NCBI GenBank assembly: GCA_048013815.1
Contig: CM106585.1
Location: forward strand, 7,812,001 to 7,876,000
Direction of reading: 5' to 3'
Length of the DNA stretch: 64,000 bases
From: Setoptus koraiensis
Lineage: Eukaryota; Animalia; Arthropoda
The notes under the pieces are model-generated. The model ran no database searches. It was not told the DNA's origin and saw only the letters and a list, made by a program, of their open reading frames with translations. Shown here piece by piece: positions 1 through 64,000 of this stretch (positions are counted from its first letter, which is position 1; each line of letters begins with the position of its first letter). Both the position numbers and the translations under genes were made by a program.

Positions 1-43
1 TTGGGCAAAAAGTTTTGAGCAATATCATCATTGATCAACTTAC

Positions 44-1861
44 CCTCCATAATCTCTTGATGGACAAATCTTTTGTCTCCCAGAAATAGGTGAAATGTCC
101 GTAACCAGTTAGGAACAGATAAGAGGATAAAAGTACACGAATAAGCATATAGATGCGGACGTTCTTAGAGGCCCCAGACATGTTGTAGATGAGTATGACT
201 AATTGCATCCAACCCTTCCATTCGCTTGTTTGATTCCTATCCAATATAAAGCTGCTAGATGATGGTGCCGGTGTGGGCGCTTGAGAGTCGCCACTTGTTT
301 GATGGGCACCAGTTTGTTGTTGTTCTGTAAAAAATAAACCTAACGCAAACACATAGGTGATGGGCAGCAAAAAGTTTGCCAAAGTAAAGTATTTGTTTTC
401 TTTCATGAAGAAATTTGTTTGATCACAAATGAAAAAATATATAACAATTGCTCCTAGTTGGGCTAGTTGCATCACAAGATCACTGTCCAAGCCAGATGAA
501 CGTAAATAGCGAATTTCCGTTTGGTAATGAGAAGTGACATTTGGATAGTCACTAGCGCAGCTCTGATTTGTCACCACTATATTGGAGCCATCTGGTTCGT
601 CCAGCGGATTATTATCGCCCAATATTTCATTGTCGTCTATCAAACAAATGGAATCCTGTTGAGACAATTTATGCCAGCGCATGTTCGTTCTGGCAAATCG
701 AGTTTGCTTGGAATATCTATGTCGCACCATTATAAAACAGGCCATTAGCACTGATATTACAGCTACTGATAGAATAAACACTTGGACTGTATTGACTTGA
801 GGATTATCGCTACAACAAGTGCCTTCGAAATTGTTGATTGGATTACACACTAAATTCATTAGAATCTGAGCTTTATAGTCTAGTACCAGCTCATTAGAGT
901 GTATGCCATCTTTCTCAATACTATCAATTAGGCCCGATGCTATAGCTCTCGAGCTACTCCATATATGAACATTTTTGTTGCTTTTCAACGTCTTCAATAT
1001 GCTCTTAGTGGCATAGTTGAATTCATCAATTTGAGTATTGGTTATATTAGCATAAATCAGATCCTCTGATATGGGGTCTTGCAAAGCCCATAGTATCTTG
1101 GTACTTCTGGATGCCAACTCATCAATCATAGGTGTGAGACGGGTCAAATTTCGTTTGAATTGCACCAGGGTGTTTGAGTAAGCTAGATCATCATCGTTGA
1201 TAAATGCCATATTTCGCCTATTGTTACTTTTAGTTACTTTTAATTGTTCGTTATAGTAATTCCACAAGGCACTGCCCAGTACCAACAGTCTGGGATTCTT
1301 CTCTAGTTTGCTCTCTTGGTATCTCTGATTGCGACTAGCCAATATCCAATTGTTTATATTGTGAAATAGATCGTCTGACACTAAGGGTCTCCATAGGAAC
1401 TCAAATCTGATCATAAGTTTATCATCAATGTATAAATGATCCCTATGTAGGGTGGTGTCATTTATAAGACTTTGGGTTTGTGACGACAGGAATTTCGCTG
1501 ACGAAAGATGATGAGTTGAATATGATGAAGATTTCGTAAATAAATGATCTGTAATATATTTGTATAACTGTAACATTCTTGTATCTCCTGCTATCACAAT
1601 ATAGTTGACGTTTTCATACATGGCACCTGTTTCTTTGAGGCAAGATCTGGCATCTGTTTTGTTGTAAGTGTACATGAGGCATCCGTATGGTTGCCAATTT
1701 TGGTTGGCCACAAAATGGCCATGACTCAAAAGCCATTTGCACGAGTCTGTTGTATAACCTAGATGAAAGATAGAATGATATACTATGAGTATACCTATTA
1801 TGATAAGTACGGATCCCCTAACTTTGCTGATGGCGTGGGTCAGTAGGGCCTCCTCGCTCAT
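44..1861 (-). CDS. CASD1: CAS1-domain sialate/N-acetylneuraminate O-acetyltransferase, 5' exon; the gene continues beyond the window start
   Basis: N-terminal TM followed by GHF...WQPYGCLMY, IAGDTRMLQLY (GDS-like), DGIH (DxxH), ILMNLVCN...TCC, and the Cas1 TM-region motifs FFICDQTNFFMKENK, LDRNQTSEWKGWMQLVILIY and SSYLFLTGYGHF. The ORF's apparent end (RLWR|VS*) coincides with a GTAAGT donor at 43-38, so the true exon ends at 44. Confidence 0.93.
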
Positions 1862-2737
1862 TTTCGCGGAAAAACAAGAAGAAGAAGTGGTCTTCTACAC
1901 CAAGCAACAATACACTAAAGGGTGGCTGCAAGAGGATTCAATTTTCACAGCAAGCACTTGTTCTATTCGGTAAGAAATCACAAAAAAAGTCGAGATCCAC
2001 CCTTGAGAAAATGAACTGCGGAAGCTAGCGTGGCCTATGGAGTGATTCAAAATTAAGTCTTTCTGCGACCGCCCGTTATGATGACTAGGTACTGGATTTG
2101 TTGATCTATTATTTGCTATTTTGAGATTCTATAGTAATGGTGATAACATAAGTGAAGTAAGTAGGATAGTCATGTTTGTTGCATCGATGATGTGAGCGTG
2201 TTCCGTCTCGATTATTTAAGCTCTCTGAATCCGTTTGACGAGGGGTGTCACGTAGATCGAGGATATTCTTTTGTGTCTATAAGGAAACGCGTGCTTTTAC
2301 CAAGCCATCTTTCCGAAGCCTTGGTCACTCAACTCCTATGATGGTTTGCTCTTTGACTAAATTCTGTTTGAATGGGTCATTTCGGATATAATTTACATAT
2401 TTATCAGCTGGTGTATACCAGATTTACTGTAGAATGGTAAGTTTTAACCAGATAAACACCAACAACATGTCAACATGGCTTACCAGTTACCATGAGCTTT
2501 CTGCAGCATCAGCATCTAATCTGAGGGTTGCGCGCGGCGCGCTTTTTGAAGTGAAATTCTGGAATTTTTCGGAAATTCTTTCTTCCAATTCTTTTCCATC
2601 GATTCAAATGGCCCCATTCGATTGATGGTTGAACTCGTCATTTAGTCCATCATCACACCAGATTGAATGGAGTCAGGGCTTTATGGCCGGCAGAATAAAC
2701 CTTGAAAACTTTATTGTTGGATTTCTCCCTTGAATCA

Positions 2738-3681
2738 CTACTGAAGTTGCGCTATAGCTACAACGGAACGAACAAACAAATTGCGTAAATAGTTGTCGGC
2801 TAAATCAAGCAAATCAAATATTATGATTACAACTGACACTACCTGCTCTGTTTGAATCTTTTTTCCTAATGTCACAATGAGAACCATCACAAAAACACAA
2901 AACTGTTGAGTGATCACGACTTTTCTCAACAATGTCAACGGTTTAACTATTTCCTTCAGACAGGATCCGCCGCCCACCTCAAGGCAAAGCAACTTTCCAG
3001 TGTTGGTCACCATTTGGTTTTCGCAACAAGATTTTGGCAAGTAATTTTTCGCTGGATTAAAACGCCACCAATCTTTGTAACTATACAAACCACAGCAGTC
3101 ACCATTGTTTTGTATCCTGTCCCAAAGCTTGGTGGCCTCTTGTTTCTCAGTGAGACCAGTAGAGTTGTTCAAATTCCAATCTGTTATGTCATTCCAATCA
3201 TAAATTCTTGCCGCTCTATCTAGTTTCCGATAATATATGTGTATCCAGTCTTCTTCGTGAGGCAACCTCATCGGCGCAACAATAAGAAGGAAACTGGAGG
3301 AGATCACTATGGACCACCACTAGTGTTTGGAAGAAATATTTAAGCAAGATCAAAATAAATTAATTAGAATGATTGTGAGTAAAATTAAGTTCATTGGGTT
3401 AATATATGGTTAATTTTGTTATTTTATGATAAACTTACTATCGCCGATGTGCTGCTTCTATTACAGGTGTATGCAATACACAGTCCACCCCCCGGTAAAA
3501 GTAGCATGAATATGGTCCAAAATTTCATCGGGGCAATATATTCTGAAAGAGGTTCATTGTTGATTTCGGAATAATACACCTCAGCTTGTTCTAAGGAAGC
3601 GAGCCATTTTATATTTAAACAAAACACTATAAAACAGGCGATAGTTGACAACGGCTTGTAGATGGGTATTGGCAAAGACAT
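2738..3681 (-). CDS. Divergent tetraspanin-family protein; 2 exons (3681-3439, 3319-2738)
   Basis: Joining ORF 3424-3696 to ORF 2738-3307 through a phase-0 GTAAGT...TAG intron (3438-3320) gives four hydrophobic segments. The large loop carries CCG, PKSCC and two further Cys, the 6-Cys tetraspanin pattern. First ATG is at 3681. Confidence 0.75.
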
Positions 3682-5181
3682 TGGTCTGATATTCACTTGG
3701 CTTGGCTTGAGATTATGATTTTGTTTGATTTATTGCATTAAATTAAAACTTTGACTGTTCGGTTACATCAGTGTAAAATAGTTGTAAATTCCGCTATATT
3801 CAACGTAAGTTTCTAAATGTTTACAATGCTCACACACGCCTGATTGTTTGATGGTCTTAATCTTATTTGATTGGATGTTGATCATTCCTGTTGATATCTC
3901 TTCAGCAAAGATTGTAATCTTCATCTGTTGATTATCTAGGTTGCATTGATCCCGTCTGATTGCCAAGAAGTTTGCGCATCAACTGAAGACAAAACACGCA
4001 AACCCAGCTTATAACATAGTATCATCCATAATAAATGTTCAAAGGATGGAGGAAATTTCCACTCAAGTTTCAATGTAAGGCCCAAAGTGAGAGGGGTTTT
4101 GCATTTATAATGAAAAAATTCAAACACATTTGAGAGAAATAATTGTTATATGAGCATCACGGAATGACTCTATCGACACGTCCCTATCCCTGATACTACG
4201 CCCTCCTTTGCCGCTGTAGCCAGAGAACTATGGGTATTTCTGGTTCCAGCAGCTACCCGGTTACAACAATTCCGGTTGGTACAGCTCTCTCAATGGGGGT
4301 CAAATAATAGAGCAAAAAGAAAGTTGAAAACAGTGCTCAAGACATATATAAAATCGATCTCAGAAGGTGCCTTTCTCGGGTAATCGCACCGTATCACTCA
4401 AGGTATTATTCCGATAGGCTTGGGTAGTACCGTGCGATTATAGATTCGTCATTTGAACCCAAGGATGTATCATCTCGCAGATGATGTGACGAAAATTTAG
4501 CGTTTTAACATCGTCAATTTGTCATCAACTAAACGACTTGACATAATCTGAGAATGTAATTAGATTCGTCGAAATATACATGAGGATATGACAGTGCTAA
4601 AGACAAGTGTACAAGCTTGCAATCGCAAGCTTGTATGCTCAAAGCTGAATCTCTTCGATTATTTTCTTAGTTATCCTATCTTCTTGGGTTCAATATTTGG
4701 GTTGCAAAGCAACAGCTTCTTGTGGAACATTAAAAAGTCGACAGCAGACGACCTCAATTGATATTCAATTAGGTGATTCAATCTTTCGTCAGACAAAATC
4801 TCGTGCAGGATAAATCGATATTAATCGATGAATGTTACAGTCAGATCGATTTTTGCATGCTTGTATCGCGCGACTATTGCTGCGTGGTATATTCATTTGT
4901 CTTTATCTACATCTGTATGAGTCATTTCGTTTGTTTCATTTTTGCTGTATTACTAATTGAATTGACGGGAACAATTCCAATGAAGAGTTCTCATTAAGTA
5001 TGTAAACAACGAGAACGATTCGTGTTTTTAACAAGCTAGTAGCCATTGTAGATGAATATCTATTGGCATTTATCTCCTGATTGTCACCGTGTCGAAAACT
5101 CTTCATTCGAAGGTAATCTTCAAGAAATCACTTGTGCATTTAGAAACTCCTGCAGTGACCTGGTCCTTCCGGCTCTCTTGG

Positions 5182-6714
5182 TCATAGTGGCGCCACTATG
5201 GCTACTTTACACCAAGCAGCAAATGCGAAAAGTAAAAGATTCGCCCCTCCAATTGCCGCTGCTAAGCCCACATGATGAAGAACCCAAGCATGCAAAATAG
5301 TTGAACCGGTTGCTGCTGCTCCGGTCGTTGAACTACTAATCATGGTCGCGGCTGAGGCTCCAAATTGAACCTCACTTTCAGTATCTCGATCATCTCTCAG
5401 TAACGATCGCTTGAATGATTCATCGTTTACATTCACTCTCATATGATTTATCAACATTAACCGTTGTCCTATTTGCTTTATTAGCCACCCACCGAGGCCG
5501 TCCGTATACGTGTAACATCTCAGATCACTGTCTAGTTCATCAAACCTGTCCACTTGTCCATAAATGTGACCAACAAGTCTGATATCAGCCGGCTCGCTAT
5601 CCATATTGGAGTGATTGTCAATTGCCTTCCTGTCAATGTCTCTAATTATGTCGATGACGATCAATTGTTCGCCCTCATTTCTAATATCCTTATCAAGCTT
5701 CATTATCTGCTCTTGTTCCAAATCTAAATTTGCCCTGACCAATAGGACACTATGACAATATTGAATGGCCTTAATCCATTTCTGCACACGTTCATCCTCA
5801 TTCAGTGAGCTATCGACACTATTTGTCTCATCTCTAGCGAGAAAACCTCTCCAAGCTAATCTGGCTATAGTGTAGACTGAGTTTTGAGCATATTTATCGA
5901 TCAAGCGACAAGCCCGTTTTGTTTTAACAAATGCCTCAAACTTTTCTCCGTCATTTATAGTTATACCGATGAATAATGTAGCATCCGGTTCGGGTTTCAT
6001 CGAGTCTAACAATATTAAATTTTCCACTTTATTTAATAGTTCAGTTTTAGCGTTCAAAGCCAATTCTATTAGCCTATTCATGCCAAGTGGAAATTTTTTA
6101 TTTACGGTGGCGGACAATGGTGATGATTGTTGCCCATTGACACTCATTGTAACAGATTCGGTAATCAGATCTAGACTTGTGACTAAATCACTGTCGATGT
6201 TTTCAGCCGATTCAAGCTTTTTCGGAAGGGACCTCTTGCAAATGACCGACACCTGACCAACTAGTAAAGTGAAAAATCGAGCTAGTCTATGTTTTTGTTT
6301 GCTAGTGAAAAAGAGAATTTTGTTGTGGGCCACATTGTCTCGCATTCGTCTGTCAAAGGCCAACAATTGATCGGCAAACTGCGTCTGACAAACTGAATGA
6401 ATGTTAGAAATTTGATCAGTGATTTCTTTGAGCGCTTTAAGATCACCGTAACCGTCTACACTATGCATACATCTATTAAGTGTTGCGGTGTCCATTATTA
6501 CATCACCGTCCATCCATTTCCTGTCATTTTCGTCTCTTACAATTTTGTTAGCATAAAACTGAAACTCCTCTATGGTGGCAATGTTTCTGAAAATTTTTCT
6601 GCATTTTTCTTTAGTCCATTCTTCAGGTTCCGCAGCATTGGTTGTGGACAACAAGTTGATGCAGAACCAACAGATTAGGCAACCAAATATCAACGTCTCA
6701 TTAGAGTGTATCAT
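5182..6714 (-). CDS. Orphan secreted/surface protein (~510 aa); signal peptide, Cys-spaced helical body, S/T/A linker and C-terminal hydrophobic tail (GPI-anchor-like or TM)
   Basis: Long uninterrupted ORF. Met65 of the 574-aa ORF (nt 6714) starts MIHSNETLIFGCLICWFCINLLSTTNA, a signal-peptide pattern. It ends SSSTTGAAATGS...LLLFAFAAWCKVAIVAPL* with no cytoplasmic tail. No family recognised. Confidence 0.7.
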   Translation of the reverse strand: MIHSNETLIFGCLICWFCINLLSTTNAAEPEEWTKEKCRKIFRNIATIEEFQFYANKIVRDENDRKWMDGDVIMDTATLNRCMHSVDGYGDLKALKEITDQISNIHSVCQTQFADQLLAFDRRMRDNVAHNKILFFTSKQKHRLARFFTLLVGQVSVICKRSLPKKLESAENIDSDLVTSLDLITESVTMSVNGQQSSPLSATVNKKFPLGMNRLIELALNAKTELLNKVENLILLDSMKPEPDATLFIGITINDGEKFEAFVKTKRACRLIDKYAQNSVYTIARLAWRGFLARDETNSVDSSLNEDERVQKWIKAIQYCHSVLLVRANLDLEQEQIMKLDKDIRNEGEQLIVIDIIRDIDRKAIDNHSNMDSEPADIRLVGHIYGQVDRFDELDSDLRCYTYTDGLGGWLIKQIGQRLMLINHMRVNVNDESFKRSLLRDDRDTESEVQFGASAATMISSSTTGAAATGSTILHAWVLHHVGLAAAIGGANLLLFAFAAWCKVAIVAPL

Positions 6715-7823
6715 TTTTGTCTGCGAAAATCTTACTTTGAGCTGCGAACAGTCAGTTACACACTCGACTATATGAATATCCCACCGGGGTTCATACGACA
6801 GATATTGTGCCAAATTATTTCGGCGAGCAATGAGAAAGAATAAATCTGTCCCAGTTGTTTTAGTTTGAGCCTCTTTTCTGTCTGTAAAACAATTCTCCAA
6901 CATCATCTATTTTTGACTCGTGAGGCGCTATAAATAGTTCATGAGTTAATCACCTCGCAATAAAAAAAATGATTGTCATCAGCTGTATGAGGTCTACATG
7001 ATGAAATCACTCTCACAATTGGCCTAATGCATATGAATAAATGACACAACTATGTTTTAGCAAAATCAAGAGGGAAGATTGAAAAAAAACGAGAGCGACT
7101 TTCCGACTGGAGGCCAATGCAACTGTCCTGGGTTGTTATTGAAAACGAATGTCAAAATGGGTCGATGACTTGGTGTCCTCTCAGTCAGTGGACTGGGGGA
7201 GATCGTAGGTCGGGAAGGTTCTATTGATTTTCTACTGCCCAGTTCTCCCTCACTCTCCCATATCTTCAGAAAACTAAAGAAAAAGAAAAATTTCAGCTGG
7301 CAAGAAAAAAAGTGTTATATAAGAAATAGCGTGTAATGAAACAAACTATTTCAAAACATCGGGCAAATCAAAAAAAAGTATGCGGAGCGCATCCGAAACA
7401 GACGCTTCCGCTAAACTTACAACAGCCAAGCGATCAGTCATCGATATCTGATGCTTCGGATAACGATTCATTACAATTGGAATTTCAAAGCATGAGTTCC
7501 TCTGATAGGGATCTTCGTTCATATTTGTCGTCCTTTCATGAAGATGAGGAAGACATGACAGTCAGTCCACGGTCAGGTAAATTCTTAAAACTTTTTATAT
7601 GATATATTGGCTGATTCTGTTCATTTAAAATATTATTTCTCATTATAATTGAAAAATTCAATTAATCACCATCTAAATATAGGAACATGCAATATGAATA
7701 TTGAAGAATCAATTTATCAAATGAAAAATCCAATCGCATCATATCACTATAATTCTGGATTCGGTATAAAAGAAAAATATTTAAGATTCACCATAAACGT
7801 ATCTTAAAAATTTTTCTTTTATA

Positions 7824-8233
7824 CGTTTGAGCATAAAGAATGGGTTCTCGACTTTATCATCTACGGATGAGCTAAAATCAGCATTAAATGGAGGTATGAT
7901 ATCGTGATCGAATTGTCTCTCGAACCAATCATCCCTTTTTTTATCCTGAGATCTTATGAAAAATCCAATCGCATCATATCACTATAATTTTGGATTCGGT
8001 ATAAAAGAAAAATATTTAAGATTCACCATAAACGTATTTTAAAAATTTTTCTTTTATACCAAATCCAGAATTATAGTGATATGATGCGATTGGATTTTTC
8101 ATAAGATCGCAGGATAAAAAAAGGGATGATTGGTTCGAGAGACAATTCGATTATGATTTGATACCTCCATTTAATGCTGATTTAGTTCATCCGTAGATGA
8201 TAAAGTCGAGAACCCATTCTTTATGCTCAAACG
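7824..8233. repeat. ~410-bp palindrome (arms of ~195 bp, ~19-nt spacer) plus an upstream direct copy of its core (7721-7824 = 7956-8059)
   Basis: cgtttgagcataaagaatgggttctcgac... (7824) is the reverse complement of ...gtcgagaacccattctttatgctcaaacg (8233). The arms pair inward to 8019/8039 with only scattered mismatches. Confidence 0.95.
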
Positions 8234-9112
8234 GTCATCAATGCCAAATACAGGTCGACAATTGTATGATCGAGCTTCCGAAGATTGGGAATCGCAGTCT
8301 GATGAGATTAAGCGACTGACGATGCTTCCCCAATGTTTGAGGAATCTCTTTGATACTTCGCCTAACAATCCAATTATTCCATCAAATTTTCAATATTACT
8401 ATGCAAGATATATATGGACTCCACATTTATTTGTCCGGGCATTGAACCAATTGTTTCAAAAATGAACGGATGAAACTCTTCACAAACTTGAGTGTTCAAC
8501 TGTAGGATGTTGTAGCGTATGGTGCCACACTCAGATTCCATGTCACCATCTGATCCTCAAATCTAGAGATAATCTTTCACTGACAATGTTGTGAATGAAT
8601 GACCTAAATCATCTGTGACGACTGCCAATCTTTTGTACGTCCAATTAAATAATGGGGGTGGTGTCCAATCAGTCGTTATATTCAAATTCTAAGCTACTTG
8701 GAGTAGAAATCAATCATCTGACAATCATCTGGCTGTTGAAGCCGAAGGTTTTTGCTTCCAAGTAGAAAATATCGAACCTATCCATCCTCAATACCAAGGT
8801 AACATGTACGTGTATACAATTCACGTGTATGTAAGTAAGAAACTCTGGGTTATCTTCCAATACACGCCCGGACTTGCCCATAAGCACCCACGCCCGACTC
8901 GGGCGGGAGCCGGGTCGAGCCGCTACGAGCTCGCAACTCTAAACAAAAATGAAACAAGGACGAATTTGTATACCTCTGTCTTGTATCAAATTAAATAATC
9001 ACCACTGTCTATCTGTGGCATCCCCAGTGTTATTATTACTATTTTTCATACTATATATTTCCATTCACTTTTATTCGTTGAACCCTCCTTCCCCACACCA
9101 AGACTATATATA

Positions 9113-10468
9113 ATGATGAAAATCAATTATGATCACCTGTTCTCCAAGGGAGATCCAAACAAATTATTCACCGATTTAAGAGAGATAGACCATGGATCAT
9201 TTGGGGCGGTCTATTATGCCCAGGACAGCACCACAAAGGAGGTGGTGGCCATTAAGAAGATGTCATTCTCCGGCGAAAAATCCAACGAAAAATGGCAAGA
9301 TATCACGAGAGAAGTGGTGTTCTTAAGTAACCTCAATCATAAGAACATTATCATTTTCAAGGGATGCTACCTACAGAAGCACACGATCTGGCTAATCATG
9401 GAATATTGTTTAGGTTCCACATCGGACATTGTTGAGGTTCACAAGAAACCGTTGCGCGAAGAAGAAATATCAGCCATTTGCTTTGACGCATTAAACGGAT
9501 TACAATATTTACATAGTTTTGACTATATTCATCGTGATGTCAAAGCCGGTAATATATTGCTCACAGAGAATGGCACAGTCAAATTAGCCGACTTTGGCTC
9601 GGCCTCTATGACCTGTCCAGCTAATTCATTTGTGGGCAGTCCCTATTGGATAGCACCAGAATTAATATTGGCCATGGAGGAGGGCCAATACGATGTCAAA
9701 GTCGACATTTGGTCATTAGGTATAACTTGCATTGAATTAGCAGAAAGAAAACCGCCATATTTTAATATGAACGCAATGAGTGCCTTGTATCATATCGCAC
9801 AAAATGATTCACCCACTTTAAGTCAAACAAATATGTGGTCAGATAGGTTCCATCAATTTATTAGCTGTTGCTTGAGGAAGGATCCTGTGGAACGTTTTCA
9901 AGCAAGCGAATTATTGAAACAACCATTCATAACACATACTAAAAATCCACAAACAGTCATATTAGATCTTATTGATCGAACTAAAACTGCCGTTCGTGAG
10001 CTAGATAACATAAATTATCGTAAGATGAAAAAAATTCTCATGATGGAAAGTGGTAATGGTGAAACACCAAGTTCTAGCTCCTCTATTCTCGACGATGCCC
10101 TGTATGCCAATTTAGATGCAAGTTATAATGATCTCGAAATCAATCGAAGCAATAGCCTAGCAAGCTCACAAAGTCATCAAAGTGATGATACTGGTAGTCG
10201 TGGTAGTGATAACTCTTTGACTGTAAATTCTGCTTCCGTCAATCATCTGATGTATTGCGATCCTAATGGAGCGCCAATTGCCATGTCCAATAATCAGCCG
10301 TCTATGCCGAGAAACTACACAACAGAAAATAATGATGATTGTCGCCCGTTGACACTCATTGTAACAGATTCAATGATCAGATCTGAACTTGTGACTAAAT
10401 CACTATCTGTGTTTTCAGCCGATTCAAGCTTTTTCGGAAGTGACCTCTTGCAAATGACCGACACCTGA
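9113..10468 (+). CDS. Truncated, chimeric TAO kinase duplicate (kinase domain plus a novel 47-aa tail; no coiled coil)
   Basis: Paralogous to 13242-14550, including ~170 bp of upstream non-coding DNA (8940-9112 vs 13060-13241). It has two in-frame deletions (11 aa and 23 aa) and a P-loop GxG change to DHG. After 10325 the frame runs into sequence copied from 6115-6256. Confidence 0.8.
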
Positions 10469-10846
10469 CCAACTAGTAAAGTGAAAAATCGAGATAGTCT
10501 ATGTTCTTGTTTGCTAGTGAAAAAGAGAATTTTGTTGTGGGTCACATTGTCTCGCAAAAGCCAACAATTGTTGCGGAGTCCATTATTACATCACCGTCCA
10601 TCCATTTCCTTCGTCCCTTTTTCGTCAATTTAAACTGAATCTTAACTTGAGCCGCAATTAGTCGGTTACGCACTCGAACATATGAATATCCCACCGGGGT
10701 CCATACGATAGATATTGTGTCTAACTCGTTCGGCAAGCCATGCTAAGGCATCAATCTCTCCCAGTTGTTTTAGTTTGAGCCACTTTTCTGTGTGGAAAAC
10801 AATTCTGCGACATTATCTATTTTTGATTTGTGACGCTATAAATAGT
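10326..10846 (-). pseudogene. Internally deleted duplicate of the 5' half and upstream region of the orphan gene at 5182-6714
   Basis: Colinear similarity to 6115-6370, 6483-6570 and 6730-6940, with the intervening blocks (including the signal-peptide region) deleted. ORFs 10315-10557 and 10542-10736 reproduce that protein's peptides ([39 protein letters not shown]; RKWMDGDVIMD). Confidence 0.9.
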
Positions 10847-11005
10847 CGTCTGTCTCTCTACCTGTGGAATGGCAGATGCAACAAACAATGAACTGGCAAT
10901 AGTTGGGCCTTCATTAGGATGCGCACGTTATTTGTCTATTGTTTGCAACAAAAGTCATTTTTTGTCACAAGCAAATGAGACATTTCCAAAAGCCATTAAT
11001 AAAAA

Positions 11006-11491
11006 ATGTTGAACATTTCAATGCACAGACAGCTCGCCCTTCCGGCATTGATCTTGGTGGCCTGTATCGGCGCGATAAACTCTACCGTCAAAAGTAGGAG
11101 CCAAATAAACCATCCATGCTACAATGGTGATCATTTCGACGAATTTGACGAGTTCATTTCGACTGGACTAATGAGACCGTTGCTGCGACTCGTTGAGGCT
11201 AAACTAGAGACCGGACAAAGAGATATCGACTTGGAGGAGATCATTATGGGAAATGCTAACTTGGCGCCACGAAGGGGACTATTAATTGAAGATTGTAAAA
11301 AATTGAGCCAGTTGTATGGGATCATGTTGCGCGAAATCAAGCGTCATTGCAAGAAGCGAGGCATAGAAAAGTTGGAACATTTGAAGAATTCCAAGCCTCA
11401 TCTCGTTCTGGTTGCTGCCTGCTACGAATGGACAAACGAGCCCCACGAGAGGACAGCTCGACCGTTTCGCAAGCTCGTTCAGGCCGATTAG
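11006..11491 (+). CDS. Small orphan secreted protein (161 aa, 4 Cys in the mature region)
   Basis: Hydrophobic N-terminus (MHRQLALPALILVACIGAINS) followed by a soluble, helical-looking region. A TATAAATA lies at ~10837 upstream. No family recognised. Confidence 0.6.
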   Translation: MLNISMHRQLALPALILVACIGAINSTVKSRSQINHPCYNGDHFDEFDEFISTGLMRPLLRLVEAKLETGQRDIDLEEIIMGNANLAPRRGLLIEDCKKLSQLYGIMLREIKRHCKKRGIEKLEHLKNSKPHLVLVAACYEWTNEPHERTARPFRKLVQAD

Positions 11492-12967
11492 TTTGTGACG
11501 AAGAAACAGCTCACAAGTGTTGTCTGTCTGTTTGTCGTTAAGCACAAATAGCGAGCTATCCGACACAAAAAAGAAGCCAGCCAGCAAGCCAGCACTCTGT
11601 GCTTTTGTGCCTAAAAAAAATGCTCGCCACTAAACCTGTTTACCTGTTATTTGATTCGTTGGCTCGATAACGAAACTTTTGCAAGTTTTATCTTTTGCCG
11701 CTTTGTTCATCTGCCATATTGGTCAACTGCGGCCAGGTCACGTTTGCGACTGAGCCAGTGCCTCAAGTGGTCTCGCCAGGGCTCTCGCAGAGACTCGAGC
11801 CGGGCGAACCGTCGGCCGGAAACCAGAGACGCGGCAGGTGTATCAAATGGGCCAAATGTGCTGGCTTTGCATCGCCATTCCGCTCCAACTTGATCAACTC
11901 TGTAGAATTCGTTGTGTCCACCGAGAGCAGCTATATGGCAAGTGTTTAATGATTAGTAATTAATGATAAATAATTGATGGCGAGATACTCGAAAAACTCG
12001 ATTGCCAGTGACCAACATTTTGTGCGCTTTTTCGTTCATCATTATCGCACAAATTCAATGTTGTGCCAGCGTGCCAGAGATGCCGAGACTCACCTGACTC
12101 ATTGCTGACTGACAATGGTGAATTGTGAATCATCGACAATGCAATAACGCATACTCATATTCAATGTGCGCTCTTTCCTCAGCCAGCCAACAAAACAGGT
12201 GTAGTTTGTGGCAGTGCACTGAAGGGCGGCGCTGTTCTGCTTTCATTGTGCATCATTCTGCAACGAATTGCTCGTAACAACTTGTTGCCAATACAGAGCA
12301 CGCCCATCTTACGTAAGGCAGGCGCGTGCGTTTATTTGTACGCCAGGTGGTGGGCGAACAGCAACAGAAACTTGATTGGAGCGCTGCGCGCTTGGTGGTG
12401 CATCGTTGAGCGTTGCGAGCGCTCCTGGTGAACTTTTCACTAAATAATGTACGATGCATTTGAGAAGGCGCACACAGCGGCGGTGAATAGCAGGCTGACG
12501 AGACCAAAATCAAGCACGCACACGACAGGCAAGCACAGCAGGCCCTGCGGGCCTACGAATTGCGCTTACAAAATTGAGTTTTGCGCAGCACAAAACTAGC
12601 CAATGCACTGTGGAGGGTAGCGCAGAACAATTGAGTGCATGGTGTAAACTATCTCGCTAACACCCCATAAAGGGTGTAACATGCAATTGCCTTGCATTGC
12701 CTCCGCTATGCCACTGTGGGCACTTTCAGAATGAACAGCGGACATTACGCAAGCACAGATCGTACGCTTGCACATGCCGTCTGGAATTGAGTCAACAAAC
12801 AGGCGACACACACAACAGGCCCGTCACAAGCGGCACATGTATGTTTGCTGGTCGTTCTGTGCTCGCGTGCCGCACAATGGATGCAGTACAGTATAAATGT
12901 ACTGTACACTGTACAGTATTACACCCTACACTGTGCATTTATACTGTATATTTATGTACAGTATGTA

Positions 12968-13060
12968 TGTATGTTGACAGACAGACACGAAAACAAAAAT
13001 ACAAACACAGACAGACGGGCGTACGAACAGACAGACAGACAGACAAGCAGGCAGGCAGGC
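12968..13060. repeat. (CAGA)n/(CAGG)n microsatellite upstream of TAO
   Basis: gacagacagac...acagacagacagacagacaagcaggcaggcaggc. Confidence 0.8.
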
Positions 13061-13241
13061 AAACCAAAATGATACAAAGGCGAATCTGTAAATTCGTATA
13101 CCTCTGTCCTGTATCAAATTAAATAATCATCACTGAGTATCTGTGTGGGATCCCCAGTGTTGTTATTACTATTTTTCATACTATATATTTCCATTCATTT
13201 ATATTCTTTGCACCCCCTTCCCCACACCAAGATAACATATA

Positions 13242-16088
13242 ATGATAAAAATCAATTATCTTGGCATATCACACAGGCCAGATCCAAAGATTGATCACCT
13301 ATTCTCCAAGGGGGATCCGGACAAATTATTCACCGATTTGAGAGAGATAGGCCATGGATCATTCGGGGCAGTCTATTATGCCCAGGACAGCACCACAAAG
13401 GAGGTGGTGGCCATCAAAAAGATGTCATTCTCCGGCAAACAATCTAACGAAAAATGGCAAGATATCACGAGAGAGGTGGTGTTCTTAAGTAACCTCAATC
13501 ACAAGAACACAATTAACTATAAGGGATGCTACTTAAAAGAGCATACGGCCTGGCTAGTTATGGAATATTGTCTAGGCTCCACATCGGACATTGTTGAGGT
13601 TCACAAGAAACCGTTGCGCGAAGAAGAAATATCAGCCATTTGCTTTGACGCATTAAACGGATTACAATATTTACATAGTTTTGACTATATTCATCGTGAT
13701 GTCAAAGCCGGTAACATATTGCTCACAGAGAATGGCACAGTCAAATTAGCCGACTTTGGCTCGGCCTCTATGACCTGTCCAGCTAATTCATTTGTGGGCA
13801 GTCCCTATTGGATAGCACCAGAATTAATATTGGCCATGGAGGAGGGCCAATACGATGTCAAAGTCGACATTTGGTCATTAGGTATAACTTGCATTGAATT
13901 AGCAGAAAGAAAACCGCCATATTTTAATATGAACGCAATGAGTGCCTTGTATCATATCGCACAAAATGATTCACCCACTTTAAGTCAAACAAATATGTGG
14001 TCAGATAGGTTTCATCAATTTATTAGCTGTTGCTTGAGGAAGGATCCTGTGGAACGTTTTCAAGCAAGCGAATTATTGAAACAACCATTCATAACACATA
14101 CTAAAAATCCACAAACAGTCATATTAGATCTTATTGATCGAACTAAAACTGCCGTTCGTGAGCTAGATAACATAAATTATCGCAAGATGAAAAAAATTCT
14201 CATGGTGGAAAGTGGTAATGGTGAAACACCAAGTTCTAGCTCCTCTATTCTCGACGATGCCCTATATGCCAATTTAGATGCAAGTTATGCTACACACGCT
14301 CTTAATGACAGCACCTCCACAAATAACACAAATGCCATTAGCAACAATAGTAGCAACAATGATCTCGAAATTAATAGAAGCAATAGTCTAGCAAGCTCAC
14401 AAAGTCATCAAAGTGGTGATACTGGTAGTCGTGGTAGTGATAACTCTTTGACTGTCAATTCTGCTTCGACCAATCATCTGATGTATTGCAATCCTAATGG
14501 TGCGCCAATTGCCATGTCCAACAATCAGCCGTCTAGACCGAGAAACTACCCAACAGATAGGATGAGTCCAACGAATTCTTCCGCCAGTTTACATAGCAGC
14601 AACACAGAGGTGAGCGGATTTGGATTGATCATGTCGAATAGTGGTAATCAAGCCAATTTTGCAACTATAAGAACAACGTCCATTGTAACACGTCAGATGC
14701 ACGAGCATGCTAAAGAGAATATGCATGAGCAAATGTCGGGATACAAGAGAATGCGTCGCCAACACCAAAAGGCTTTGATGCAACTAGAGACAAAATATAA
14801 ACAAGAAATTGAAGAACATCGCCAAAAACTAGACAAAGAGTATGAAGATTTATTACAGTCATTTAGTAGAGAGTTACAGATGCATCAAGTGAGGCATCAA
14901 AAAGAACTAGAAAGAAAACTGAAAGCTAATCAATATCAAGAGAAGAAGCTCAACAAGGCCATACTACAACAAAATGAAGAAGAGTTAAAAAGGTATAGAG
15001 GCCAGTTACACCTGGAATACAAGGAGTTTAAAGAGAGGCTTAAGCGCGATTTGTCAAATAATCGCGACAGCGAAGCTTTTAAACTTCAACGAGAAAGCAT
15101 TGTAAAAAATCATGCCAGGAAATTGATCCGTTTCGAAGCCTACAGGAATCGATATCTCGAAGTGGAAGTGAGAAAATTTCGAAGAAAGAAATTGGTACAA
15201 TTTCACGATGTTGAACGTGATCTACTCCAAGAAGAATTGAGCAAACGCTTGCACCAATTGGGACAAGCCCACAGTATGTTGATGAGACATCATGAAATTA
15301 GTCAAGATTTGGAGTTTCGTCAACAAAGAGCAGTGCATCAACTGAGGGATGAGCAAATAAGAAAGCAACATCATACCGAGCTACATAATCAACAAGAATA
15401 CAATACTAGAAGAGAGAACGAACTCAGGAAGAAGCACGCTCTCGAGGTGAAACAGCAGCCCAAAAGTCTGAAACAACAAGAGATGCTAATAAGACGCCAG
15501 TTCCGCGAAACATGTAAAACACAGACAAAACAATATAAATTATGGAAAGCTCAAGTATTAGCCATTGAAGCTAATAAAAACAACCAGCGAATTAATAGGC
15601 AGCGTGTAATAAATAAACTCAAGGAGGAACAAGTTCGCAAATTGAATTTGTTAGGCGAGCAATACGAGCAGAGTGTCGCCGACATGCTTCAAAAGCAATC
15701 CATAAAATTGGATGAAACACAGGAGATGGAAGTGAGGCAACTCAAAGACCAATTGCAACAGGAGTTGGAATTACTAATGGCCTTCCAGAGTAAAATTCGC
15801 ATGCAAGCTGATAGTCAGAGAAATCGTGAGCGTCTCGAGTTAGAAGAACGAGTTAGCATGAGAAAGAGCATGCTTGAGAGAAAAATCGAAGAAGAAGAGA
15901 AACAATTCGCTGATGAACGCAATGAAAGATTCAGGCTTCTGACAGAGAGACAAAACAACGAGTTATCATCATTTGACCAAGAGAGCCAAAGAATAGGTTT
16001 TGATCAGCAAGAGCTGCTTGAAATAACCTATCCATCGTCTTCCGCAGATGGTTTATCGGAAGGGCTCAGCAGTTTGTCAACAACGTGA
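13242..16088 (+). CDS. Tao: TAO family Ser/Thr kinase (STE20/GCK-VIII), single exon
   Basis: Kinase motifs [30 protein letters not shown] and GSPYWIAPE. Ser-rich linker and TAO coiled-coil hallmarks FATIRTTSIVTRQ, EQMSGYKRMRRQHQK and RKKHALEVKQQPKSLK. Confidence 0.97.
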   Translation: MIKINYLGISHRPDPKIDHLFSKGDPDKLFTDLREIGHGSFGAVYYAQDSTTKEVVAIKKMSFSGKQSNEKWQDITREVVFLSNLNHKNTINYKGCYLKEHTAWLVMEYCLGSTSDIVEVHKKPLREEEISAICFDALNGLQYLHSFDYIHRDVKAGNILLTENGTVKLADFGSASMTCPANSFVGSPYWIAPELILAMEEGQYDVKVDIWSLGITCIELAERKPPYFNMNAMSALYHIAQNDSPTLSQTNMWSDRFHQFISCCLRKDPVERFQASELLKQPFITHTKNPQTVILDLIDRTKTAVRELDNINYRKMKKILMVESGNGETPSSSSSILDDALYANLDASYATHALNDSTSTNNTNAISNNSSNNDLEINRSNSLASSQSHQSGDTGSRGSDNSLTVNSASTNHLMYCNPNGAPIAMSNNQPSRPRNYPTDRMSPTNSSASLHSSNTEVSGFGLIMSNSGNQANFATIRTTSIVTRQMHEHAKENMHEQMSGYKRMRRQHQKALMQLETKYKQEIEEHRQKLDKEYEDLLQSFSRELQMHQVRHQKELERKLKANQYQEKKLNKAILQQNEEELKRYRGQLHLEYKEFKERLKRDLSNNRDSEAFKLQRESIVKNHARKLIRFEAYRNRYLEVEVRKFRRKKLVQFHDVERDLLQEELSKRLHQLGQAHSMLMRHHEISQDLEFRQQRAVHQLRDEQIRKQHHTELHNQQEYNTRRENELRKKHALEVKQQPKSLKQQEMLIRRQFRETCKTQTKQYKLWKAQVLAIEANKNNQRINRQRVINKLKEEQVRKLNLLGEQYEQSVADMLQKQSIKLDETQEMEVRQLKDQLQQELELLMAFQSKIRMQADSQRNRERLELEERVSMRKSMLERKIEEEEKQFADERNERFRLLTERQNNELSSFDQESQRIGFDQQELLEITYPSSSADGLSEGLSSLSTT

Positions 16089-16187
16089 TAAATAGACTTC
16101 CAATGCGATTAACCCCCCACCCCGAAACTATCATCTGATAGATTAAAATTTTGTTTTTGATAATTAAACACATAACCTTCTATAAGT

Positions 16188-16919
16188 CTAAACATCATTC
16201 ATAGTAACACAATTGTCGTTTTTGGATCCTTCACACACGAGTATAATGTTGTCTCCTCGAACAAAGAGCTTCTTTTTTAGTCGGCCTCTCTTCTCAATTC
16301 GACCATCGGTAGTTGAGTATTTGAAAGATTCTTCAACATCATGAAGGAGTAGGTTGAAGTGGGCATCAAACATTATTAGTTTTCCATCGAGTTGAATAAC
16401 ACGTGACACAAATGGTACAGTTCGCAATCTGCGTACGAGTACACGGACATTGGTGTTTAAAAATTTCTTGAGCTGGTACAGAGGCCCCGAACCTTGATGA
16501 AGTTTGTCAGCTTTTGATAATACATCAGGTTTGCTTCTTTGGCTAACTTTTTGTTGTTTTGCATCTTGCGGATTGTCTACCGACAATGAAGACGACGAAG
16601 CCAATTGCTGCGGGTCACACTGGGGCTTTAATAATATCCGATCGAAATTTCTCTCAGGAGGTGGGTCGTATTTTGATGAAAGCAAGCTTTTTTTGGGTTG
16701 GTTTGTTTGATTGGGTTCAGGGCGTTTCTGTGGGCAGCTTCTCCTGAAGTACTCATCCAAATTATTGAATATTGGTGCAGATGGAGTTGGCAGTATCACG
16801 TTGTCGGTATTTTTTGTGGTTAGACAAAACAATGCAGTTTCCTGAGTTAAAATGGAGGTTTCTAAATCTATCACAGGTTGGCTCGATCCTTCACTGCTGG
16901 CTGATTGCTGTTCATTCAT
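16188..16919 (-). CDS. LSM11: U7 snRNP Sm-like protein LSm11
   Basis: PIFNNLDEY N-terminal motif, GSGPLYQLKKF before Sm1 (VRVLVRR...GKLIMFDAHFNLLLHDVEE), and Sm2 KLFVRGDNIILV. This extended Sm layout is typical of LSm11. Confidence 0.8.
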   Translation of the reverse strand: MNEQQSASSEGSSQPVIDLETSILTQETALFCLTTKNTDNVILPTPSAPIFNNLDEYFRRSCPQKRPEPNQTNQPKKSLLSSKYDPPPERNFDRILLKPQCDPQQLASSSSLSVDNPQDAKQQKVSQRSKPDVLSKADKLHQGSGPLYQLKKFLNTNVRVLVRRLRTVPFVSRVIQLDGKLIMFDAHFNLLLHDVEESFKYSTTDGRIEKRGRLKKKLFVRGDNIILVCEGSKNDNCVTMNDV

Positions 16920-17825
16920 TTTGAGGGACTTCTAAAGTGTCGTCAGTGGCATAAAATTAATGTTGGCGAGAAAAGTGGTCATCAAGCGGTGATAGAATGG
17001 TGATAAAATGATGGTAATCGAGACATCAAAAATAAATATGGTGCGAACGAAGTGTTTAGTCCTCTATACAAGCCAACATTTCATAAATATATTCAAAAAC
17101 ATCTGTTGTGGAGGTGAGTTATTTTACGGGTCCCCTACTATCACGATCAATACGCCGACAGCCTGTTCACTGACAGCTGAGTTCGTCTATAAACAGCTTC
17201 TTTTTTCAGCGACAGATCGATTCCCCGAAAGAGCCATCTCGATGTAGTAAATTTCGGTCAATCGTATGTTTCGGTGTCGTGAGTTTCGGTGAATCAGCCG
17301 TTTCGGCTTCGTCAGCACCGTGGCAAGTCGTAAGCGACCGTTACTCTACTCGACATAATCGACATAAGCGACAGGTGACTGTAAGAGATTGAATTTTACG
17401 CGCCAAGTTTTACAATTAGATTGGCATTTGTAGACTTAATGACAGTGATAAGCTGATGAGATAATCGTCAAAAGATATATCCATCGCTACCATCATCATC
17501 ATCCGCTTCTTTTTGCATCACTTGAGCCATCCGTTGACTACAACCTGTTGCAACGCCAACTGCTGTCCGATAGATTGACATTGCTTTGTTTTGGAAAAAG
17601 AATATTCAAATCAACAGAATTAGGAAAGCAATCTCACTAGTGTTGAGCCTACGACATGGGGAACGGGAGACAAGAAAATAGATACGGGTGAACCGCTTTA
17701 GATGGATTTGGTTGTCCTAAATGTTCATCATGTTACCATGAGATTTTTATTTATTGACACATAGGACAAATCGACAATTTTGTTGTTGTTTGTATTGGTG
17801 GTTGTGACATAGGCTCGCTCTTCCT

Positions 17826-19886
17826 CTATAAAACTGCTGGACGAGTGGCTACACGATTACGGGCAGCTGCTGGTGACAATTTGCGTTCGTATTGGTGAGC
17901 TGTGGCCGACTCAAATGATCTAGAGGCTTGCGGTTGTTTGTTATATCTGGGTAATTGGTGTTGTTGTGGTTGCTCGAGGAGATCTTCAGTGGCTCTCAAT
18001 GGCTCTTGATGTTGTGGCTCTGGTGCGCGATATTCAGCCGATTGGGCACTGTGACTCTTTGTTGACCATTGGGCCTCCTTTGGTAGCTCTGACTGTTGTT
18101 GTGCCAAATATCCTTTGGCTGGTGCCTCATATCTGGTCTCTTTTACTTGTTCGGCCTGCTGTGGCAAATATCCTTTAGCTGGTGCTTCGTATCTGACCTC
18201 CTTTGCTGGCTCCTGTGGTTGTGAGTATCCCTTGGCTGGGGCTTCGTATCTGATCTCTTTAGCGGGCTCCTGTGGCTGCGAGTATCCCTTGGCTGGGGCC
18301 TCGTATCTGGTTTCTTTAGGTGCTTCGTATTTCACTTCTTTCACTTGTTCTTGTTGGTAATATCCCTTGGCTGGGGCCTCGTATCTTGTCTCTTTTGGTG
18401 CTTCGTATTTCACTTCTTTCACCTGTTCTTGTTGGTAGTATCCCTTTGCTGGGGCCTCATATCTTGTCTCTTTTGGTGCTTCGTATTTCACTTCTTTCAC
18501 CTGTTCTTGTTGGTAGTATCCCTTTGCTGGGGCCTCATATCTTGTCTCTTTTGGTGCTTCGTATTTGACCTCTTTCACCTGTTCCTGTTGGTAGTATCCC
18601 TTGGCTGGGGCCTCGTATCTGGTCTCTTTTGGTGCTTCGTATTTCACTTCTTTCACTTGTTCCTGTTGGTAATATCCCTTCGCTGGGGCCTCGTATCTGG
18701 TCTCTTTTGGTGCTTCGTATTTCACTTCTTTCACTTGTTCCTGTTGGTAATATCCCTTTGCTGGGGCCTCGTAGCGTGCTGCTCCTTTGGTGGCCTCAAG
18801 TCTAAGCGGTCGCAATGAAGCCGCTCGGGTTGAGTCAGTTCTGATTGAGATCTCTTCGGCGAGTGGCTGAGATGTTCTCAATTGAACGTTTGCTGGCGAT
18901 TTTGATTCAGTTCCAAATTCGTTTGTGTTTACGGTGGCTCTGAAGCCTTCGTGATCGGCTACATAATCAACAACGCGGCTGGCTCCATCGGCGCCCCGCA
19001 ATGTGTATTGGCCTCTAACGACGCCCTTGGTGTCACCTTGTTCGCTTCTCGACGAACCATCAACCTGATAACTGAACTGGTATGGCTCTGGCTCGCCAGC
19101 GGGCTGTTGTTGTTGTTGTAGCGAAGCCGAGGCTAGCTCCTCTTCTTGTCTCAATTCCGCTGGCTGCTTTGGGGGTAATTTTCTACCTTTGGCCTCAGCT
19201 GGAGCTTGGTAGCTGCTGCTGGACTCTACTCGCGTTTGTTCCTCTGAATATTGTTGTTGTGCAATAGGTTGTTGTTCCTCGTAACGGCTTGCGGCTTGCA
19301 CGTAGGCTGGCTCAGAGTCGTACTCTTGTTGTTGATAATTCTTTTGTTCGAAGCTCTCAATTTTCTCTTGCTTGAATTCTTTTTGCTCTTCTCGCTGCTG
19401 GGGCTCCTCGCGGCGCTGTTCAGTCTGTTCAAATCTCACCTGGGTTTGTTGTGTCTTTGCTGGACTGGTCAGCTTGCTTTCGGTCTTTCTCTCGGCGCCC
19501 TTGATTGGTGCCAGTGGGGCCGCTGCCGGAGCGGGTGCGGGCGCTGCTGCAACGGGTGCGGGTGCTGCCGATTTGACGGACTCCTCTCGGTATTCTTCTT
19601 GTTTAAGAGCTGACTGCTCCAATTGGGGATATTCCTCTTTCAATTGTGTTGCCGCTGGCTCTTGTCTGACTTGCTCTAGACGTTCCGCGCTTTTTGTCTG
19701 CTGTTGCTCAATCTTTGGTGCTGCTTGTTCGGCGCTCTTTCGTGCCCCAACTTGGACAGGTGAGGCAAAGCCTGATTGTTCGGTGAGCTCGTGACCCTTG
19801 GTTTCGGCGCGATAGATGCCCGCGCAAAGAGCCGACGAGCAAACAGCGGCCACCACCAGGGCGCCCAGTATTTTTGATGCAATCAT
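17826..19886 (-). CDS. Cuticular protein with Rebers-Riddiford chitin-binding domain (Chitin_bind_4) and tandem Tyr/Glu/Gln/Lys repeats
   Basis: Signal peptide MIASKILGALVVAAVCSSALC. R&R motif PEPYQFSYQVDGSSRSEQGDTKGVVRGQYTLRGADGASRVVDYVADHEGFRATVNTNEFGT. Confidence 0.93.
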   Translation of the reverse strand: MIASKILGALVVAAVCSSALCAGIYRAETKGHELTEQSGFASPVQVGARKSAEQAAPKIEQQQTKSAERLEQVRQEPAATQLKEEYPQLEQSALKQEEYREESVKSAAPAPVAAAPAPAPAAAPLAPIKGAERKTESKLTSPAKTQQTQVRFEQTEQRREEPQQREEQKEFKQEKIESFEQKNYQQQEYDSEPAYVQAASRYEEQQPIAQQQYSEEQTRVESSSSYQAPAEAKGRKLPPKQPAELRQEEELASASLQQQQQPAGEPEPYQFSYQVDGSSRSEQGDTKGVVRGQYTLRGADGASRVVDYVADHEGFRATVNTNEFGTESKSPANVQLRTSQPLAEEISIRTDSTRAASLRPLRLEATKGAARYEAPAKGYYQQEQVKEVKYEAPKETRYEAPAKGYYQQEQVKEVKYEAPKETRYEAPAKGYYQQEQVKEVKYEAPKETRYEAPAKGYYQQEQVKEVKYEAPKETRYEAPAKGYYQQEQVKEVKYEAPKETRYEAPAKGYYQQEQVKEVKYEAPKETRYEAPAKGYSQPQEPAKEIRYEAPAKGYSQPQEPAKEVRYEAPAKGYLPQQAEQVKETRYEAPAKGYLAQQQSELPKEAQWSTKSHSAQSAEYRAPEPQHQEPLRATEDLLEQPQQHQLPRYNKQPQASRSFESATAHQYERKLSPAAARNRVATRPAVL
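18105..18776 (-). repeat. Coding tandem repeat: 6 x 78 bp (RYEAPAKGYYQQEQVKEVKYEAPKET) plus 4 shorter 19-20-aa variants
   Basis: YYQQEQ codons recur every 78 nt (~18358, 18436, 18514, 18592, 18670, 18748). Confidence 0.95.
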
Positions 19887-20224
19887 CTGTTCATTGGTTC
19901 ATCATTGATTAATTAGTGACGATTGTCGAATCAGTCAGTTAATTAGTGAATTAGTGGCGTTAGTTAGTGAGTCGAGTGAGTGAGAGTTGTGCGTGAATTA
20001 TGAGCATACTTACTGTTATTGTTTTTTAAATAGGTGGTCTGATGTGATGGGTTTTACTACTAATTTGTGGCTTACTATTTTAACTTGATATTATCGCTCT
20101 TGCCAACTGGATTGTACGTGTCGTTGTTTCTGGCAGTGTTGTGTTCGATTACTGCAACCGATTTACTCTGTTGCTCTAGTTGATACAACTATCGAATGAC
20201 CACTCATCACTGGCGAGTGGCACC

Positions 20225-20232
20225 TTTTTATA
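20225..20232 (-). promoter_or_regulatory. Candidate TATA box of the cuticle protein gene
   Basis: GTATAAAAAG on the minus strand ~340 bp upstream of the ATG. A GTAAGT donor near 20010 and an AG directly before the ATG suggest a 5'UTR intron. Confidence 0.45.
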
Positions 20233-21945
20233 CTCGCTCTGTCTCGTCTCGAGGCATCTCTGTCCGATTATCATCATTATTTCGAAGGCCTCAGCACTGG
20301 ATTAAGAGCGCCAGTTTCCGCACGGCAACGCTTCAAGGACTTCTCCTATCTCGCCCATCTATCCAGTTGGCCTGTTGGTTAGCTTGGACACTGCCCACTT
20401 TGTTTATTATTATCATATCGTGATGCGAAGCAACAACCAGCAACAACAACAACAACAACAACAGTTGAAAATCAAACGATAATTATGTGCGCTGCTTTTA
20501 TTCAGAGAGCAAAAAGTAGATTCCTAGTTTCTTCTTTGTGTTCGCCTCCATGTGAGCTCCCTATGACAATGAAAGTTGTTGCTGGCGCTCATACCTTTTG
20601 CTGGACACACCAGTAAAAGGTCCAGTGCAAGTGCACTTGTTATTTATTGGACAACTTCCTTACTTTCAATCTCACTTCACGCTTTCCCGTCAATGTTGTT
20701 GGCGCTGTTGTTGTTGTTGCCGGTTGTTGTCGGGCTTGCTGCTGCTGCTGGCTACAATCACCAACTTCAATCACTGGCTGCAATCGCTGGCTAACTCATT
20801 AAGACAACCAACCAAATGGACAGGTGTAACCTTGATCTTGACCCTTGTCGGCCAGCAGGTAAACCTGCTTTTAGTTGCGCCAGCCCCCGACCAAACAGCC
20901 ATCGTTAGCTCGTTGCCTGTTTGGCCAGCTGACGTCCTGCTGCAATAGTTATTATCATCATGATTATTATTATTATTTTAACCAGAGTTGTTGCCACTTA
21001 TGCATTCCTATGCATTACAACTACAACTCGATAAATAGCAACAACTGATGCAACAATTACACACTGCTGGTGAACTTTCGCTGCCCATCAGGCTACGGTC
21101 AGCTGAGTCTTGTTGTTGTTGTTGCTGTTTACCTGTTGAGAGAGTGTTGTTATTTGCAGCAGCAGCAGCAGCAACACCAAACAACCAAACACATGATGCC
21201 ACAATAAACAACCAACTCGAAGGCCGGACTTTACCTGCATCAGCTGTTTTCAGCAGCAATTGAGCGCATTGAGTTGCCACTATTGCGTCATGTTTGTTGT
21301 TGTTTGCAGACTTGGCTGCTGTTGCTGCTGCATCAGTGGATCGGTGGACGCTACCAGCAATTGCCACAAACGCCATTGTGGTGCAACTAGCTCTCAGGAA
21401 TTGAGGAAGGAAGGCCATTGTTGGTGGCGCTGGTGGCTTCGAAACGCGAATAGATGACCAGGCAGATGACCGAGTTCAAGGGTGACCAGTTTGCTGCTGT
21501 GAGCGCCTAATCCTAAAACAATGTATCTTTTCTGCCGGCTTGCGCCACCAACATCCACGGCAACCTTGCGCAAAACTCACAGGGGTCAACTGACACTCAC
21601 GCCAGCAGTGAACTCGCCACTAGATTATTTATTAGTATTTTTGTCTCTCTTTGTGCCAGCAAATTACAATATAAATGATTGATCTCGTCGTCACGAGAAA
21701 CTCTGCTCGTTGTGGAGTCGCACTGTCGTTTCAAGCGTCGTTTCAACTGTCGTTTCAACTGACGCTTCAAGTTTTATTTTGACAACTCGAGTGGACACTA
21801 ACAATAAATAATCTGTCCGCATATACACAATGCACTGTCGTACGCAAACATACAAGTGATATAAGATTTCGATGTTCACATGTGAACGTACAAAGCCCAA
21901 AATGTGAGAAAAGAATGACAGCGCGACAAAGAGTTAGTGCGCCCG

Positions 21946-24185
21946 TCACAAATTAAACAGTCGCTTGAACGACCCGAACAAATTCGAGAAGCCGTCGGTG
22001 AGATCGTCAACGAAATTGCCGTCCCGATGAGCGTTTGCCGTTGGCTGGGCTGCCACTCGTCGGTCGTGGGGCCGATAAACGTGATTGTTTGTCGATCTCG
22101 TCTGTATCATGACTCCCACGCCGCGCAGATCGTCCAGGCCGGAATCGGCGCCGTTGTTGTTGTAGCTGAAGGGCGCCTGATTGCTGTCCGGCCAACGATG
22201 GCCCACAATTGGCGGCATGTCCGGTGCTGAGTCGCGCTCTAAGTCGGATCTGTTGCCGTCGCGATTATTATTATTATTATTATTGTTGTTGTTGTTGTGA
22301 GTGTCCGCAAAATCATTTGTTGCGACGCTTTCCGCTGGCTGAATACGACGAAACGAGGCGCATCTGTAATGATTTGGATTAGTATTATGGCGAGTGATGC
22401 GCAATCTGTTTGCATGTATGGCCAACCTAATGAGATCATTGCCCAAAAAGAAATCAGTTGATACAATGTTGACGCAATGCCACCATCTATCACGAATCCA
22501 ATCGGTCACTGGCCTGTTGACCAATTGGGCCAATTGTCTGTTGCCGTTGTATTTGTCCGTGATTATTCCGAACACTGTCGCTGTCAGCTCGGCCATCATG
22601 CTGCGCAATTCGCCGAAGTACTTGCGACAAGTGGTCTCGTTCATGAATTGCGACAGGCCGGCCAGGGTGTCCTGAACGCGATATAAACAAACACGGAGCA
22701 GAGCCATCAAACGATTTATGGGAGCGATTGGGAGATGTTAGATCGGGTGTTTATCGTTGATTGTTTATGGCGTGCATTGGATCAATTCTGATCTTGTCAC
22801 CTTGAGCTTACCTTGTTGGGCCACAGATGCCACACTGGCGGAAAGAATAGAGTTCCTCCGTCGGCCGCCGACGAGTACTGATGCTGATTGGAGTGCGCCT
22901 CCAAACTGGCATCTGAGCCGGCATAGTTGCTCGGGTCGAAGGCGTTTTCGGGCGCCCCAGAGTCCAGGTCGCCGCCGGCCAGTCTCGTGGCCAGACGGCG
23001 CCCAATGGGAATGGTTTGTTTGGGGCTGGTGGCCAGTTGGTTGGCGGAAAATATGCTGTTCTTGTTGGCGTAACCAATGAGCACTCGCTTGCCGTCTTGA
23101 ACGAACTCGCTGATGGGCGCATGGTAGCCCAAATACGAGGGTATTATGTAATGGCCCAAGTGGCCAATTATCAATTGGGCCAGTTGTTCGTGGCGTTCCT
23201 TTTGGGTGGCCGAGTCCTGATTTTGGAAGCCCACCGTGAAACGATGAAAGTCCAACACAATAACCTCGTGCGTGGTCATGTCCAGGAATTGTTTCACCTG
23301 TTGGCATACCTCGTCCACGGACACGTCCGTGCGAAATATGTCGTGATAAATCCAGAATCTCTCGTCGCGCGACTTTATTTTGTCGCTGTAGCCAACGCGC
23401 AAATCTATGTGTCTGATGCCGTAAATCAATTGATTAAATATTGATTCATCCTGTGTTATTTTGTATTTGTTAATCAGTTGCAATTGGCTCTTATCAAAAA
23501 CACTCTGATACGTGCCCGAATTGTGTGTGCCTGGCAGCATGATAGTTGGCAGCGATCTACTGCCTATGAATTGATAAATGTCACTCATCCAATTAGCGTT
23601 GGTCTTGAAACAATTTCTCGCCACTATTCTGTCCCGGCTGAGATAGGCCAAACAATAGCCGAGACACTCGTCTTGCAACAACAATTTTCTATCCGCTCTG
23701 GCAACGGGCTGGCCGTTGTTGTTGTTGTTGTTATAATAAAATACATTATATTTGTCTTGATTGTTTAGTTGGTATCGTGTTTCTGACGCCATTTGTATTG
23801 TTTGTGACTCCGACAAACCGTTGCCGTTGTTTGGCCCAAACATGTCATTGTTGTTGATTGCGGACTGCTGCATCCTGTAACCTCGATCGTCTTGGTTGCT
23901 GTTGTTGTACAGTTGACTAAAGTCAATTTGGGGCAAATAATAGCCCGTTGCAACCATACCGTGCGCTTGATTATTAACTAGATGCTTAAACACAGGCAGT
24001 GATTCATCGTCAGGCTCGCTATCCACATACAAAGCAACGTAATCTTGCGGATCCTCCAACGGGGCGTTGATCCAGTTGAGTTCCACCTGTCTAACTAGAT
24101 AATTGTTGTGATTTGCTGGATCCTTGTTGGCCAGCGAGGAAATAGTGATCCAGACATGCAAATTTGGCACTGGCATTCGCGACAA
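21946..24185 (-). CDS. PLCXD: PI-PLC X-domain-containing protein (PLCXD-like); exons 24185-22812 and 22671-21946, 5' end uncertain
   Basis: Catalytic motifs LPGTHNSGTY, TQDESIFNQLIYGIRHIDLRVG, FWIYH and EVIVLDFHRF. A phase-0 GTAAGC...TTCAG intron (22811-22672) joins WPNK|DTLAGLSQFM. The C-terminal part has NIVSTDFFLGNDLIRLAIHAN. Confidence 0.9.
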
Positions 24186-25636
24186 TGACGCACAAGCATG
24201 TTATACACGTGATTATTGTTGTTGTTGTTGTTGTTGTTGATTTGTGTAAAAGTCAGTCAATCAGACAGACAGTTGATGTAATAATGGTAGTAACAGTTAT
24301 AAACTCACCTTCGTTGAGAACAAACGACGACAAACATAAACAAAAATATGGACAGTGTAATATGATGACTACGAGAAGAAAGTTGAGAGTTGTCAGTTGA
24401 TATTTCGTTGTTGCTCCCTCCATTGTGATCAGTGTGAAAAGTTGATCGATACTGCGGACTAGTGAAGCTAACTGGTGCTGTCATTAATCAACTAATGAGC
24501 ACCAATAACTAATATAATATAAATATACTAATAAATAAATACAATTAACTAAGTAAGTAACCAATATATACTAAATATAAATATAACTCTATGCTGGCTG
24601 GTGAAATTTGATACCAATGGTGGCTGGCGATGTTAGCCGGCCAGAATGCAATTATTGAGAATGCAATTGTAATTGTTGAAAATGGGATTCATTTATGCGA
24701 CGGTGTATCGAGTACGACTGGTTTGGGCGCTGGACGATTGGGTTGGCCGGCCAATAGTTGATGGTGCTGATAAGTGTCTGAATGAGACCAAGACGAATGA
24801 GACGATGTGAGTACTGTAATCAATCATGACGCTACTAGATATATAAAAATAAAAATACAACTGACGCCGCTGAAAAGGTAAAGGTGGCTGACAAAATGAT
24901 GGGCCGCTGAATCATTTTTGCAGATTGTCACAAAAAGCTACTGTAAATGTGAACTGTTTGTGACAACTTGGGCTAATGTGAACGCGACAACAGCGACATG
25001 ATGTAATAATAATAATAATAACAATAACAACAAAATGACAACAACAAAAACAGTTAAACGATGATTGAGATCATTTGTCGTGATGACGGAACGGTCAGTG
25101 GCGAACGGGGTGAGCTGGTCAATTGTCGGTGGTGCAAGGTGAGCGTTGGACGTGGAAGGACGAAGAAAAGAAGCAAAACATAAATAATAAAATATAATGA
25201 TGATGATGACTGCGATGACGATATTAAGTGGCTCACATGACAACCACAAAGGAACTAGGGCCCTTGAACTTGTGCCATGGCCCTGTTGTTTGGCATTGTT
25301 GTTGTTTGGCGCTCCATGGTCAGCTGACTGAATTTTACAACTGTTAGCAACTGTCAGTAAGTGTCAGTGTAACTGTTAGTAAAAGATGCAAACAACAAAC
25401 AACAACAACAACAACGGCAAACAACGGTTTTGGTGGTTGCCCCCAAGTTAGCGTGGCTTTGTGGAGAAGACCTAGCAGCCGTTGTGTGAGGGTGCATTGC
25501 TCCCTCGTGGAAGCCGCCCGCTAGCTCGGGCTCGCTTGTGCGGATGCAAAACTCTGAGGAGACGCTTCGGAGCGAGCCAATGAACTCCGACGCAAGTTGA
25601 ATAATCTCTGTGTGTCAACGGGTTGAACTAGCTACT

Positions 25637-25709
25637 GCAAACTGGCCGACGCAAACTGGCCGACGCAAACTGGCTAGACGCAAACTGGCTAGACACAAAC
25701 TGGCTAGAC
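25637..25709. repeat. 14-15-bp tandem repeat x5 (GCAAACTGGC[C/TA]GAC)
   Basis: Five consecutive units read directly from the sequence. Confidence 0.9.
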
Positions 25710-26213
25710 GCTCATGCGGATCACATGTGAGAGAGACACTTTGCGCCTAGTCGGAGTGAGCAAAGGGTGAAGCACAATCAGTGTGACAAAACTGGCCAAC
25801 TGCACACAACATTACGTAATACATAATATACAGTATACACAACATTTTGCATACGCAACATTGTGTGCAACATTACATAATAACGAGACGCTGCTGTTAC
25901 GTAATCCGGTGTTGCATACACGGCGTATTGTGTGGATCGGGTTTATTTACACACATACTGCACAATGGTATGTACAGTTGAAAATGGGCATCAAAAGGCG
26001 AGCCCAAGATTTATTTTGGCCACAGTGGCCCAGTCTCTGACTCAACTGGCGACAATCAGCCAACTGGCCGCGCCAGTTTAGCTGATAGTCGCATAAACGC
26101 GGCTAATTGAGCTGATTTTCGCATGGATTTTTCGCGGCATTATAAAAAATGGTACAATAATTGGGTCACAGTCATAAATATGTCATAAATATGTCACAAA
26201 TAAAGAGCAGCAA

Positions 26214-28064
26214 TTAGCTGGCTGCAAAACTCAAACGGTATATGTAGTCGTAAACGGGCGAGCTGAGATACAGACTATGCCGATTGGGCTGGCTTGAGTG
26301 GGTCACTTCGGTTATTTGGCTCAATAGTTTCATGTCGTGGGGAAAATCTCTGCCATGAATAGATCTGATAATTTTGCCGTTTCTGTTGTACTGCAATATC
26401 ATGACGCCCTCGCAAAAGTTGTCCATCAGCGACAGGCCCATCTTGAGCGAGTAACCATAGTCGCGAATATACTGCGACCTAAAGGGCACACTCTGGCCCA
26501 GTGTCTCCATCATCCAGCCAATAAAATATATTTGTTTCAATAGGAACATTCGCAATCTTGGCCAATCATTCAATGTGTCGTCGCTAATGAGACTCTCTAG
26601 GAATGTGTCCGTGGACCGGTCCTTGCCGCAACCGGCCACCCAATAGGTTTCTGTGTTGTGTTTGTTGCGGCCCCGTCTGATATTGTCCGGATGATTGGGC
26701 GTCCACGTCCACAGGTCCGACTGACCCTTGCGCGGGCCCCGGATAAAGTGCTTTATGATGCGCTTGTTGCTCGTGTCGGCGATCAGCAGCGCCTGCCTGT
26801 CGTCCATCAGCTCGATGCCGTTGGGAAAGAACAGGGGCCTGTCGTCGAAGATGTCGCTCGAGTCGAATCGCGGCGCCCCGTAGCCCATGCCCCCGAAATC
26901 GTAGTCGTACCCGGACCGCTCGGGCTCGCCGTCCCGACCATCCCGAGCGTCCCGACTATTGCCAGCACGCGCCACGGCACTGGAATCGGTGCCGCCGCGG
27001 GTACCGTTGTCGGCCAGCGATCTAAAGGTCAACGGCGCACTGTCGTGCAAGTGGACCGGCGACATGCGCACCCGCGACAGGTGGGCGTTGTCGAAGGCGC
27101 TCAACACATTGGAGCCAAGGTCGTAGCGCAACACCAGACCCGTCGGCCGGCCCTCCATAAAGTCAAACAAATAGTTGATGGCCAGCCACAACTGGCTGGC
27201 GTCCGTCATGTAGATCACATCGGCCCCGTTGGTGCCCGCGCCGTAATCAATTACCAGATCGTCTATGGCGGTCATGGCAACGGGCACTTCCGTTTTCACT
27301 CGGTCTATCTCGTTGTCCATGCGCTCCAACGGCACCCTGGTCTTTGTTTTGATGCTGAAATTGAGCAAAACTTTCGCCACTGACCACTTAACGTCGTTTT
27401 GCTGACCACCGGCGCTGTCCACGCGTCTATGCAAATTGTCGTGCGCCCGTTTCAGATCGATCTGATACAATCCTCTCAGTGTGTCAATGACATACAAATA
27501 ATCCTCGTTGCGGCTCAATCTGATACCGAGCGGCTTGGAGCAGCGCGAAACGGCCACGCGCGAATGGAAGGGCACGCGCTCGTCGGGATCGCCGCCAACA
27601 CTCAGTGGGGCCCCGTAGACGTTTTCGTCCAGACGACAGGCTCTCGCCGGCGCATTGTTGGAGTGCGACGAGCTCGGCTGGTTGAGTTCGGCCAGCAGCC
27701 AGAGTTTTGGTTTGGCGGCGGCGGCGGCCGATGTGACGCGATCCGAGAGCGACGATTCGTTCATTTGGGCGTACAAAATGAAGCCGCCCTCGATGGCCAT
27801 GTACAAGTTGCCCGACGAGTCCGCTTCGACCGATTCGGCGCCCCGAATTTGCCCGTTGAACAATTTGTCTATCTTGTATTGCTTGGCGCCCGTTGACAGC
27901 AGCGGCGCCCGGGAGAAATCGTAACGGACCTGGGGCAATCTTTTCGGTATTTGCGGTTGTATATCTATGAAGGGTAAACAATAAATGGCGGCCAAGTAGA
28001 CGAACAGGCAGCACAAGACGGCCACCACCGCTAGTGACTTTTTCGAATGGATCTTTAGGAACAT
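26214..28064 (-). CDS. Hemomucin / APMAP-like strictosidine-synthase-family beta-propeller, type II membrane protein
   Basis: The likely start MFLKIHSKKSLAVVAVLCCLFVYLAAIYCL (28064) is a signal anchor. Motifs GAESV, CSKPLGIR, IDDLVID, IYMTDAS, FFPNGIEL and PNHPDNIR. Confidence 0.9.
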   Translation of the reverse strand: MFLKIHSKKSLAVVAVLCCLFVYLAAIYCLPFIDIQPQIPKRLPQVRYDFSRAPLLSTGAKQYKIDKLFNGQIRGAESVEADSSGNLYMAIEGGFILYAQMNESSLSDRVTSAAAAAKPKLWLLAELNQPSSSHSNNAPARACRLDENVYGAPLSVGGDPDERVPFHSRVAVSRCSKPLGIRLSRNEDYLYVIDTLRGLYQIDLKRAHDNLHRRVDSAGGQQNDVKWSVAKVLLNFSIKTKTRVPLERMDNEIDRVKTEVPVAMTAIDDLVIDYGAGTNGADVIYMTDASQLWLAINYLFDFMEGRPTGLVLRYDLGSNVLSAFDNAHLSRVRMSPVHLHDSAPLTFRSLADNGTRGGTDSSAVARAGNSRDARDGRDGEPERSGYDYDFGGMGYGAPRFDSSDIFDDRPLFFPNGIELMDDRQALLIADTSNKRIIKHFIRGPRKGQSDLWTWTPNHPDNIRRGRNKHNTETYWVAGCGKDRSTDTFLESLISDDTLNDWPRLRMFLLKQIYFIGWMMETLGQSVPFRSQYIRDYGYSLKMGLSLMDNFCEGVMILQYNRNGKIIRSIHGRDFPHDMKLLSQITEVTHSSQPNRHSLYLSSPVYDYIYRLSFAAS

Positions 28065-31000
28065 CTTGTCGGGTGTTTGCTTCTGTTTTGGCTGTTTCAC
28101 TTGCTGCTGGTCAGCGTGTTTTCGGGGCACTAGATAAATGATAAATGATCTTTCAGTGATTAACCACTGCTCATTGAGGGCTGCACAATAGATGGACGGA
28201 TAATACGGACTGGGCCCCAAAAAAAGGCCACTGGTGCCCTATCGACGGGCACCGACAGGTATGTGTGCTGGTGTGTTTGTTTTCGATGTGAACACTATCG
28301 CACACTGGCTAGACACTGGCCGGTTTGCAATTGACACGAATCGAGGGCTTCGGACTTTGAGCGTCGAGCTTCGGGCGTCGAGATCAGTTTTTGTTTGTTG
28401 TCGTCGGGTGCAATGCTGCCAGTTTGCCAAGGTGCAACTTGCCAAAGTTGAAGGCACTTCCCCACGCGATGCTCTGGAAGGCACGCAAGCGAAGTTTGTG
28501 TCTGTCGTCTAAACATATTTTAAGTTGTGAGACGGAAAGGGAAGAGATACAAACAGCCAGTGAGTGAGAATAACAAGATTGTATGATAATGATCTCTCTA
28601 ATGGTGCACTGAGTGTGAGTGTGTGTGTGTGTAGACAAAAATCTGGATATAAATAGCTGAATATATTGCCATTCAAATCATAACACAATAAATAAATAAA
28701 TATTGGCCAAGGTTGATCAAGGTGAGCTCGCTAAGGTGAGACGCTGACAGACATCAAGGATGACAACAAGCTCACAACGCAGTACATACACAAAATTAAT
28801 TGCAACTTGTACAAGTCAGCTTGCCTTCTATACACACCAACAAGGTAGTAGGCACATTGGCAAGATAGCTTGAACGGCAAAAACGGTCTATTAAATGTTG
28901 TATGGGACACAGCTATTAGTTGTAAGTGTTAGTGACTACTTACGGCAACGATATTGGCGTCTTGTGCTGCTGCTCGGTTCCCTCTGTCAAAACGAGAGCG
29001 ATTCGATGGCTCGATCACTAGTTGTGTTGAACCAACAATCTATAATTAGACTACCAACAAAATGACAGCCAACTTTGCATTCAATATCTTGGCCCGTTTG
29101 TCTGTTGCAACTTGCAATAGATTGACGATTTATATCTCTGTGCTATAACTGACTGCTGATGAAATGTTGCCAATAATGATCTGACAGTTACAAGGTCAAT
29201 CTTGAAGGTGTTCGTGATATATGCTGATAATTTATCGATGCATCATTGCTCGCTTTGCATAACTGACAGCATCTTTTTTGATATTTTCGTTGACTCGCTG
29301 ACATCCGTTGACAGTCGGCCATCCGTTTGCAGTCATGAACAATTTTATTAACCAACTTTTACTCACTTTTTTCTGCTCAACGGTATTCTTGCAAGCACTA
29401 TCGCGTCGCAACTTTTTCAGAGTATTGATGATGTTCGGCTGGAATTCGACACAATGATGGCTTGTCGCCTTGTTTATACGCGCACTGGAAACCCTATTCA
29501 AAACTTGTGATTGCGTAAGAGATAAGTGTGAAATGTAACCGCGGTATGTTTTGCTTGCATGGCTGTATCCTGAATCTCGGTTCCAAAATGATCCTCTGGC
29601 GAGATGAAATGGCTGTAGTTGGGCATGAGCATAATAGCTAGAGCTAACACATATTCTAACGTGAAAGTCGGTAAGTGTTGTTCGATGAAAACAATCAGAG
29701 ATGCACCATTATGAGATGACTTGCACCAACTTGCGATATCTGTTTATTTATGCGTTGTCTAGGAACAATTTAAGCGGAGTAAATTATCATAATAGAGCCA
29801 TAAAATAATAGATCTTGTGCCATGGCGTTTGTGTATAAACTGTTTCTGATAATGGACTTGAATCATGATCACAGATGATGTATCTATCAGTTTTATTAGG
29901 TTGATGTTTAATTGTTAAACAACTTCTACATCGATGAGCCTCACTCATCAACACCAACAGCTAACACCATCTTGGCAGTTGATGATTATTAGTGGCAACA
30001 GTTGAAACGTTAACGCTGCTATTCGCTTAATGATTTTAGCCATTGTTGAGCCAGCTCCGTCCAACACGACGGCCACGGTCAAACAATGCTCAATGGATCA
30101 CACAATAAATACGCACAATTACCAACAATTGCAGAGAGAGCTTATCCATCTAAACATCCGAGAGTAGCTTTGTAATGGAAGATTGATGGCGCTCACAATC
30201 ACCTCGTGAATTGGGGTTAATAGCTATCATCAGACCAAGTCAAGATGGTCATCATTCCATCGTATATATGAGTATCATGTACGGTATTAATCGCTCAACA
30301 TTTTCTATTCAATCTGCACAAGAGCATTGTCTCAATTCAACATTACAACAGCTCGTATGAAATATGCATCATAAAGTAGTTGTAACCTCGGCTTATCATT
30401 GTATCACATGAACAATTCAGATATATTTCAAACTTTCTGAGCAGAGGTAATAAGGAGTCTCTCTTGATTGGCAGACAGTTGTTTCGAAACACAAGAGCTC
30501 TCTTCGAGCGAGTTGGAGTGTTTCTCGCAAATATCCTTGTCGAGATTCTAGCACCTTTAATACATCGCCTGCCATGTTTACTGTCGAACTGCAAATATGT
30601 CTGTAGTGTCTCATGATATATGAAGAAAGTTTGTCTGATAGAAAAGGCATTCTAAGTTGAGCGTCTGACTTGCCTCGCGGCTTTTCAATAGGAATGAATA
30701 TAAACAATAGCGTAAGCGTATCAACTGATCAATTGGTTGCAATTCTATATCAATATTCATCATCAGTTAAATAAATATCTAATGTCTCGCTTGAACTGTC
30801 ACTTCCTGCTGTGAAGCTATCATTCAGACAGGCCAGATAGTCACCAACCGCGTCGATGGTTACCATTATTTAGGCACCGATGTGACATATGATGTCATAA
30901 CGAGATCATGGAAATATAACAATGACATAATAATAGCAACAACAGCTGAAAACGACTAATCGTCGGAAAGAATGGTCCTCAAATACAGTAAGATGGGCCC

Positions 31001-31202
31001 TTTGACAGGTCGTGGTTGGGCCAAAAGTTGAGCGCGGCGCTTTAATTATTTTGAAAGAAGCGCTAATCTCTTGAACGCATGCGTTGAACCCGTGCAAACT
31101 TCAAGCCTCGTATATAAAATGACATTTGCTTTGTTTATTTTTGTTGTGTCACTTGAATATTATTATTATTATTGTTATTATTATTAATAAACATTATATC
31201 AA

Positions 31203-34200
31203 ATGGACCAACTTTATCACAGTTGCCTGGCCAAATGCCTGGCCTCAACTGGCTCCAATCAGGACCAACAAGGACGGAGTAAGTTGGACATTAGCACGGC
31301 CCAAGTTGACACCATCGATAGGCTTGGGCAGCAGCTTGTCGAAGCCGGCCTGTCACTGAATGATGACTTCTCTCCTGATTCATTATATTTGCGTTTAAGC
31401 GAAAGATTGAATTCTTCCCATGGTGTAAAATTATCCTCAAATCAGCTTCCATTAATACTGACCTGCCTAGAGGGTTTAGGGAGATTGTCTCAATTGGAAA
31501 ATAAATTAGCAGATGTATGTGTTAGCTCTTTGCGGGATTTCCTTTTGATGCCATCGCCCATAATGAGCAAATTGCATAGAATTTCCACCGAACAATATCA
31601 AGAGATACAAAATGCACCATCGGTCACCGCATCAAGCCACGATTCTGGAAATGTCTCCCTAACTCTATCTAGTATTGAGCCAAACGGAGATACCAATGTC
31701 GCTACTGCAAAAAATTCGGCAAAAGTTCGCAAATTGGCTGCCACATCATTTGAAAGTCTACGTATAGAGGCCACAAAAAATCTGGCTATCTGTCTAAGAG
31801 TGAGATCCAAAATGGATCAACATTGTATACAGGCTTTCATAGCTTCAGTGTCGAACAGACTCTATCAGGCAGAAAAGAGTCAATTTGAGTCAAGTCTCAT
31901 ATCAATCAATACAATTCTCACTCTTGGTAGCGTGGCCACAACACTCAGTGACGTTCCTAAGACAATGGAATCAATACTTCAATTCTTCCATCAGAGATTC
32001 TGTCGCCCTCCATCGTCTATTGACTCATTGATTGTTGAACAATTAGGCCGCATGATGTTGGTTCCCTCCAAGGATCATGCAATATTTGATGAGATAATGA
32101 AAATGTTTGCTACAATTACAATCCAATCTAGTTCAGCCTATGGTATGGGCACAAAATCCGACGAACCTCATCAAGGATATCGTCACGTCTCTCTAGCAGT
32201 GATCAATGCTCTATCATTGGTAGCTGCAAATCTCAACGACGAGACTGTGCAGCAAGAATTCCTTGTAAAATTGTTGGAACTATTCGTTCAACTTGGTTTG
32301 GAAGGAAAAAAGGCTAGCGAGAAGACCTCAGTTCCAATAAGAGCATCAAGTAGCGCTGGAAGTTTGGGCATATTGATACCTGTGATAGCCAAATTAGTCA
32401 GGCGTATTCCAAATATTACAGATCCAAAGCCACGTTTGCACAAACTATTCAGAGACTTTTGGCTCTATTGTGTAGTGATGGGATTCACTTGTGAAACCAG
32501 TCTATGGCCAAAAGAATGGCTCGAAGGTGTGAAAGAAATAGCCTCCAAATCACCATTGTTAAATTCAAGAGAGCATCTTAGATCAGAATTACAGTACAAC
32601 ACCGCGATAAGGAATGATGCAGCATCCACTGATGAGCTTCAAGAAGTTCGTAATCAAATACTCAATGACTTAGACAATCATCCCGATGTAACTGCAATGA
32701 TAAGTAAACTTAGCTTTTCACAATGCACTTATCTGATGTCTGTATATAGAATGGAATCATTTAGGATAGAAAATCAATCAAAGTCAGACTTTTCTTTTCA
32801 AGCAATGTTGCAATACCTAGAGGATCCCACAATACAAAAGGATAAAGACGGTATTAGGCAATGTATTTTTTGTATTGCTGACAAAATATTTAGAGTCTAT
32901 CTAGATGTTATATCGAGAAAGGCACGAAACAAGAAGAGAGATATTGAACTTGAAGAACTGGCCATTTTATTGCTAGTGAAATTTAATCATCCACAAAAAC
33001 AAATCCGTCGACTTGCCGACAAATATCTTAGTGGTCTTGTAGACAAATTTCCGCACATGCTGTGGAGTGGAAGAGTTATAGTCACCATGTTAGACATTTT
33101 GAAAGTACTTGGCAAATCGATGCAACTTGGTGCTAACGAGTCTAGTCCCGAACTGCCTATTCCAAATACAAACTACACTATTCAATTGACTGACACAGCC
33201 GAGGCCAGAGAAAGCATAGTAAGAGATTTTGCTGCCCATTGTCAAAGGATCATACAAGAGGCTGTTAAATGGGCTCCAAAAACAACAAAGACTCATCTGA
33301 TAGAATATATCACAGATTCAGAGCGTATACAACTCAATCAAGGTCAGCATCCAGGACTGGCTCTGGCCATAGAGAGTATTAATCATCATCCTAACACCAA
33401 CAATTTGTCTCCGACCTCTACACTCACCGATAAATGGCCCAATTGCATGAAGAGTGACTGCTCGGAATTCGTTACATCTGTCAGTGTCAGGAGTAGATAC
33501 AAGGGACTTGTATGTGGCATGATTGCTCTGTTGAAGAAACAAGACTCCGATGGAGATCAAGATGTTTATAGTCAATTAGGTACTTTATTTATTAACCAAT
33601 TAGCGGAAAGTTGTAAAAATCTCGATATTGAAATCCATAGAGACGCAATCTGTAAAGTTACAGCTTTGCTCATAGCATCCTCGGGATGTAACCAGAAACT
33701 ATTGCACGCACTTTGTTGGGCACCGTTGGACTACTTCACCTCCAGATCCATGCAAATCATAGTGTCTTGTTGGGATTGGTTATTGGCAGCAAGAAACGAT
33801 TTAGAGCTCGAGTTTGTTCAAGAGATGGTTTCTGCTTGGAATGGGACAATCGATAGAAAGCTAGGAATGTTCGCTAAGGAACCTGTCATGGGGGATCCTC
33901 TCGCCACTTCGGATGGCCAACGATTGAAACCAGACCAGCCCCCAATTGGAGCGCATCATATATGGCTAAAGTTTGCAAGCGAGCGAATTGAGACAGCAAA
34001 ATACAGTAATATAGATCTTATCGATATTTTTGTTGATATGCTCCACAGATCTTTGCCTATGGAGGTAGGAAATCTGAAAGCCGCGTCTCGTCACATGGTA
34101 ACTATAGGATCTCGATTTAGACTACTGCAGTGCAGTTTATCCTTAATTCAAGGTGACGCTCTCCCAAAGTCTGTGAGTAAGACAGTGCTACGCGAACGCA

Positions 34201-36437
34201 TCTACTGTAACGCTATTGATTATTTTTGTGGTCCGCAAGTGTGCCCTCCGCAAAAGGCGAACGATTTGCGAGAGGACATTGTCACGTTGATCAAATTCTG
34301 GCAAGGGCTACACTCTGACAAGAAATATCTTAAGGCATCCCTGATGCAGAGCGATAGCATGAGCGATCTAGGACGTGGTCCTACTCCAGTTGATCTGACA
34401 ACCACATCTCAAGATATACGCCTTAGCACCGATCTGACTAGAATAGGATGGATAAATACAATGACGATTGGTAGTAATAGTTTTTCGGCTTCATCTAAGC
34501 GATCATACTTCAAAAATCAAATTCAATGGCAGAAGAAAGAGAATGTCAATGCAGAAATCTATGTCAAGGACTATGCTAAAAGACGAAACCTAATACTCGG
34601 ACTACTCGCTGTCGAGATAGAATATTTGTTAGCTTGGATGAATCCTATGTCTTTGGGAGAGTTGCATATATTAGGAGAGGATACCATCAGCGCCTGGCGC
34701 AATCAAACACTCACTGAACGTTCGGCTAGAGAAATGGTTAGACTTGCATGGGAAATATCGCCCACACTGGCCGTCTATCTGCCTCACCGTTTTAAAAATT
34801 CCGAGGTGGTGATGAATGAGGTGTCTAGATTAGTGAAGCTATCACCCACCGCTGTCTGCCACATACCAGAGGCTCTACAATTCTTAGCTAATCCAGTGGA
34901 TATCGGAAGGGATGTGCCAGAACTGAGTCACATAGTAACTTGGGTACCCGTGCAACCTATTCTAGCATTGTCATTCTTTTCTCGTACATACCCGGCGCAT
35001 CCTCTCACAGCACAATATGCCATCAAAAGTCTTTGTTCTTATCCACCTGAAGTTGTAATGGCTTACATACCTCAACTGGTGCAAGCTGTTCGTCATGATA
35101 AAATGGGTTACGTAAGCAACTTCATCAAGACTGCAGCGCAAAGGTCTCAACTGCTCATGCATCAATTAATTTGGAATATGAGAACTAACATGTATCGAGA
35201 TGAAGAGGGAAAGGATCCCGATCCCGACTTACATGAGCCTCTCAATGATCTCATAGACAGTATGATTGGTGGTCTCTCTGGACCGGCAAAACATTTCTTT
35301 GAGAAGGAGTTCGACTTTGTTCATCGCATAACATCAATTTCTGGTGAAATTAGAGAATTTCCCAAAGGAGAACAAAGAAAAGAGGCGCTTTTGCGCGCAA
35401 TCAGGAAATTCCACATAGAACAAGGCTGCTATTTACCTTCGAGTGCACATGCCATAGTGACAGATATCGACAGAGACTGTGGTGTACCGCTTCAGAGTGC
35501 AGCCAAGGCACCATTCCTATCAAAATTCAAGGTATTGGAATGCGGAATCAACCGAGTGGAAGACCTCTGCATGAATTTCAACAACAACGGTGGCGAACTC
35601 ACTGTTGACAAGATCATGGCTAACTTCCGCGATGAGTCCTCTATGCAACGTGAGCTTTGGCAGGCTGCGATATTTAAAGTAGGAGATGACGTACGTCAGG
35701 ATATGTTGGTATTGCAGCTCATATCACTCTTTCGGAATATATTCGAAAAAGCTGGACTTGATTTGTTTTTACATCCTTATCGAGTGGTGGCCATCTCTCC
35801 GGGTTGTGGTGTTATTGAGTGCGTGCCAAATGCGAAATCCCGTGATCAATTAGGAAGGGAGACAGACGTTTCACTGTACGATTATTTCAAGAATATGTAT
35901 GGAGATACTAGCTCAAACAAATTTCAAGAGGCCAGAGCAAATTTTGTTAAAAGTATGGCCGCCTACAGTATTGTAGGATTTTTATTTCAAATCAAAGATC
36001 GTCATAATGGAAACATAATGATCGATGATTGTGGAAGAATTATACACATCGATTTCGGTTTTGTATTCGAAAGCTCGCCAGGTGGAAATTTGGGATTTGA
36101 ACCAGATATCAAACTAACTGATGAGATGGCCATGATCATGGGCGGGAACATGGAGGCTCCACCTTTCAAATGGTTCCTTCAATTGTGCGTTCAAGCATTC
36201 CTAGCCGTTAGACCATATCGTGAGGCAATTATATCTATAGTGCAATTAATGTTGGATACAAATTTACCGTGTTTCAGGGGGCAAACAATCAAGTTACTGA
36301 GAGCACGTTTTGCGCCAAATTGTAACGATAAGGAGGCCACCAACTATATTCTGAAGATTATACGTGATTCATTTTTGAATTTCCGCACGCGTACATACGA
36401 TATTATCCAATATTATCAAAACCAAATTCCGTATTAG
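31203..36437 (+). CDS. PI4KA: Phosphatidylinositol 4-kinase III alpha, single-exon ORF (1744 aa)
   Basis: LRDFLLMPSPIMSKL, PKPRLHKLFRDFWLYCVVMGF, a PIK helical domain (YIPQLVQAVRHD, HQLIWNMRTN), and catalytic PLQSAAKAPF, IFKVGDDVRQD, KDRHNGNIM, HIDFGF, FESSPGGNLGFE. Ends YDIIQYYQNQIPY. Confidence 0.98.
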   Translation: MDQLYHSCLAKCLASTGSNQDQQGRSKLDISTAQVDTIDRLGQQLVEAGLSLNDDFSPDSLYLRLSERLNSSHGVKLSSNQLPLILTCLEGLGRLSQLENKLADVCVSSLRDFLLMPSPIMSKLHRISTEQYQEIQNAPSVTASSHDSGNVSLTLSSIEPNGDTNVATAKNSAKVRKLAATSFESLRIEATKNLAICLRVRSKMDQHCIQAFIASVSNRLYQAEKSQFESSLISINTILTLGSVATTLSDVPKTMESILQFFHQRFCRPPSSIDSLIVEQLGRMMLVPSKDHAIFDEIMKMFATITIQSSSAYGMGTKSDEPHQGYRHVSLAVINALSLVAANLNDETVQQEFLVKLLELFVQLGLEGKKASEKTSVPIRASSSAGSLGILIPVIAKLVRRIPNITDPKPRLHKLFRDFWLYCVVMGFTCETSLWPKEWLEGVKEIASKSPLLNSREHLRSELQYNTAIRNDAASTDELQEVRNQILNDLDNHPDVTAMISKLSFSQCTYLMSVYRMESFRIENQSKSDFSFQAMLQYLEDPTIQKDKDGIRQCIFCIADKIFRVYLDVISRKARNKKRDIELEELAILLLVKFNHPQKQIRRLADKYLSGLVDKFPHMLWSGRVIVTMLDILKVLGKSMQLGANESSPELPIPNTNYTIQLTDTAEARESIVRDFAAHCQRIIQEAVKWAPKTTKTHLIEYITDSERIQLNQGQHPGLALAIESINHHPNTNNLSPTSTLTDKWPNCMKSDCSEFVTSVSVRSRYKGLVCGMIALLKKQDSDGDQDVYSQLGTLFINQLAESCKNLDIEIHRDAICKVTALLIASSGCNQKLLHALCWAPLDYFTSRSMQIIVSCWDWLLAARNDLELEFVQEMVSAWNGTIDRKLGMFAKEPVMGDPLATSDGQRLKPDQPPIGAHHIWLKFASERIETAKYSNIDLIDIFVDMLHRSLPMEVGNLKAASRHMVTIGSRFRLLQCSLSLIQGDALPKSVSKTVLRERIYCNAIDYFCGPQVCPPQKANDLREDIVTLIKFWQGLHSDKKYLKASLMQSDSMSDLGRGPTPVDLTTTSQDIRLSTDLTRIGWINTMTIGSNSFSASSKRSYFKNQIQWQKKENVNAEIYVKDYAKRRNLILGLLAVEIEYLLAWMNPMSLGELHILGEDTISAWRNQTLTERSAREMVRLAWEISPTLAVYLPHRFKNSEVVMNEVSRLVKLSPTAVCHIPEALQFLANPVDIGRDVPELSHIVTWVPVQPILALSFFSRTYPAHPLTAQYAIKSLCSYPPEVVMAYIPQLVQAVRHDKMGYVSNFIKTAAQRSQLLMHQLIWNMRTNMYRDEEGKDPDPDLHEPLNDLIDSMIGGLSGPAKHFFEKEFDFVHRITSISGEIREFPKGEQRKEALLRAIRKFHIEQGCYLPSSAHAIVTDIDRDCGVPLQSAAKAPFLSKFKVLECGINRVEDLCMNFNNNGGELTVDKIMANFRDESSMQRELWQAAIFKVGDDVRQDMLVLQLISLFRNIFEKAGLDLFLHPYRVVAISPGCGVIECVPNAKSRDQLGRETDVSLYDYFKNMYGDTSSNKFQEARANFVKSMAAYSIVGFLFQIKDRHNGNIMIDDCGRIIHIDFGFVFESSPGGNLGFEPDIKLTDEMAMIMGGNMEAPPFKWFLQLCVQAFLAVRPYREAIISIVQLMLDTNLPCFRGQTIKLLRARFAPNCNDKEATNYILKIIRDSFLNFRTRTYDIIQYYQNQIPY

Positions 36438-36714
36438 TGATCACTCAAATGGACTCTTTCCCTGTGAAAAAGAGTAGGTTATATGTTTGTTAGTTGAATT
36501 GATTTAATAAGTTTTAACCTTATCGGTTGATGAATTTTAATAATTGTTATCACACAATAAAGGAGCCTCGTCAATTTAGGTGTTTTGACAAAGCGGGGTT
36601 AGTGATCTTTAATTTATGCTTCCTTTGACACTGGGCCTATCATGTGAATCAAGACGAGTAACACGAAAGCAACTCAGGTTTCAACTGTTTCTTTGATTTC
36701 TGTACTTACATTTT

Positions 36715-37293
36715 CTAGGGTATGTCTCTGCCGTCCTTATTAATCAGTTTCTTTCTTTTTCTCTCGAGATATCTTGTCAGCTTGCCTGAACTCTTGAGTT
36801 CCTTGAATTTTTCAACCATATTCATCTTTTTCACTTCTGTTTTGCTGAGGAATACTCTTTTAGGCTGAGTTTTTTCATTGCCATCAAATAGTAGCTGCCT
36901 CTTTTCTTTTTTAAGCTTCTCTATTCTCTCTTCCCTGAGCTTGTTCTCCGTCTCGGTAACCTGCTGATTTTTCAATCTACTAATTATAGATTTTATCTGA
37001 TGCTTCCTCGTTTTATCTTTTTCTTTCTTGAGCATATGTTCCAGTTCATGTAGTTCTTTCTTCTTCAGGTCATCAACGAAAGTGTATGTTGTAGAAAATA
37101 TCTTACTATTAAAAGTGCCACACCGTTTGTCAAACCTAGGATCGCGAGCTCTGAAGCCCATCGGTTTTATTGCAGGCTTTGACGAGACTGGTCTCTTTGC
37201 GATGGGCATCTCCTCCGGCGGTGCATCATCGTCATGATTATCGTTACGATGCTTTTTATTATTATGACTAGGCTGTTTCCTTATATTCAGCAT
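36715..37293 (-). CDS. RRP36: Ribosomal RNA processing protein 36
   Basis: RDPRFD motif, F...YTFVDDLKKKEL, and a C-terminal FKELKSSGKLTRYLERKRKK typical of DUF947/RRP36. Confidence 0.9.
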   Translation of the reverse strand: MLNIRKQPSHNNKKHRNDNHDDDAPPEEMPIAKRPVSSKPAIKPMGFRARDPRFDKRCGTFNSKIFSTTYTFVDDLKKKELHELEHMLKKEKDKTRKHQIKSIISRLKNQQVTETENKLREERIEKLKKEKRQLLFDGNEKTQPKRVFLSKTEVKKMNMVEKFKELKSSGKLTRYLERKRKKLINKDGRDIP

Positions 37294-37867
37294 TTTATTA
37301 TTTGATTTACCACTAAACTAGGGATACCACGACCCTAACGATTGGATAGGCATTGATGGGCGATTTGCAATTTCCAACTAGGACGGAAAGGCATTGTGAA
37401 CACGCTTTTATGCTTTTGTGTCCCATCAATGCTCGAACTGGCTCTATGTTCACGACGTGCGGGCAGTCTTCTCGTGGCGCGAGTTCTGAAATACATTGGA
37501 ACGACAAAGAGTGAATGACCTCATGCGAGTGAAAATAAACAGGTAATGGTCAATATGAGAAAATCAATAACTCAACACACATTTGTCGATTTCTAAACAA
37601 CACCCCACTCAGGCTTCTTATTATTAGAAACCATGCATCAACCGGATTATTGTTTTTCAGGGACATCAAAATAAGCAAGACACAATGGTTAATGCCATTA
37701 CTGAATATTAATTGTTTTAACATATTAGATTACTAGCAATCATGATGACCGTTGTCGTGGTTGATGACACCGTGATCACTTTCAAGCTTGAAGCACTTGG
37801 CATATAGAGCAGAGTGGATCTCAGGAACTAATTTACTCAAAACTTTCAACATCAATACAGTACAGGA

Positions 37868-40800
37868 ATGAAACTTCTCAAGTTTTACTGCCACCTGTTG
37901 GCTAACCATCCATTGAGGATCATCTTCGTTAGCCTCACTCTGATATTAACTTTATTCTTATATACCATTCATCATCATCCGTTGCCATCCTTCAAAGATC
38001 CCTTGGTTGGGTTTGAGGCTAGAAAAACAGTTATATCTACGCGTACAAATACTTACAAGTTGCTATTGGAGGACACTGTTAAGTTCAATATTTCCGATTC
38101 GGATCTTGACCCTCACTCATTCGCCAAAACAATTCCACCCTATGTAGATCCGTTGACCTCACCTGTTTTGACAGAGACACGAGCGGATCAAAATACCAAA
38201 AGAACTCAGTCGTCATATATCAAGTACAACACAAGCCATGCACCTTATAGACCTCCCACTGATGATACTACCAACAACGAAGGCGATAATGCTGAAGACG
38301 ATTCTACTGAGTCCGACTCTAGCGCTGGTCAATTGATACACTATTCTATCGGACAATCAATATTTTGTGGTAAACTATTTGATGATTACGCCCAAGTTGT
38401 AATCGAGTCAACAGATGATGATGGTAGTAACTCAATCAATGATAACTCTACCGAAAATTTATTCACATTAGAATCACTTTTGTCAATTTGTAATATTGAT
38501 AAAAAGCTAAGATTGGAGGTAAAAGATCAGCCCGCACACCTGTTCCAGAGAGATTGTGAACGATACAAGATTGATGGCACCAACTCCAGTGTGTGTTGTA
38601 AATCTTGGTCAGTTCCGAACTATGTGACATGCTTGGCCAACAAATCATCTTGTTTCGACATTGACCAGAGCGACCTGGATATGATGAATCGTCTCCTTAA
38701 ATTATGTGCGCCTTTCTTCAATAATTGGCCCCTAGATGGATGCCATCTTAATACTTCCAAGTCCGAATGTGACTCGATCCCAAACGAATGCATACGTTGT
38801 GATAATTGGATATTCTCCATGCTGAACTATCTTGTAGATGTAGACTTCATAACAACGTCTTATACTCAGAGTAGCAATACACAATATAACGTGATCACAT
38901 CAAATATTTCTGTCAATCAACTACGCTTGACAAACATCTTTCTACCTATAGCAAAAACACCAAATCTTCTTCATTATTACAATGCTATATCACATATTGA
39001 TCTCAAGGAGGAAAAGACTGCCAGAATCGCTGCAATGAACCTAGGACTGAAGAATTCAATATTTGACTCTTTGATTGCAAAAGATACGAAATTCTTTGTG
39101 CTAGCTTTAATGATAAATCTTATCATAATTACTATTTATTCCGGATCTTTCATGATATCCATCGCCACAATGTGCATAATCTGCTTGTCGTTGTGTTTAT
39201 CTTATATCATTTATAACGCAATCGGAATGCCAATATTTCCATTTATGAACTTATTAGCAGTTATTATATCGTCAGGAATATGTCCGGATAATGCCATGCT
39301 GTTTTGTAAGCCATGGAGAAGATTGAAAACCGATGACATTAATTCAAATCTTGAACCTAGATACGCCAAGTCTATTAGAGATACATTTATCGCTAGTCCG
39401 GCGACGACTATTGCTTTATCTGCCAGTTATATATCTAATGTGGTTGCAATCAAATGTTTTTGTGTATTTGCTATGTTGTCAGTATTGACTAATTATCTTT
39501 TGATTGTGACATTGTTGCCCCCAGTTTTGATTATAGAAAGAAAACACGAGGTGAAAATCAAGAGACTATTAGGAGAGATCTCAGTTGGAAAAACAAACCT
39601 ATTTGATCTTATGAGTACAATATTTGTTAACATCAAGGCCAACTTACATGGAGATTACATCTACCTTATTGTAGTTAAGTTCAGGAAAACACTAATTATA
39701 CTATTTTCACTTACATATCTAATATCAACTGTGATAGTTCTATATTATCCACGATTCTCTCCACCAGACAATGATGAATTTCAGTTATTATCCTCAGATC
39801 ATCCATTTGAGCAATTCGATCTAGACTACAAAAGACATTTCTGGTATGAAATACTCAAAACAAAAGATTACAATGGCCAACACGATTACTTCACATTGCC
39901 GATAAGAATAGTGTTTGGAGTTCAACCGATTGACAATGGAAATGTTTTAGATCCAAACAAAAGAGGAACCCTGACTTATGACAACAATTTCGACATGAGC
40001 GACAATGAGACACAGATTTGGATGTTGCAATTTTGTTCCGAACTAAGACAAAAGTTTGTCACTCCACTTATAGGATCATCACTGAATGGATGCTTCATAG
40101 AGTCTTTTAAATCTTGGATGGAGGGACGGCCTTGTGTGGACACCGCAACCGATTCTGACAGGTTTCCATGTTGCAAAGATTCTCCTTTCCCATTCGATAA
40201 GAATACATTCAACAAGTGCCTTGAAGACTATCTGGATTTGGTACATAGAAACATGTACGCCCCGCAAAACGAGGCTGGACCAAGATATGCCAAACATAAT
40301 AACAGATTGGCGGCTGTCATTGTAGAATATTATTCCAATCAGTCTTTTACGAATTCTTATGTGAAAATGAACAAATTCTGGACAGAGGTCAATGATTGGG
40401 CAACACAATTACTTGAGAAAACAGCCCCGGCTAGTTTAAAATCAGCATGGTTCACCAGTGACTATCTAGAGTTATTTGCTCTACAAGAAGAGTTGATGCA
40501 AGGTACAATTAGCACTATTATCTTGGAGATATTTTCCGCCATAATTGCCCTTTACGTCGGAACCGGAAATCTTTCGCTTTGTATTGTAGGTTCGATAACC
40601 ATGTCTGCTATCATGACAACAAGCGTGGCTATATTGATAATGATCGGTTGGACATTGAATATTGTCGAAAGCATTTGCATTTCTTTGGCCACCGGACTCT
40701 CTGTTGATTTTGCACTTCATTATACAGTCTCATACAAGCATTCATTTCAGGTTAGTATCTATATGCAAAACACTTGCGTTTATTTTGATTCTTGTTATCC

Positions 40801-41188
40801 ATTATTACAATATCTAATCAACTATTTTTCTCGTATCTAGCAACTAACACAAACGAGAGACATAACAATTTACCAAGTTATAAAACATGTCGGAAGTCCC
40901 ATAGCGCTGGCTACAATAACTACCCTTGTGGCTGGATTCACTATTTTGTGGTCAAACATTTTAGCCTATCAACAGATAGGTAAATTTCTCATTATTATCT
41001 CGTTGACAAGTTGGACAATTTCCACGTTTCTTCTATTGCCGCTTCTGTGTGTGATGGGCCCAACACATGACCAAGAAAAAATCACAATCAACTGCTGGCT
41101 TGAGATGACAAAAAGGAAGTGTTTCGAAGTTTGTGACAAGTGTAAATCTATTTTACACCCAACAAACACAGAGAGTTCTAAGTGTTGA
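37868..41188 (+). CDS. disp: Dispatched (RND/SSD Hedgehog exporter); exons 37868-40750 and 40841-41188 (~1076 aa)
   Basis: PSFKDPLVGFEARKT, PFMNLLAVII, FQLLSSDHPFEQFD, PIRIVFGVQPIDNGNVLDP, CFIESFKSWM, GWTLNIVESICISLATGLSVDFALHY. A phase-0 GTTAGT...TAG intron (40751-40840) continues into HVGSPIALATITTLVAG...LAYQQIGKF. Confidence 0.93.
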
Positions 41189-41655
41189 ACATTACCATAC
41201 GTCCCAGTGTATCTGCATCAAACCTTGTCTACCGACAATATATAGCAATAAACTGTGGGCTTGCATGCTACACTCAGAGTTCAAAAATTTTTTCTAAAGA
41301 TATTATTTCCAATTAGCCAAGTGTCCGTTCATTGCTCGAGTGATTGAGGTCGGGTATTCATGAATTTATCATCATCAGCATTTCGTTATTTACAATCGGT
41401 TTCGCCAACTTTAAACTGCTCACAAAAACTTCTCCGTTTCCTCGCATCATTGTTACACTGTACATGTGTAATGCAGCGATCGAGTTTTCAATCAGTCCAC
41501 AACTGAAGATGACGATCGGCATGTGCTGACGCATTGACATTGCACGTGTAACGACACATCAATCGATCCAATCGATTCAATGTGACACACCTAACAGTTG
41601 TGATATATTGAAATGTTATACATTTATTAGATTTTTTCAATTTACACACTTGACT

Positions 41656-43698
41656 ATGCCGTCCATGGATCCAAGTTTTGACGACGCCTGGAAGTCAGAG
41701 GAAGAGATTCAATTGGCCGAAATATTAGCATTCTACGACGAATGGTTAGCCGCGGAGCTAGATTCTTTCGAACAAAAGACAACAGAACTAGAATGGAAAG
41801 AGATAATTGATGGATATTTCGTCGACTATGTTGTGAAGATAAAACTGCAATCGGATAAATCATTATTTGCTCAAACCATTGACAGCTTTACCGAGTTGGA
41901 GCTGTCTGAAAGCGACGATCGAGGCACCCAAATATGGTCGGCCAGAGGTCGGATTCATTATGACAACTACGTTGACTCCCAATCAAACAACTGCCTGCAA
42001 ATCAGAATCTCAAATAAACAAGGGCAAAACAAGACTTGGAATCACATCGAGCGTAAGCCAACTGTTGGCCTTTTCAAAATTGCGAATGCGAAATATTTTA
42101 AAAGCAAAATCGATATCATCACTGACGGACTCAAACGGATTGCCAACGACTATCTACTTCGGTCGGCCATTCTCGCTAAAGAAAGGGAATATACTAATTT
42201 TGAAAATAGTAACATCCTAGAATGTGTGTCACTAAATACTAAGTTGACGCTGGAGGATAGTGATGACGCCCGGCTGAATGAGAGCCAAATAGAGGCCATC
42301 AATAATGCTCTATGCAGCCGAATTAGTTTGATAATGGGACCACCAGGTACAGGGAAAACATTCACTTCGGCAGAATTGGCATTACAACTTTTCAGAACAA
42401 GACTCTCTATTGATTCCAAGATACTTATTTGCGCTTCTAGTAATGTAGCCGTCGATATTATAGCCGACAACATATATGAATTGGGCAAACTGAGAATGGT
42501 GAGATTGAGTTCAGAGTTCAATATAAGAAAACAGGATGGAAACTGTAAGCCGTACTACCTAAATCGCCGAGTTGATTACGAGGTCATGGTCTATTATCGC
42601 AACCAATGCTCATCAGAGGACCTAGAATATGAGAGGCGAAAAATGAGGAGATACAGGAAAAAGTTCGAGAAAAAGATACTGAGTGAAGCTCAAGTGATCT
42701 GCTGCACATGCAATAGTATCCCTAAGCTGATGACATACGGCTCTTATTTGTTTGATTCCATAATTGTTGACGAGTGTAGCCAGATAAGTGTCCCGGATGG
42801 TATGTTACTCTTACAGTTTCTGCCAAGGCGCTTAGTGCTGGTTGGGGACGACAACCAATTGGGACCGGTTATAAAGGAAACGCTGAAAAAGAAATATAAT
42901 TGCGCAAATACTGTCCTATATAACAAACTTAAAGGTGTCGGTTTCAAGCCTGTGATGCTAAACGTTCAATACCGTATGCACCCGGAGATAGTGAAATTTC
43001 CTAACAGTCACTTCTATGGCGGAAAAATACAAAACGGCATTCAGGCAAGCGACCGTCGATGGACGGGTAACCAAGGCGGAAGTCCGTTTCCCATTTCTGG
43101 CACACCAATTTATTTCCATTGTCACAATTTTGAGGAGAGTTGTAGAGCTGATTCCACATCCTGGATCAACGAAGGAGAGATAAATATTGCTATCAGCACA
43201 GTTGCAGTGCTATTATCTAGGGGAATAGAACGAAATAAAATTGGTGTGATTACGCCATACAAAGATCAAAGCGAGTGCTTAAGAGAAAAACTGTCTTGCG
43301 GTGGAAATTTTATGCTCAGACAATCGCCGGAGCATTCTATTGAAGTGGACACTGTCGATGCCTACCAGGGTCGTGACAAAGATTATATAATTGTGTCATT
43401 GGTCAGATCAAAGGATTGCACTGGCTTCATAGCCGATGGCAAGCGACTGAACGTGACGCTAACTCGAGCAAAATATGGCTTAATCATAATCGGAAATGCA
43501 CTAGCTTTATCCAGGAATCCTTTATTGGATGTATTGATTCAGAACTTCTCCAAAAGAGACCTCTTGTATTCAGGTATTCTATCAGAGAAATCTCAACCTG
43601 TTACATTGAACAAACTCTTTATCAGAAAACAGCGCATGATTATGTGGAAGAGCTCTCAAATGAGAGTTCTCAGAACTAGATTACTGTGCGTAAAGTGA
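41656..43698 (+). CDS. UPF1-derived SF1B helicase lacking the CH domain and SQ tail (~680 aa)
   Basis: LNESQ, GPPGTGKT, SNVAVD, VICCTC, DECSQ, LVGDDNQLGP, QYRMHP, IGVITPY, VDAYQGRDKD and RLNVTLTRAKYG are colinear with UPF1. The 1B-like region precedes the RecA core. First ATG at 41656. Confidence 0.9.
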   Translation: MPSMDPSFDDAWKSEEEIQLAEILAFYDEWLAAELDSFEQKTTELEWKEIIDGYFVDYVVKIKLQSDKSLFAQTIDSFTELELSESDDRGTQIWSARGRIHYDNYVDSQSNNCLQIRISNKQGQNKTWNHIERKPTVGLFKIANAKYFKSKIDIITDGLKRIANDYLLRSAILAKEREYTNFENSNILECVSLNTKLTLEDSDDARLNESQIEAINNALCSRISLIMGPPGTGKTFTSAELALQLFRTRLSIDSKILICASSNVAVDIIADNIYELGKLRMVRLSSEFNIRKQDGNCKPYYLNRRVDYEVMVYYRNQCSSEDLEYERRKMRRYRKKFEKKILSEAQVICCTCNSIPKLMTYGSYLFDSIIVDECSQISVPDGMLLLQFLPRRLVLVGDDNQLGPVIKETLKKKYNCANTVLYNKLKGVGFKPVMLNVQYRMHPEIVKFPNSHFYGGKIQNGIQASDRRWTGNQGGSPFPISGTPIYFHCHNFEESCRADSTSWINEGEINIAISTVAVLLSRGIERNKIGVITPYKDQSECLREKLSCGGNFMLRQSPEHSIEVDTVDAYQGRDKDYIIVSLVRSKDCTGFIADGKRLNVTLTRAKYGLIIIGNALALSRNPLLDVLIQNFSKRDLLYSGILSEKSQPVTLNKLFIRKQRMIMWKSSQMRVLRTRLLCVK

Positions 43699-43949
43699 AT
43701 TAGCAAATCTTTTTTTTTTGACAATAAACTCACGACACCGTGTATATTGTACACAAAGCGAATCGATTGACTGGGGCTTCGAATATTAAACTATATCATC
43801 GTAATGAGTCTCTAATCTTTATTGATCGCAAAGGGTTTCTTTTCTTGATTATTTTAGAATCGGCGTTGGGGGGGAGGGGGAAAGATGTAGACGACACGGA
43901 GTCGCGACACTTCGGCGCCGATTCTGAGACAGCGGGTTTCATGCTATCA

Positions 43950-44280
43950 TCGGACGAGCTGTTGACACTTGTGGATGGAGGTTTATGGAAGAATACAAAT
44001 CATTGTCCCAATTGTGAGAAGATCTTCCGCTGTCCCGCATCATCTTAGCAAATGCATAAGCTTTATCTAGGAATACATCATTAGATGTATTGATCCAGAA
44101 GTTCTCCAGAAGAGACCTTATGTGTTCAGGTATCCTAACAGAGGAATCTCTACCTGTTACAGTGAACAAATTTCTGATTAGGAAATTGCGCATGAACATA
44201 GGTAGAGTTCCCAGTGTTAGCTTCGAGTAAGCCCAGTCTAGAGAGATCCTATAAATAAAGTGAGATGGATCAACATCTGG
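43950..44280 (+). pseudogene. Degenerate 3' fragment of a UPF1-like helicase paralog (relic 1)
   Basis: 44049-44200 aligns with 43495-43650 and reads ANA*ALSRNTSLDVLIQKFSRRDLMCSGILTEES with a stop. 44240-44278 matches the stop region of the second helicase (48340-48378). Confidence 0.85.
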
Positions 44281-44299
44281 CGCTTTCTAAGTTATCTGG

Positions 44300-44780
44300 C
44301 GGGCAGTTTTATTGACGACGTTGCGTTGCTCATTCCTTTGCAGGTCATTCAAATCAGTTGCCGACTAGCACCCCATAATCCCTCACGCCTTACTTGTTGC
44401 GGCGACGAAAACGATCTCATCAAAAACCGATTGAGTCGCATAGAAACTGATAGAGAGACAATCGTACTCAATGAACTGGGCAAACTTATGTATCAAGTTC
44501 ATTGTGTCGCATCGGAGATGCCGTAGATGTGGACACTGGTGACGCTTCCCGGAATTGTGAAAAAAAAACAATATCGTCCTGTCGTGCCCTTGATCCAACT
44601 GATTTTATCACAAATCGAAGCAACCTAAATGTTTTGCTAATTCGAGCCAAGTGCGCTCTCATTGTCCTTGGCGACGCGGTGGCCTTATTCAAAAATCTAT
44701 TACTATAAACATGCATGTTGGTCAACGATTGCTCTACGAGAGGCTCGTTGCTAGGAGACTTCACAGATAAACTATTTCCA
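44300..44780 (+). pseudogene. Degenerate 3' fragment of a UPF1-like helicase paralog (relic 2)
   Basis: Frameshifted peptides DLIKNRL, VDVDTGDA, FITNRSNLNVLLIRAKCALIVLGDAVAL and VNDCSTRGSLLGDF correspond to NLIKNRL, IEVDTVDA, RLNVTLTRAKYGLVIIGNALAL and IKDCSSRGLLYSDF. Confidence 0.8.
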
Positions 44781-45624
44781 GCTTACGGCACGAACACCCA
44801 TTGGAATCATATCTCGACGGTAAATTCTAGTTAATCCGATTCACATTTTAACTTGTTGCTACCGTTTCATATTTGTTTTTATTTCATTACAATCAAAATC
44901 TGCCGTGTTATCGTTGTGGTCTGATTCGTTTGCAATTGACGAATTGCAACATGACGCCACACGTTTGCATTGAAAAGTCGATGATATTTCTGTTCAAAGT
45001 TCCAACTTGAGACACAATTATTTTCACACAATCCAAAATCATCTTGTTGTCGCCGTTGCTCTCCTTTCTGTCACTATTACAATGTTAGACTGCCGATTGA
45101 AGTTCACGTGTTTACAAGCAGCATTAGTTTTTCGACGCTCTGAAATGAAGCCCTTGTGAGACGCCAGCCCGAATCGTCGGGCTATTGCGCCAAGTTTTTG
45201 GTTGTTTTCGTTTGGTCGTAAGCCGACATGTTGAACTAACACTGGCTTGTCGCGATGCAAGCGTCGCATTCGTGATCGGTTGGATTACTCTCGAATATAT
45301 GATGAAGACTAACAAATAAAGAGGCATTTGTGTCGGGGGAAGGCAAAAAGCACTCTAATAATCTGTAGTTCAACATTGAGCGCATATCAATTTACATTGT
45401 ACCCCCCGCAGAGACAAAAGCTTGTAAGAGCGAAACAATCCTTTTTTCCTCTACTCACAAGTCAGCATTATGAGTCATGTTCACATAATATCCTTGTATT
45501 TGTAGTCTATAGTCACACGGTTGATTACATAAGAACAATCTAAACAAAGTCGTCTATTAATCCCTGTTAATTAAGCAAATTTTCAGTTTTTTTAAACTCA
45601 GTCTTGTTACACTCAACTATTAAC

Positions 45625-48366
45625 ATGGCATCTGAGAGGCGGGCTTGCTGGATTGACCTGTTGCCCGCAGAAATTCTATATATAATACTTGGCCATCTGA
45701 GCGATTACACAGATCGTTACCATTTATCCCTGTTGTCGGACAGATTAGCAAGTGTGGTACTGGAATCATACAAATCCCTTCGGACAATTGAAAGTCTATC
45801 ACTTGATGATTACAAGGCAAACACGGTCGACTTTGAGGCGCTTGAGCCCATTCTAAAGACAGCCTCTAACCTCAAAACACTGAAACTGACCAACCGATAT
45901 GGACAAAATGTGGTCAGAAGATTGGGACCGGACTCACATTATATTGTTACGGACAATTGTCCCCAATTGACAAGCTTGGATGTATCCGGTGTCTCGATTG
46001 CCCCATCCGAGCTAGTTTCGATGATGAAAAAATGCGATACAATTTCTTCGTTGAACATAGTTGATGCAAGGTTCGATGATCTGAACGAGATGCCAATCAT
46101 AGAACATCGGGCGTTCATTCAAATTGAGCGAAATGATAGATGTACTTACGAACCCGACTATTCCCCAAACTATGTTGTCTCTCGAATGTTACCAGCCCCT
46201 AGGAGGCCCCTTCAATCTCCACCCAGGAGGCTGATTCCCGGTCGAATCCGACGAGTTCCGGCCGATGGTAGAGACCTTCAATCGATATCTTTCCCAGCCC
46301 CTTATGGTGAATCAACCACGAAAGAGGAGATTCTTTTGAAAAGAGAATTGGCATTTTATGATGATTGGCTGTCAGAGGACCTCACTGATTTCTATCAGCA
46401 ATTTGAAGAAATACTATGGACAAAAATCCACGAACAGGGCCACTATAGCTACATTGCAACAATAAAAAAAGGCAAGATCAATCGATCTTTCCTACACGAA
46501 ATTGATAAATTTACCAATTTGGAATTGTCAGAACATGACATGATGGGTGACACTATATGGTCAGCGCGAGGGTGGCTTCATCAAGACAGTCACATCCAGT
46601 TAAACAAATGTCTGCGTGTCAAAGTTAGAAATGTTGGTGGTCAAAACAGGACCTGGTATCACGTTGAGGCCATGCCTACCAAGGGTCTATTTAGGATAAC
46701 TAATGCCAATCTTCGGAATATACACCTAGAGAGGAAAGAAATGCTAACAAATGGTCTCAAGCAAATATCTTGTGACTATTTGCTTCGTTCAGTCGTTCTT
46801 GCAGGAAAGAATGAATTTTCGATATTTGCTCGAAGAAACAAACTGAGATCTGTATCACAAGACCATATCACGTTGGGCGATGATTGTAATCTCAATGAGA
46901 GTCAGGTAAACGCTATCAAGACCTCGTTGTGCAACAGGATCAGTCTGATAATGGGGCCGCCCGGCACAGGCAAGACATTTACCTCTGCAATGTTGGCCTC
47001 AAAACTGTTCGAAACACGTTCTTGTATAAACTCTAAGATACTGATATGTGGATCGAGCAACATCGCAGTAGACATTATAGCAGACAAAATCCGAGAACTG
47101 GGCCTACTCAGAGTGGTGAGAATCAGTTCTGAGTACAACATGAAAAAACATGATGGTAATTCTGAGCCTTACTATTTGAATAAGCTTCTAGAAGACAGGA
47201 TCAAGGTGAAGACAGGTGAAGAAAGTTTCTTACCAGAACCGTTCAGAGGATTACGTGAAATGCTTTCTCAAGAGAAATACTTAAACCGCCATGAGAGATA
47301 TGAAATGTATGATCGGAGGAGGAGATGCGAGCAACTTATACTGGACGAATCTCAGGTGATTTGCTGCACATGTAATGGCGTTCCCAAATTACTAAGCTAT
47401 ATAAACGGCAAATATATATTCGATTCGATAATTGTTGACGAGTGCAGCCAAATCAGCGTTCCGGAAGGTTTGTTGCTCCTGCAATTCCTGCCCAGACGCA
47501 TAGTGCTAGTTGGGGACGACAATCAATTGGGACCAGTGATAAAGGACACGCTGAAGAAGAAATATAATTGCGAAAACACTGTCCTATATAACAAACTTAA
47601 AGGTGTCGGTTTCAAGCCGATCATGTTGGATGTTCAGTACCGCATGCATCCAGAAATAGTGAAATTTCCCAACAAGCATTTTTATCAAGGCAAGATAGCG
47701 AACGGCATCCAAGCCAGCGACAGACAATGGACTGGACACGAAAACAAATGTCCTTTTCCCAAACCGGACAGGCCTATATATTTCCAATGTCATAATTCAA
47801 TGGAGAGCTCTAGAGATCATTCTACATCATGGATCAATGACGGAGAAGTCGAAGTTGTTGTGGCTACCATTCAGATTTTGCTCTCGAGAGGTATACAGAA
47901 GAATGAGATCGGGGTCATCACACCCTACAAAGATCAAAGTAACCTCATCAAAAATCGACTGAAGCCCAGAGATGACAAGGGAAAGATAATTAAGACAGAG
48001 CCTTCGAATGACATCATCGAAGTAGACACTGTCGATGCTTACCAGGGTCGCGACAAAAATTACGTTATTGTTTCATTGGTCAGATCTAGGAACTGTACTG
48101 GTTTCATTTCAGATAGAAAACGACTCAATGTGACGCTGACCAGGGCAAAATACGGCCTTGTAATTATCGGAAACGCGCTCGCTTTGGCCAATAACCCATT
48201 GCTCAATCTCCTAATCAAGGATTGTTCTAGCAGAGGCCTATTGTACTCAGATTTTTTGTCAGAAAAATCTCGATCCCTCACATTCAAAGAACTTGTGATG
48301 CAAGACCACAGTATCTCAGAGGTTGTAAGTTCAGTGATGAGAGATCTCATAAATAAAGTGAGATAG
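45625..48366 (+). CDS. F-box/LRR - UPF1-like SF1B helicase fusion (~913 aa)
   Basis: N-terminal F-box (IDLLPAEILYIILGHL...DRYHLSLLSDRL), LRR-like segments (LKTLKL, NCPQLTSLDVSG, CDTISSLNI), a Pro/Arg linker, then a complete UPF1-type helicase with all motifs intact. All in one uninterrupted ORF. Confidence 0.88.
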   Translation: MASERRACWIDLLPAEILYIILGHLSDYTDRYHLSLLSDRLASVVLESYKSLRTIESLSLDDYKANTVDFEALEPILKTASNLKTLKLTNRYGQNVVRRLGPDSHYIVTDNCPQLTSLDVSGVSIAPSELVSMMKKCDTISSLNIVDARFDDLNEMPIIEHRAFIQIERNDRCTYEPDYSPNYVVSRMLPAPRRPLQSPPRRLIPGRIRRVPADGRDLQSISFPAPYGESTTKEEILLKRELAFYDDWLSEDLTDFYQQFEEILWTKIHEQGHYSYIATIKKGKINRSFLHEIDKFTNLELSEHDMMGDTIWSARGWLHQDSHIQLNKCLRVKVRNVGGQNRTWYHVEAMPTKGLFRITNANLRNIHLERKEMLTNGLKQISCDYLLRSVVLAGKNEFSIFARRNKLRSVSQDHITLGDDCNLNESQVNAIKTSLCNRISLIMGPPGTGKTFTSAMLASKLFETRSCINSKILICGSSNIAVDIIADKIRELGLLRVVRISSEYNMKKHDGNSEPYYLNKLLEDRIKVKTGEESFLPEPFRGLREMLSQEKYLNRHERYEMYDRRRRCEQLILDESQVICCTCNGVPKLLSYINGKYIFDSIIVDECSQISVPEGLLLLQFLPRRIVLVGDDNQLGPVIKDTLKKKYNCENTVLYNKLKGVGFKPIMLDVQYRMHPEIVKFPNKHFYQGKIANGIQASDRQWTGHENKCPFPKPDRPIYFQCHNSMESSRDHSTSWINDGEVEVVVATIQILLSRGIQKNEIGVITPYKDQSNLIKNRLKPRDDKGKIIKTEPSNDIIEVDTVDAYQGRDKNYVIVSLVRSRNCTGFISDRKRLNVTLTRAKYGLVIIGNALALANNPLLNLLIKDCSSRGLLYSDFLSEKSRSLTFKELVMQDHSISEVVSSVMRDLINKVR

Positions 48367-48851
48367 ATCAACATCTGCAAGTTGATTAGTAATCGTTCAT
48401 ATTTATTTGTCCTAAACTGGCTGGATCGCTCTCTTTTGCACAGTCCTGCACAGGAATTTTTATAGTGAGATCCATTCGTTTGCATTTTTCTAACCAAAAT
48501 ATAAATAGATTGTATATCTCGTTCCTTTCGGCACCCATGCACTATGGCTTTTTGTTGTTCGAACCACTCATGAAAGTTTCATGAACATATTCTGCTGAAG
48601 AGCATCGTTTATCCGGTTAGCGCAAACAGAAGAATTGTAAAGAATTGGGGCTGTCATGAACGAATCGTCGCGGACATTTTCAGCACTCGCTCTTACAAAG
48701 CTTCAAACGAAATCAAAAATAGATTTCTATCAGATGCTCAACTCGAGTTAGGTGATATTCTACGGTGACAAAATTCAGAATTTCAAAATAGGTATCCAGA
48801 AATAAAATGACAAATAGAAGAGACGAATTGTTCCATTTTCAAATACACAGG

Positions 48852-48858
48852 TATAAAA
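48852..48858 (+). promoter_or_regulatory. Candidate TATA box of the small secreted protein gene
   Basis: GTATAAAA ~130 bp upstream of ATG 48980. Confidence 0.45.
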
Positions 48859-48979
48859 TGAGCCACCATATGGGTTGAGCTGCTTAGATCGATTTTGGTC
48901 GTCAAATTGAACTATTGAAAAAAGATTTCGCCACAGATCTTACATAACTTCGAATCGTGTGCAACCGGAAATATTTACA

Positions 48980-49486
48980 ATGAAGAATACAATGAAAGTG
49001 GTTGCAGCAGTTTTACTGTTGACAATTGTTTGTGGGGTCGCATCAGCAACACTAGTTGATAAGTTAAAAAATAAATGTACCGGTTGCTTCAAGCCGTCCC
49101 CGACCCACGAAACTCCCGATGAACAGCACCATTCAGAGTCAAAAGAAAAACATGATGAAGGTAAAGACGAAAAGAAAGAGGGACTAGCGGATAAAATTAT
49201 CGACAAGTTGAAGGACAAAGATTTTCAAGAAAAATTATTGGAAAAGGGCAAAAAGATGCTCGATAAGAAGTCAAAAAAAGGAAAAGGTGAAAAATACGGA
49301 GAGCATGAAGACCGATACGAGAGAGAGGAATACGGAGATGAGTACGAGAGAGAACACGAACGTTCATATGGAAGAGAAGAACACGAAGGTTCATATGGGA
49401 GAGAGTATGAAAATTCGCGGCGCGAGGAGAGCTTTCGACGTTCAGATAGTTCGAGTAGTTCAGATGGTGGTTACGACTCCGATTAG
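48980..49486 (+). CDS. Secreted hydrophilic protein with KS-type dehydrin-like layout
   Basis: Signal peptide MKVVAAVLLLTIVCGVASA, K-segment-like EKKEGLADKIIDKLK, a Lys-rich stretch, YG(R/E)E repeats, and C-terminal RRSDSSSSSDGGYDSD. The CDS is well supported; the family assignment is tentative. Confidence 0.75.
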   Translation: MKNTMKVVAAVLLLTIVCGVASATLVDKLKNKCTGCFKPSPTHETPDEQHHSESKEKHDEGKDEKKEGLADKIIDKLKDKDFQEKLLEKGKKMLDKKSKKGKGEKYGEHEDRYEREEYGDEYEREHERSYGREEHEGSYGREYENSRREESFRRSDSSSSSDGGYDSD

Positions 49487-50018
49487 GAATGGTGAAATAT
49501 ATTATTAGTACCTATTATCCATATCAATCTAGAATCGATCTCCCATCTGATCATCGAGTCAGCTAGTTGGACGACGAAGCATGAGTTTTGCATTGTTTCC
49601 CTCCCTCACTTGATGACGATAGCTAGTGATTGATTAGCAGACAAAAAAAAACACAAATAAATACAAATAAATCATGACTTGGAGTGACAGTTTTCCTTTC
49701 TCATTTTCTCAACAAGTATTGTATGTTAAATAGATTATGTAGCTCAGACCTCTTTATTTGATGATAGAAAATTATGGTCTTGAATAGGTTTTAGGCTTTT
49801 CCGCCAGCATAATCATTTATGCCTTAACGTTCTCATTATTCTGGCTGCATCGTCAGCAGTGACGCTGATTGAGTGATTCCAGTCATCTCGCGCTTGATTC
49901 ACCAAACAGATGACTTTGAGCTGGTGAAACAATTAAACCGAATCGGTCGTTTGCTCTAGACCAGCCTTTTGCTGAACTATGACAACTATCAGATGACAAT
50001 AAGTGTTAACTTAAAATA

Positions 50019-51545
50019 ATGAGGTTCGGACACAAGAGGCACCAACTGACGTCAATTCTTTCATTTGTTGGACTAATTATGTGCACAAACGGATATTTAG
50101 CCAAGAAGATATTTGACATGACTTATGGGGGTTATGAATGTGTAGATTTCGAAGACCGAAAAACCTATAGCATAGTTGTGTCATACATCCACAACCATTC
50201 TGAATATATACATTTTGGTATCCCTAACTGTGGGTTCAAATTGGATCAAAACGGGCAAATGCCTCCAGCTAATGAGGGGATGGAATTGATTGTTGGTTCT
50301 TTCGATCTAGTTGCAGATGTGAAGATAACAGTCTATAGGTCTTATACATATTTTGCAGTAATATCCAATAGAATGGTACTGTCACCAAAGTTTTTTTACA
50401 TTAGTAACGTTACAAAATTGACACATTTCAATTATACCTGTAAAGAGGACATCAATGATTTGTTTCAGGACAACGCCTTTGAAGAATCAAAACCAAAACA
50501 GGCTTATTTATCACCAGCAAGAATATTCGATAGCTCATGGGACAGTGGTATGGATATGTTTTATACAATGACGTGTAATCACATCTCTCTAGGCAATACA
50601 CCGGGTCGTTATTTTCAAATAATGCCTCCGGCAAAAAGTAAAACTACTTTAAATATTGGTTTCTATTTTGGGTCTAATAGTAGTGAAATGACCACAACTA
50701 GTAGAAAATTCATTGTTAAGGATGGTCATTTCAAGTTTCCTTGTAATGGTACTTGCTGTGGAGATAAGTTACCGACGCTGGGCAAAACAGTGATTAGTAT
50801 AATTGGGTTTAAATTAAAAGGAAATTTAGAAAAAATGTTCGATAGACACGAAGAGATTATCAAGAATTGTCCGATAACGATAAAAATGGACCTAACTGAC
50901 GCATTGACTGATAAAGATGATGGTTTAGGCATTGAGAGGATGGCCCAATTGGGCTACAAATTTGAACAAAGCGGACCGAAGGATCTCTTTATTGATTGTT
51001 CAAATAACATTACATGTGGCTTAATCGCTTCTTCAAATCATCTCAAGTCCAATCTGAAAGCTATGTGTGAATTTCCAGGAACAAATGTTACTTCTATTCT
51101 ATTGGCACCCGATGTTAAACTTCCGTGTGAAAAAAAGAAGGGATCCCGATTGGGTCTTTGGCTAGCTGTGGCATCATTTGCAATAGTGTTCTTAGCAACA
51201 GTAATATATATGGTGTATTATTTCATGGTGCGCGGAGGAAACAATCGGGGTAGAGTACAAAAACGAGAAACACCGAGGATGAGATCCGGTCTGACGTTGC
51301 CAATGCAGCGCTTGAAAGCAGTGAATGCCATGTCGAGCGCCTCAGGTCCAAAGACCATTGCAAGCTCGATCACTATTGAAGGAGTGGCCAAGATGCCTAT
51401 TAGAAGCGCGGGAAGTGTTGACATATCTCGTGCTAGCAGTGTCTACAACCCAAACACTACGGGAAGTTCAGGAACTCTGAGGCCCACTATTAAGAAAGGT
51501 CTCGGCTTACCAAGACTTCCTAGAAGTCCAGGATTTTCTGCTTGA
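50019..51545 (+). CDS. Orphan type I membrane protein (508 aa)
   Basis: Signal-like N-terminus, Cys-containing ectodomain with several N-x-S/T sites, TM LGLWLAVASFAIVFLATVIYMVYYFMV, and a basic Ser/Thr-rich cytoplasmic tail. No family recognised. Confidence 0.75.
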   Translation: MRFGHKRHQLTSILSFVGLIMCTNGYLAKKIFDMTYGGYECVDFEDRKTYSIVVSYIHNHSEYIHFGIPNCGFKLDQNGQMPPANEGMELIVGSFDLVADVKITVYRSYTYFAVISNRMVLSPKFFYISNVTKLTHFNYTCKEDINDLFQDNAFEESKPKQAYLSPARIFDSSWDSGMDMFYTMTCNHISLGNTPGRYFQIMPPAKSKTTLNIGFYFGSNSSEMTTTSRKFIVKDGHFKFPCNGTCCGDKLPTLGKTVISIIGFKLKGNLEKMFDRHEEIIKNCPITIKMDLTDALTDKDDGLGIERMAQLGYKFEQSGPKDLFIDCSNNITCGLIASSNHLKSNLKAMCEFPGTNVTSILLAPDVKLPCEKKKGSRLGLWLAVASFAIVFLATVIYMVYYFMVRGGNNRGRVQKRETPRMRSGLTLPMQRLKAVNAMSSASGPKTIASSITIEGVAKMPIRSAGSVDISRASSVYNPNTTGSSGTLRPTIKKGLGLPRLPRSPGFSA

Positions 51546-52108
51546 AACGCTATTTAATCACTTGTATTCTCGCAATCTATACAATCGGCTGAATAAATAA
51601 GCTAACACGAGGCTCGAATTTCTGCTTTTCTCCTCCCGCCAGGCGGCGTGTGTGTGTGTGCAGTATGTGCGGGTTGTGTGCGGAGTGCGTGCCGTGCGTG
51701 AGCGGCGTGTATGCGGTATCCCGCGTACCGCGCACTGTGCACAAAGGTGCACTGTGCGGTATACCCGGGATATTTACCCCTCTTCACCCAATTTCACGTA
51801 ACGTTATTAACGTTACGTGCTCGTCTGCTATGTGTGTACCTTACGCGCCAATCGGTAATCAATTACATGTGTCAACAAGTTGTCACTTGTGATTGATTAC
51901 CGATTTTACACGGCTTCATTCATCGAAAAAGCCTAAATTTATTGAAATTTCCATTTATTCGCAATTCTTTTGGAAAAAAATTTTCATATTTCACTTTTTG
52001 AGGACTATTGGCACTTGTTGATTTATTATTTATTACATTTGGACCCCTTTCTTGGATTTTTTGACTTTTTTGTATTGCCTGCGGAGCCCTTGTCGTTTGT
52101 CTTTTGTG

Positions 52109-52246
52109 ATGTCTCAACGGCGATCCACCCATCACGCTACGGAGGCAGAAAAGTGTGCCATTATTGAGGCCAAAATTGACGGATATCCAGTGACTACCAT
52201 TTCCAAGCAATTTTCTATCTCTCGGAAGTCGATTTATGTCATTTTT
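52109..52246 (+). mobile_element. Tc1/mariner-like transposase 5' fragment (first HTH), interrupted
   Basis: MSQRRSTHHATEAEKCAIIEAKIDGYPVTTISKQFSISRKSIYVI fits the paired-like HTH pattern of Tc1-type transposases. The frame ends exactly where the AGCGCTTAATTTTAAT module begins (52247). Confidence 0.6.
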
Positions 52247-52332
52247 AGCGCTTAATTTTAATCAAGCGCTAAAGATGTAGTGACGTTGGATCCTAAATGG
52301 AGGAGCGATCTACACACAAGCCTACAATTTTG

Positions 52333-52562
52333 AGTCGCTCCGCCTCCCTAGCACACAGTAAGCTTCAGCTTGATTAAGACTTAAGTCGCTGCGCTCTCTA
52401 GCACACGGTAAGCTTCAGCTTGATTGAGACTTAAGTAACTCCACCTCCTTAGCACACAGTAAGCTACAGCTTGATTGAGTTGCTCTGCTTCCCTAGCACA
52501 GTGTAAGCTACACACTATTTCCAGACTTGAGTCGATCCGCCCTCAGCACATAGTGAGCTACA
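52333..52562 (+). repeat. ~50-bp minisatellite x5 (GCACACAGTAAGCTTCAGCTTGATT.AGACTTAAGTCGCTCC..); inverted array of the same family at 54725-54975
   Basis: Unit starts at 52351, 52401, 52452, 52496 and 52546. Reverse-complement units (gtgctagggaggcggagcgacttaagtctcaatcaa) occur at 54740 onward. Confidence 0.85.
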
Positions 52563-52809
52563 CATGGCTGCTTACAAGATCGCACGATCTTATGCGTCAT
52601 AAAGACGATCAATACAGATCATAGACAGCGTACTAATTGGACCAATTAGTCCAATTAGCGCTTAAGATAATATATGAATAATACGATAGCCATAACCAAA
52701 ATATGTAAATGATTATATAATAAATATAGTAGTCGACTGACTATAAATAGGAGCGCCAAACCTCCTATCTATAGTCAGTCACGACTAGTTGACAGATAAG
52801 CTTACATAT

Positions 52810-53817
52810 GGGTTATTGTTCGGAACACGTACCACACCCAATTTGGGTATTTTGGGTATTTTTGGGTAGGGTATTGTGCCCTGATACCCGAATGGGTATT
52901 CCGGAAGTGCGGAAATTCTTCGTTCCCGAGTTACCCGAGGTACCGCATTGTGGGTATTTTAGGGTATTTGGAGGCATATTGACGATACAATCGATCGTAC
53001 CCACCCGAACGGACATCGGTTAGGGTTCCGAGATCTTTATACCGAAGGTAGATTGCAACTAGAAGCTCTAGAAGTCGAGTAAAAGCAATCGAACTAGATG
53101 GGCGTGACCGATGCGCGCGGCGCGGAGTGAAACTGCACCCGCAATTAGTCAGACTACACACCGAGTCTCAGCGCGTGCACTATTACTATTTACTACAAGT
53201 TGCGCGTGCCTATTCACGTGTGGACCAGATTCACGTACATCACACGATCAGGGATATATCCCCAAACTTTTGGGATTGTACAACCGGAGAAGAGTACCAC
53301 AGTCGAGCAGGTTGGGCCCGGGCCGGAAGAGGGGTTCGGCCTCCAGTCGTCCACGCCTACGGCCTGCGGCCTCCGGCGGGACCACTGACGGCCACCAAAC
53401 TAAAAAAGATTCTTCCCGAGGAATGGGAGTCGAGTGGGCGGGGCCCGTGATCGAGCCGGGTTTCTTTCATATATGGTGTGAACCCGTTTTAGAGACCGTA
53501 ACTAGGTGGTAGCACAGCCGAATCGCGTCAGTTTGCAAACCGGAAGTGTGACTTGCACTTATTGTCAAATCGCTGACGAGTTGATGTAAGAGATTTATCT
53601 CAACGCTATCACATAGATAGCATCTGGATCTAGACAATCATACAAAAATCTAAGGTCTGGGGCCCCTCAGAGGCCCGAAAAATGCATTTTTCCATATCTC
53701 CGGAAGTAGAAATTTCCGCACTTCCGGAATACCTTTTCCGGTCTCAGGGCATCATACTCTACCCAAAAATACCCAGAATACCCAAATTGGGCGTGGTACG
53801 TGTTAGATAGAATAACC
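52810..53817. mobile_element. ~1-kb non-autonomous element with ~110-bp imperfect terminal inverted repeats (GGTTATT...GGGTATTTTGGG...CCGGAAGTGCGGAAATT family)
   Basis: 52810-52918 matches the reverse complement of 53710-53817. No TSD or coding capacity seen. Confidence 0.65.
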
Positions 53818-53844
53818 AAATTTTCTTTCCAACAATGTTAAGTA

Positions 53845-54484
53845 TGTAATCCTGTGTAGCACAACGGATTATATACTTTACAAGGGTACTAGATAATGTT
53901 CTACAATTATAGCAATTGAGTTGAGTTAAAGAAGGAGTGCCTAGTCCAAGCTCTTTTCGACTTGCGTCACAAGGAACATCTTATTGCTCTTAAGAAGCTA
54001 TGGGCACGACTCAATACTTTTCGAACGGGGTGCAATGTCTACTAGGTATTCAGTGAGATAGATGCTTATCGAGAGTGATGAATTAGGAATTGGGAATTTG
54101 TGTTCACTACTTTACTTTTGATACTTTACTACTGACTTGTATTTATTCTGTCTTGACTTATTCGCTATTTTGGCTGTTAACCTAGAAGAATAAAGAGCCA
54201 AGGCAATGTATATACTATGGTACTGGTAGTCTTTATTGATAGTGATAGGAATACAAGTGAAGTATTTGGCATTACTGCTCTCCCTTATATAGTCTCCTCT
54301 GTGGGAGGAGCTTATGTAGGGGAGGAGCTTACATGATATGCTAGGCGGAGTCTCATCGTGATGGGAGGAGTCCCATCACGATGGGAGGAGTTCAGAGCTG
54401 CTATGGGAGGAGTTTGTGCTTTTACACACAGAGTATCATCAAAACGGATAGGTGGGAACATGTTCAGATATCACGATATTTACA
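53845..54484 (-). mobile_element. Possible solo LTR
   Basis: TGT...ACA ends. On the minus strand a TATATAAG (~54290) is followed by AATAAA (~54235), with GGGAGGAG repeats in the U3-like part. No TSD found. Confidence 0.3.
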
Positions 54485-54620
54485 TGATTTACCTAATTAA
54501 AATTAAGTGCTCTGTGAGACAGTGCTAGCTGTCCTTAGAAAGTTCCAAGAATTTATCTTGGTGAGAACAGTTTCAAAAATGCCACGTTCTCAATTACCCT
54601 TCGTGCCCGGAAACGGCTCA

Positions 54621-54722
54621 GATACTTCAACACAGGAATTGAGAGACTCTAATCTCCATAGAGTCAACATGTGTAATGTTTAGATACTTTAACACAGGAA
54701 TTGAGAGACTCAAATCTCCAAC
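54621..54722 (+). repeat. ~60-62-bp repeat (GATACTT.AACAC.GGAATTGAGAGACTC.AATCTCCATAGAGT.AACATGTGTAATGTTTA); second array at 59721-59855
   Basis: Unit starts at 54621 and 54683, and at 59721, 59781 and 59843. Confidence 0.85.
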
Positions 54723-55179
54723 CAGACTGTAGCTTTCTTTGTGCTAGGGAGGCGGAGCGACTTAAGTCTCAATCAAACTGTAGCTCACTGTGTATTAGAG
54801 GGTGGAGCGACTCAAGTCTCAAACTAATGTGTAGCTTAATGTGTGCAAGGGAGGAGGAGGAGTGACTTAAGTCTGAATCACGCTGCAGCTTCTGTGTGCT
54901 GGAAGGAGGAGGAGTGACTTAAGTCTGAATCAAGCTGCAGCTAACCGTGTGCTAGGGAGGAGGAATGACTTAAGTTGTCACTCCACGCTATTTGAAATAG
55001 CTTAACCTATCTCGTTATAGCATCGATCCAATTCCTCACTATACATTAACCTCTGCATGAGCCCGAGATTTACAAGTAATACTGATCAAATCAGTATTTC
55101 GAGCGCTTAATTTTTCGTGTGGACAAGTATTGTTGAAGGATTCAAAGGAGTTTATTACAACCTGTTAACCACCGAACTT

Positions 55180-55810
55180 CAAAATGTGACCATCAAACAT
55201 AGACCATCGAACACTGACCACCGAACATCGAACGAGCAGATGAAACTATCATCAGAAAATCGAATTTTCAATTTCGAATTTCGAAGTTCGAATTGTGGCC
55301 ACCGAACTTCGAATTGTAACCATCGAACATCGAACGAGCAGATGAAACTATCACTAGAAAATCGAATTTTCAATTTCGAATTTCGAAGTTCGAAATGTGA
55401 CCATCGAACTCTGACCATCGAACATCGAACGAGCAGATGAAACTATCATCAGGAATTCGAATTTTCAATTTCGAATTTCGAAGTTCGAAATGTAACCATC
55501 GAACTCCGACAGAGCAGATGAAACTCTCATCAGAAATTCGAATTTTCAATTTCGAATTTCGAAGTTCGAATTGTGACCATCGAACTCTGGCCATAGAACT
55601 AGAACACTCAACCACTAACTTCGAACGAACAGCTGAAACTCTCATCAGGAATTCGAATTTTCAATTTTCGAATTTCGAGGTTCGAAATGTTACCACCGAA
55701 CTCTGACCATAGAACTTAGAACACTCAACCACTAACTTTGAACGAGCAGCTAAAACTCTTATTAGAAATTCGAATTTTCAATTTTGAAGTTCGATTTGTC
55801 ACCACCGAGC
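55180..55810. repeat. TTCGAA-rich minisatellite, 6 units of 81-117 bp
   Basis: GATGAAACT.TCATCAG.AA.TCGAATTTTCAATTTCGAATTTCGAAGTTCGAA starts at 55239, 55341, 55436, 55517, 55632 and 55749. Confidence 0.92.
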
Positions 55811-56018
55811 TCCTCACAAATTCGACCTAGTCAAATCTCCATAGGATTGCATACGAAATATTTTCGAGTAAAGCGATAATAGACCAAGTCAAATCTACAT
55901 CGGAATACATGTGTAATATCTAGCAGGATTCTCACAAATTTGACTAAGTCAAACCTCCATAGGATTACATAGTCACGTGAATAAACCTAGTCATCATCAC
56001 CACCCCAATAGCAGCTTA

Positions 56019-56518
56019 NNNNNNNNNNNNNNNNNNNNNNNNNNNNNNNNNNNNNNNNNNNNNNNNNNNNNNNNNNNNNNNNNNNNNNNNNNNNNNNNNN
56101 NNNNNNNNNNNNNNNNNNNNNNNNNNNNNNNNNNNNNNNNNNNNNNNNNNNNNNNNNNNNNNNNNNNNNNNNNNNNNNNNNNNNNNNNNNNNNNNNNNNN
56201 NNNNNNNNNNNNNNNNNNNNNNNNNNNNNNNNNNNNNNNNNNNNNNNNNNNNNNNNNNNNNNNNNNNNNNNNNNNNNNNNNNNNNNNNNNNNNNNNNNNN
56301 NNNNNNNNNNNNNNNNNNNNNNNNNNNNNNNNNNNNNNNNNNNNNNNNNNNNNNNNNNNNNNNNNNNNNNNNNNNNNNNNNNNNNNNNNNNNNNNNNNNN
56401 NNNNNNNNNNNNNNNNNNNNNNNNNNNNNNNNNNNNNNNNNNNNNNNNNNNNNNNNNNNNNNNNNNNNNNNNNNNNNNNNNNNNNNNNNNNNNNNNNNNN
56501 NNNNNNNNNNNNNNNNNN
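56019..56518. other. Assembly gap (500 N)
   Basis: Run of N; the ORFs spanning it are artefacts. Confidence 1.
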
Positions 56519-56949
56519 GTTTTCGCAGCATTGGAAATATCCGGATGTCTCAGTCCATGTGAATACTGGAATTTCTGAACATGTTCTCACCTTGAGACTC
56601 TCGTGAAAATTTGCACAGAACATCTCATCCATTTGAAATTGTTCCTGTTTCTCTCTGCATTCTTCGCTCTGTCTTTTCTACCCATCGTCATCAGATTATT
56701 CTTCTCGTTGGGATCTGTCCATACTATTGCACTATGTCCAATTATTAAATATCCTAGTTATCTACAAATCATCTCCCTGTGTATATTATAACGATTGTTT
56801 GCATCCATTCTCCTGCTACGCTCAATTCATCTGGTAAACATCTCATCCTCAGATATAATATTCATCCAATGTTTAGATCACACGCAACCTTCTTTGTGTG
56901 GTAATCATTCATATTCAGTTACAACTTCTGTCTCCCAGTTTGACCGTTA

Positions 56950-57540
56950 CTGTGCTACTCACGCCTAGCACTACTAGGAGTATCATCATTACTAGTCATA
57001 TCGATTAGTTTCTACTGTGCTGTAATCTTCTAGTTACAACGCTACAAGCTTCCCGTGCGCCAAGTCTGAATTGTACGCCGCTTGGCTTCCTCTGTGCCGA
57101 ATTCATCTAGTTAGCATCGCAGCATTGAGCGTGTTACTCTCGTCTAGTTTTATCTTCATTAGCATCAACAGCGCTGAGAAGCAGTAGTCATTCTGAGTAG
57201 CTTCTACTGTTATACAATCTTCTAGTTCCAACACCTCTAGCTTCCAGTGCACTGAATCAGAATTGAAGACAGCTAGCCTTCTGCTGTGCTAAATTCATCT
57301 AGATAGCATCTCAGTATTGAGCGTGATACTCTCGTCTAGTTTTAACTACACTAGCATTAACAGTGCTGAGAAGCAGTAGTTATTCCGAATAGCTTCTACT
57401 GTTCTACAATCTTCTAATTCTGACGCCTCCAGCTTCCAGTGCACTGGATCCCGATTGTATACAGCTAGCCTTCCGCTGTGCTAAATTCATCTAGTGAGCA
57501 TCTTAGCATTGAGCGTGCTAATCGCGTCTAGTTAGTTTTC
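56950..57540. repeat. 192-bp satellite-like tandem repeat, ~3 units
   Basis: ATTGAGCGTG anchors at 57124, 57316 and 57508 (period 192). All three minus-strand frames of the unit I translated contain stops, and the ORF track shows no ORF here. Confidence 0.88.
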
Positions 57541-57936
57541 GCGCGCATAGCATTCTGTGTGCTAAATTTATCTAATCAACATTGTAAGCTTTGAAAGTCC
57601 TAAATTTATCTAGTTTATTTCTCATAGTACAGCTTACACCGTGCTATTTTTTTCTAGTTAAAAAAAGCACTGATTTGTTCTACCCACGTGAATAAACGTA
57701 TCTGCCAGAACCACCCAATAGCTACTTAATTAAAATTAAGCGCTGAAAATTGGACGAGCAAACAGTGGTCTAAATATCATTGATTGACATTAAAGACCAT
57801 CGATTCAAAGTATAGTTCCGAAGAAGAGAAAATAAAAGAAGTAGACAATCTCCGGAATTTCATGTCTATCTATTATGGTTACAACTAGAATATTCGTAAA
57901 CATTCGGCTGATCGAAAAGAAAATTCAGGTCAGTAG

Positions 57937-58031
57937 CTTCGGCCAGCATTCGTTACTTTGGCTAACATTACTAATTTTGGTTGGCATTCGTAATTTTGGC
58001 TAGCATTAGTGATTCTGGCTAGCATTCATAG
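57937..58031. repeat. 19-bp tandem repeat x5 (TTTGGCTAGCATT.GT.A)
   Basis: Five contiguous 19-nt units read directly. Confidence 0.85.
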
Positions 58032-58588
58032 TTTCAATGAATCTGCCAGAATCACATCAATAGCTACTTAATTGAAACTAAGCGCTAAAAATTTAATAAT
58101 ACAGAAGTATGGTCGAGAAAAATTAGATTTTTGGTATGAAATAGTGAGTATATCTATACCTACAGAAGATGAGATTAGGGACAGAAATTTATGTTTGTTG
58201 AAGAGTGCTCTCAAAAGAAGAATCATTCGACAGGAATGGAGAATTCTTCAGAAGGAAACGATGGACGACATAAAGAGACTCCAAAAGGTTTAGTTCCAAA
58301 GATTGTATCAAAAATTCGGGTATTCTATCTAATAGCGCCACACTCCGATTTTCATGAAATTTCACAGATGGAGCCCACAGGGCCCCCTGACAATACTTTG
58401 AGTGGTCCGGAAGTGCGGAAACTTCCGGTTCCGGTTTCGCAGAAAATTCAAGATACAAGCTTGAAACTCGATGTACAGCTTTTTATCGACGTGCAAACCA
58501 CAATGCTGCCGATTCCAGATCCACGCCACTTCTGGTTCTTTGGATATTCACCTAAAACCGTGATTTTGGGCATGTCCGGGCTGAAGCA

Positions 58589-59318
58589 GGGTATTCTATG
58601 GAATAGCGTCACACTCCGAATTTGATGAAACTTCACACCTGAGGCCCGAAGGACCTCCTGAGAACACTTATAATGGTCCGGACGTGCGGAAACTTCCGGT
58701 TCCGGTTTTACATAAACTTGCAGATACAGCTTAGAAACTTAACATAGAGCCTGATATGACTGTGATGACCAGGTTGAAGTTATTTTGATATCTGTTGGAC
58801 TTCCGGTTTTTGAGATAATGAGCGATCGTAATAGAATTCGGCAGTAGACAGTCTGTTGCACAACCTACTTTCGTGTATGGATTGCAGTCACGTGAGCGGA
58901 GGGTAGAGGGCGCAGCCCGATACCCGAAGCGCTCATCAACCCTACCCGAAGGGTTCCCGTCGCACGGAGTTGTCGCGGGAGCGACGACGGAGATGTGACG
59001 GCCTCCAGATTACGAGGCCGCAGGCCGAGTTCACAGACCCATCACAAGCTGAGCGAAGCTGAGGCCTATTTCTGCCATTCCTTGCTGTATTGGATGCAAC
59101 CTTGATGAGGTACCAAAAATTACCCCGAAAAAATACCCGCAAATCCCCAAGCGGCTGTCGGGTACCGTGAAACGCCCACTGAGCGGTACCTCGGTTATCT
59201 CGGGAACGAAGAATTTCCGCACTTCCGGAATACCCATTGCGGTATCAAGGTACAATACCCTACCCAAAAATACCCAAAATACCCCGAAAAAAGTGTGGCG
59301 CTATTAGATAGAATAACC
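58589..59318. mobile_element. ~730-bp MITE-like element of the GG(G/T)TATTCTAT/CCGGAAGTGCGGAAA family
   Basis: The ends gggtattctatggaatagcgtcacac and rc ggttattctatctaatagcgccacac are inverted. The whole element is similar, in opposite orientation, to 62744-63457. Confidence 0.7.
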
Positions 59319-59984
59319 AAAAATTCTCCAAAAATTCCGTCCTCGCATTAACAATAGACAATAGATCTGTTACTTTCTGTCACCTTAAGAATCAAATCAG
59401 TTATCTTGTCCGAATTGTCCTCAAGGAAATTAGTCTTTTGAAAGAACAAATAGAAAGTAGGCTAATCAAGGACAGAGCTAACTACTTCAATCGAAAACAC
59501 AGCAAAACTCATAGAAAATCCTGTATCTACGGACTCTGTGAGTCGCCCATTCGTTCAGAGGACGGAGATTCGTACTGCTGGTTCTCAGATGACATTAGAT
59601 ATATATATAGTCGAATTCCAATCGATCTGGATTGACTGGTCCCACTTCAAATTCAGGGCCGATTTCTCTTGATGGATATTTTGGTGCTTTGTTTTCGACG
59701 CAGACCGCTATGCAGTCATAGATACTTCAACACGGGAATCATATTTCAAAACTCCATAGGGTTAACATGTGTAATGTTTAGATACTTTAACACGGGAATT
59801 GAGAGACTCAAATCTCCATAGAGTTAACATGTGTAATGTTTAGATACTTCAACTAATTGAGAAATTCAACAATATGTAAACAAGCTACAGAGTCAGCTAT
59901 CTACACACGAGACTTGTAATCAACAAATTGTTAACGAGTAAAGGAGCCAGGTATCTACACATTGACCGAGGCCTACTTTTAGGG

Positions 59985-60336
59985 TGGCTCATTTATTGAT
60001 AGGACTCAGCCAGCCTACTTTAATTATGGATTGGCCGGCAGTTCGATTGCCCACGAAATTATGCATATGTTAGATGCAACCAATGTAAAGTTTATACAGG
60101 GGTGGGACCAAGGAGAATTTATAAATTATTCTAGAGCCACCGGATGTCTAGAACTCCAGTTCTCTAATTACGAAGAGAGAACTACAAAACTCAGCGTGAA
60201 CGGATCACGGACTCAAGACGAAAATTTACCCGATGTTGGTGGATTGGAGGCTACCTTCAGAGCTTATAATCAGATAACTTCGGACTACGCGCACGAATCC
60301 TTGGAACGCTATAGTCTCAATCAACTTTTTTTGTAG
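59985..60336 (+). pseudogene. Peptidase M13 (neprilysin-like) C-terminal fragment
   Basis: FIDRTQPAYFNYGLAGSSIAHEIMH (HExxH), NGSRTQDENLPDVGGLEATFRAY and YSLNQLFL. There is an upstream in-frame stop, no N-terminal domain, and a premature stop just before a repeat copy. Confidence 0.85.
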
Positions 60337-60714
60337 CGGCCGCTCAAGCAGAGTGTTCAACCTTAACACGTTCTCGCGAAGGGGCCCCCAAGTACGATCA
60401 TGATGGTCCGGAAGTGCGGAAATTCTCACTTCCGGAGATACATTCACATTGTTCCTGGTGTTCGAGTGTGTGACAATTACTAGGCTGAAGGTCGAGTCGA
60501 TGAAGATCGAAAGAGAGGCCAGTATAGATGGCAGGTTTTGTCACGAAGTAAATTAGTAAAAAGTTGGGATAAATCCCTCCATAATTTTTACAACAGCTGT
60601 TCAACAGCGCGCGTTCATTAGTCACGCCTCTTGATGTGAAAATTTTCGGTTTGAGGCCTTTCTGAGGCCCAAAAAATGAGCTTTTCCATAACTTTGGAAG
60701 TAAAAATTTCCGCT

Positions 60715-61065
60715 GGTTATAGTAACGAACAGCGACCACGCCCAATTTGGGTATTTTGGGTATTTTTGGGTAGGGTATTGTACCCTGATACCCGAACAGG
60801 TATTCTGGAAGTGCGGAAATTCTTCGTTACCGAGATACCCGAGGTACTGCATACTGGGTATATTAGGGTATTTGAAGGCATATTGAGGGTATAGTCGGCC
60901 GTACCTACCCGCTCGGACATCCGGTCAGATACTGAGGTCCTCACACCGAAGATCATTCCTAGAAGCCACAGGAAGCGAATAAAAGCGGTCAAACTGAAGA
61001 GGCGTGGCCAATGCGCGCGGCGCGGAGTGAAACTGCGCCCGCAGTTAGTGACACCACCCATAGAG
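60715..61065 (+). mobile_element. Repeat-family copy similar to 52810-53140
   Basis: Shares CCACGCCCAATTTGGGTATTTTGGG... through GCGCGCGGCGCGGAGTGAAACTGC.CCCGCA.TTAGT. Confidence 0.75.
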
Positions 61066-61117
61066 TCCTAGCACTACTGAGGATGATGAAAGTTGAATAA
61101 AGGCTGAGCCCTAACTT

Positions 61118-62070
61118 TTACGACGCCTTCGACCTCGCCGACCGCGCAGACTCGCAACTCCGCTCGTACTGACCCCTATTCCGATCTTTACCATGACCAA
61201 CTATTCGACTATTGAATGCGTTGTCACAGAAGAGACCCTTTCTTCTCATTATATCTTCAGCCTTTTCCCCATTGCTGTTCTTGATGTTGATGTCAGCACC
61301 ATTTCCTATTAGATAACGGACTACACTGAGATTCCCTTCGAAAGAAGCGGAATGTAGCGGAGTATTACCCAATCGATTCTGAGAATCAATATCAATGCCT
61401 TGATTTAATAGATAGGACACTATTCCAACATCACCTATTTTCGCGGCGTAATGTAAAACGGTATTACCAAGGCTTGCTCTAGACGCAACATCCGCTCCAT
61501 GCTCTACTAGATACTTCATCACCTCTAAACTTCCTTTTAGAGCGGCATAATAGATAGGTGTTCTTTTCAGGTGAGTGAGGGCATTTATTTCGAAACCACG
61601 CTTGAGTAGATACTTTATGACATCCACACTATTTCCTTCCGATCCGTGGTGCAGAGTTGTTACTTGATCTCGATTTGTAATATTAAATCAGCGCCTCGGC
61701 TGATCAAGTACCTCATAGCGAGAAGATGACCAGCACTCGTCGCATGTTGTAGCGGAGTTTTCCCTTCTTTAGCTATAGTATCGATTTCGGCACCTTTGTC
61801 GAGCGAATACTTCATATCTTTGATTCCTCCTCTACTATCTGCATAACGCACAATTGTCCTCCCATCATTGTCTTTAGCATGAGCATTAGCATTCTTAGAA
61901 ACCAGATACTTGATTACACTTAAGTATCCTTTCGATGCTGCTATATGAACTAGAGTTCCACCATCTTCACCAATAATGTTCACTTCGTAATCATGACCAA
62001 TTAACCACTTTCTGTCGCCATTTCTTATTGCATCAAGCAAACTACCATAAGTTCTTCCTTGCGCAAAGTC
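61118..62070 (-). pseudogene. Intronless multi-ankyrin-repeat gene split by a 1-nt frameshift, N-terminus missing
   Basis: Repeats GGTLVHIAASKG, GKTPLQHATSAG, RTPIYYAALKG, GNTVLHYAAKIG and GNTPLHSASFEG. Adding one A at ~61685 (GATTTAATATT to GAT TTA AAT ATT) fuses the two ORFs through GADLNITNRDQVTTLHHG. Confidence 0.85.
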
Positions 62071-62743
62071 TCAGCAATGTTAAACCCAACTCGGTGTAAA
62101 TTGTAGTCGAGTTTGAGAGTAAGATTTAGAACTTTGGGTGTTCTATCGAATAGTGACCAAGCCCGATTTCCATGAAACTTCACCCCTGGGCCCCGAAGAT
62201 GCCCCCAGAGACGTTTTCAGCGATCAGAAAGAGCGGAAATTTTTACTTCCGAAGTTATGGAAAAGCTCATTTTTTGGGCCTCACAAGGCAACCTAGTTAG
62301 GTGGTAGTGTCAGAAGGGGCTGGCTATGGCCTATCCGTTTTCGGCTCGTCGAGCTGAGCAAGAATACACTATTCCCATGCCCGTTTTTATTTGCCGACTT
62401 TTTGCAATATTTTACCAGATTTTTTCGACATAAATTTAGATGAATTTGTTGAAATTCAGCATAAAACAGACCCAAACTATAGCCCGGATGAAATGTCGAT
62501 AAATGAAAAACCCGATACAGTCGAAAAGATCAATTTCAATTTTGAAGGCAAGCCTCTCGACTGCGTAGAATGTGAAAACGTTTGGTTGGCAAATTTATTA
62601 TAGGCAAAACCAGGCAATAACGGACGACATATTGTTGGATAAATTAGGCAATGCTGAAAGGGCTCAACCGATAGACACCATATGGAAACTTCACACCGGA
62701 TGTTAACAAAACACTTGAATCACCGAATGTTAACAAAACACTT

Positions 62744-63457
62744 GGGTTATAGTCCTGAAGAGCGCCACACTTTTTTTGGGGTATCTTGGGTATTTTCGGG
62801 TAGGCTATAGTACCCTTATACCTAGATAGGTATTCCGGAAGTGCGGAAATTCCTGGTTCCCGAGATAACCGAGGTACCGCTCTATGGGCGTTTCTCGTTA
62901 CCCGACAGCCGCTTGGGGATTTGCGGGTATTTTTTCGGGGTAATTTTTGGTTCCTCGATGAAGTCGCGTCCAATACAGCAAGGAATAGTAGAAATAGGCC
63001 TTAGCTTCGCTCTGATTGTAATGGGTCCAAGAACTCGGCCTGCGGCCTCGTAATCTGGAGGCCGTCACATCTCCGTCGTCGCTCTCGCGACGACTCCGTG
63101 CGACGGGAACCCTTCGGGTAGGGTTGATGAGCGCTTCGGGTATCGGGCTACGCCCTCTACCCTCCGCTCAAGTGACTGCGATTCATTTACTACGGCGGGT
63201 TCATGTCCTACACGGAGATTTGTTCGAATATATTGAGAACCGGAAGCTGAATAATTCAGAAAATGATGTCAGTGTGCTCTTCATACTCTGATCCAGCTGT
63301 ATACCAAGTTTCAAGTCTGTATCTTGAATTTTATGTAAAACCGGAACCGGAAGTTTCCGCACTTCCGGACTAGCCAAACTGTTGTCAGGGGGCCCTACGG
63401 GCCCTATGTGTGAAGTTTCATCGTAATCGGAGTGTGACGCTATTATGCACTACACCC
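62744..63457. mobile_element. ~715-bp MITE-like element, inverted counterpart of 58589-59318
   Basis: 62760-63180 is closely similar to the reverse complement of 58885-59305. 63290-63450 matches the reverse complement of 58605-58745. Confidence 0.7.
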
Positions 63458-64000
63458 GACCTTTGGATTAGAAACTGAACTCTCTCATCCTATGCAACTC
63501 ACAAGTGAGTCTATCACCTGAATAGGTTTCCTTGTTAGTGACTTTCCAACCCCCATCCGAACACCAAACTAGACTTACTCAAGGTTCTCGAAATCTGTTT
63601 CAATGAGCCGCCAGGCGATATTGTTGTTGTCAATTACTTCGTCTGACGGCTGTATTCCAGGGTCTCGGAAGGGGGCTCCTTGATAACATCCTTTGTAATT
63701 TTTTCTTTGATCATGTTCTCTAGAAATACTATATAGTGGTAGGCTACTTTATCGACCATGGCCTTTGACAATGGCCGTTCTCCTTGCGGTTTAGGGAGGT
63801 GCTTTTTGAGGTCTTCCATTTTATATTATTCTTCTGTCGTCGTTGTTGTGGCCGATATTGACATATAAATAGACTGATTCAACCTCGTTAGTCTAGATCG
63901 ACTGACAAGGTAAACCTCTTTTTCGGAGGCACCCAGACAGAACAAACTATAGCTTTTCTGAACTCTCTAAAAGCTGAAAGGATACGCTATTCTTAAGCCC

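Follow-up and report, generated by a model that had tools for sequence, protein, structure and literature searches.

The locus described here raises the question of whether a single mite gene encodes both an F-box receptor head and a complete UPF1-type helicase, and what such a protein might do. It lies in a window of 64,000 nucleotides of Setoptus koraiensis DNA (GCA_048013815.1 CM106585.1:7812001-7876000), the window being the whole stretch analysed. An initial annotation had proposed one open frame joining an F-box, LRR-like repeats and a Pro/Arg linker to an intact helicase. The frame, here termed gene B, is indeed uninterrupted over 45604-48366 of the plus strand, and its first ATG at 45625 opens 913 codons (Table 1). 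This ATG has a strong context (AACATGG, with A at -3 and G at +4) and an AATAAA overlaps the final codons at the stop. When head codons 1-231 were shuffled with base composition held the same, none of 20,000 shuffles stayed open. The exact sequences of gene B and of its upstream paralogue A are absent from the protein collection searched. Elsewhere the window encodes an intronless PI4KA of 1744 aa, whose nearest named protein is from Aceria tosichella (75%), together with a cuticle R&R protein and further long single-exon genes, all in keeping with an eriophyoid mite origin. Our best explanation, with a probability of about one in two, is that gene B is an eriophyoid-specific chimera in which an old fusion has joined an FBXL head to a UPF1-like motor, making it a candidate SCF-docking helicase.

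Table 1. Coordinates of gene B, its domains and its helicase neighbours, counted from the first nucleotide of the window.
Feature	Position	Strand	Evidence
Gene B, single-exon CDS, 913 aa + stop	45625..48366	+	ORF list, ATG context, AATAAA, synonymous SNPs
F-box, aa 8-53	45646..45783	+	Pfam (sub-threshold), paralogue register, AF2, Foldseek
Short LRR domain, aa 54-165, ~four predicted beta-alpha repeats	45784..46119	+	AF2, ANP32A match, VIA
Disordered Pro/Arg-rich linker, aa 166-231	46120..46317	+	Composition, pLDDT
Stalk helices and 1B beta-barrel, aa 232-420	46318..46884	+	AF2, UPF1 alignment, also present in paralogue A and P0023
RecA1 with 1C insertion, aa 421-640	46885..47544	+	Pfam AAA_11, motifs, UPF1 alignment
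Walker A (inside RecA1 of gene B)	46954..46977	+	
DECSQ (inside RecA1 of gene B)	47437..47451	+	
RecA2, aa 641-890, motifs IV, V, VI	47545..48294	+	Pfam AAA_12, motifs
Paralogue A, tandem headless UPF1-like helicase, 680 aa	41656..43698	+	BLASTP, Pfam
Two helicase relics between A and B	44039..44762	+	tblastn; direct repeats D2, D4, D7

The helicase half of gene B retains motifs I, Ia, II (DExxQ), III, IV, V and VI, all intact between aa 444 and 841, so that those for ATP binding, hydrolysis and nucleic-acid binding are complete. The signatures singled out earlier are each located by residue, namely GPPGTGKT at aa 444, DECSQ at 605, QYRMHP at 671, QGRDK within TVDAYQGRDK at 802 and RLNVTLTRAK at 833, with GDDNQLGP at 630 besides. 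Pfam recognises AAA_11 (E about 1e-35 to 4e-35) and AAA_12 (E 1e-54). Among PDB sequences searched with phmmer, UPF1 is the top match (E 2e-73, 250 bits) and yeast Nam7 scores ~235 bits, followed by SEN1 (147), SETX (141), DNA2 (111), Aquarius (100), IGHMBP2 (98) and ZNFX1 (85). An AlphaFold2 model from an alignment of 15 sequences, with a mean pLDDT of 68 and 75-92 in the core blocks, places a helix at aa 233-255, the strands of a beta-barrel at 257-360 and helices at 361-404 ahead of RecA1, with its helical insertion, and RecA2. Using VIA-align, model residues 232-891 align with human UPF1 296-913 at Z 28-29, which covers the whole helicase region including stalk and 1B and upholds the colinearity with UPF1 that had been proposed between the 1B domain and the C-terminal limit of RecA2. 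Twelve UPF1/Nam7 entries rank first (Z 27-29), then IGHMBP2 (25.6), SEN1/SETX (~23.5) and ZNFX1 (23.3), and the best eleven matches in the Swiss-Prot AFDB are all UPF1 orthologues, from fungi to man. The Pfam UvrD-helicase match is sub-threshold (22.8 bits, cutoff 23) and confined to the P-loop, and the best UvrD structure ranks 48th by VIA, in keeping with the earlier statement that the F-box helicase FBH1 is of UvrD type and not UPF1-like. FBH1 is an analogue only.

By sequence and modelled fold, the gene B motor is a UPF1-like SF1B helicase for which UPF1 is the nearest known helicase, and it does not appear to be an orthologue. Identity across the core is only about 26-31%, which suggests that gene B is a lineage-specific paralogue and not an NMD factor. 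The core layout of UPF1/NAM7 recurs in gene B, from stalk and 1B barrel through RecA1 and its 1C insertion to RecA2, and so does every motif, but an F-box/LRR head stands in place of the CH zinc domain and the SQ-rich tail is missing. In UPF1, the CH zinc-knuckle domain serves UPF2 binding and autoinhibition, and the SQ/TQ-rich C-terminal tail is the target of SMG1 phosphorylation. As first described, neither element is found in gene B: Pfam returns no CH/UPF1_Zn_bind match at E up to 1, and the protein ends ~23 aa past RecA2 in a tail with no SQ motif. Pfam UPF1_1B has no sequence-level match in gene B, the 1B domain being seen by structure.

Gene B is a member of a mite-restricted family that comprises a headless twin and relatives in which an F-box/LRR head is joined to a dead half-helicase, a membership that the initial annotation missed. 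A word-based homologue search with aa 1-420 gave no matches, and one with the whole protein was saturated by generic helicases. An exhaustive phmmer search with aa 1-420 against 1.84 billion representatives returned 29 proteins. The twin, paralogue A, lies 4 kb upstream of gene B and is 57% identical to its aa 232-908. The N-terminus of A falls exactly on the linker/helicase border of gene B, and Pfam finds helicase domains only. Of the two relics between them, 44039-44296 copies the tail and 3' end and 44299-44762 is a RecA2 fragment. By tblastn, no further copies of the head occur elsewhere in the window. An origin by mobile element was considered and rejected, as the locus has no inverted repeats and only paralogue-derived direct repeats.

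The remaining relatives of interest, P0023-P0028 and P0030, all come from one Logan assembly, SRR33593474. That this assembly represents the same genome, as the 99% identity of its PI4K protein might indicate, was rejected: the PI4K locus DNA is 87.5% identical, which points to a sister species. The N-termini of P0024, P0026, P0027 and P0028 (670-723 aa) match gene B aa 8-179 with E values of 8e-22 to 1e-17 and 34-41% identity. These half-helicases run from F-box/LRR through stalk/1B into a RecA1 without Walker A and end near gene B aa 670; no RecA2 lies beyond that point, and they have about twice the LRR number of gene B. They thus share with gene B a homologous head, stalk/1B and RecA1 and fall in the same clade, but have lost Walker A and the entire RecA2, whereas the gene B motor is complete. 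P0030 (298 aa) is a stand-alone F-box/LRR protein that matches the gene B head (E 9e-10), and P0023, which shares 44% identity with gene B, comprises the full helicase but no head and has a degenerate Walker A. In a third sample, SRR18067581, one short contig carries a head in one frame and a dead RecA1 in another. No headed orthologue of gene B was recovered from the sister species. Gene B is so far the only complete, motif-intact family member seen, and since it alone has every motor motif, biochemical work would best begin with it.

The F-box of gene B, taken alone, is sub-threshold. Pfam F-box-like covers aa 10-46 at E 0.012 and 15.8 bits, under the cutoff of 24.3, with weak LRR matches besides, and aa 1-60 alone find no matches among PDB sequences with phmmer. 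The core LPxEIL..IL..L is nevertheless retained, AlphaFold2 predicts F-box helices at 9-12, 15-24, 28-35 and 39-53 (pLDDT 73-80), and the segment stands in register with the F-boxes of P0024, P0027, P0028 and P0030, which score 26-38 bits, above the Pfam cutoff. A profile of the paralogue heads finds TIR1 (6e-9), COI1 (6e-8), FBXL17 (5e-6), FBXL3 (3e-5), SKP2 (3e-5) and FBXL5 among PDB sequences. When aa 1-235 are modelled, residues 5-155 fold at pLDDT 70-84, with a helical F-box and, behind it, LRRs in four beta-alpha units, and 155-235 are disordered. Foldseek places FBXL2-SKP1 and SKP2-SKP1 best for this model, then FBXL17, D3/MAX2, COI1 and TIR1, at modest E values of 6e-4 and weaker. By VIA, F-box and LRRs are colinear with TIR1, COI1 and SKP2 at a Z of 9-10 that barely exceeds generic LRR matches, and the LRRs align with those of SKP2 and FBXL17 at Z 10. 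A match to the ANP32A LRR has E 0.006, and F-box/LRR clusters are also favoured by language-model features for aa 1-235 (0.89), which serve only as a lead. On balance, the F-box may be accepted by transitive homology and predicted fold, so that the original identification is backed indirectly by paralogue register, family profile and Foldseek, but not by the gene B sequence on its own.

The head resembles the FBXL class (SKP2, FBXL2/3/17, TIR1, COI1) in that LRRs directly follow the F-box, by profile and by fold. It differs in having only about four, at about aa 54-169 by predicted secondary structure, with a helicase where FBXL proteins carry further LRRs that form the substrate site. Homology to the paralogue heads ends near aa 159. 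The linker that follows, as noted earlier, is rich in Pro and Arg (11 of each in 66 aa; pLDDT 24-45). A frame-shifted LRR remnant within it was considered and rejected, none being detected in aa 166-231, which leaves gene B with about half the LRR count of its paralogues and raises the prospect that the head could be decaying. It is rather unlikely, in our assessment, that this decay has gone so far that gene B acts as a plain UPF1-like helicase like A, the F-box and LRRs being leftovers of the fusion with no SCF role. The cut to about four LRRs, the disordered linker in place of the remainder, the sub-threshold Pfam score and the intact state of A and P0023 despite having no head would all fit a vestigial head; yet the 231 head codons are still open where no shuffle was, the canonical F-box core is kept, aa 5-155 are predicted to fold, and identity to the paralogue heads is still 34-41%, a divergence at which unconstrained sequence would be unrecognisable.

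The helicase-part tree, computed with heads removed, unites the seven mite proteins in one clade (100/99), within which gene B, A and P0023 form one group (96/99) and the four half-helicases another (100/99). The mite clade joins the outgroups at a polytomy in a tree that holds no bona fide UPF1, MOV10, SETX or IGHMBP2 references. The earlier proposal of a UPF1 paralogue that exchanged its CH domain for an F-box is sustained, by sequence scores and fold, as regards UPF1 being the nearest helicase, but not as regards the swap. Branching in the head-only tree is not resolved. Between A and B, dN is 0.31 with dS saturated, which indicates purifying selection on both motors since their duplication. 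Gene B and the half-helicase group differ to a similar degree in the head (34-41% identity) and in RecA1 (30-34%), which argues against a recent transfer of the head. Identity to the gene B head does not exceed 41% in any paralogue. The simplest history suggested by these sequences is a single ancient fusion, after which A and P0023 probably lost the head. In such a history, one ancient fusion would have given a gene B-like ancestor, partial duplications of which would have produced the headless helicases A and P0023, and decay of family copies would have left F-box/LRR proteins with a dead half-helicase.

The locus is covered by three sequencing runs that look like genomic DNA: depth stays flat over intergenic stretches, and contigs are 25-55 kb long. 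No transcript evidence for gene B came from the runs holding the locus, and a search restricted to RNA-Seq runs listed none. These observations, together with the position of gene B in a birth-and-death array with two relics adjoining, would suit a fusion that is not made as one protein, whether gene B were an unexpressed young pseudogene or transcription or translation started downstream of the head. We consider this very unlikely given 913 codons without a stop, a first ATG in strong context, the AATAAA at the stop and strong constraint on the helicase half. Comparison of the window with runs X2/X3 also reveals only two SNPs within gene B, both synonymous.

The preferred reading, a chimera of FBXL head and UPF1-like motor, supplies a mechanism by which a helicase could work within an SCF ligase. 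The F-box would dock SKP1 and hence CUL1-RBX1, and the motor would bind RNA or single-stranded nucleic acid and translocate along it 5' to 3'. SCF ubiquitylation might thereby be brought to proteins on the tracked strand, candidate targets being viral, transposon or host RNPs. This logic would be that of FBH1, in which an F-box is combined with a UvrD-type motor acting on RAD51, with a UPF1-type motor instead. With its N-terminal F-box on an SF1 motor, FBH1 sets a mechanistic precedent for combining translocase and SCF receptor in one protein. It is, however, a UvrD-type SF1A 3'-5' DNA helicase without LRRs, where gene B is SF1B and UPF1-like, and the two are independent fusions. We infer that gene B may serve as an SCF adaptor. 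Points against this explanation are the sub-threshold F-box, the head Z of 9-10, the halved LRRs, the fact that the closest relative, A, works headless, and the failure to recover either transcripts from the runs holding the locus or a headed orthologue from the sister species.

The F-box might alternatively act on the helicase itself, by SCF auto-ubiquitylation that controls its turnover or by holding it in a non-SCF complex with SKP1 only, instead of targeting RNPs. Many F-box proteins are self-ubiquitylated and some reside in non-SCF SKP1 complexes, and the short LRR domain of gene B would offer little substrate surface. Sequence does not discriminate such a role from substrate targeting, but the longer LRRs and dead helicase half of the sister group look more like parts that bind a substrate or ligand, and this second use of the F-box, drawn from what is established for F-box proteins in general, appears distinctly unlikely. 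A more ambitious version of the chimera reading, which we offer tentatively and hold to be on the unlikely side, is that a mite-specific class of SCF receptors has an active UPF1-type RNA translocase as its 'substrate domain', and that gene B survives as its complete founder-type. The ATP-driven motor would carry the ligase along RNAs, so that proteins bound there could be marked or cleared. Birth and death would be diversifying the family into motors that lack a head and decoys with a dead motor, perhaps under conflict with RNA viruses or transposons.

Both F-box proteins and UPF1-like helicases are familiar on their own, but no description of the two joined was found. The full-text literature searched holds no description of a fusion of an F-box with a UPF1-like (AAA_11/AAA_12) helicase, as the initial annotation had supposed, and the eriophyoid genome literature searched, including the Aculops lycopersici and Floracarus perrepae genome papers, makes no mention of one. 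None of the 22 helicase matches from the whole-protein search carries an F-box Pfam domain, and among the nearest matches in the ESM Atlas no larger cluster joins an F-box with AAA_11/12. Gene B is a new combination of known modules, limited so far to a narrow mite lineage.

According to work cited in a preprint, eriophyoid mite genomes are extremely streamlined, with very few gene-family expansions reported. What seems to be a whole family of headless motors, dead half-motors and one complete copy, gene B, contrasts with this reported scarcity. If gene B is expressed and binds SKP1, a motor that tracks RNA or single-stranded DNA would be coupled directly to SCF ubiquitylation, and gene B would then be an RNA-side counterpart of FBH1.

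The 913-aa gene B, which joins an F-box/LRR head through a linker to a UPF1-like helicase, lies in a tandem array with A, its headless 680-aa paralogue, and the DNA between them carries two helicase relics side by side (see table). The first relic is a copied C-terminal tail with its stop and AATAAA region, 81% identical to A and 77% to the 3' end of B, and the second is a RecA2 fragment with 44% amino acid identity to B residues 796-877. Together, by their sequence matches, the relics show that partial duplication has occurred repeatedly within the A/B array. In a direct-repeat comparison of the window, A and B share 82% DNA identity over 300 nt in the motif III-IV region (42737-43036 versus 47405-47704), and the remaining A/B repeat pairs are roughly 63-73% identical. 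The 82% tract may represent gene conversion between the tandem copies.

The B locus is also present in sequencing runs X2/X3, which behave like DNA in their flat depth across intergenic sequence. Compared over window positions 44800-48800, their 4671-nt Logan contig tracks B up to 47607, past which it becomes paralogue-like with many mismatches. Here the assembler joined tandem copies, and this explains why the protein collection lacks an intact call for B.

Features located in the window and in related samples
Feature	Location	Source
Two helicase relics, side by side	window 44039-44762	sequence matches to A and B
P0023, full-length family member without head	L003:892-3366	sister species
Family head, stalk/1B and dead RecA1	L007:279-2164	sample SRR18067581, one 2.2-kb contig
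P0030, stand-alone F-box/LRR protein, 298 aa	L006:1354-2250	sister species
PI4KA, single exon of 1744 codons	window 31203-36437	ORF

In the sister species, P0023 begins with roughly 25 strongly hydrophobic, membrane-anchor-like residues followed by a charged low-complexity stretch, and its helicase has GPPGTGVT as Walker A and NE in place of DE in motif II. Ahead of it on the same contig are the last 42 residues of another helicase copy, 71% identical to the B C-terminus. In the third sample, the head is 39% identical to B residues 24-138 and lies in a different reading frame from the stalk/1B and dead RecA1. The change of frame may come from a frameshift in this copy, an intron or misassembly. 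Within the window, single-exon PI4KA and several more large genes, each a single ORF, fit the large-scale loss of introns described in eriophyoid mites.

P0030 has an acidic tail, is 30% identical to the B head and neighbours housekeeping genes (ThrRS, Yju2 and a WD40 protein). This protein is a candidate for the kind of gene from which the head came.

Follow-up and report, generated by a model that had tools for sequence, protein, structure and literature searches.

A K-segment-like helix in a predicted secreted, disordered protein of the mite Setoptus koraiensis, probably acquired by convergence within a mite-born family

Dehydrins are, to our knowledge, regarded as plant proteins and defined only by their K-segment, and we know of no effector that has been characterised in gall and rust mites. 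A gene of the mite Setoptus koraiensis, located in a 64,000-nucleotide stretch of contig CM106585.1 (positions 7,812,001 to 7,876,000, hereafter the window), encodes a protein that recalls a plant KS-type dehydrin, and this raises the question of where such a likeness comes from. A first-pass annotation of the window had described in this protein the architecture of KS-type dehydrins, and had proposed either horizontal transfer from a plant or convergent mimicry, with the caution that chance similarity due to composition was possible. As argued below, the gene probably belongs to a lineage-restricted family of secreted, disordered polyampholytes, in which a K-segment-like amphipathic helix was reached by convergence inside a family born in mites.

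As shown in Table 1, the locus holds an uninterrupted reading frame of 168 codons on the forward strand, from an ATG at 48980 to a TAG at 49484-49486, preceded by a TATA-like box and followed by two polyadenylation signals. The TATA box and around 280 bp of the 5' flank are kept in a paralogous copy of the gene (L002), as seen in a DNA alignment. When the gene was compared by the Nei-Gojobori method with six relatives, including paralogues and homologues, dN/dS ratios of 0.14-0.37 were obtained; the ratios were 0.26-0.37 in each of the three protein regions tested, and 0.37 in the helix region (aa 57-99). Because of the intact ORF, the TATA box, the AATAAA signals and these ratios, we take the ORF to be, as far as its sequence can tell, a real, intact gene under purifying selection. 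The host genome has a size of 48.8 Mb in two contigs, and the GC content of the gene is that of the DNA around it. This compact size and the lack of introns in the genes are in keeping with what has been published for eriophyoid mites (PMC7738191). The next gene in the 3' direction is a 508-aa ORF at 50019-51545 of the same strand, in which an N-terminal segment is hydrophobic, N-x-S/T sites are numerous and a transmembrane stretch lies at the C-terminal end.

Table 1. Position of the gene, its DNA signals and the parts of its product in the window, with the basis of each assignment.
Feature	Position	Strand	Basis
Complete CDS, single exon, 168 aa plus stop	48980..49486	+	Sequence and translation
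TATA-like box TATAAAA, about 120 nt 5' of the ATG	48852..48858	+	Direct sequence inspection
Pair of AATAAA polyadenylation signals (49656-49661 and 49666-49671), some 170-185 nt past the stop	49656..49671	+	Direct inspection
Putative signal peptide, aa 1-23, predicted cut after ASA	48980..49048	+	Sequence inspection; kept across the family (alignment A3)
Family leader (aa 24-38, mature protein), with a short amphipathic stretch and CxxCF(K)	49049..49093	+	Family alignments
Acidic His-containing spacer, aa 39-63, predicted disordered	49094..49168	+	AF2 pLDDT <50 for aa 40-64; composition
K-segment-like amphipathic helix EKKEGLADKIIDKLKD, aa 64-79	49169..49216	+	Shuffles, hhalign, BLASTP, AF2 helix aa 69-77
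Second Lys-rich amphipathic helix and Lys/Gly cluster, aa 80-108	49217..49303	+	AF2 helix aa 80-101; hydrophobic moment 0.68
Acidic Tyr/Glu/Arg-rich repeats, aa 109-150, from tandem duplication	49304..49429	+	Tandem Repeats Finder
Ser5/acidic C-terminal tail, aa 151-168	49430..49483	+	Translation; Ser run p=8e-4 vs shuffles

The predicted signal peptide, judged by inspection, has a basic n-region, a hydrophobic core of 14 residues and ASA at the predicted cleavage site, in agreement with the secreted protein with a clean signal peptide that the first-pass annotation had described, all of whose quoted motifs were located where it had placed them. The mature chain begins with TLVDKLKNKCTG (aa 24-35), and after the leader comes a stretch rich in His, Glu and Lys (aa 39-63). 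The 15-residue segment EKKEGLADKIIDKLK, that had been likened to a K-segment, occupies aa 64-78, exactly 49169-49213, and the helix containing it shows an 11-residue hydrophobic moment of 0.67. A Lys cluster spans aa 90-104, the longest contiguous Lys run in the protein being 2, and the Tyr-Gly-Arg/Glu repeats are present too. In the repeat block, Tandem Repeats Finder detected a 27-bp unit present 2.2 times at 49346-49405 and a unit of 12-15 bp at 49315-49353. The tandem duplications of this block (49304-49429) are recent, and many of its Tyr are flanked by acidic residues, a context that favours tyrosine sulfation in secreted proteins. Ser/acidic tails are also found in the homologue P0001 and the paralogues L003 and L004.

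The mature chain comprises 145 aa, 51% of them charged, with a GRAVY of -2.0 and a pI of 5.5, and its charges are arranged in blocks, in such a way that an acidic N-terminal part with His and CxxC is followed by a basic centre and this by an acidic Tyr/Glu/Arg/Ser tail with a net charge of -10. AF2, run with the family alignment as input, gave a mean pLDDT of 55, and beyond the signal peptide modelled helices at aa 69-77, 80-101 and 141-155 only, so the protein is predicted to be mostly disordered with two Lys-rich helices in its basic centre. The protein had no match in a Pfam scan or in a sequence search of the PDB, and no usable match in the ESM Atlas.

The combination of an acidic pro-region and a basic helical core is a layout of linear venom and defence peptides of chelicerates, and the order of charge blocks in the mite protein, together with several dibasic sites, would suit the precursor of a cationic membrane-active peptide, antimicrobial or cytolytic, whose acidic pro-regions neutralise the basic helical core until processing. 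However, the net charge of the central region is only around +3 to +5, about 26% of its residues are hydrophobic, on average it is about as hydrophobic as dehydrin K-segments or less so (-0.16 to -0.56, compared with -0.21 and -0.29), and a clear processing or amidation motif is not present, so that we concede a very slight probability to a precursor of this kind.

The likeness to dehydrins was studied with a reference set of six distinct KS-type dehydrin ORFs, including Arabidopsis HIRD11 (AtHIRD11), that were retrieved from plant DNA in metagenome contigs with a DNA pattern degenerate for the peptide DKIKDKIHG. The ORF at L034:1547-1840 has the very sequence that Table 1 of PMC3617826 gives for AtHIRD11. 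The environmental contigs L024-L035 (Ga0315915, Ga0209282, Ga0041059 and others), of around 30% GC, hold intact plant KS-type dehydrin genes, among which is the exact Arabidopsis HIRD11, and for this reason they are taken as host-plant DNA.

When the mature protein was compared with AtHIRD11 by BLASTP, the sole part aligned was EKKEGLADKIIDKL with EHKEGIVDKIKDKI, showing 9 identities in 14 positions (E=0.005, for a single comparison), and the alignment of the mite family with that of the KS-dehydrins by hhalign covered 18 columns at the K-like site (P=3.4e-4, probability 37.8%). Ungapped tests were also carried out against two published 15-residue K-segments, with global, local and hydrophobic-pattern-keeping shuffles as controls. 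The K-like 15-mer reached a BLOSUM62 score of 40 with the AtHIRD11 K-segment (p=1.5e-4 for global and p=0.0013 for local pattern-keeping shuffles) and of 35 with the canonical K-segment (p=7.5e-4 and p=0.010, respectively). With the AtHIRD11 segment taken from the retrieved sequence, none of 20,000 shuffles reached the observed score, the p-values ranging overall from <5e-5 to 0.01. The K-segment reading of the first-pass annotation thus stands above composition-shuffled controls.

A dehydrin needs at least one K-segment, whose descriptor is XKXGXX(D/E)KIK(D/E)KXPG, with (D/E)KIK(D/E)K as the core (PMC8961592, PMC5415607). The mite segment KKEGLADKIIDKLKD fits 7 of the 10 defined positions, and its core DKIIDK 5 of 6; KIK lacks its second Lys, and the PG at the end is missing. 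The mean hydrophobicity and the hydrophobic moment of the helix resemble those of K-segments. Within the family, the best K-like matches are those of the window gene, the L002 fragment (13 bits once the bias is corrected) and P0001; L003, P0002, P0003 and L004 give weaker ones, and L005, L006, P0004 and P0005 have none. The closest relatives keep a G-hydrophobic-x-D-K-x-hydrophobic-x-K-L-K-D-K-x-F pattern followed by the second helix, the dehydrin KIK core not being kept, and a terminal PG/HG is not conserved in the family. As far as the sequences tell, the likeness of the first helix to the dehydrin K-segment is specific but short.

A pure coincidence, in which an orphan low-complexity protein would resemble dehydrins without any functional meaning, has to be weighed here. 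The likeness is mostly compositional, the K-like match was picked post hoc from a very large scan, and even generic Lys-rich helices of the paralogue L004 score 32 with the canonical K-segment; but the helix region is under purifying selection, and the G-hydrophobic-x-D-K...L-K-D-K-x-F pattern is conserved among relatives, which makes a meaningless resemblance improbable.

The full KS architecture was then put to test. Smith-Waterman alignments of the window protein with dehydrins look collinear over 65-100 residues, with z=1.8-3.1 with respect to global shuffles. Nevertheless, the protein scores as high when its blocks of 10, 15 or 20 residues are permuted as in its native order (p=0.20-0.39), among the 720 orders of its six natural segments the native one takes rank 267, and the protein read backwards still scores 62-81 against dehydrins, compared with 79-92 for the native one. 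Likewise, an HMM of the six KS-dehydrins gave 43 bits to the window protein before correction and 0.9 bits after it, the bias accounting for 42 bits. P0001 alone keeps a modest order signal, formed by the K-like helix, KKKK and the Ser/acidic tail (p=0.003-0.025, block permutation). Because permuted and reversed versions align about as well as the native protein, and 0.9 bits are left after correction, the dehydrin likeness outside the K-like helix is attributed to shared composition, in accordance with the caution expressed in the first-pass annotation.

The examination of the individual segments led to a similar picture. An N-terminal H-segment of 15 residues (G3, K7, I8, H13, G15) is present in all KS-dehydrins (PMC8669000). 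It is absent from the N-terminus of the window protein, where the best match to the AtHIRD11 H-segment falls on the K-like helix, at aa 66, and none of positions 1-17 of the KS-dehydrin HMM was aligned. Between K and S, all 33 KnS dehydrins bear a Lys-rich (PK/B) segment with at least 4 contiguous Lys (PMC5415607). The match of the window protein to the AtHIRD11 PK segment is below compositional significance (p=0.19), with a longest Lys run of 2 against 4-5, so the poly-Lys segment that had been proposed finds no support, although P0001 does carry the KKKK. Regarding the S-segment, the protein ends in SSSSSD and its Ser5 run exceeds that of shuffled controls, but the match to the AtHIRD11 S-segment, in a protein with 15 Ser, gave p=0.08. 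The composition is also different: His represents 4.8% of the window protein and Gly 9%, compared with 13-20% and 15-26% in KS-dehydrins, and it contains 2 conserved Cys as well as 8 Tyr and 10 Arg, residues of which most KS-dehydrins have none.

The Pfam dehydrin profile PF00257 found no match at E<=10 in the protein or in the whole genome, and true KS-dehydrins, AtHIRD11 among them, fail too (best E=0.83); for this reason the Pfam negatives say nothing on KS membership. The trouble of PF00257 with KS-dehydrins was likewise pointed out in PMC8669000. Taken together, what survives of the dehydrin-like reading is a secreted hydrophilic protein with a K-like helix, while the KS-type architecture as a sign of relationship has to be abandoned, given the rank of the native order, its permutation p-values of 0.2-0.4, the absence of the H-segment and the bias-corrected HMM score.

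The general resemblance to KS-type (H-K-S) dehydrins such as HIRD11 is that of small, extremely hydrophilic, disordered proteins, with a GRAVY of -2.0 here compared with around -1.9 for KnS dehydrins (PMC5415607), dehydrins having more than 40% of charged residues (PMC12862871). Both have a Lys-rich amphipathic helix of very similar sequence followed by a Lys-rich stretch, a C-terminal Ser run with acidic residues, and a single-exon gene. In contrast with KS-dehydrins, the mite protein starts with a signal peptide followed by a CxxCF leader, is devoid of an H-segment, and shows a DKIIDK core in place of DKIKDK without the terminal HG/PG, a shorter Lys run, and a 42-aa Tyr/Glu/Arg repeat block without counterpart, and its alignment to them lacks order-dependent signal.

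The origin of the protein is better understood through its family. Members were defined by a signal peptide followed by K-x-x-C-x-x-C-F within around 15 residues of the cleavage site, as found in the window protein, and around seven genes of the S. koraiensis genome share both elements, a profile of the leader alone finding 7-8 loci. C36 and F37 are invariant in the 11 sequences of alignment A2, whereas C33 is kept without exception only among the five closest relatives (alignment A1), L005 and P0005 having Phe there. The paralogues in the own genome are L002-L006, the closest being L003 (148 aa), L004 (209 aa) and the 5' fragment at L002; L005 and L006 resemble the window protein in the leader only, with quite different tails. 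The signal peptide and CxxCF leader also head unrelated tails in L005 (G000:C1:19112333), L019 (G000:C1:19111046), L006 (G000:C2:18722504), P0004 and P0005. One such leader-headed protein has 303 aa with repeated helices of the ELKENVINILQKNLAE type, and two leader-headed genes with unrelated tails lie around 1.2 kb apart. By its occurrence in these sequences, the leader behaves like a putative shared secretion module.

An exhaustive HMMER profile search with the family alignment as query against 1.84 billion representative proteins (cut-off E<=0.001) produced five matches, P0001-P0005, all from the Logan assembly SRR33593474 and all with a signal peptide and a CxGCF leader. There were no plant proteins among the matches, in a library that may or may not include KS-dehydrins. 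The five proteins lie on genomic contigs of SRR33593474 that are 68-83% identical in DNA, in patches, to the S. koraiensis genome, and therefore this assembly is assigned to a second, related species. In word-index searches, the whole protein matched only P0001, as did the family profile at E<=10, and region 57-168 gave no match at E<=10. P0001 looks closest to the paralogue L003. Of the homologues and the synteny that the first-pass annotation had suggested looking for in related mites, the former appeared as these five proteins, whereas no synteny was detected when the window was compared with the SRR33593474 contigs. The best matches lie in this way in an unrelated arthropod family from one related assembly, an outcome that the same annotation had named as contrary to its reading. 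On the sequence data, the gene belongs to an orphan family of secreted polyampholytes, seen only in two mite genomes, with around seven genes in S. koraiensis and five in SRR33593474.

A further observation concerns the paralogous copy L002. At L002:1447-3039 on the forward strand (G000:C2, about 22538357-22539949), the 5' part of a paralogue is joined in frame to a complete phosphoglycerate kinase (PGK) ORF. The captured part spans around 280 bp of promoter plus 5'UTR and roughly 95 initial codons, which cover signal peptide, CxxCF leader and K-like helix. A PGK copy that is not fused, 99% identical, lies in tandem 2.2 kb upstream (G000:C2:22536445-22537692), and the captured fragment shows a dN/dS of 0.37 with respect to the window gene. 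This fusion is a candidate for a young chimeric gene encoding a "secreted PGK".

The horizontal transfer from a plant that had been proposed can be judged with these data. It would require that a KS-type dehydrin entered an ancestor of the eriophyoids long ago and later acquired a CxxCF leader behind a signal peptide as well as Tyr/Glu/Arg repeats, while its H-segment, its abundance of His and its poly-Lys run disappeared. Such a history is possible in principle, because short disordered proteins lose sequence signal fast, and it would be consistent with the 9 of 14 identities to the K-segment, unmatched by any of the 20,000 shuffles, with the hhalign P value, with the order signal in P0001, and with the fact that KS-dehydrin genes are single-exon ORFs, as the window gene is. 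However, the similarity is confined to around 18 columns, with an hhalign probability of 37.8%; the window protein carries no order signal, and its bias-corrected HMM score is 0.9 bits; neither the defining KIK core nor the terminal PG/HG is conserved in the family; and the composition is unlike that of dehydrins, with a GC content that matches the surrounding DNA. Moreover, no plant match appeared in the search of 1.84 billion proteins, where the only relatives are the five of one related assembly, headed by a non-dehydrin leader, and this leader is common to members without K- or S-like parts (L005, L006, P0004 and P0005). Plant-to-mite transfer is consequently unsupported by the sequences, and we consider it very improbable, even if the strong 15-mer match and the order signal in P0001 may reflect a very old common origin with dehydrins.

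Once secretion is assumed, the protein could also be a salivary effector delivered into or onto plant cells, where a short linear motif imitating the K-segment of the host would let its helix engage the same anionic lipids or partners as the dehydrins of the plant and alter stress or defence responses. The predicted secretion signal, the specific K-like helix kept in the window protein, the L002 fragment and P0001, and a leader that stays constant while the mature part diverges, a combination shared with effector families, would agree with this role. In the mite Aculops lycopersici 612 secreted proteins have been predicted, more than half of them lineage-specific (PMC7738191), and the window protein is like those in being small, secreted, without outside homologues and encoded by an intronless gene of a compact genome, although no K-segment-like helix was described there. 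An A. lycopersici orthologue was not retrieved from the libraries searched, which may or may not include its proteome, and a full-text search of the literature found no paper mentioning both "dehydrin" and "eriophyoid". Against mimicry, the family is small and under purifying, not diversifying, selection, and the window protein fits the KS-type K-segment better whereas P0001 fits the canonical type, and therefore no particular host target is indicated. An effector acting in this manner is thus rather unlikely.

The simplest account of the sequences is that one subgroup of a lineage-restricted family carries a Lys-rich amphipathic helix of low hydrophobicity that has converged on the K-segment, and convergence on such a helix is plausible. 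In a bolder version, a working K-segment would have arisen in an animal on its own, or come to it by a very old acquisition, and would act outside the cell, so that the protein would be a secreted functional analogue of plant KS-dehydrins, serving a plant-parasitic mite either as an effector on or in host cells or as an extracellular protectant against desiccation and freezing; this seems unlikely to us. Animal LEA proteins are other non-plant hydrophilic disordered proteins that have been proposed as protectants, and they are not known to carry a K-segment-like sequence. The fungal DprA/B, also non-plant, highly hydrophilic and disordered, are proposed protectants named by resemblance and not by homology (PMC3103405), but in contrast with the mite protein, which is predicted to be secreted, these dehydrin-like proteins are defined by DPR repeats and are devoid of K-segment-like sequence (PMC3103405).

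Under convergence, a role can be proposed by analogy with the established behaviour of K-segments, which form helices on anionic lipids and protect membranes and enzymes (PMC8961592, PMC8669000). Outside the cell, the two Lys-rich helices would fold on anionic surfaces, either membranes or polyanions, and cations could be bound, and the chain kept in solution, by the acidic, His and Ser parts, in such a way that the net role may be that of a dehydrin- or hydrophilin-like, surface-binding protectant or of a secreted modulator. Saliva, the coat of eggs or spermatophores, and the cuticle are candidate sites of secretion. Phosphorylation of the Ser tail is unsupported: no match to Fam20C (PF06702) was found in the genome, control genomes being equally silent.

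As the finding stands, its value is mainly one of caution, since an apparent shared "architecture" of charged disordered proteins can be wholly compositional, and Pfam PF00257 is unable to decide on KS-type membership either way. If the main explanation is true, convergence on the K-segment would have a clean example in a secreted protein of an animal, and the protein would be a tractable candidate for studying self-protection, or the manipulation of host cells, by gall and rust mites.
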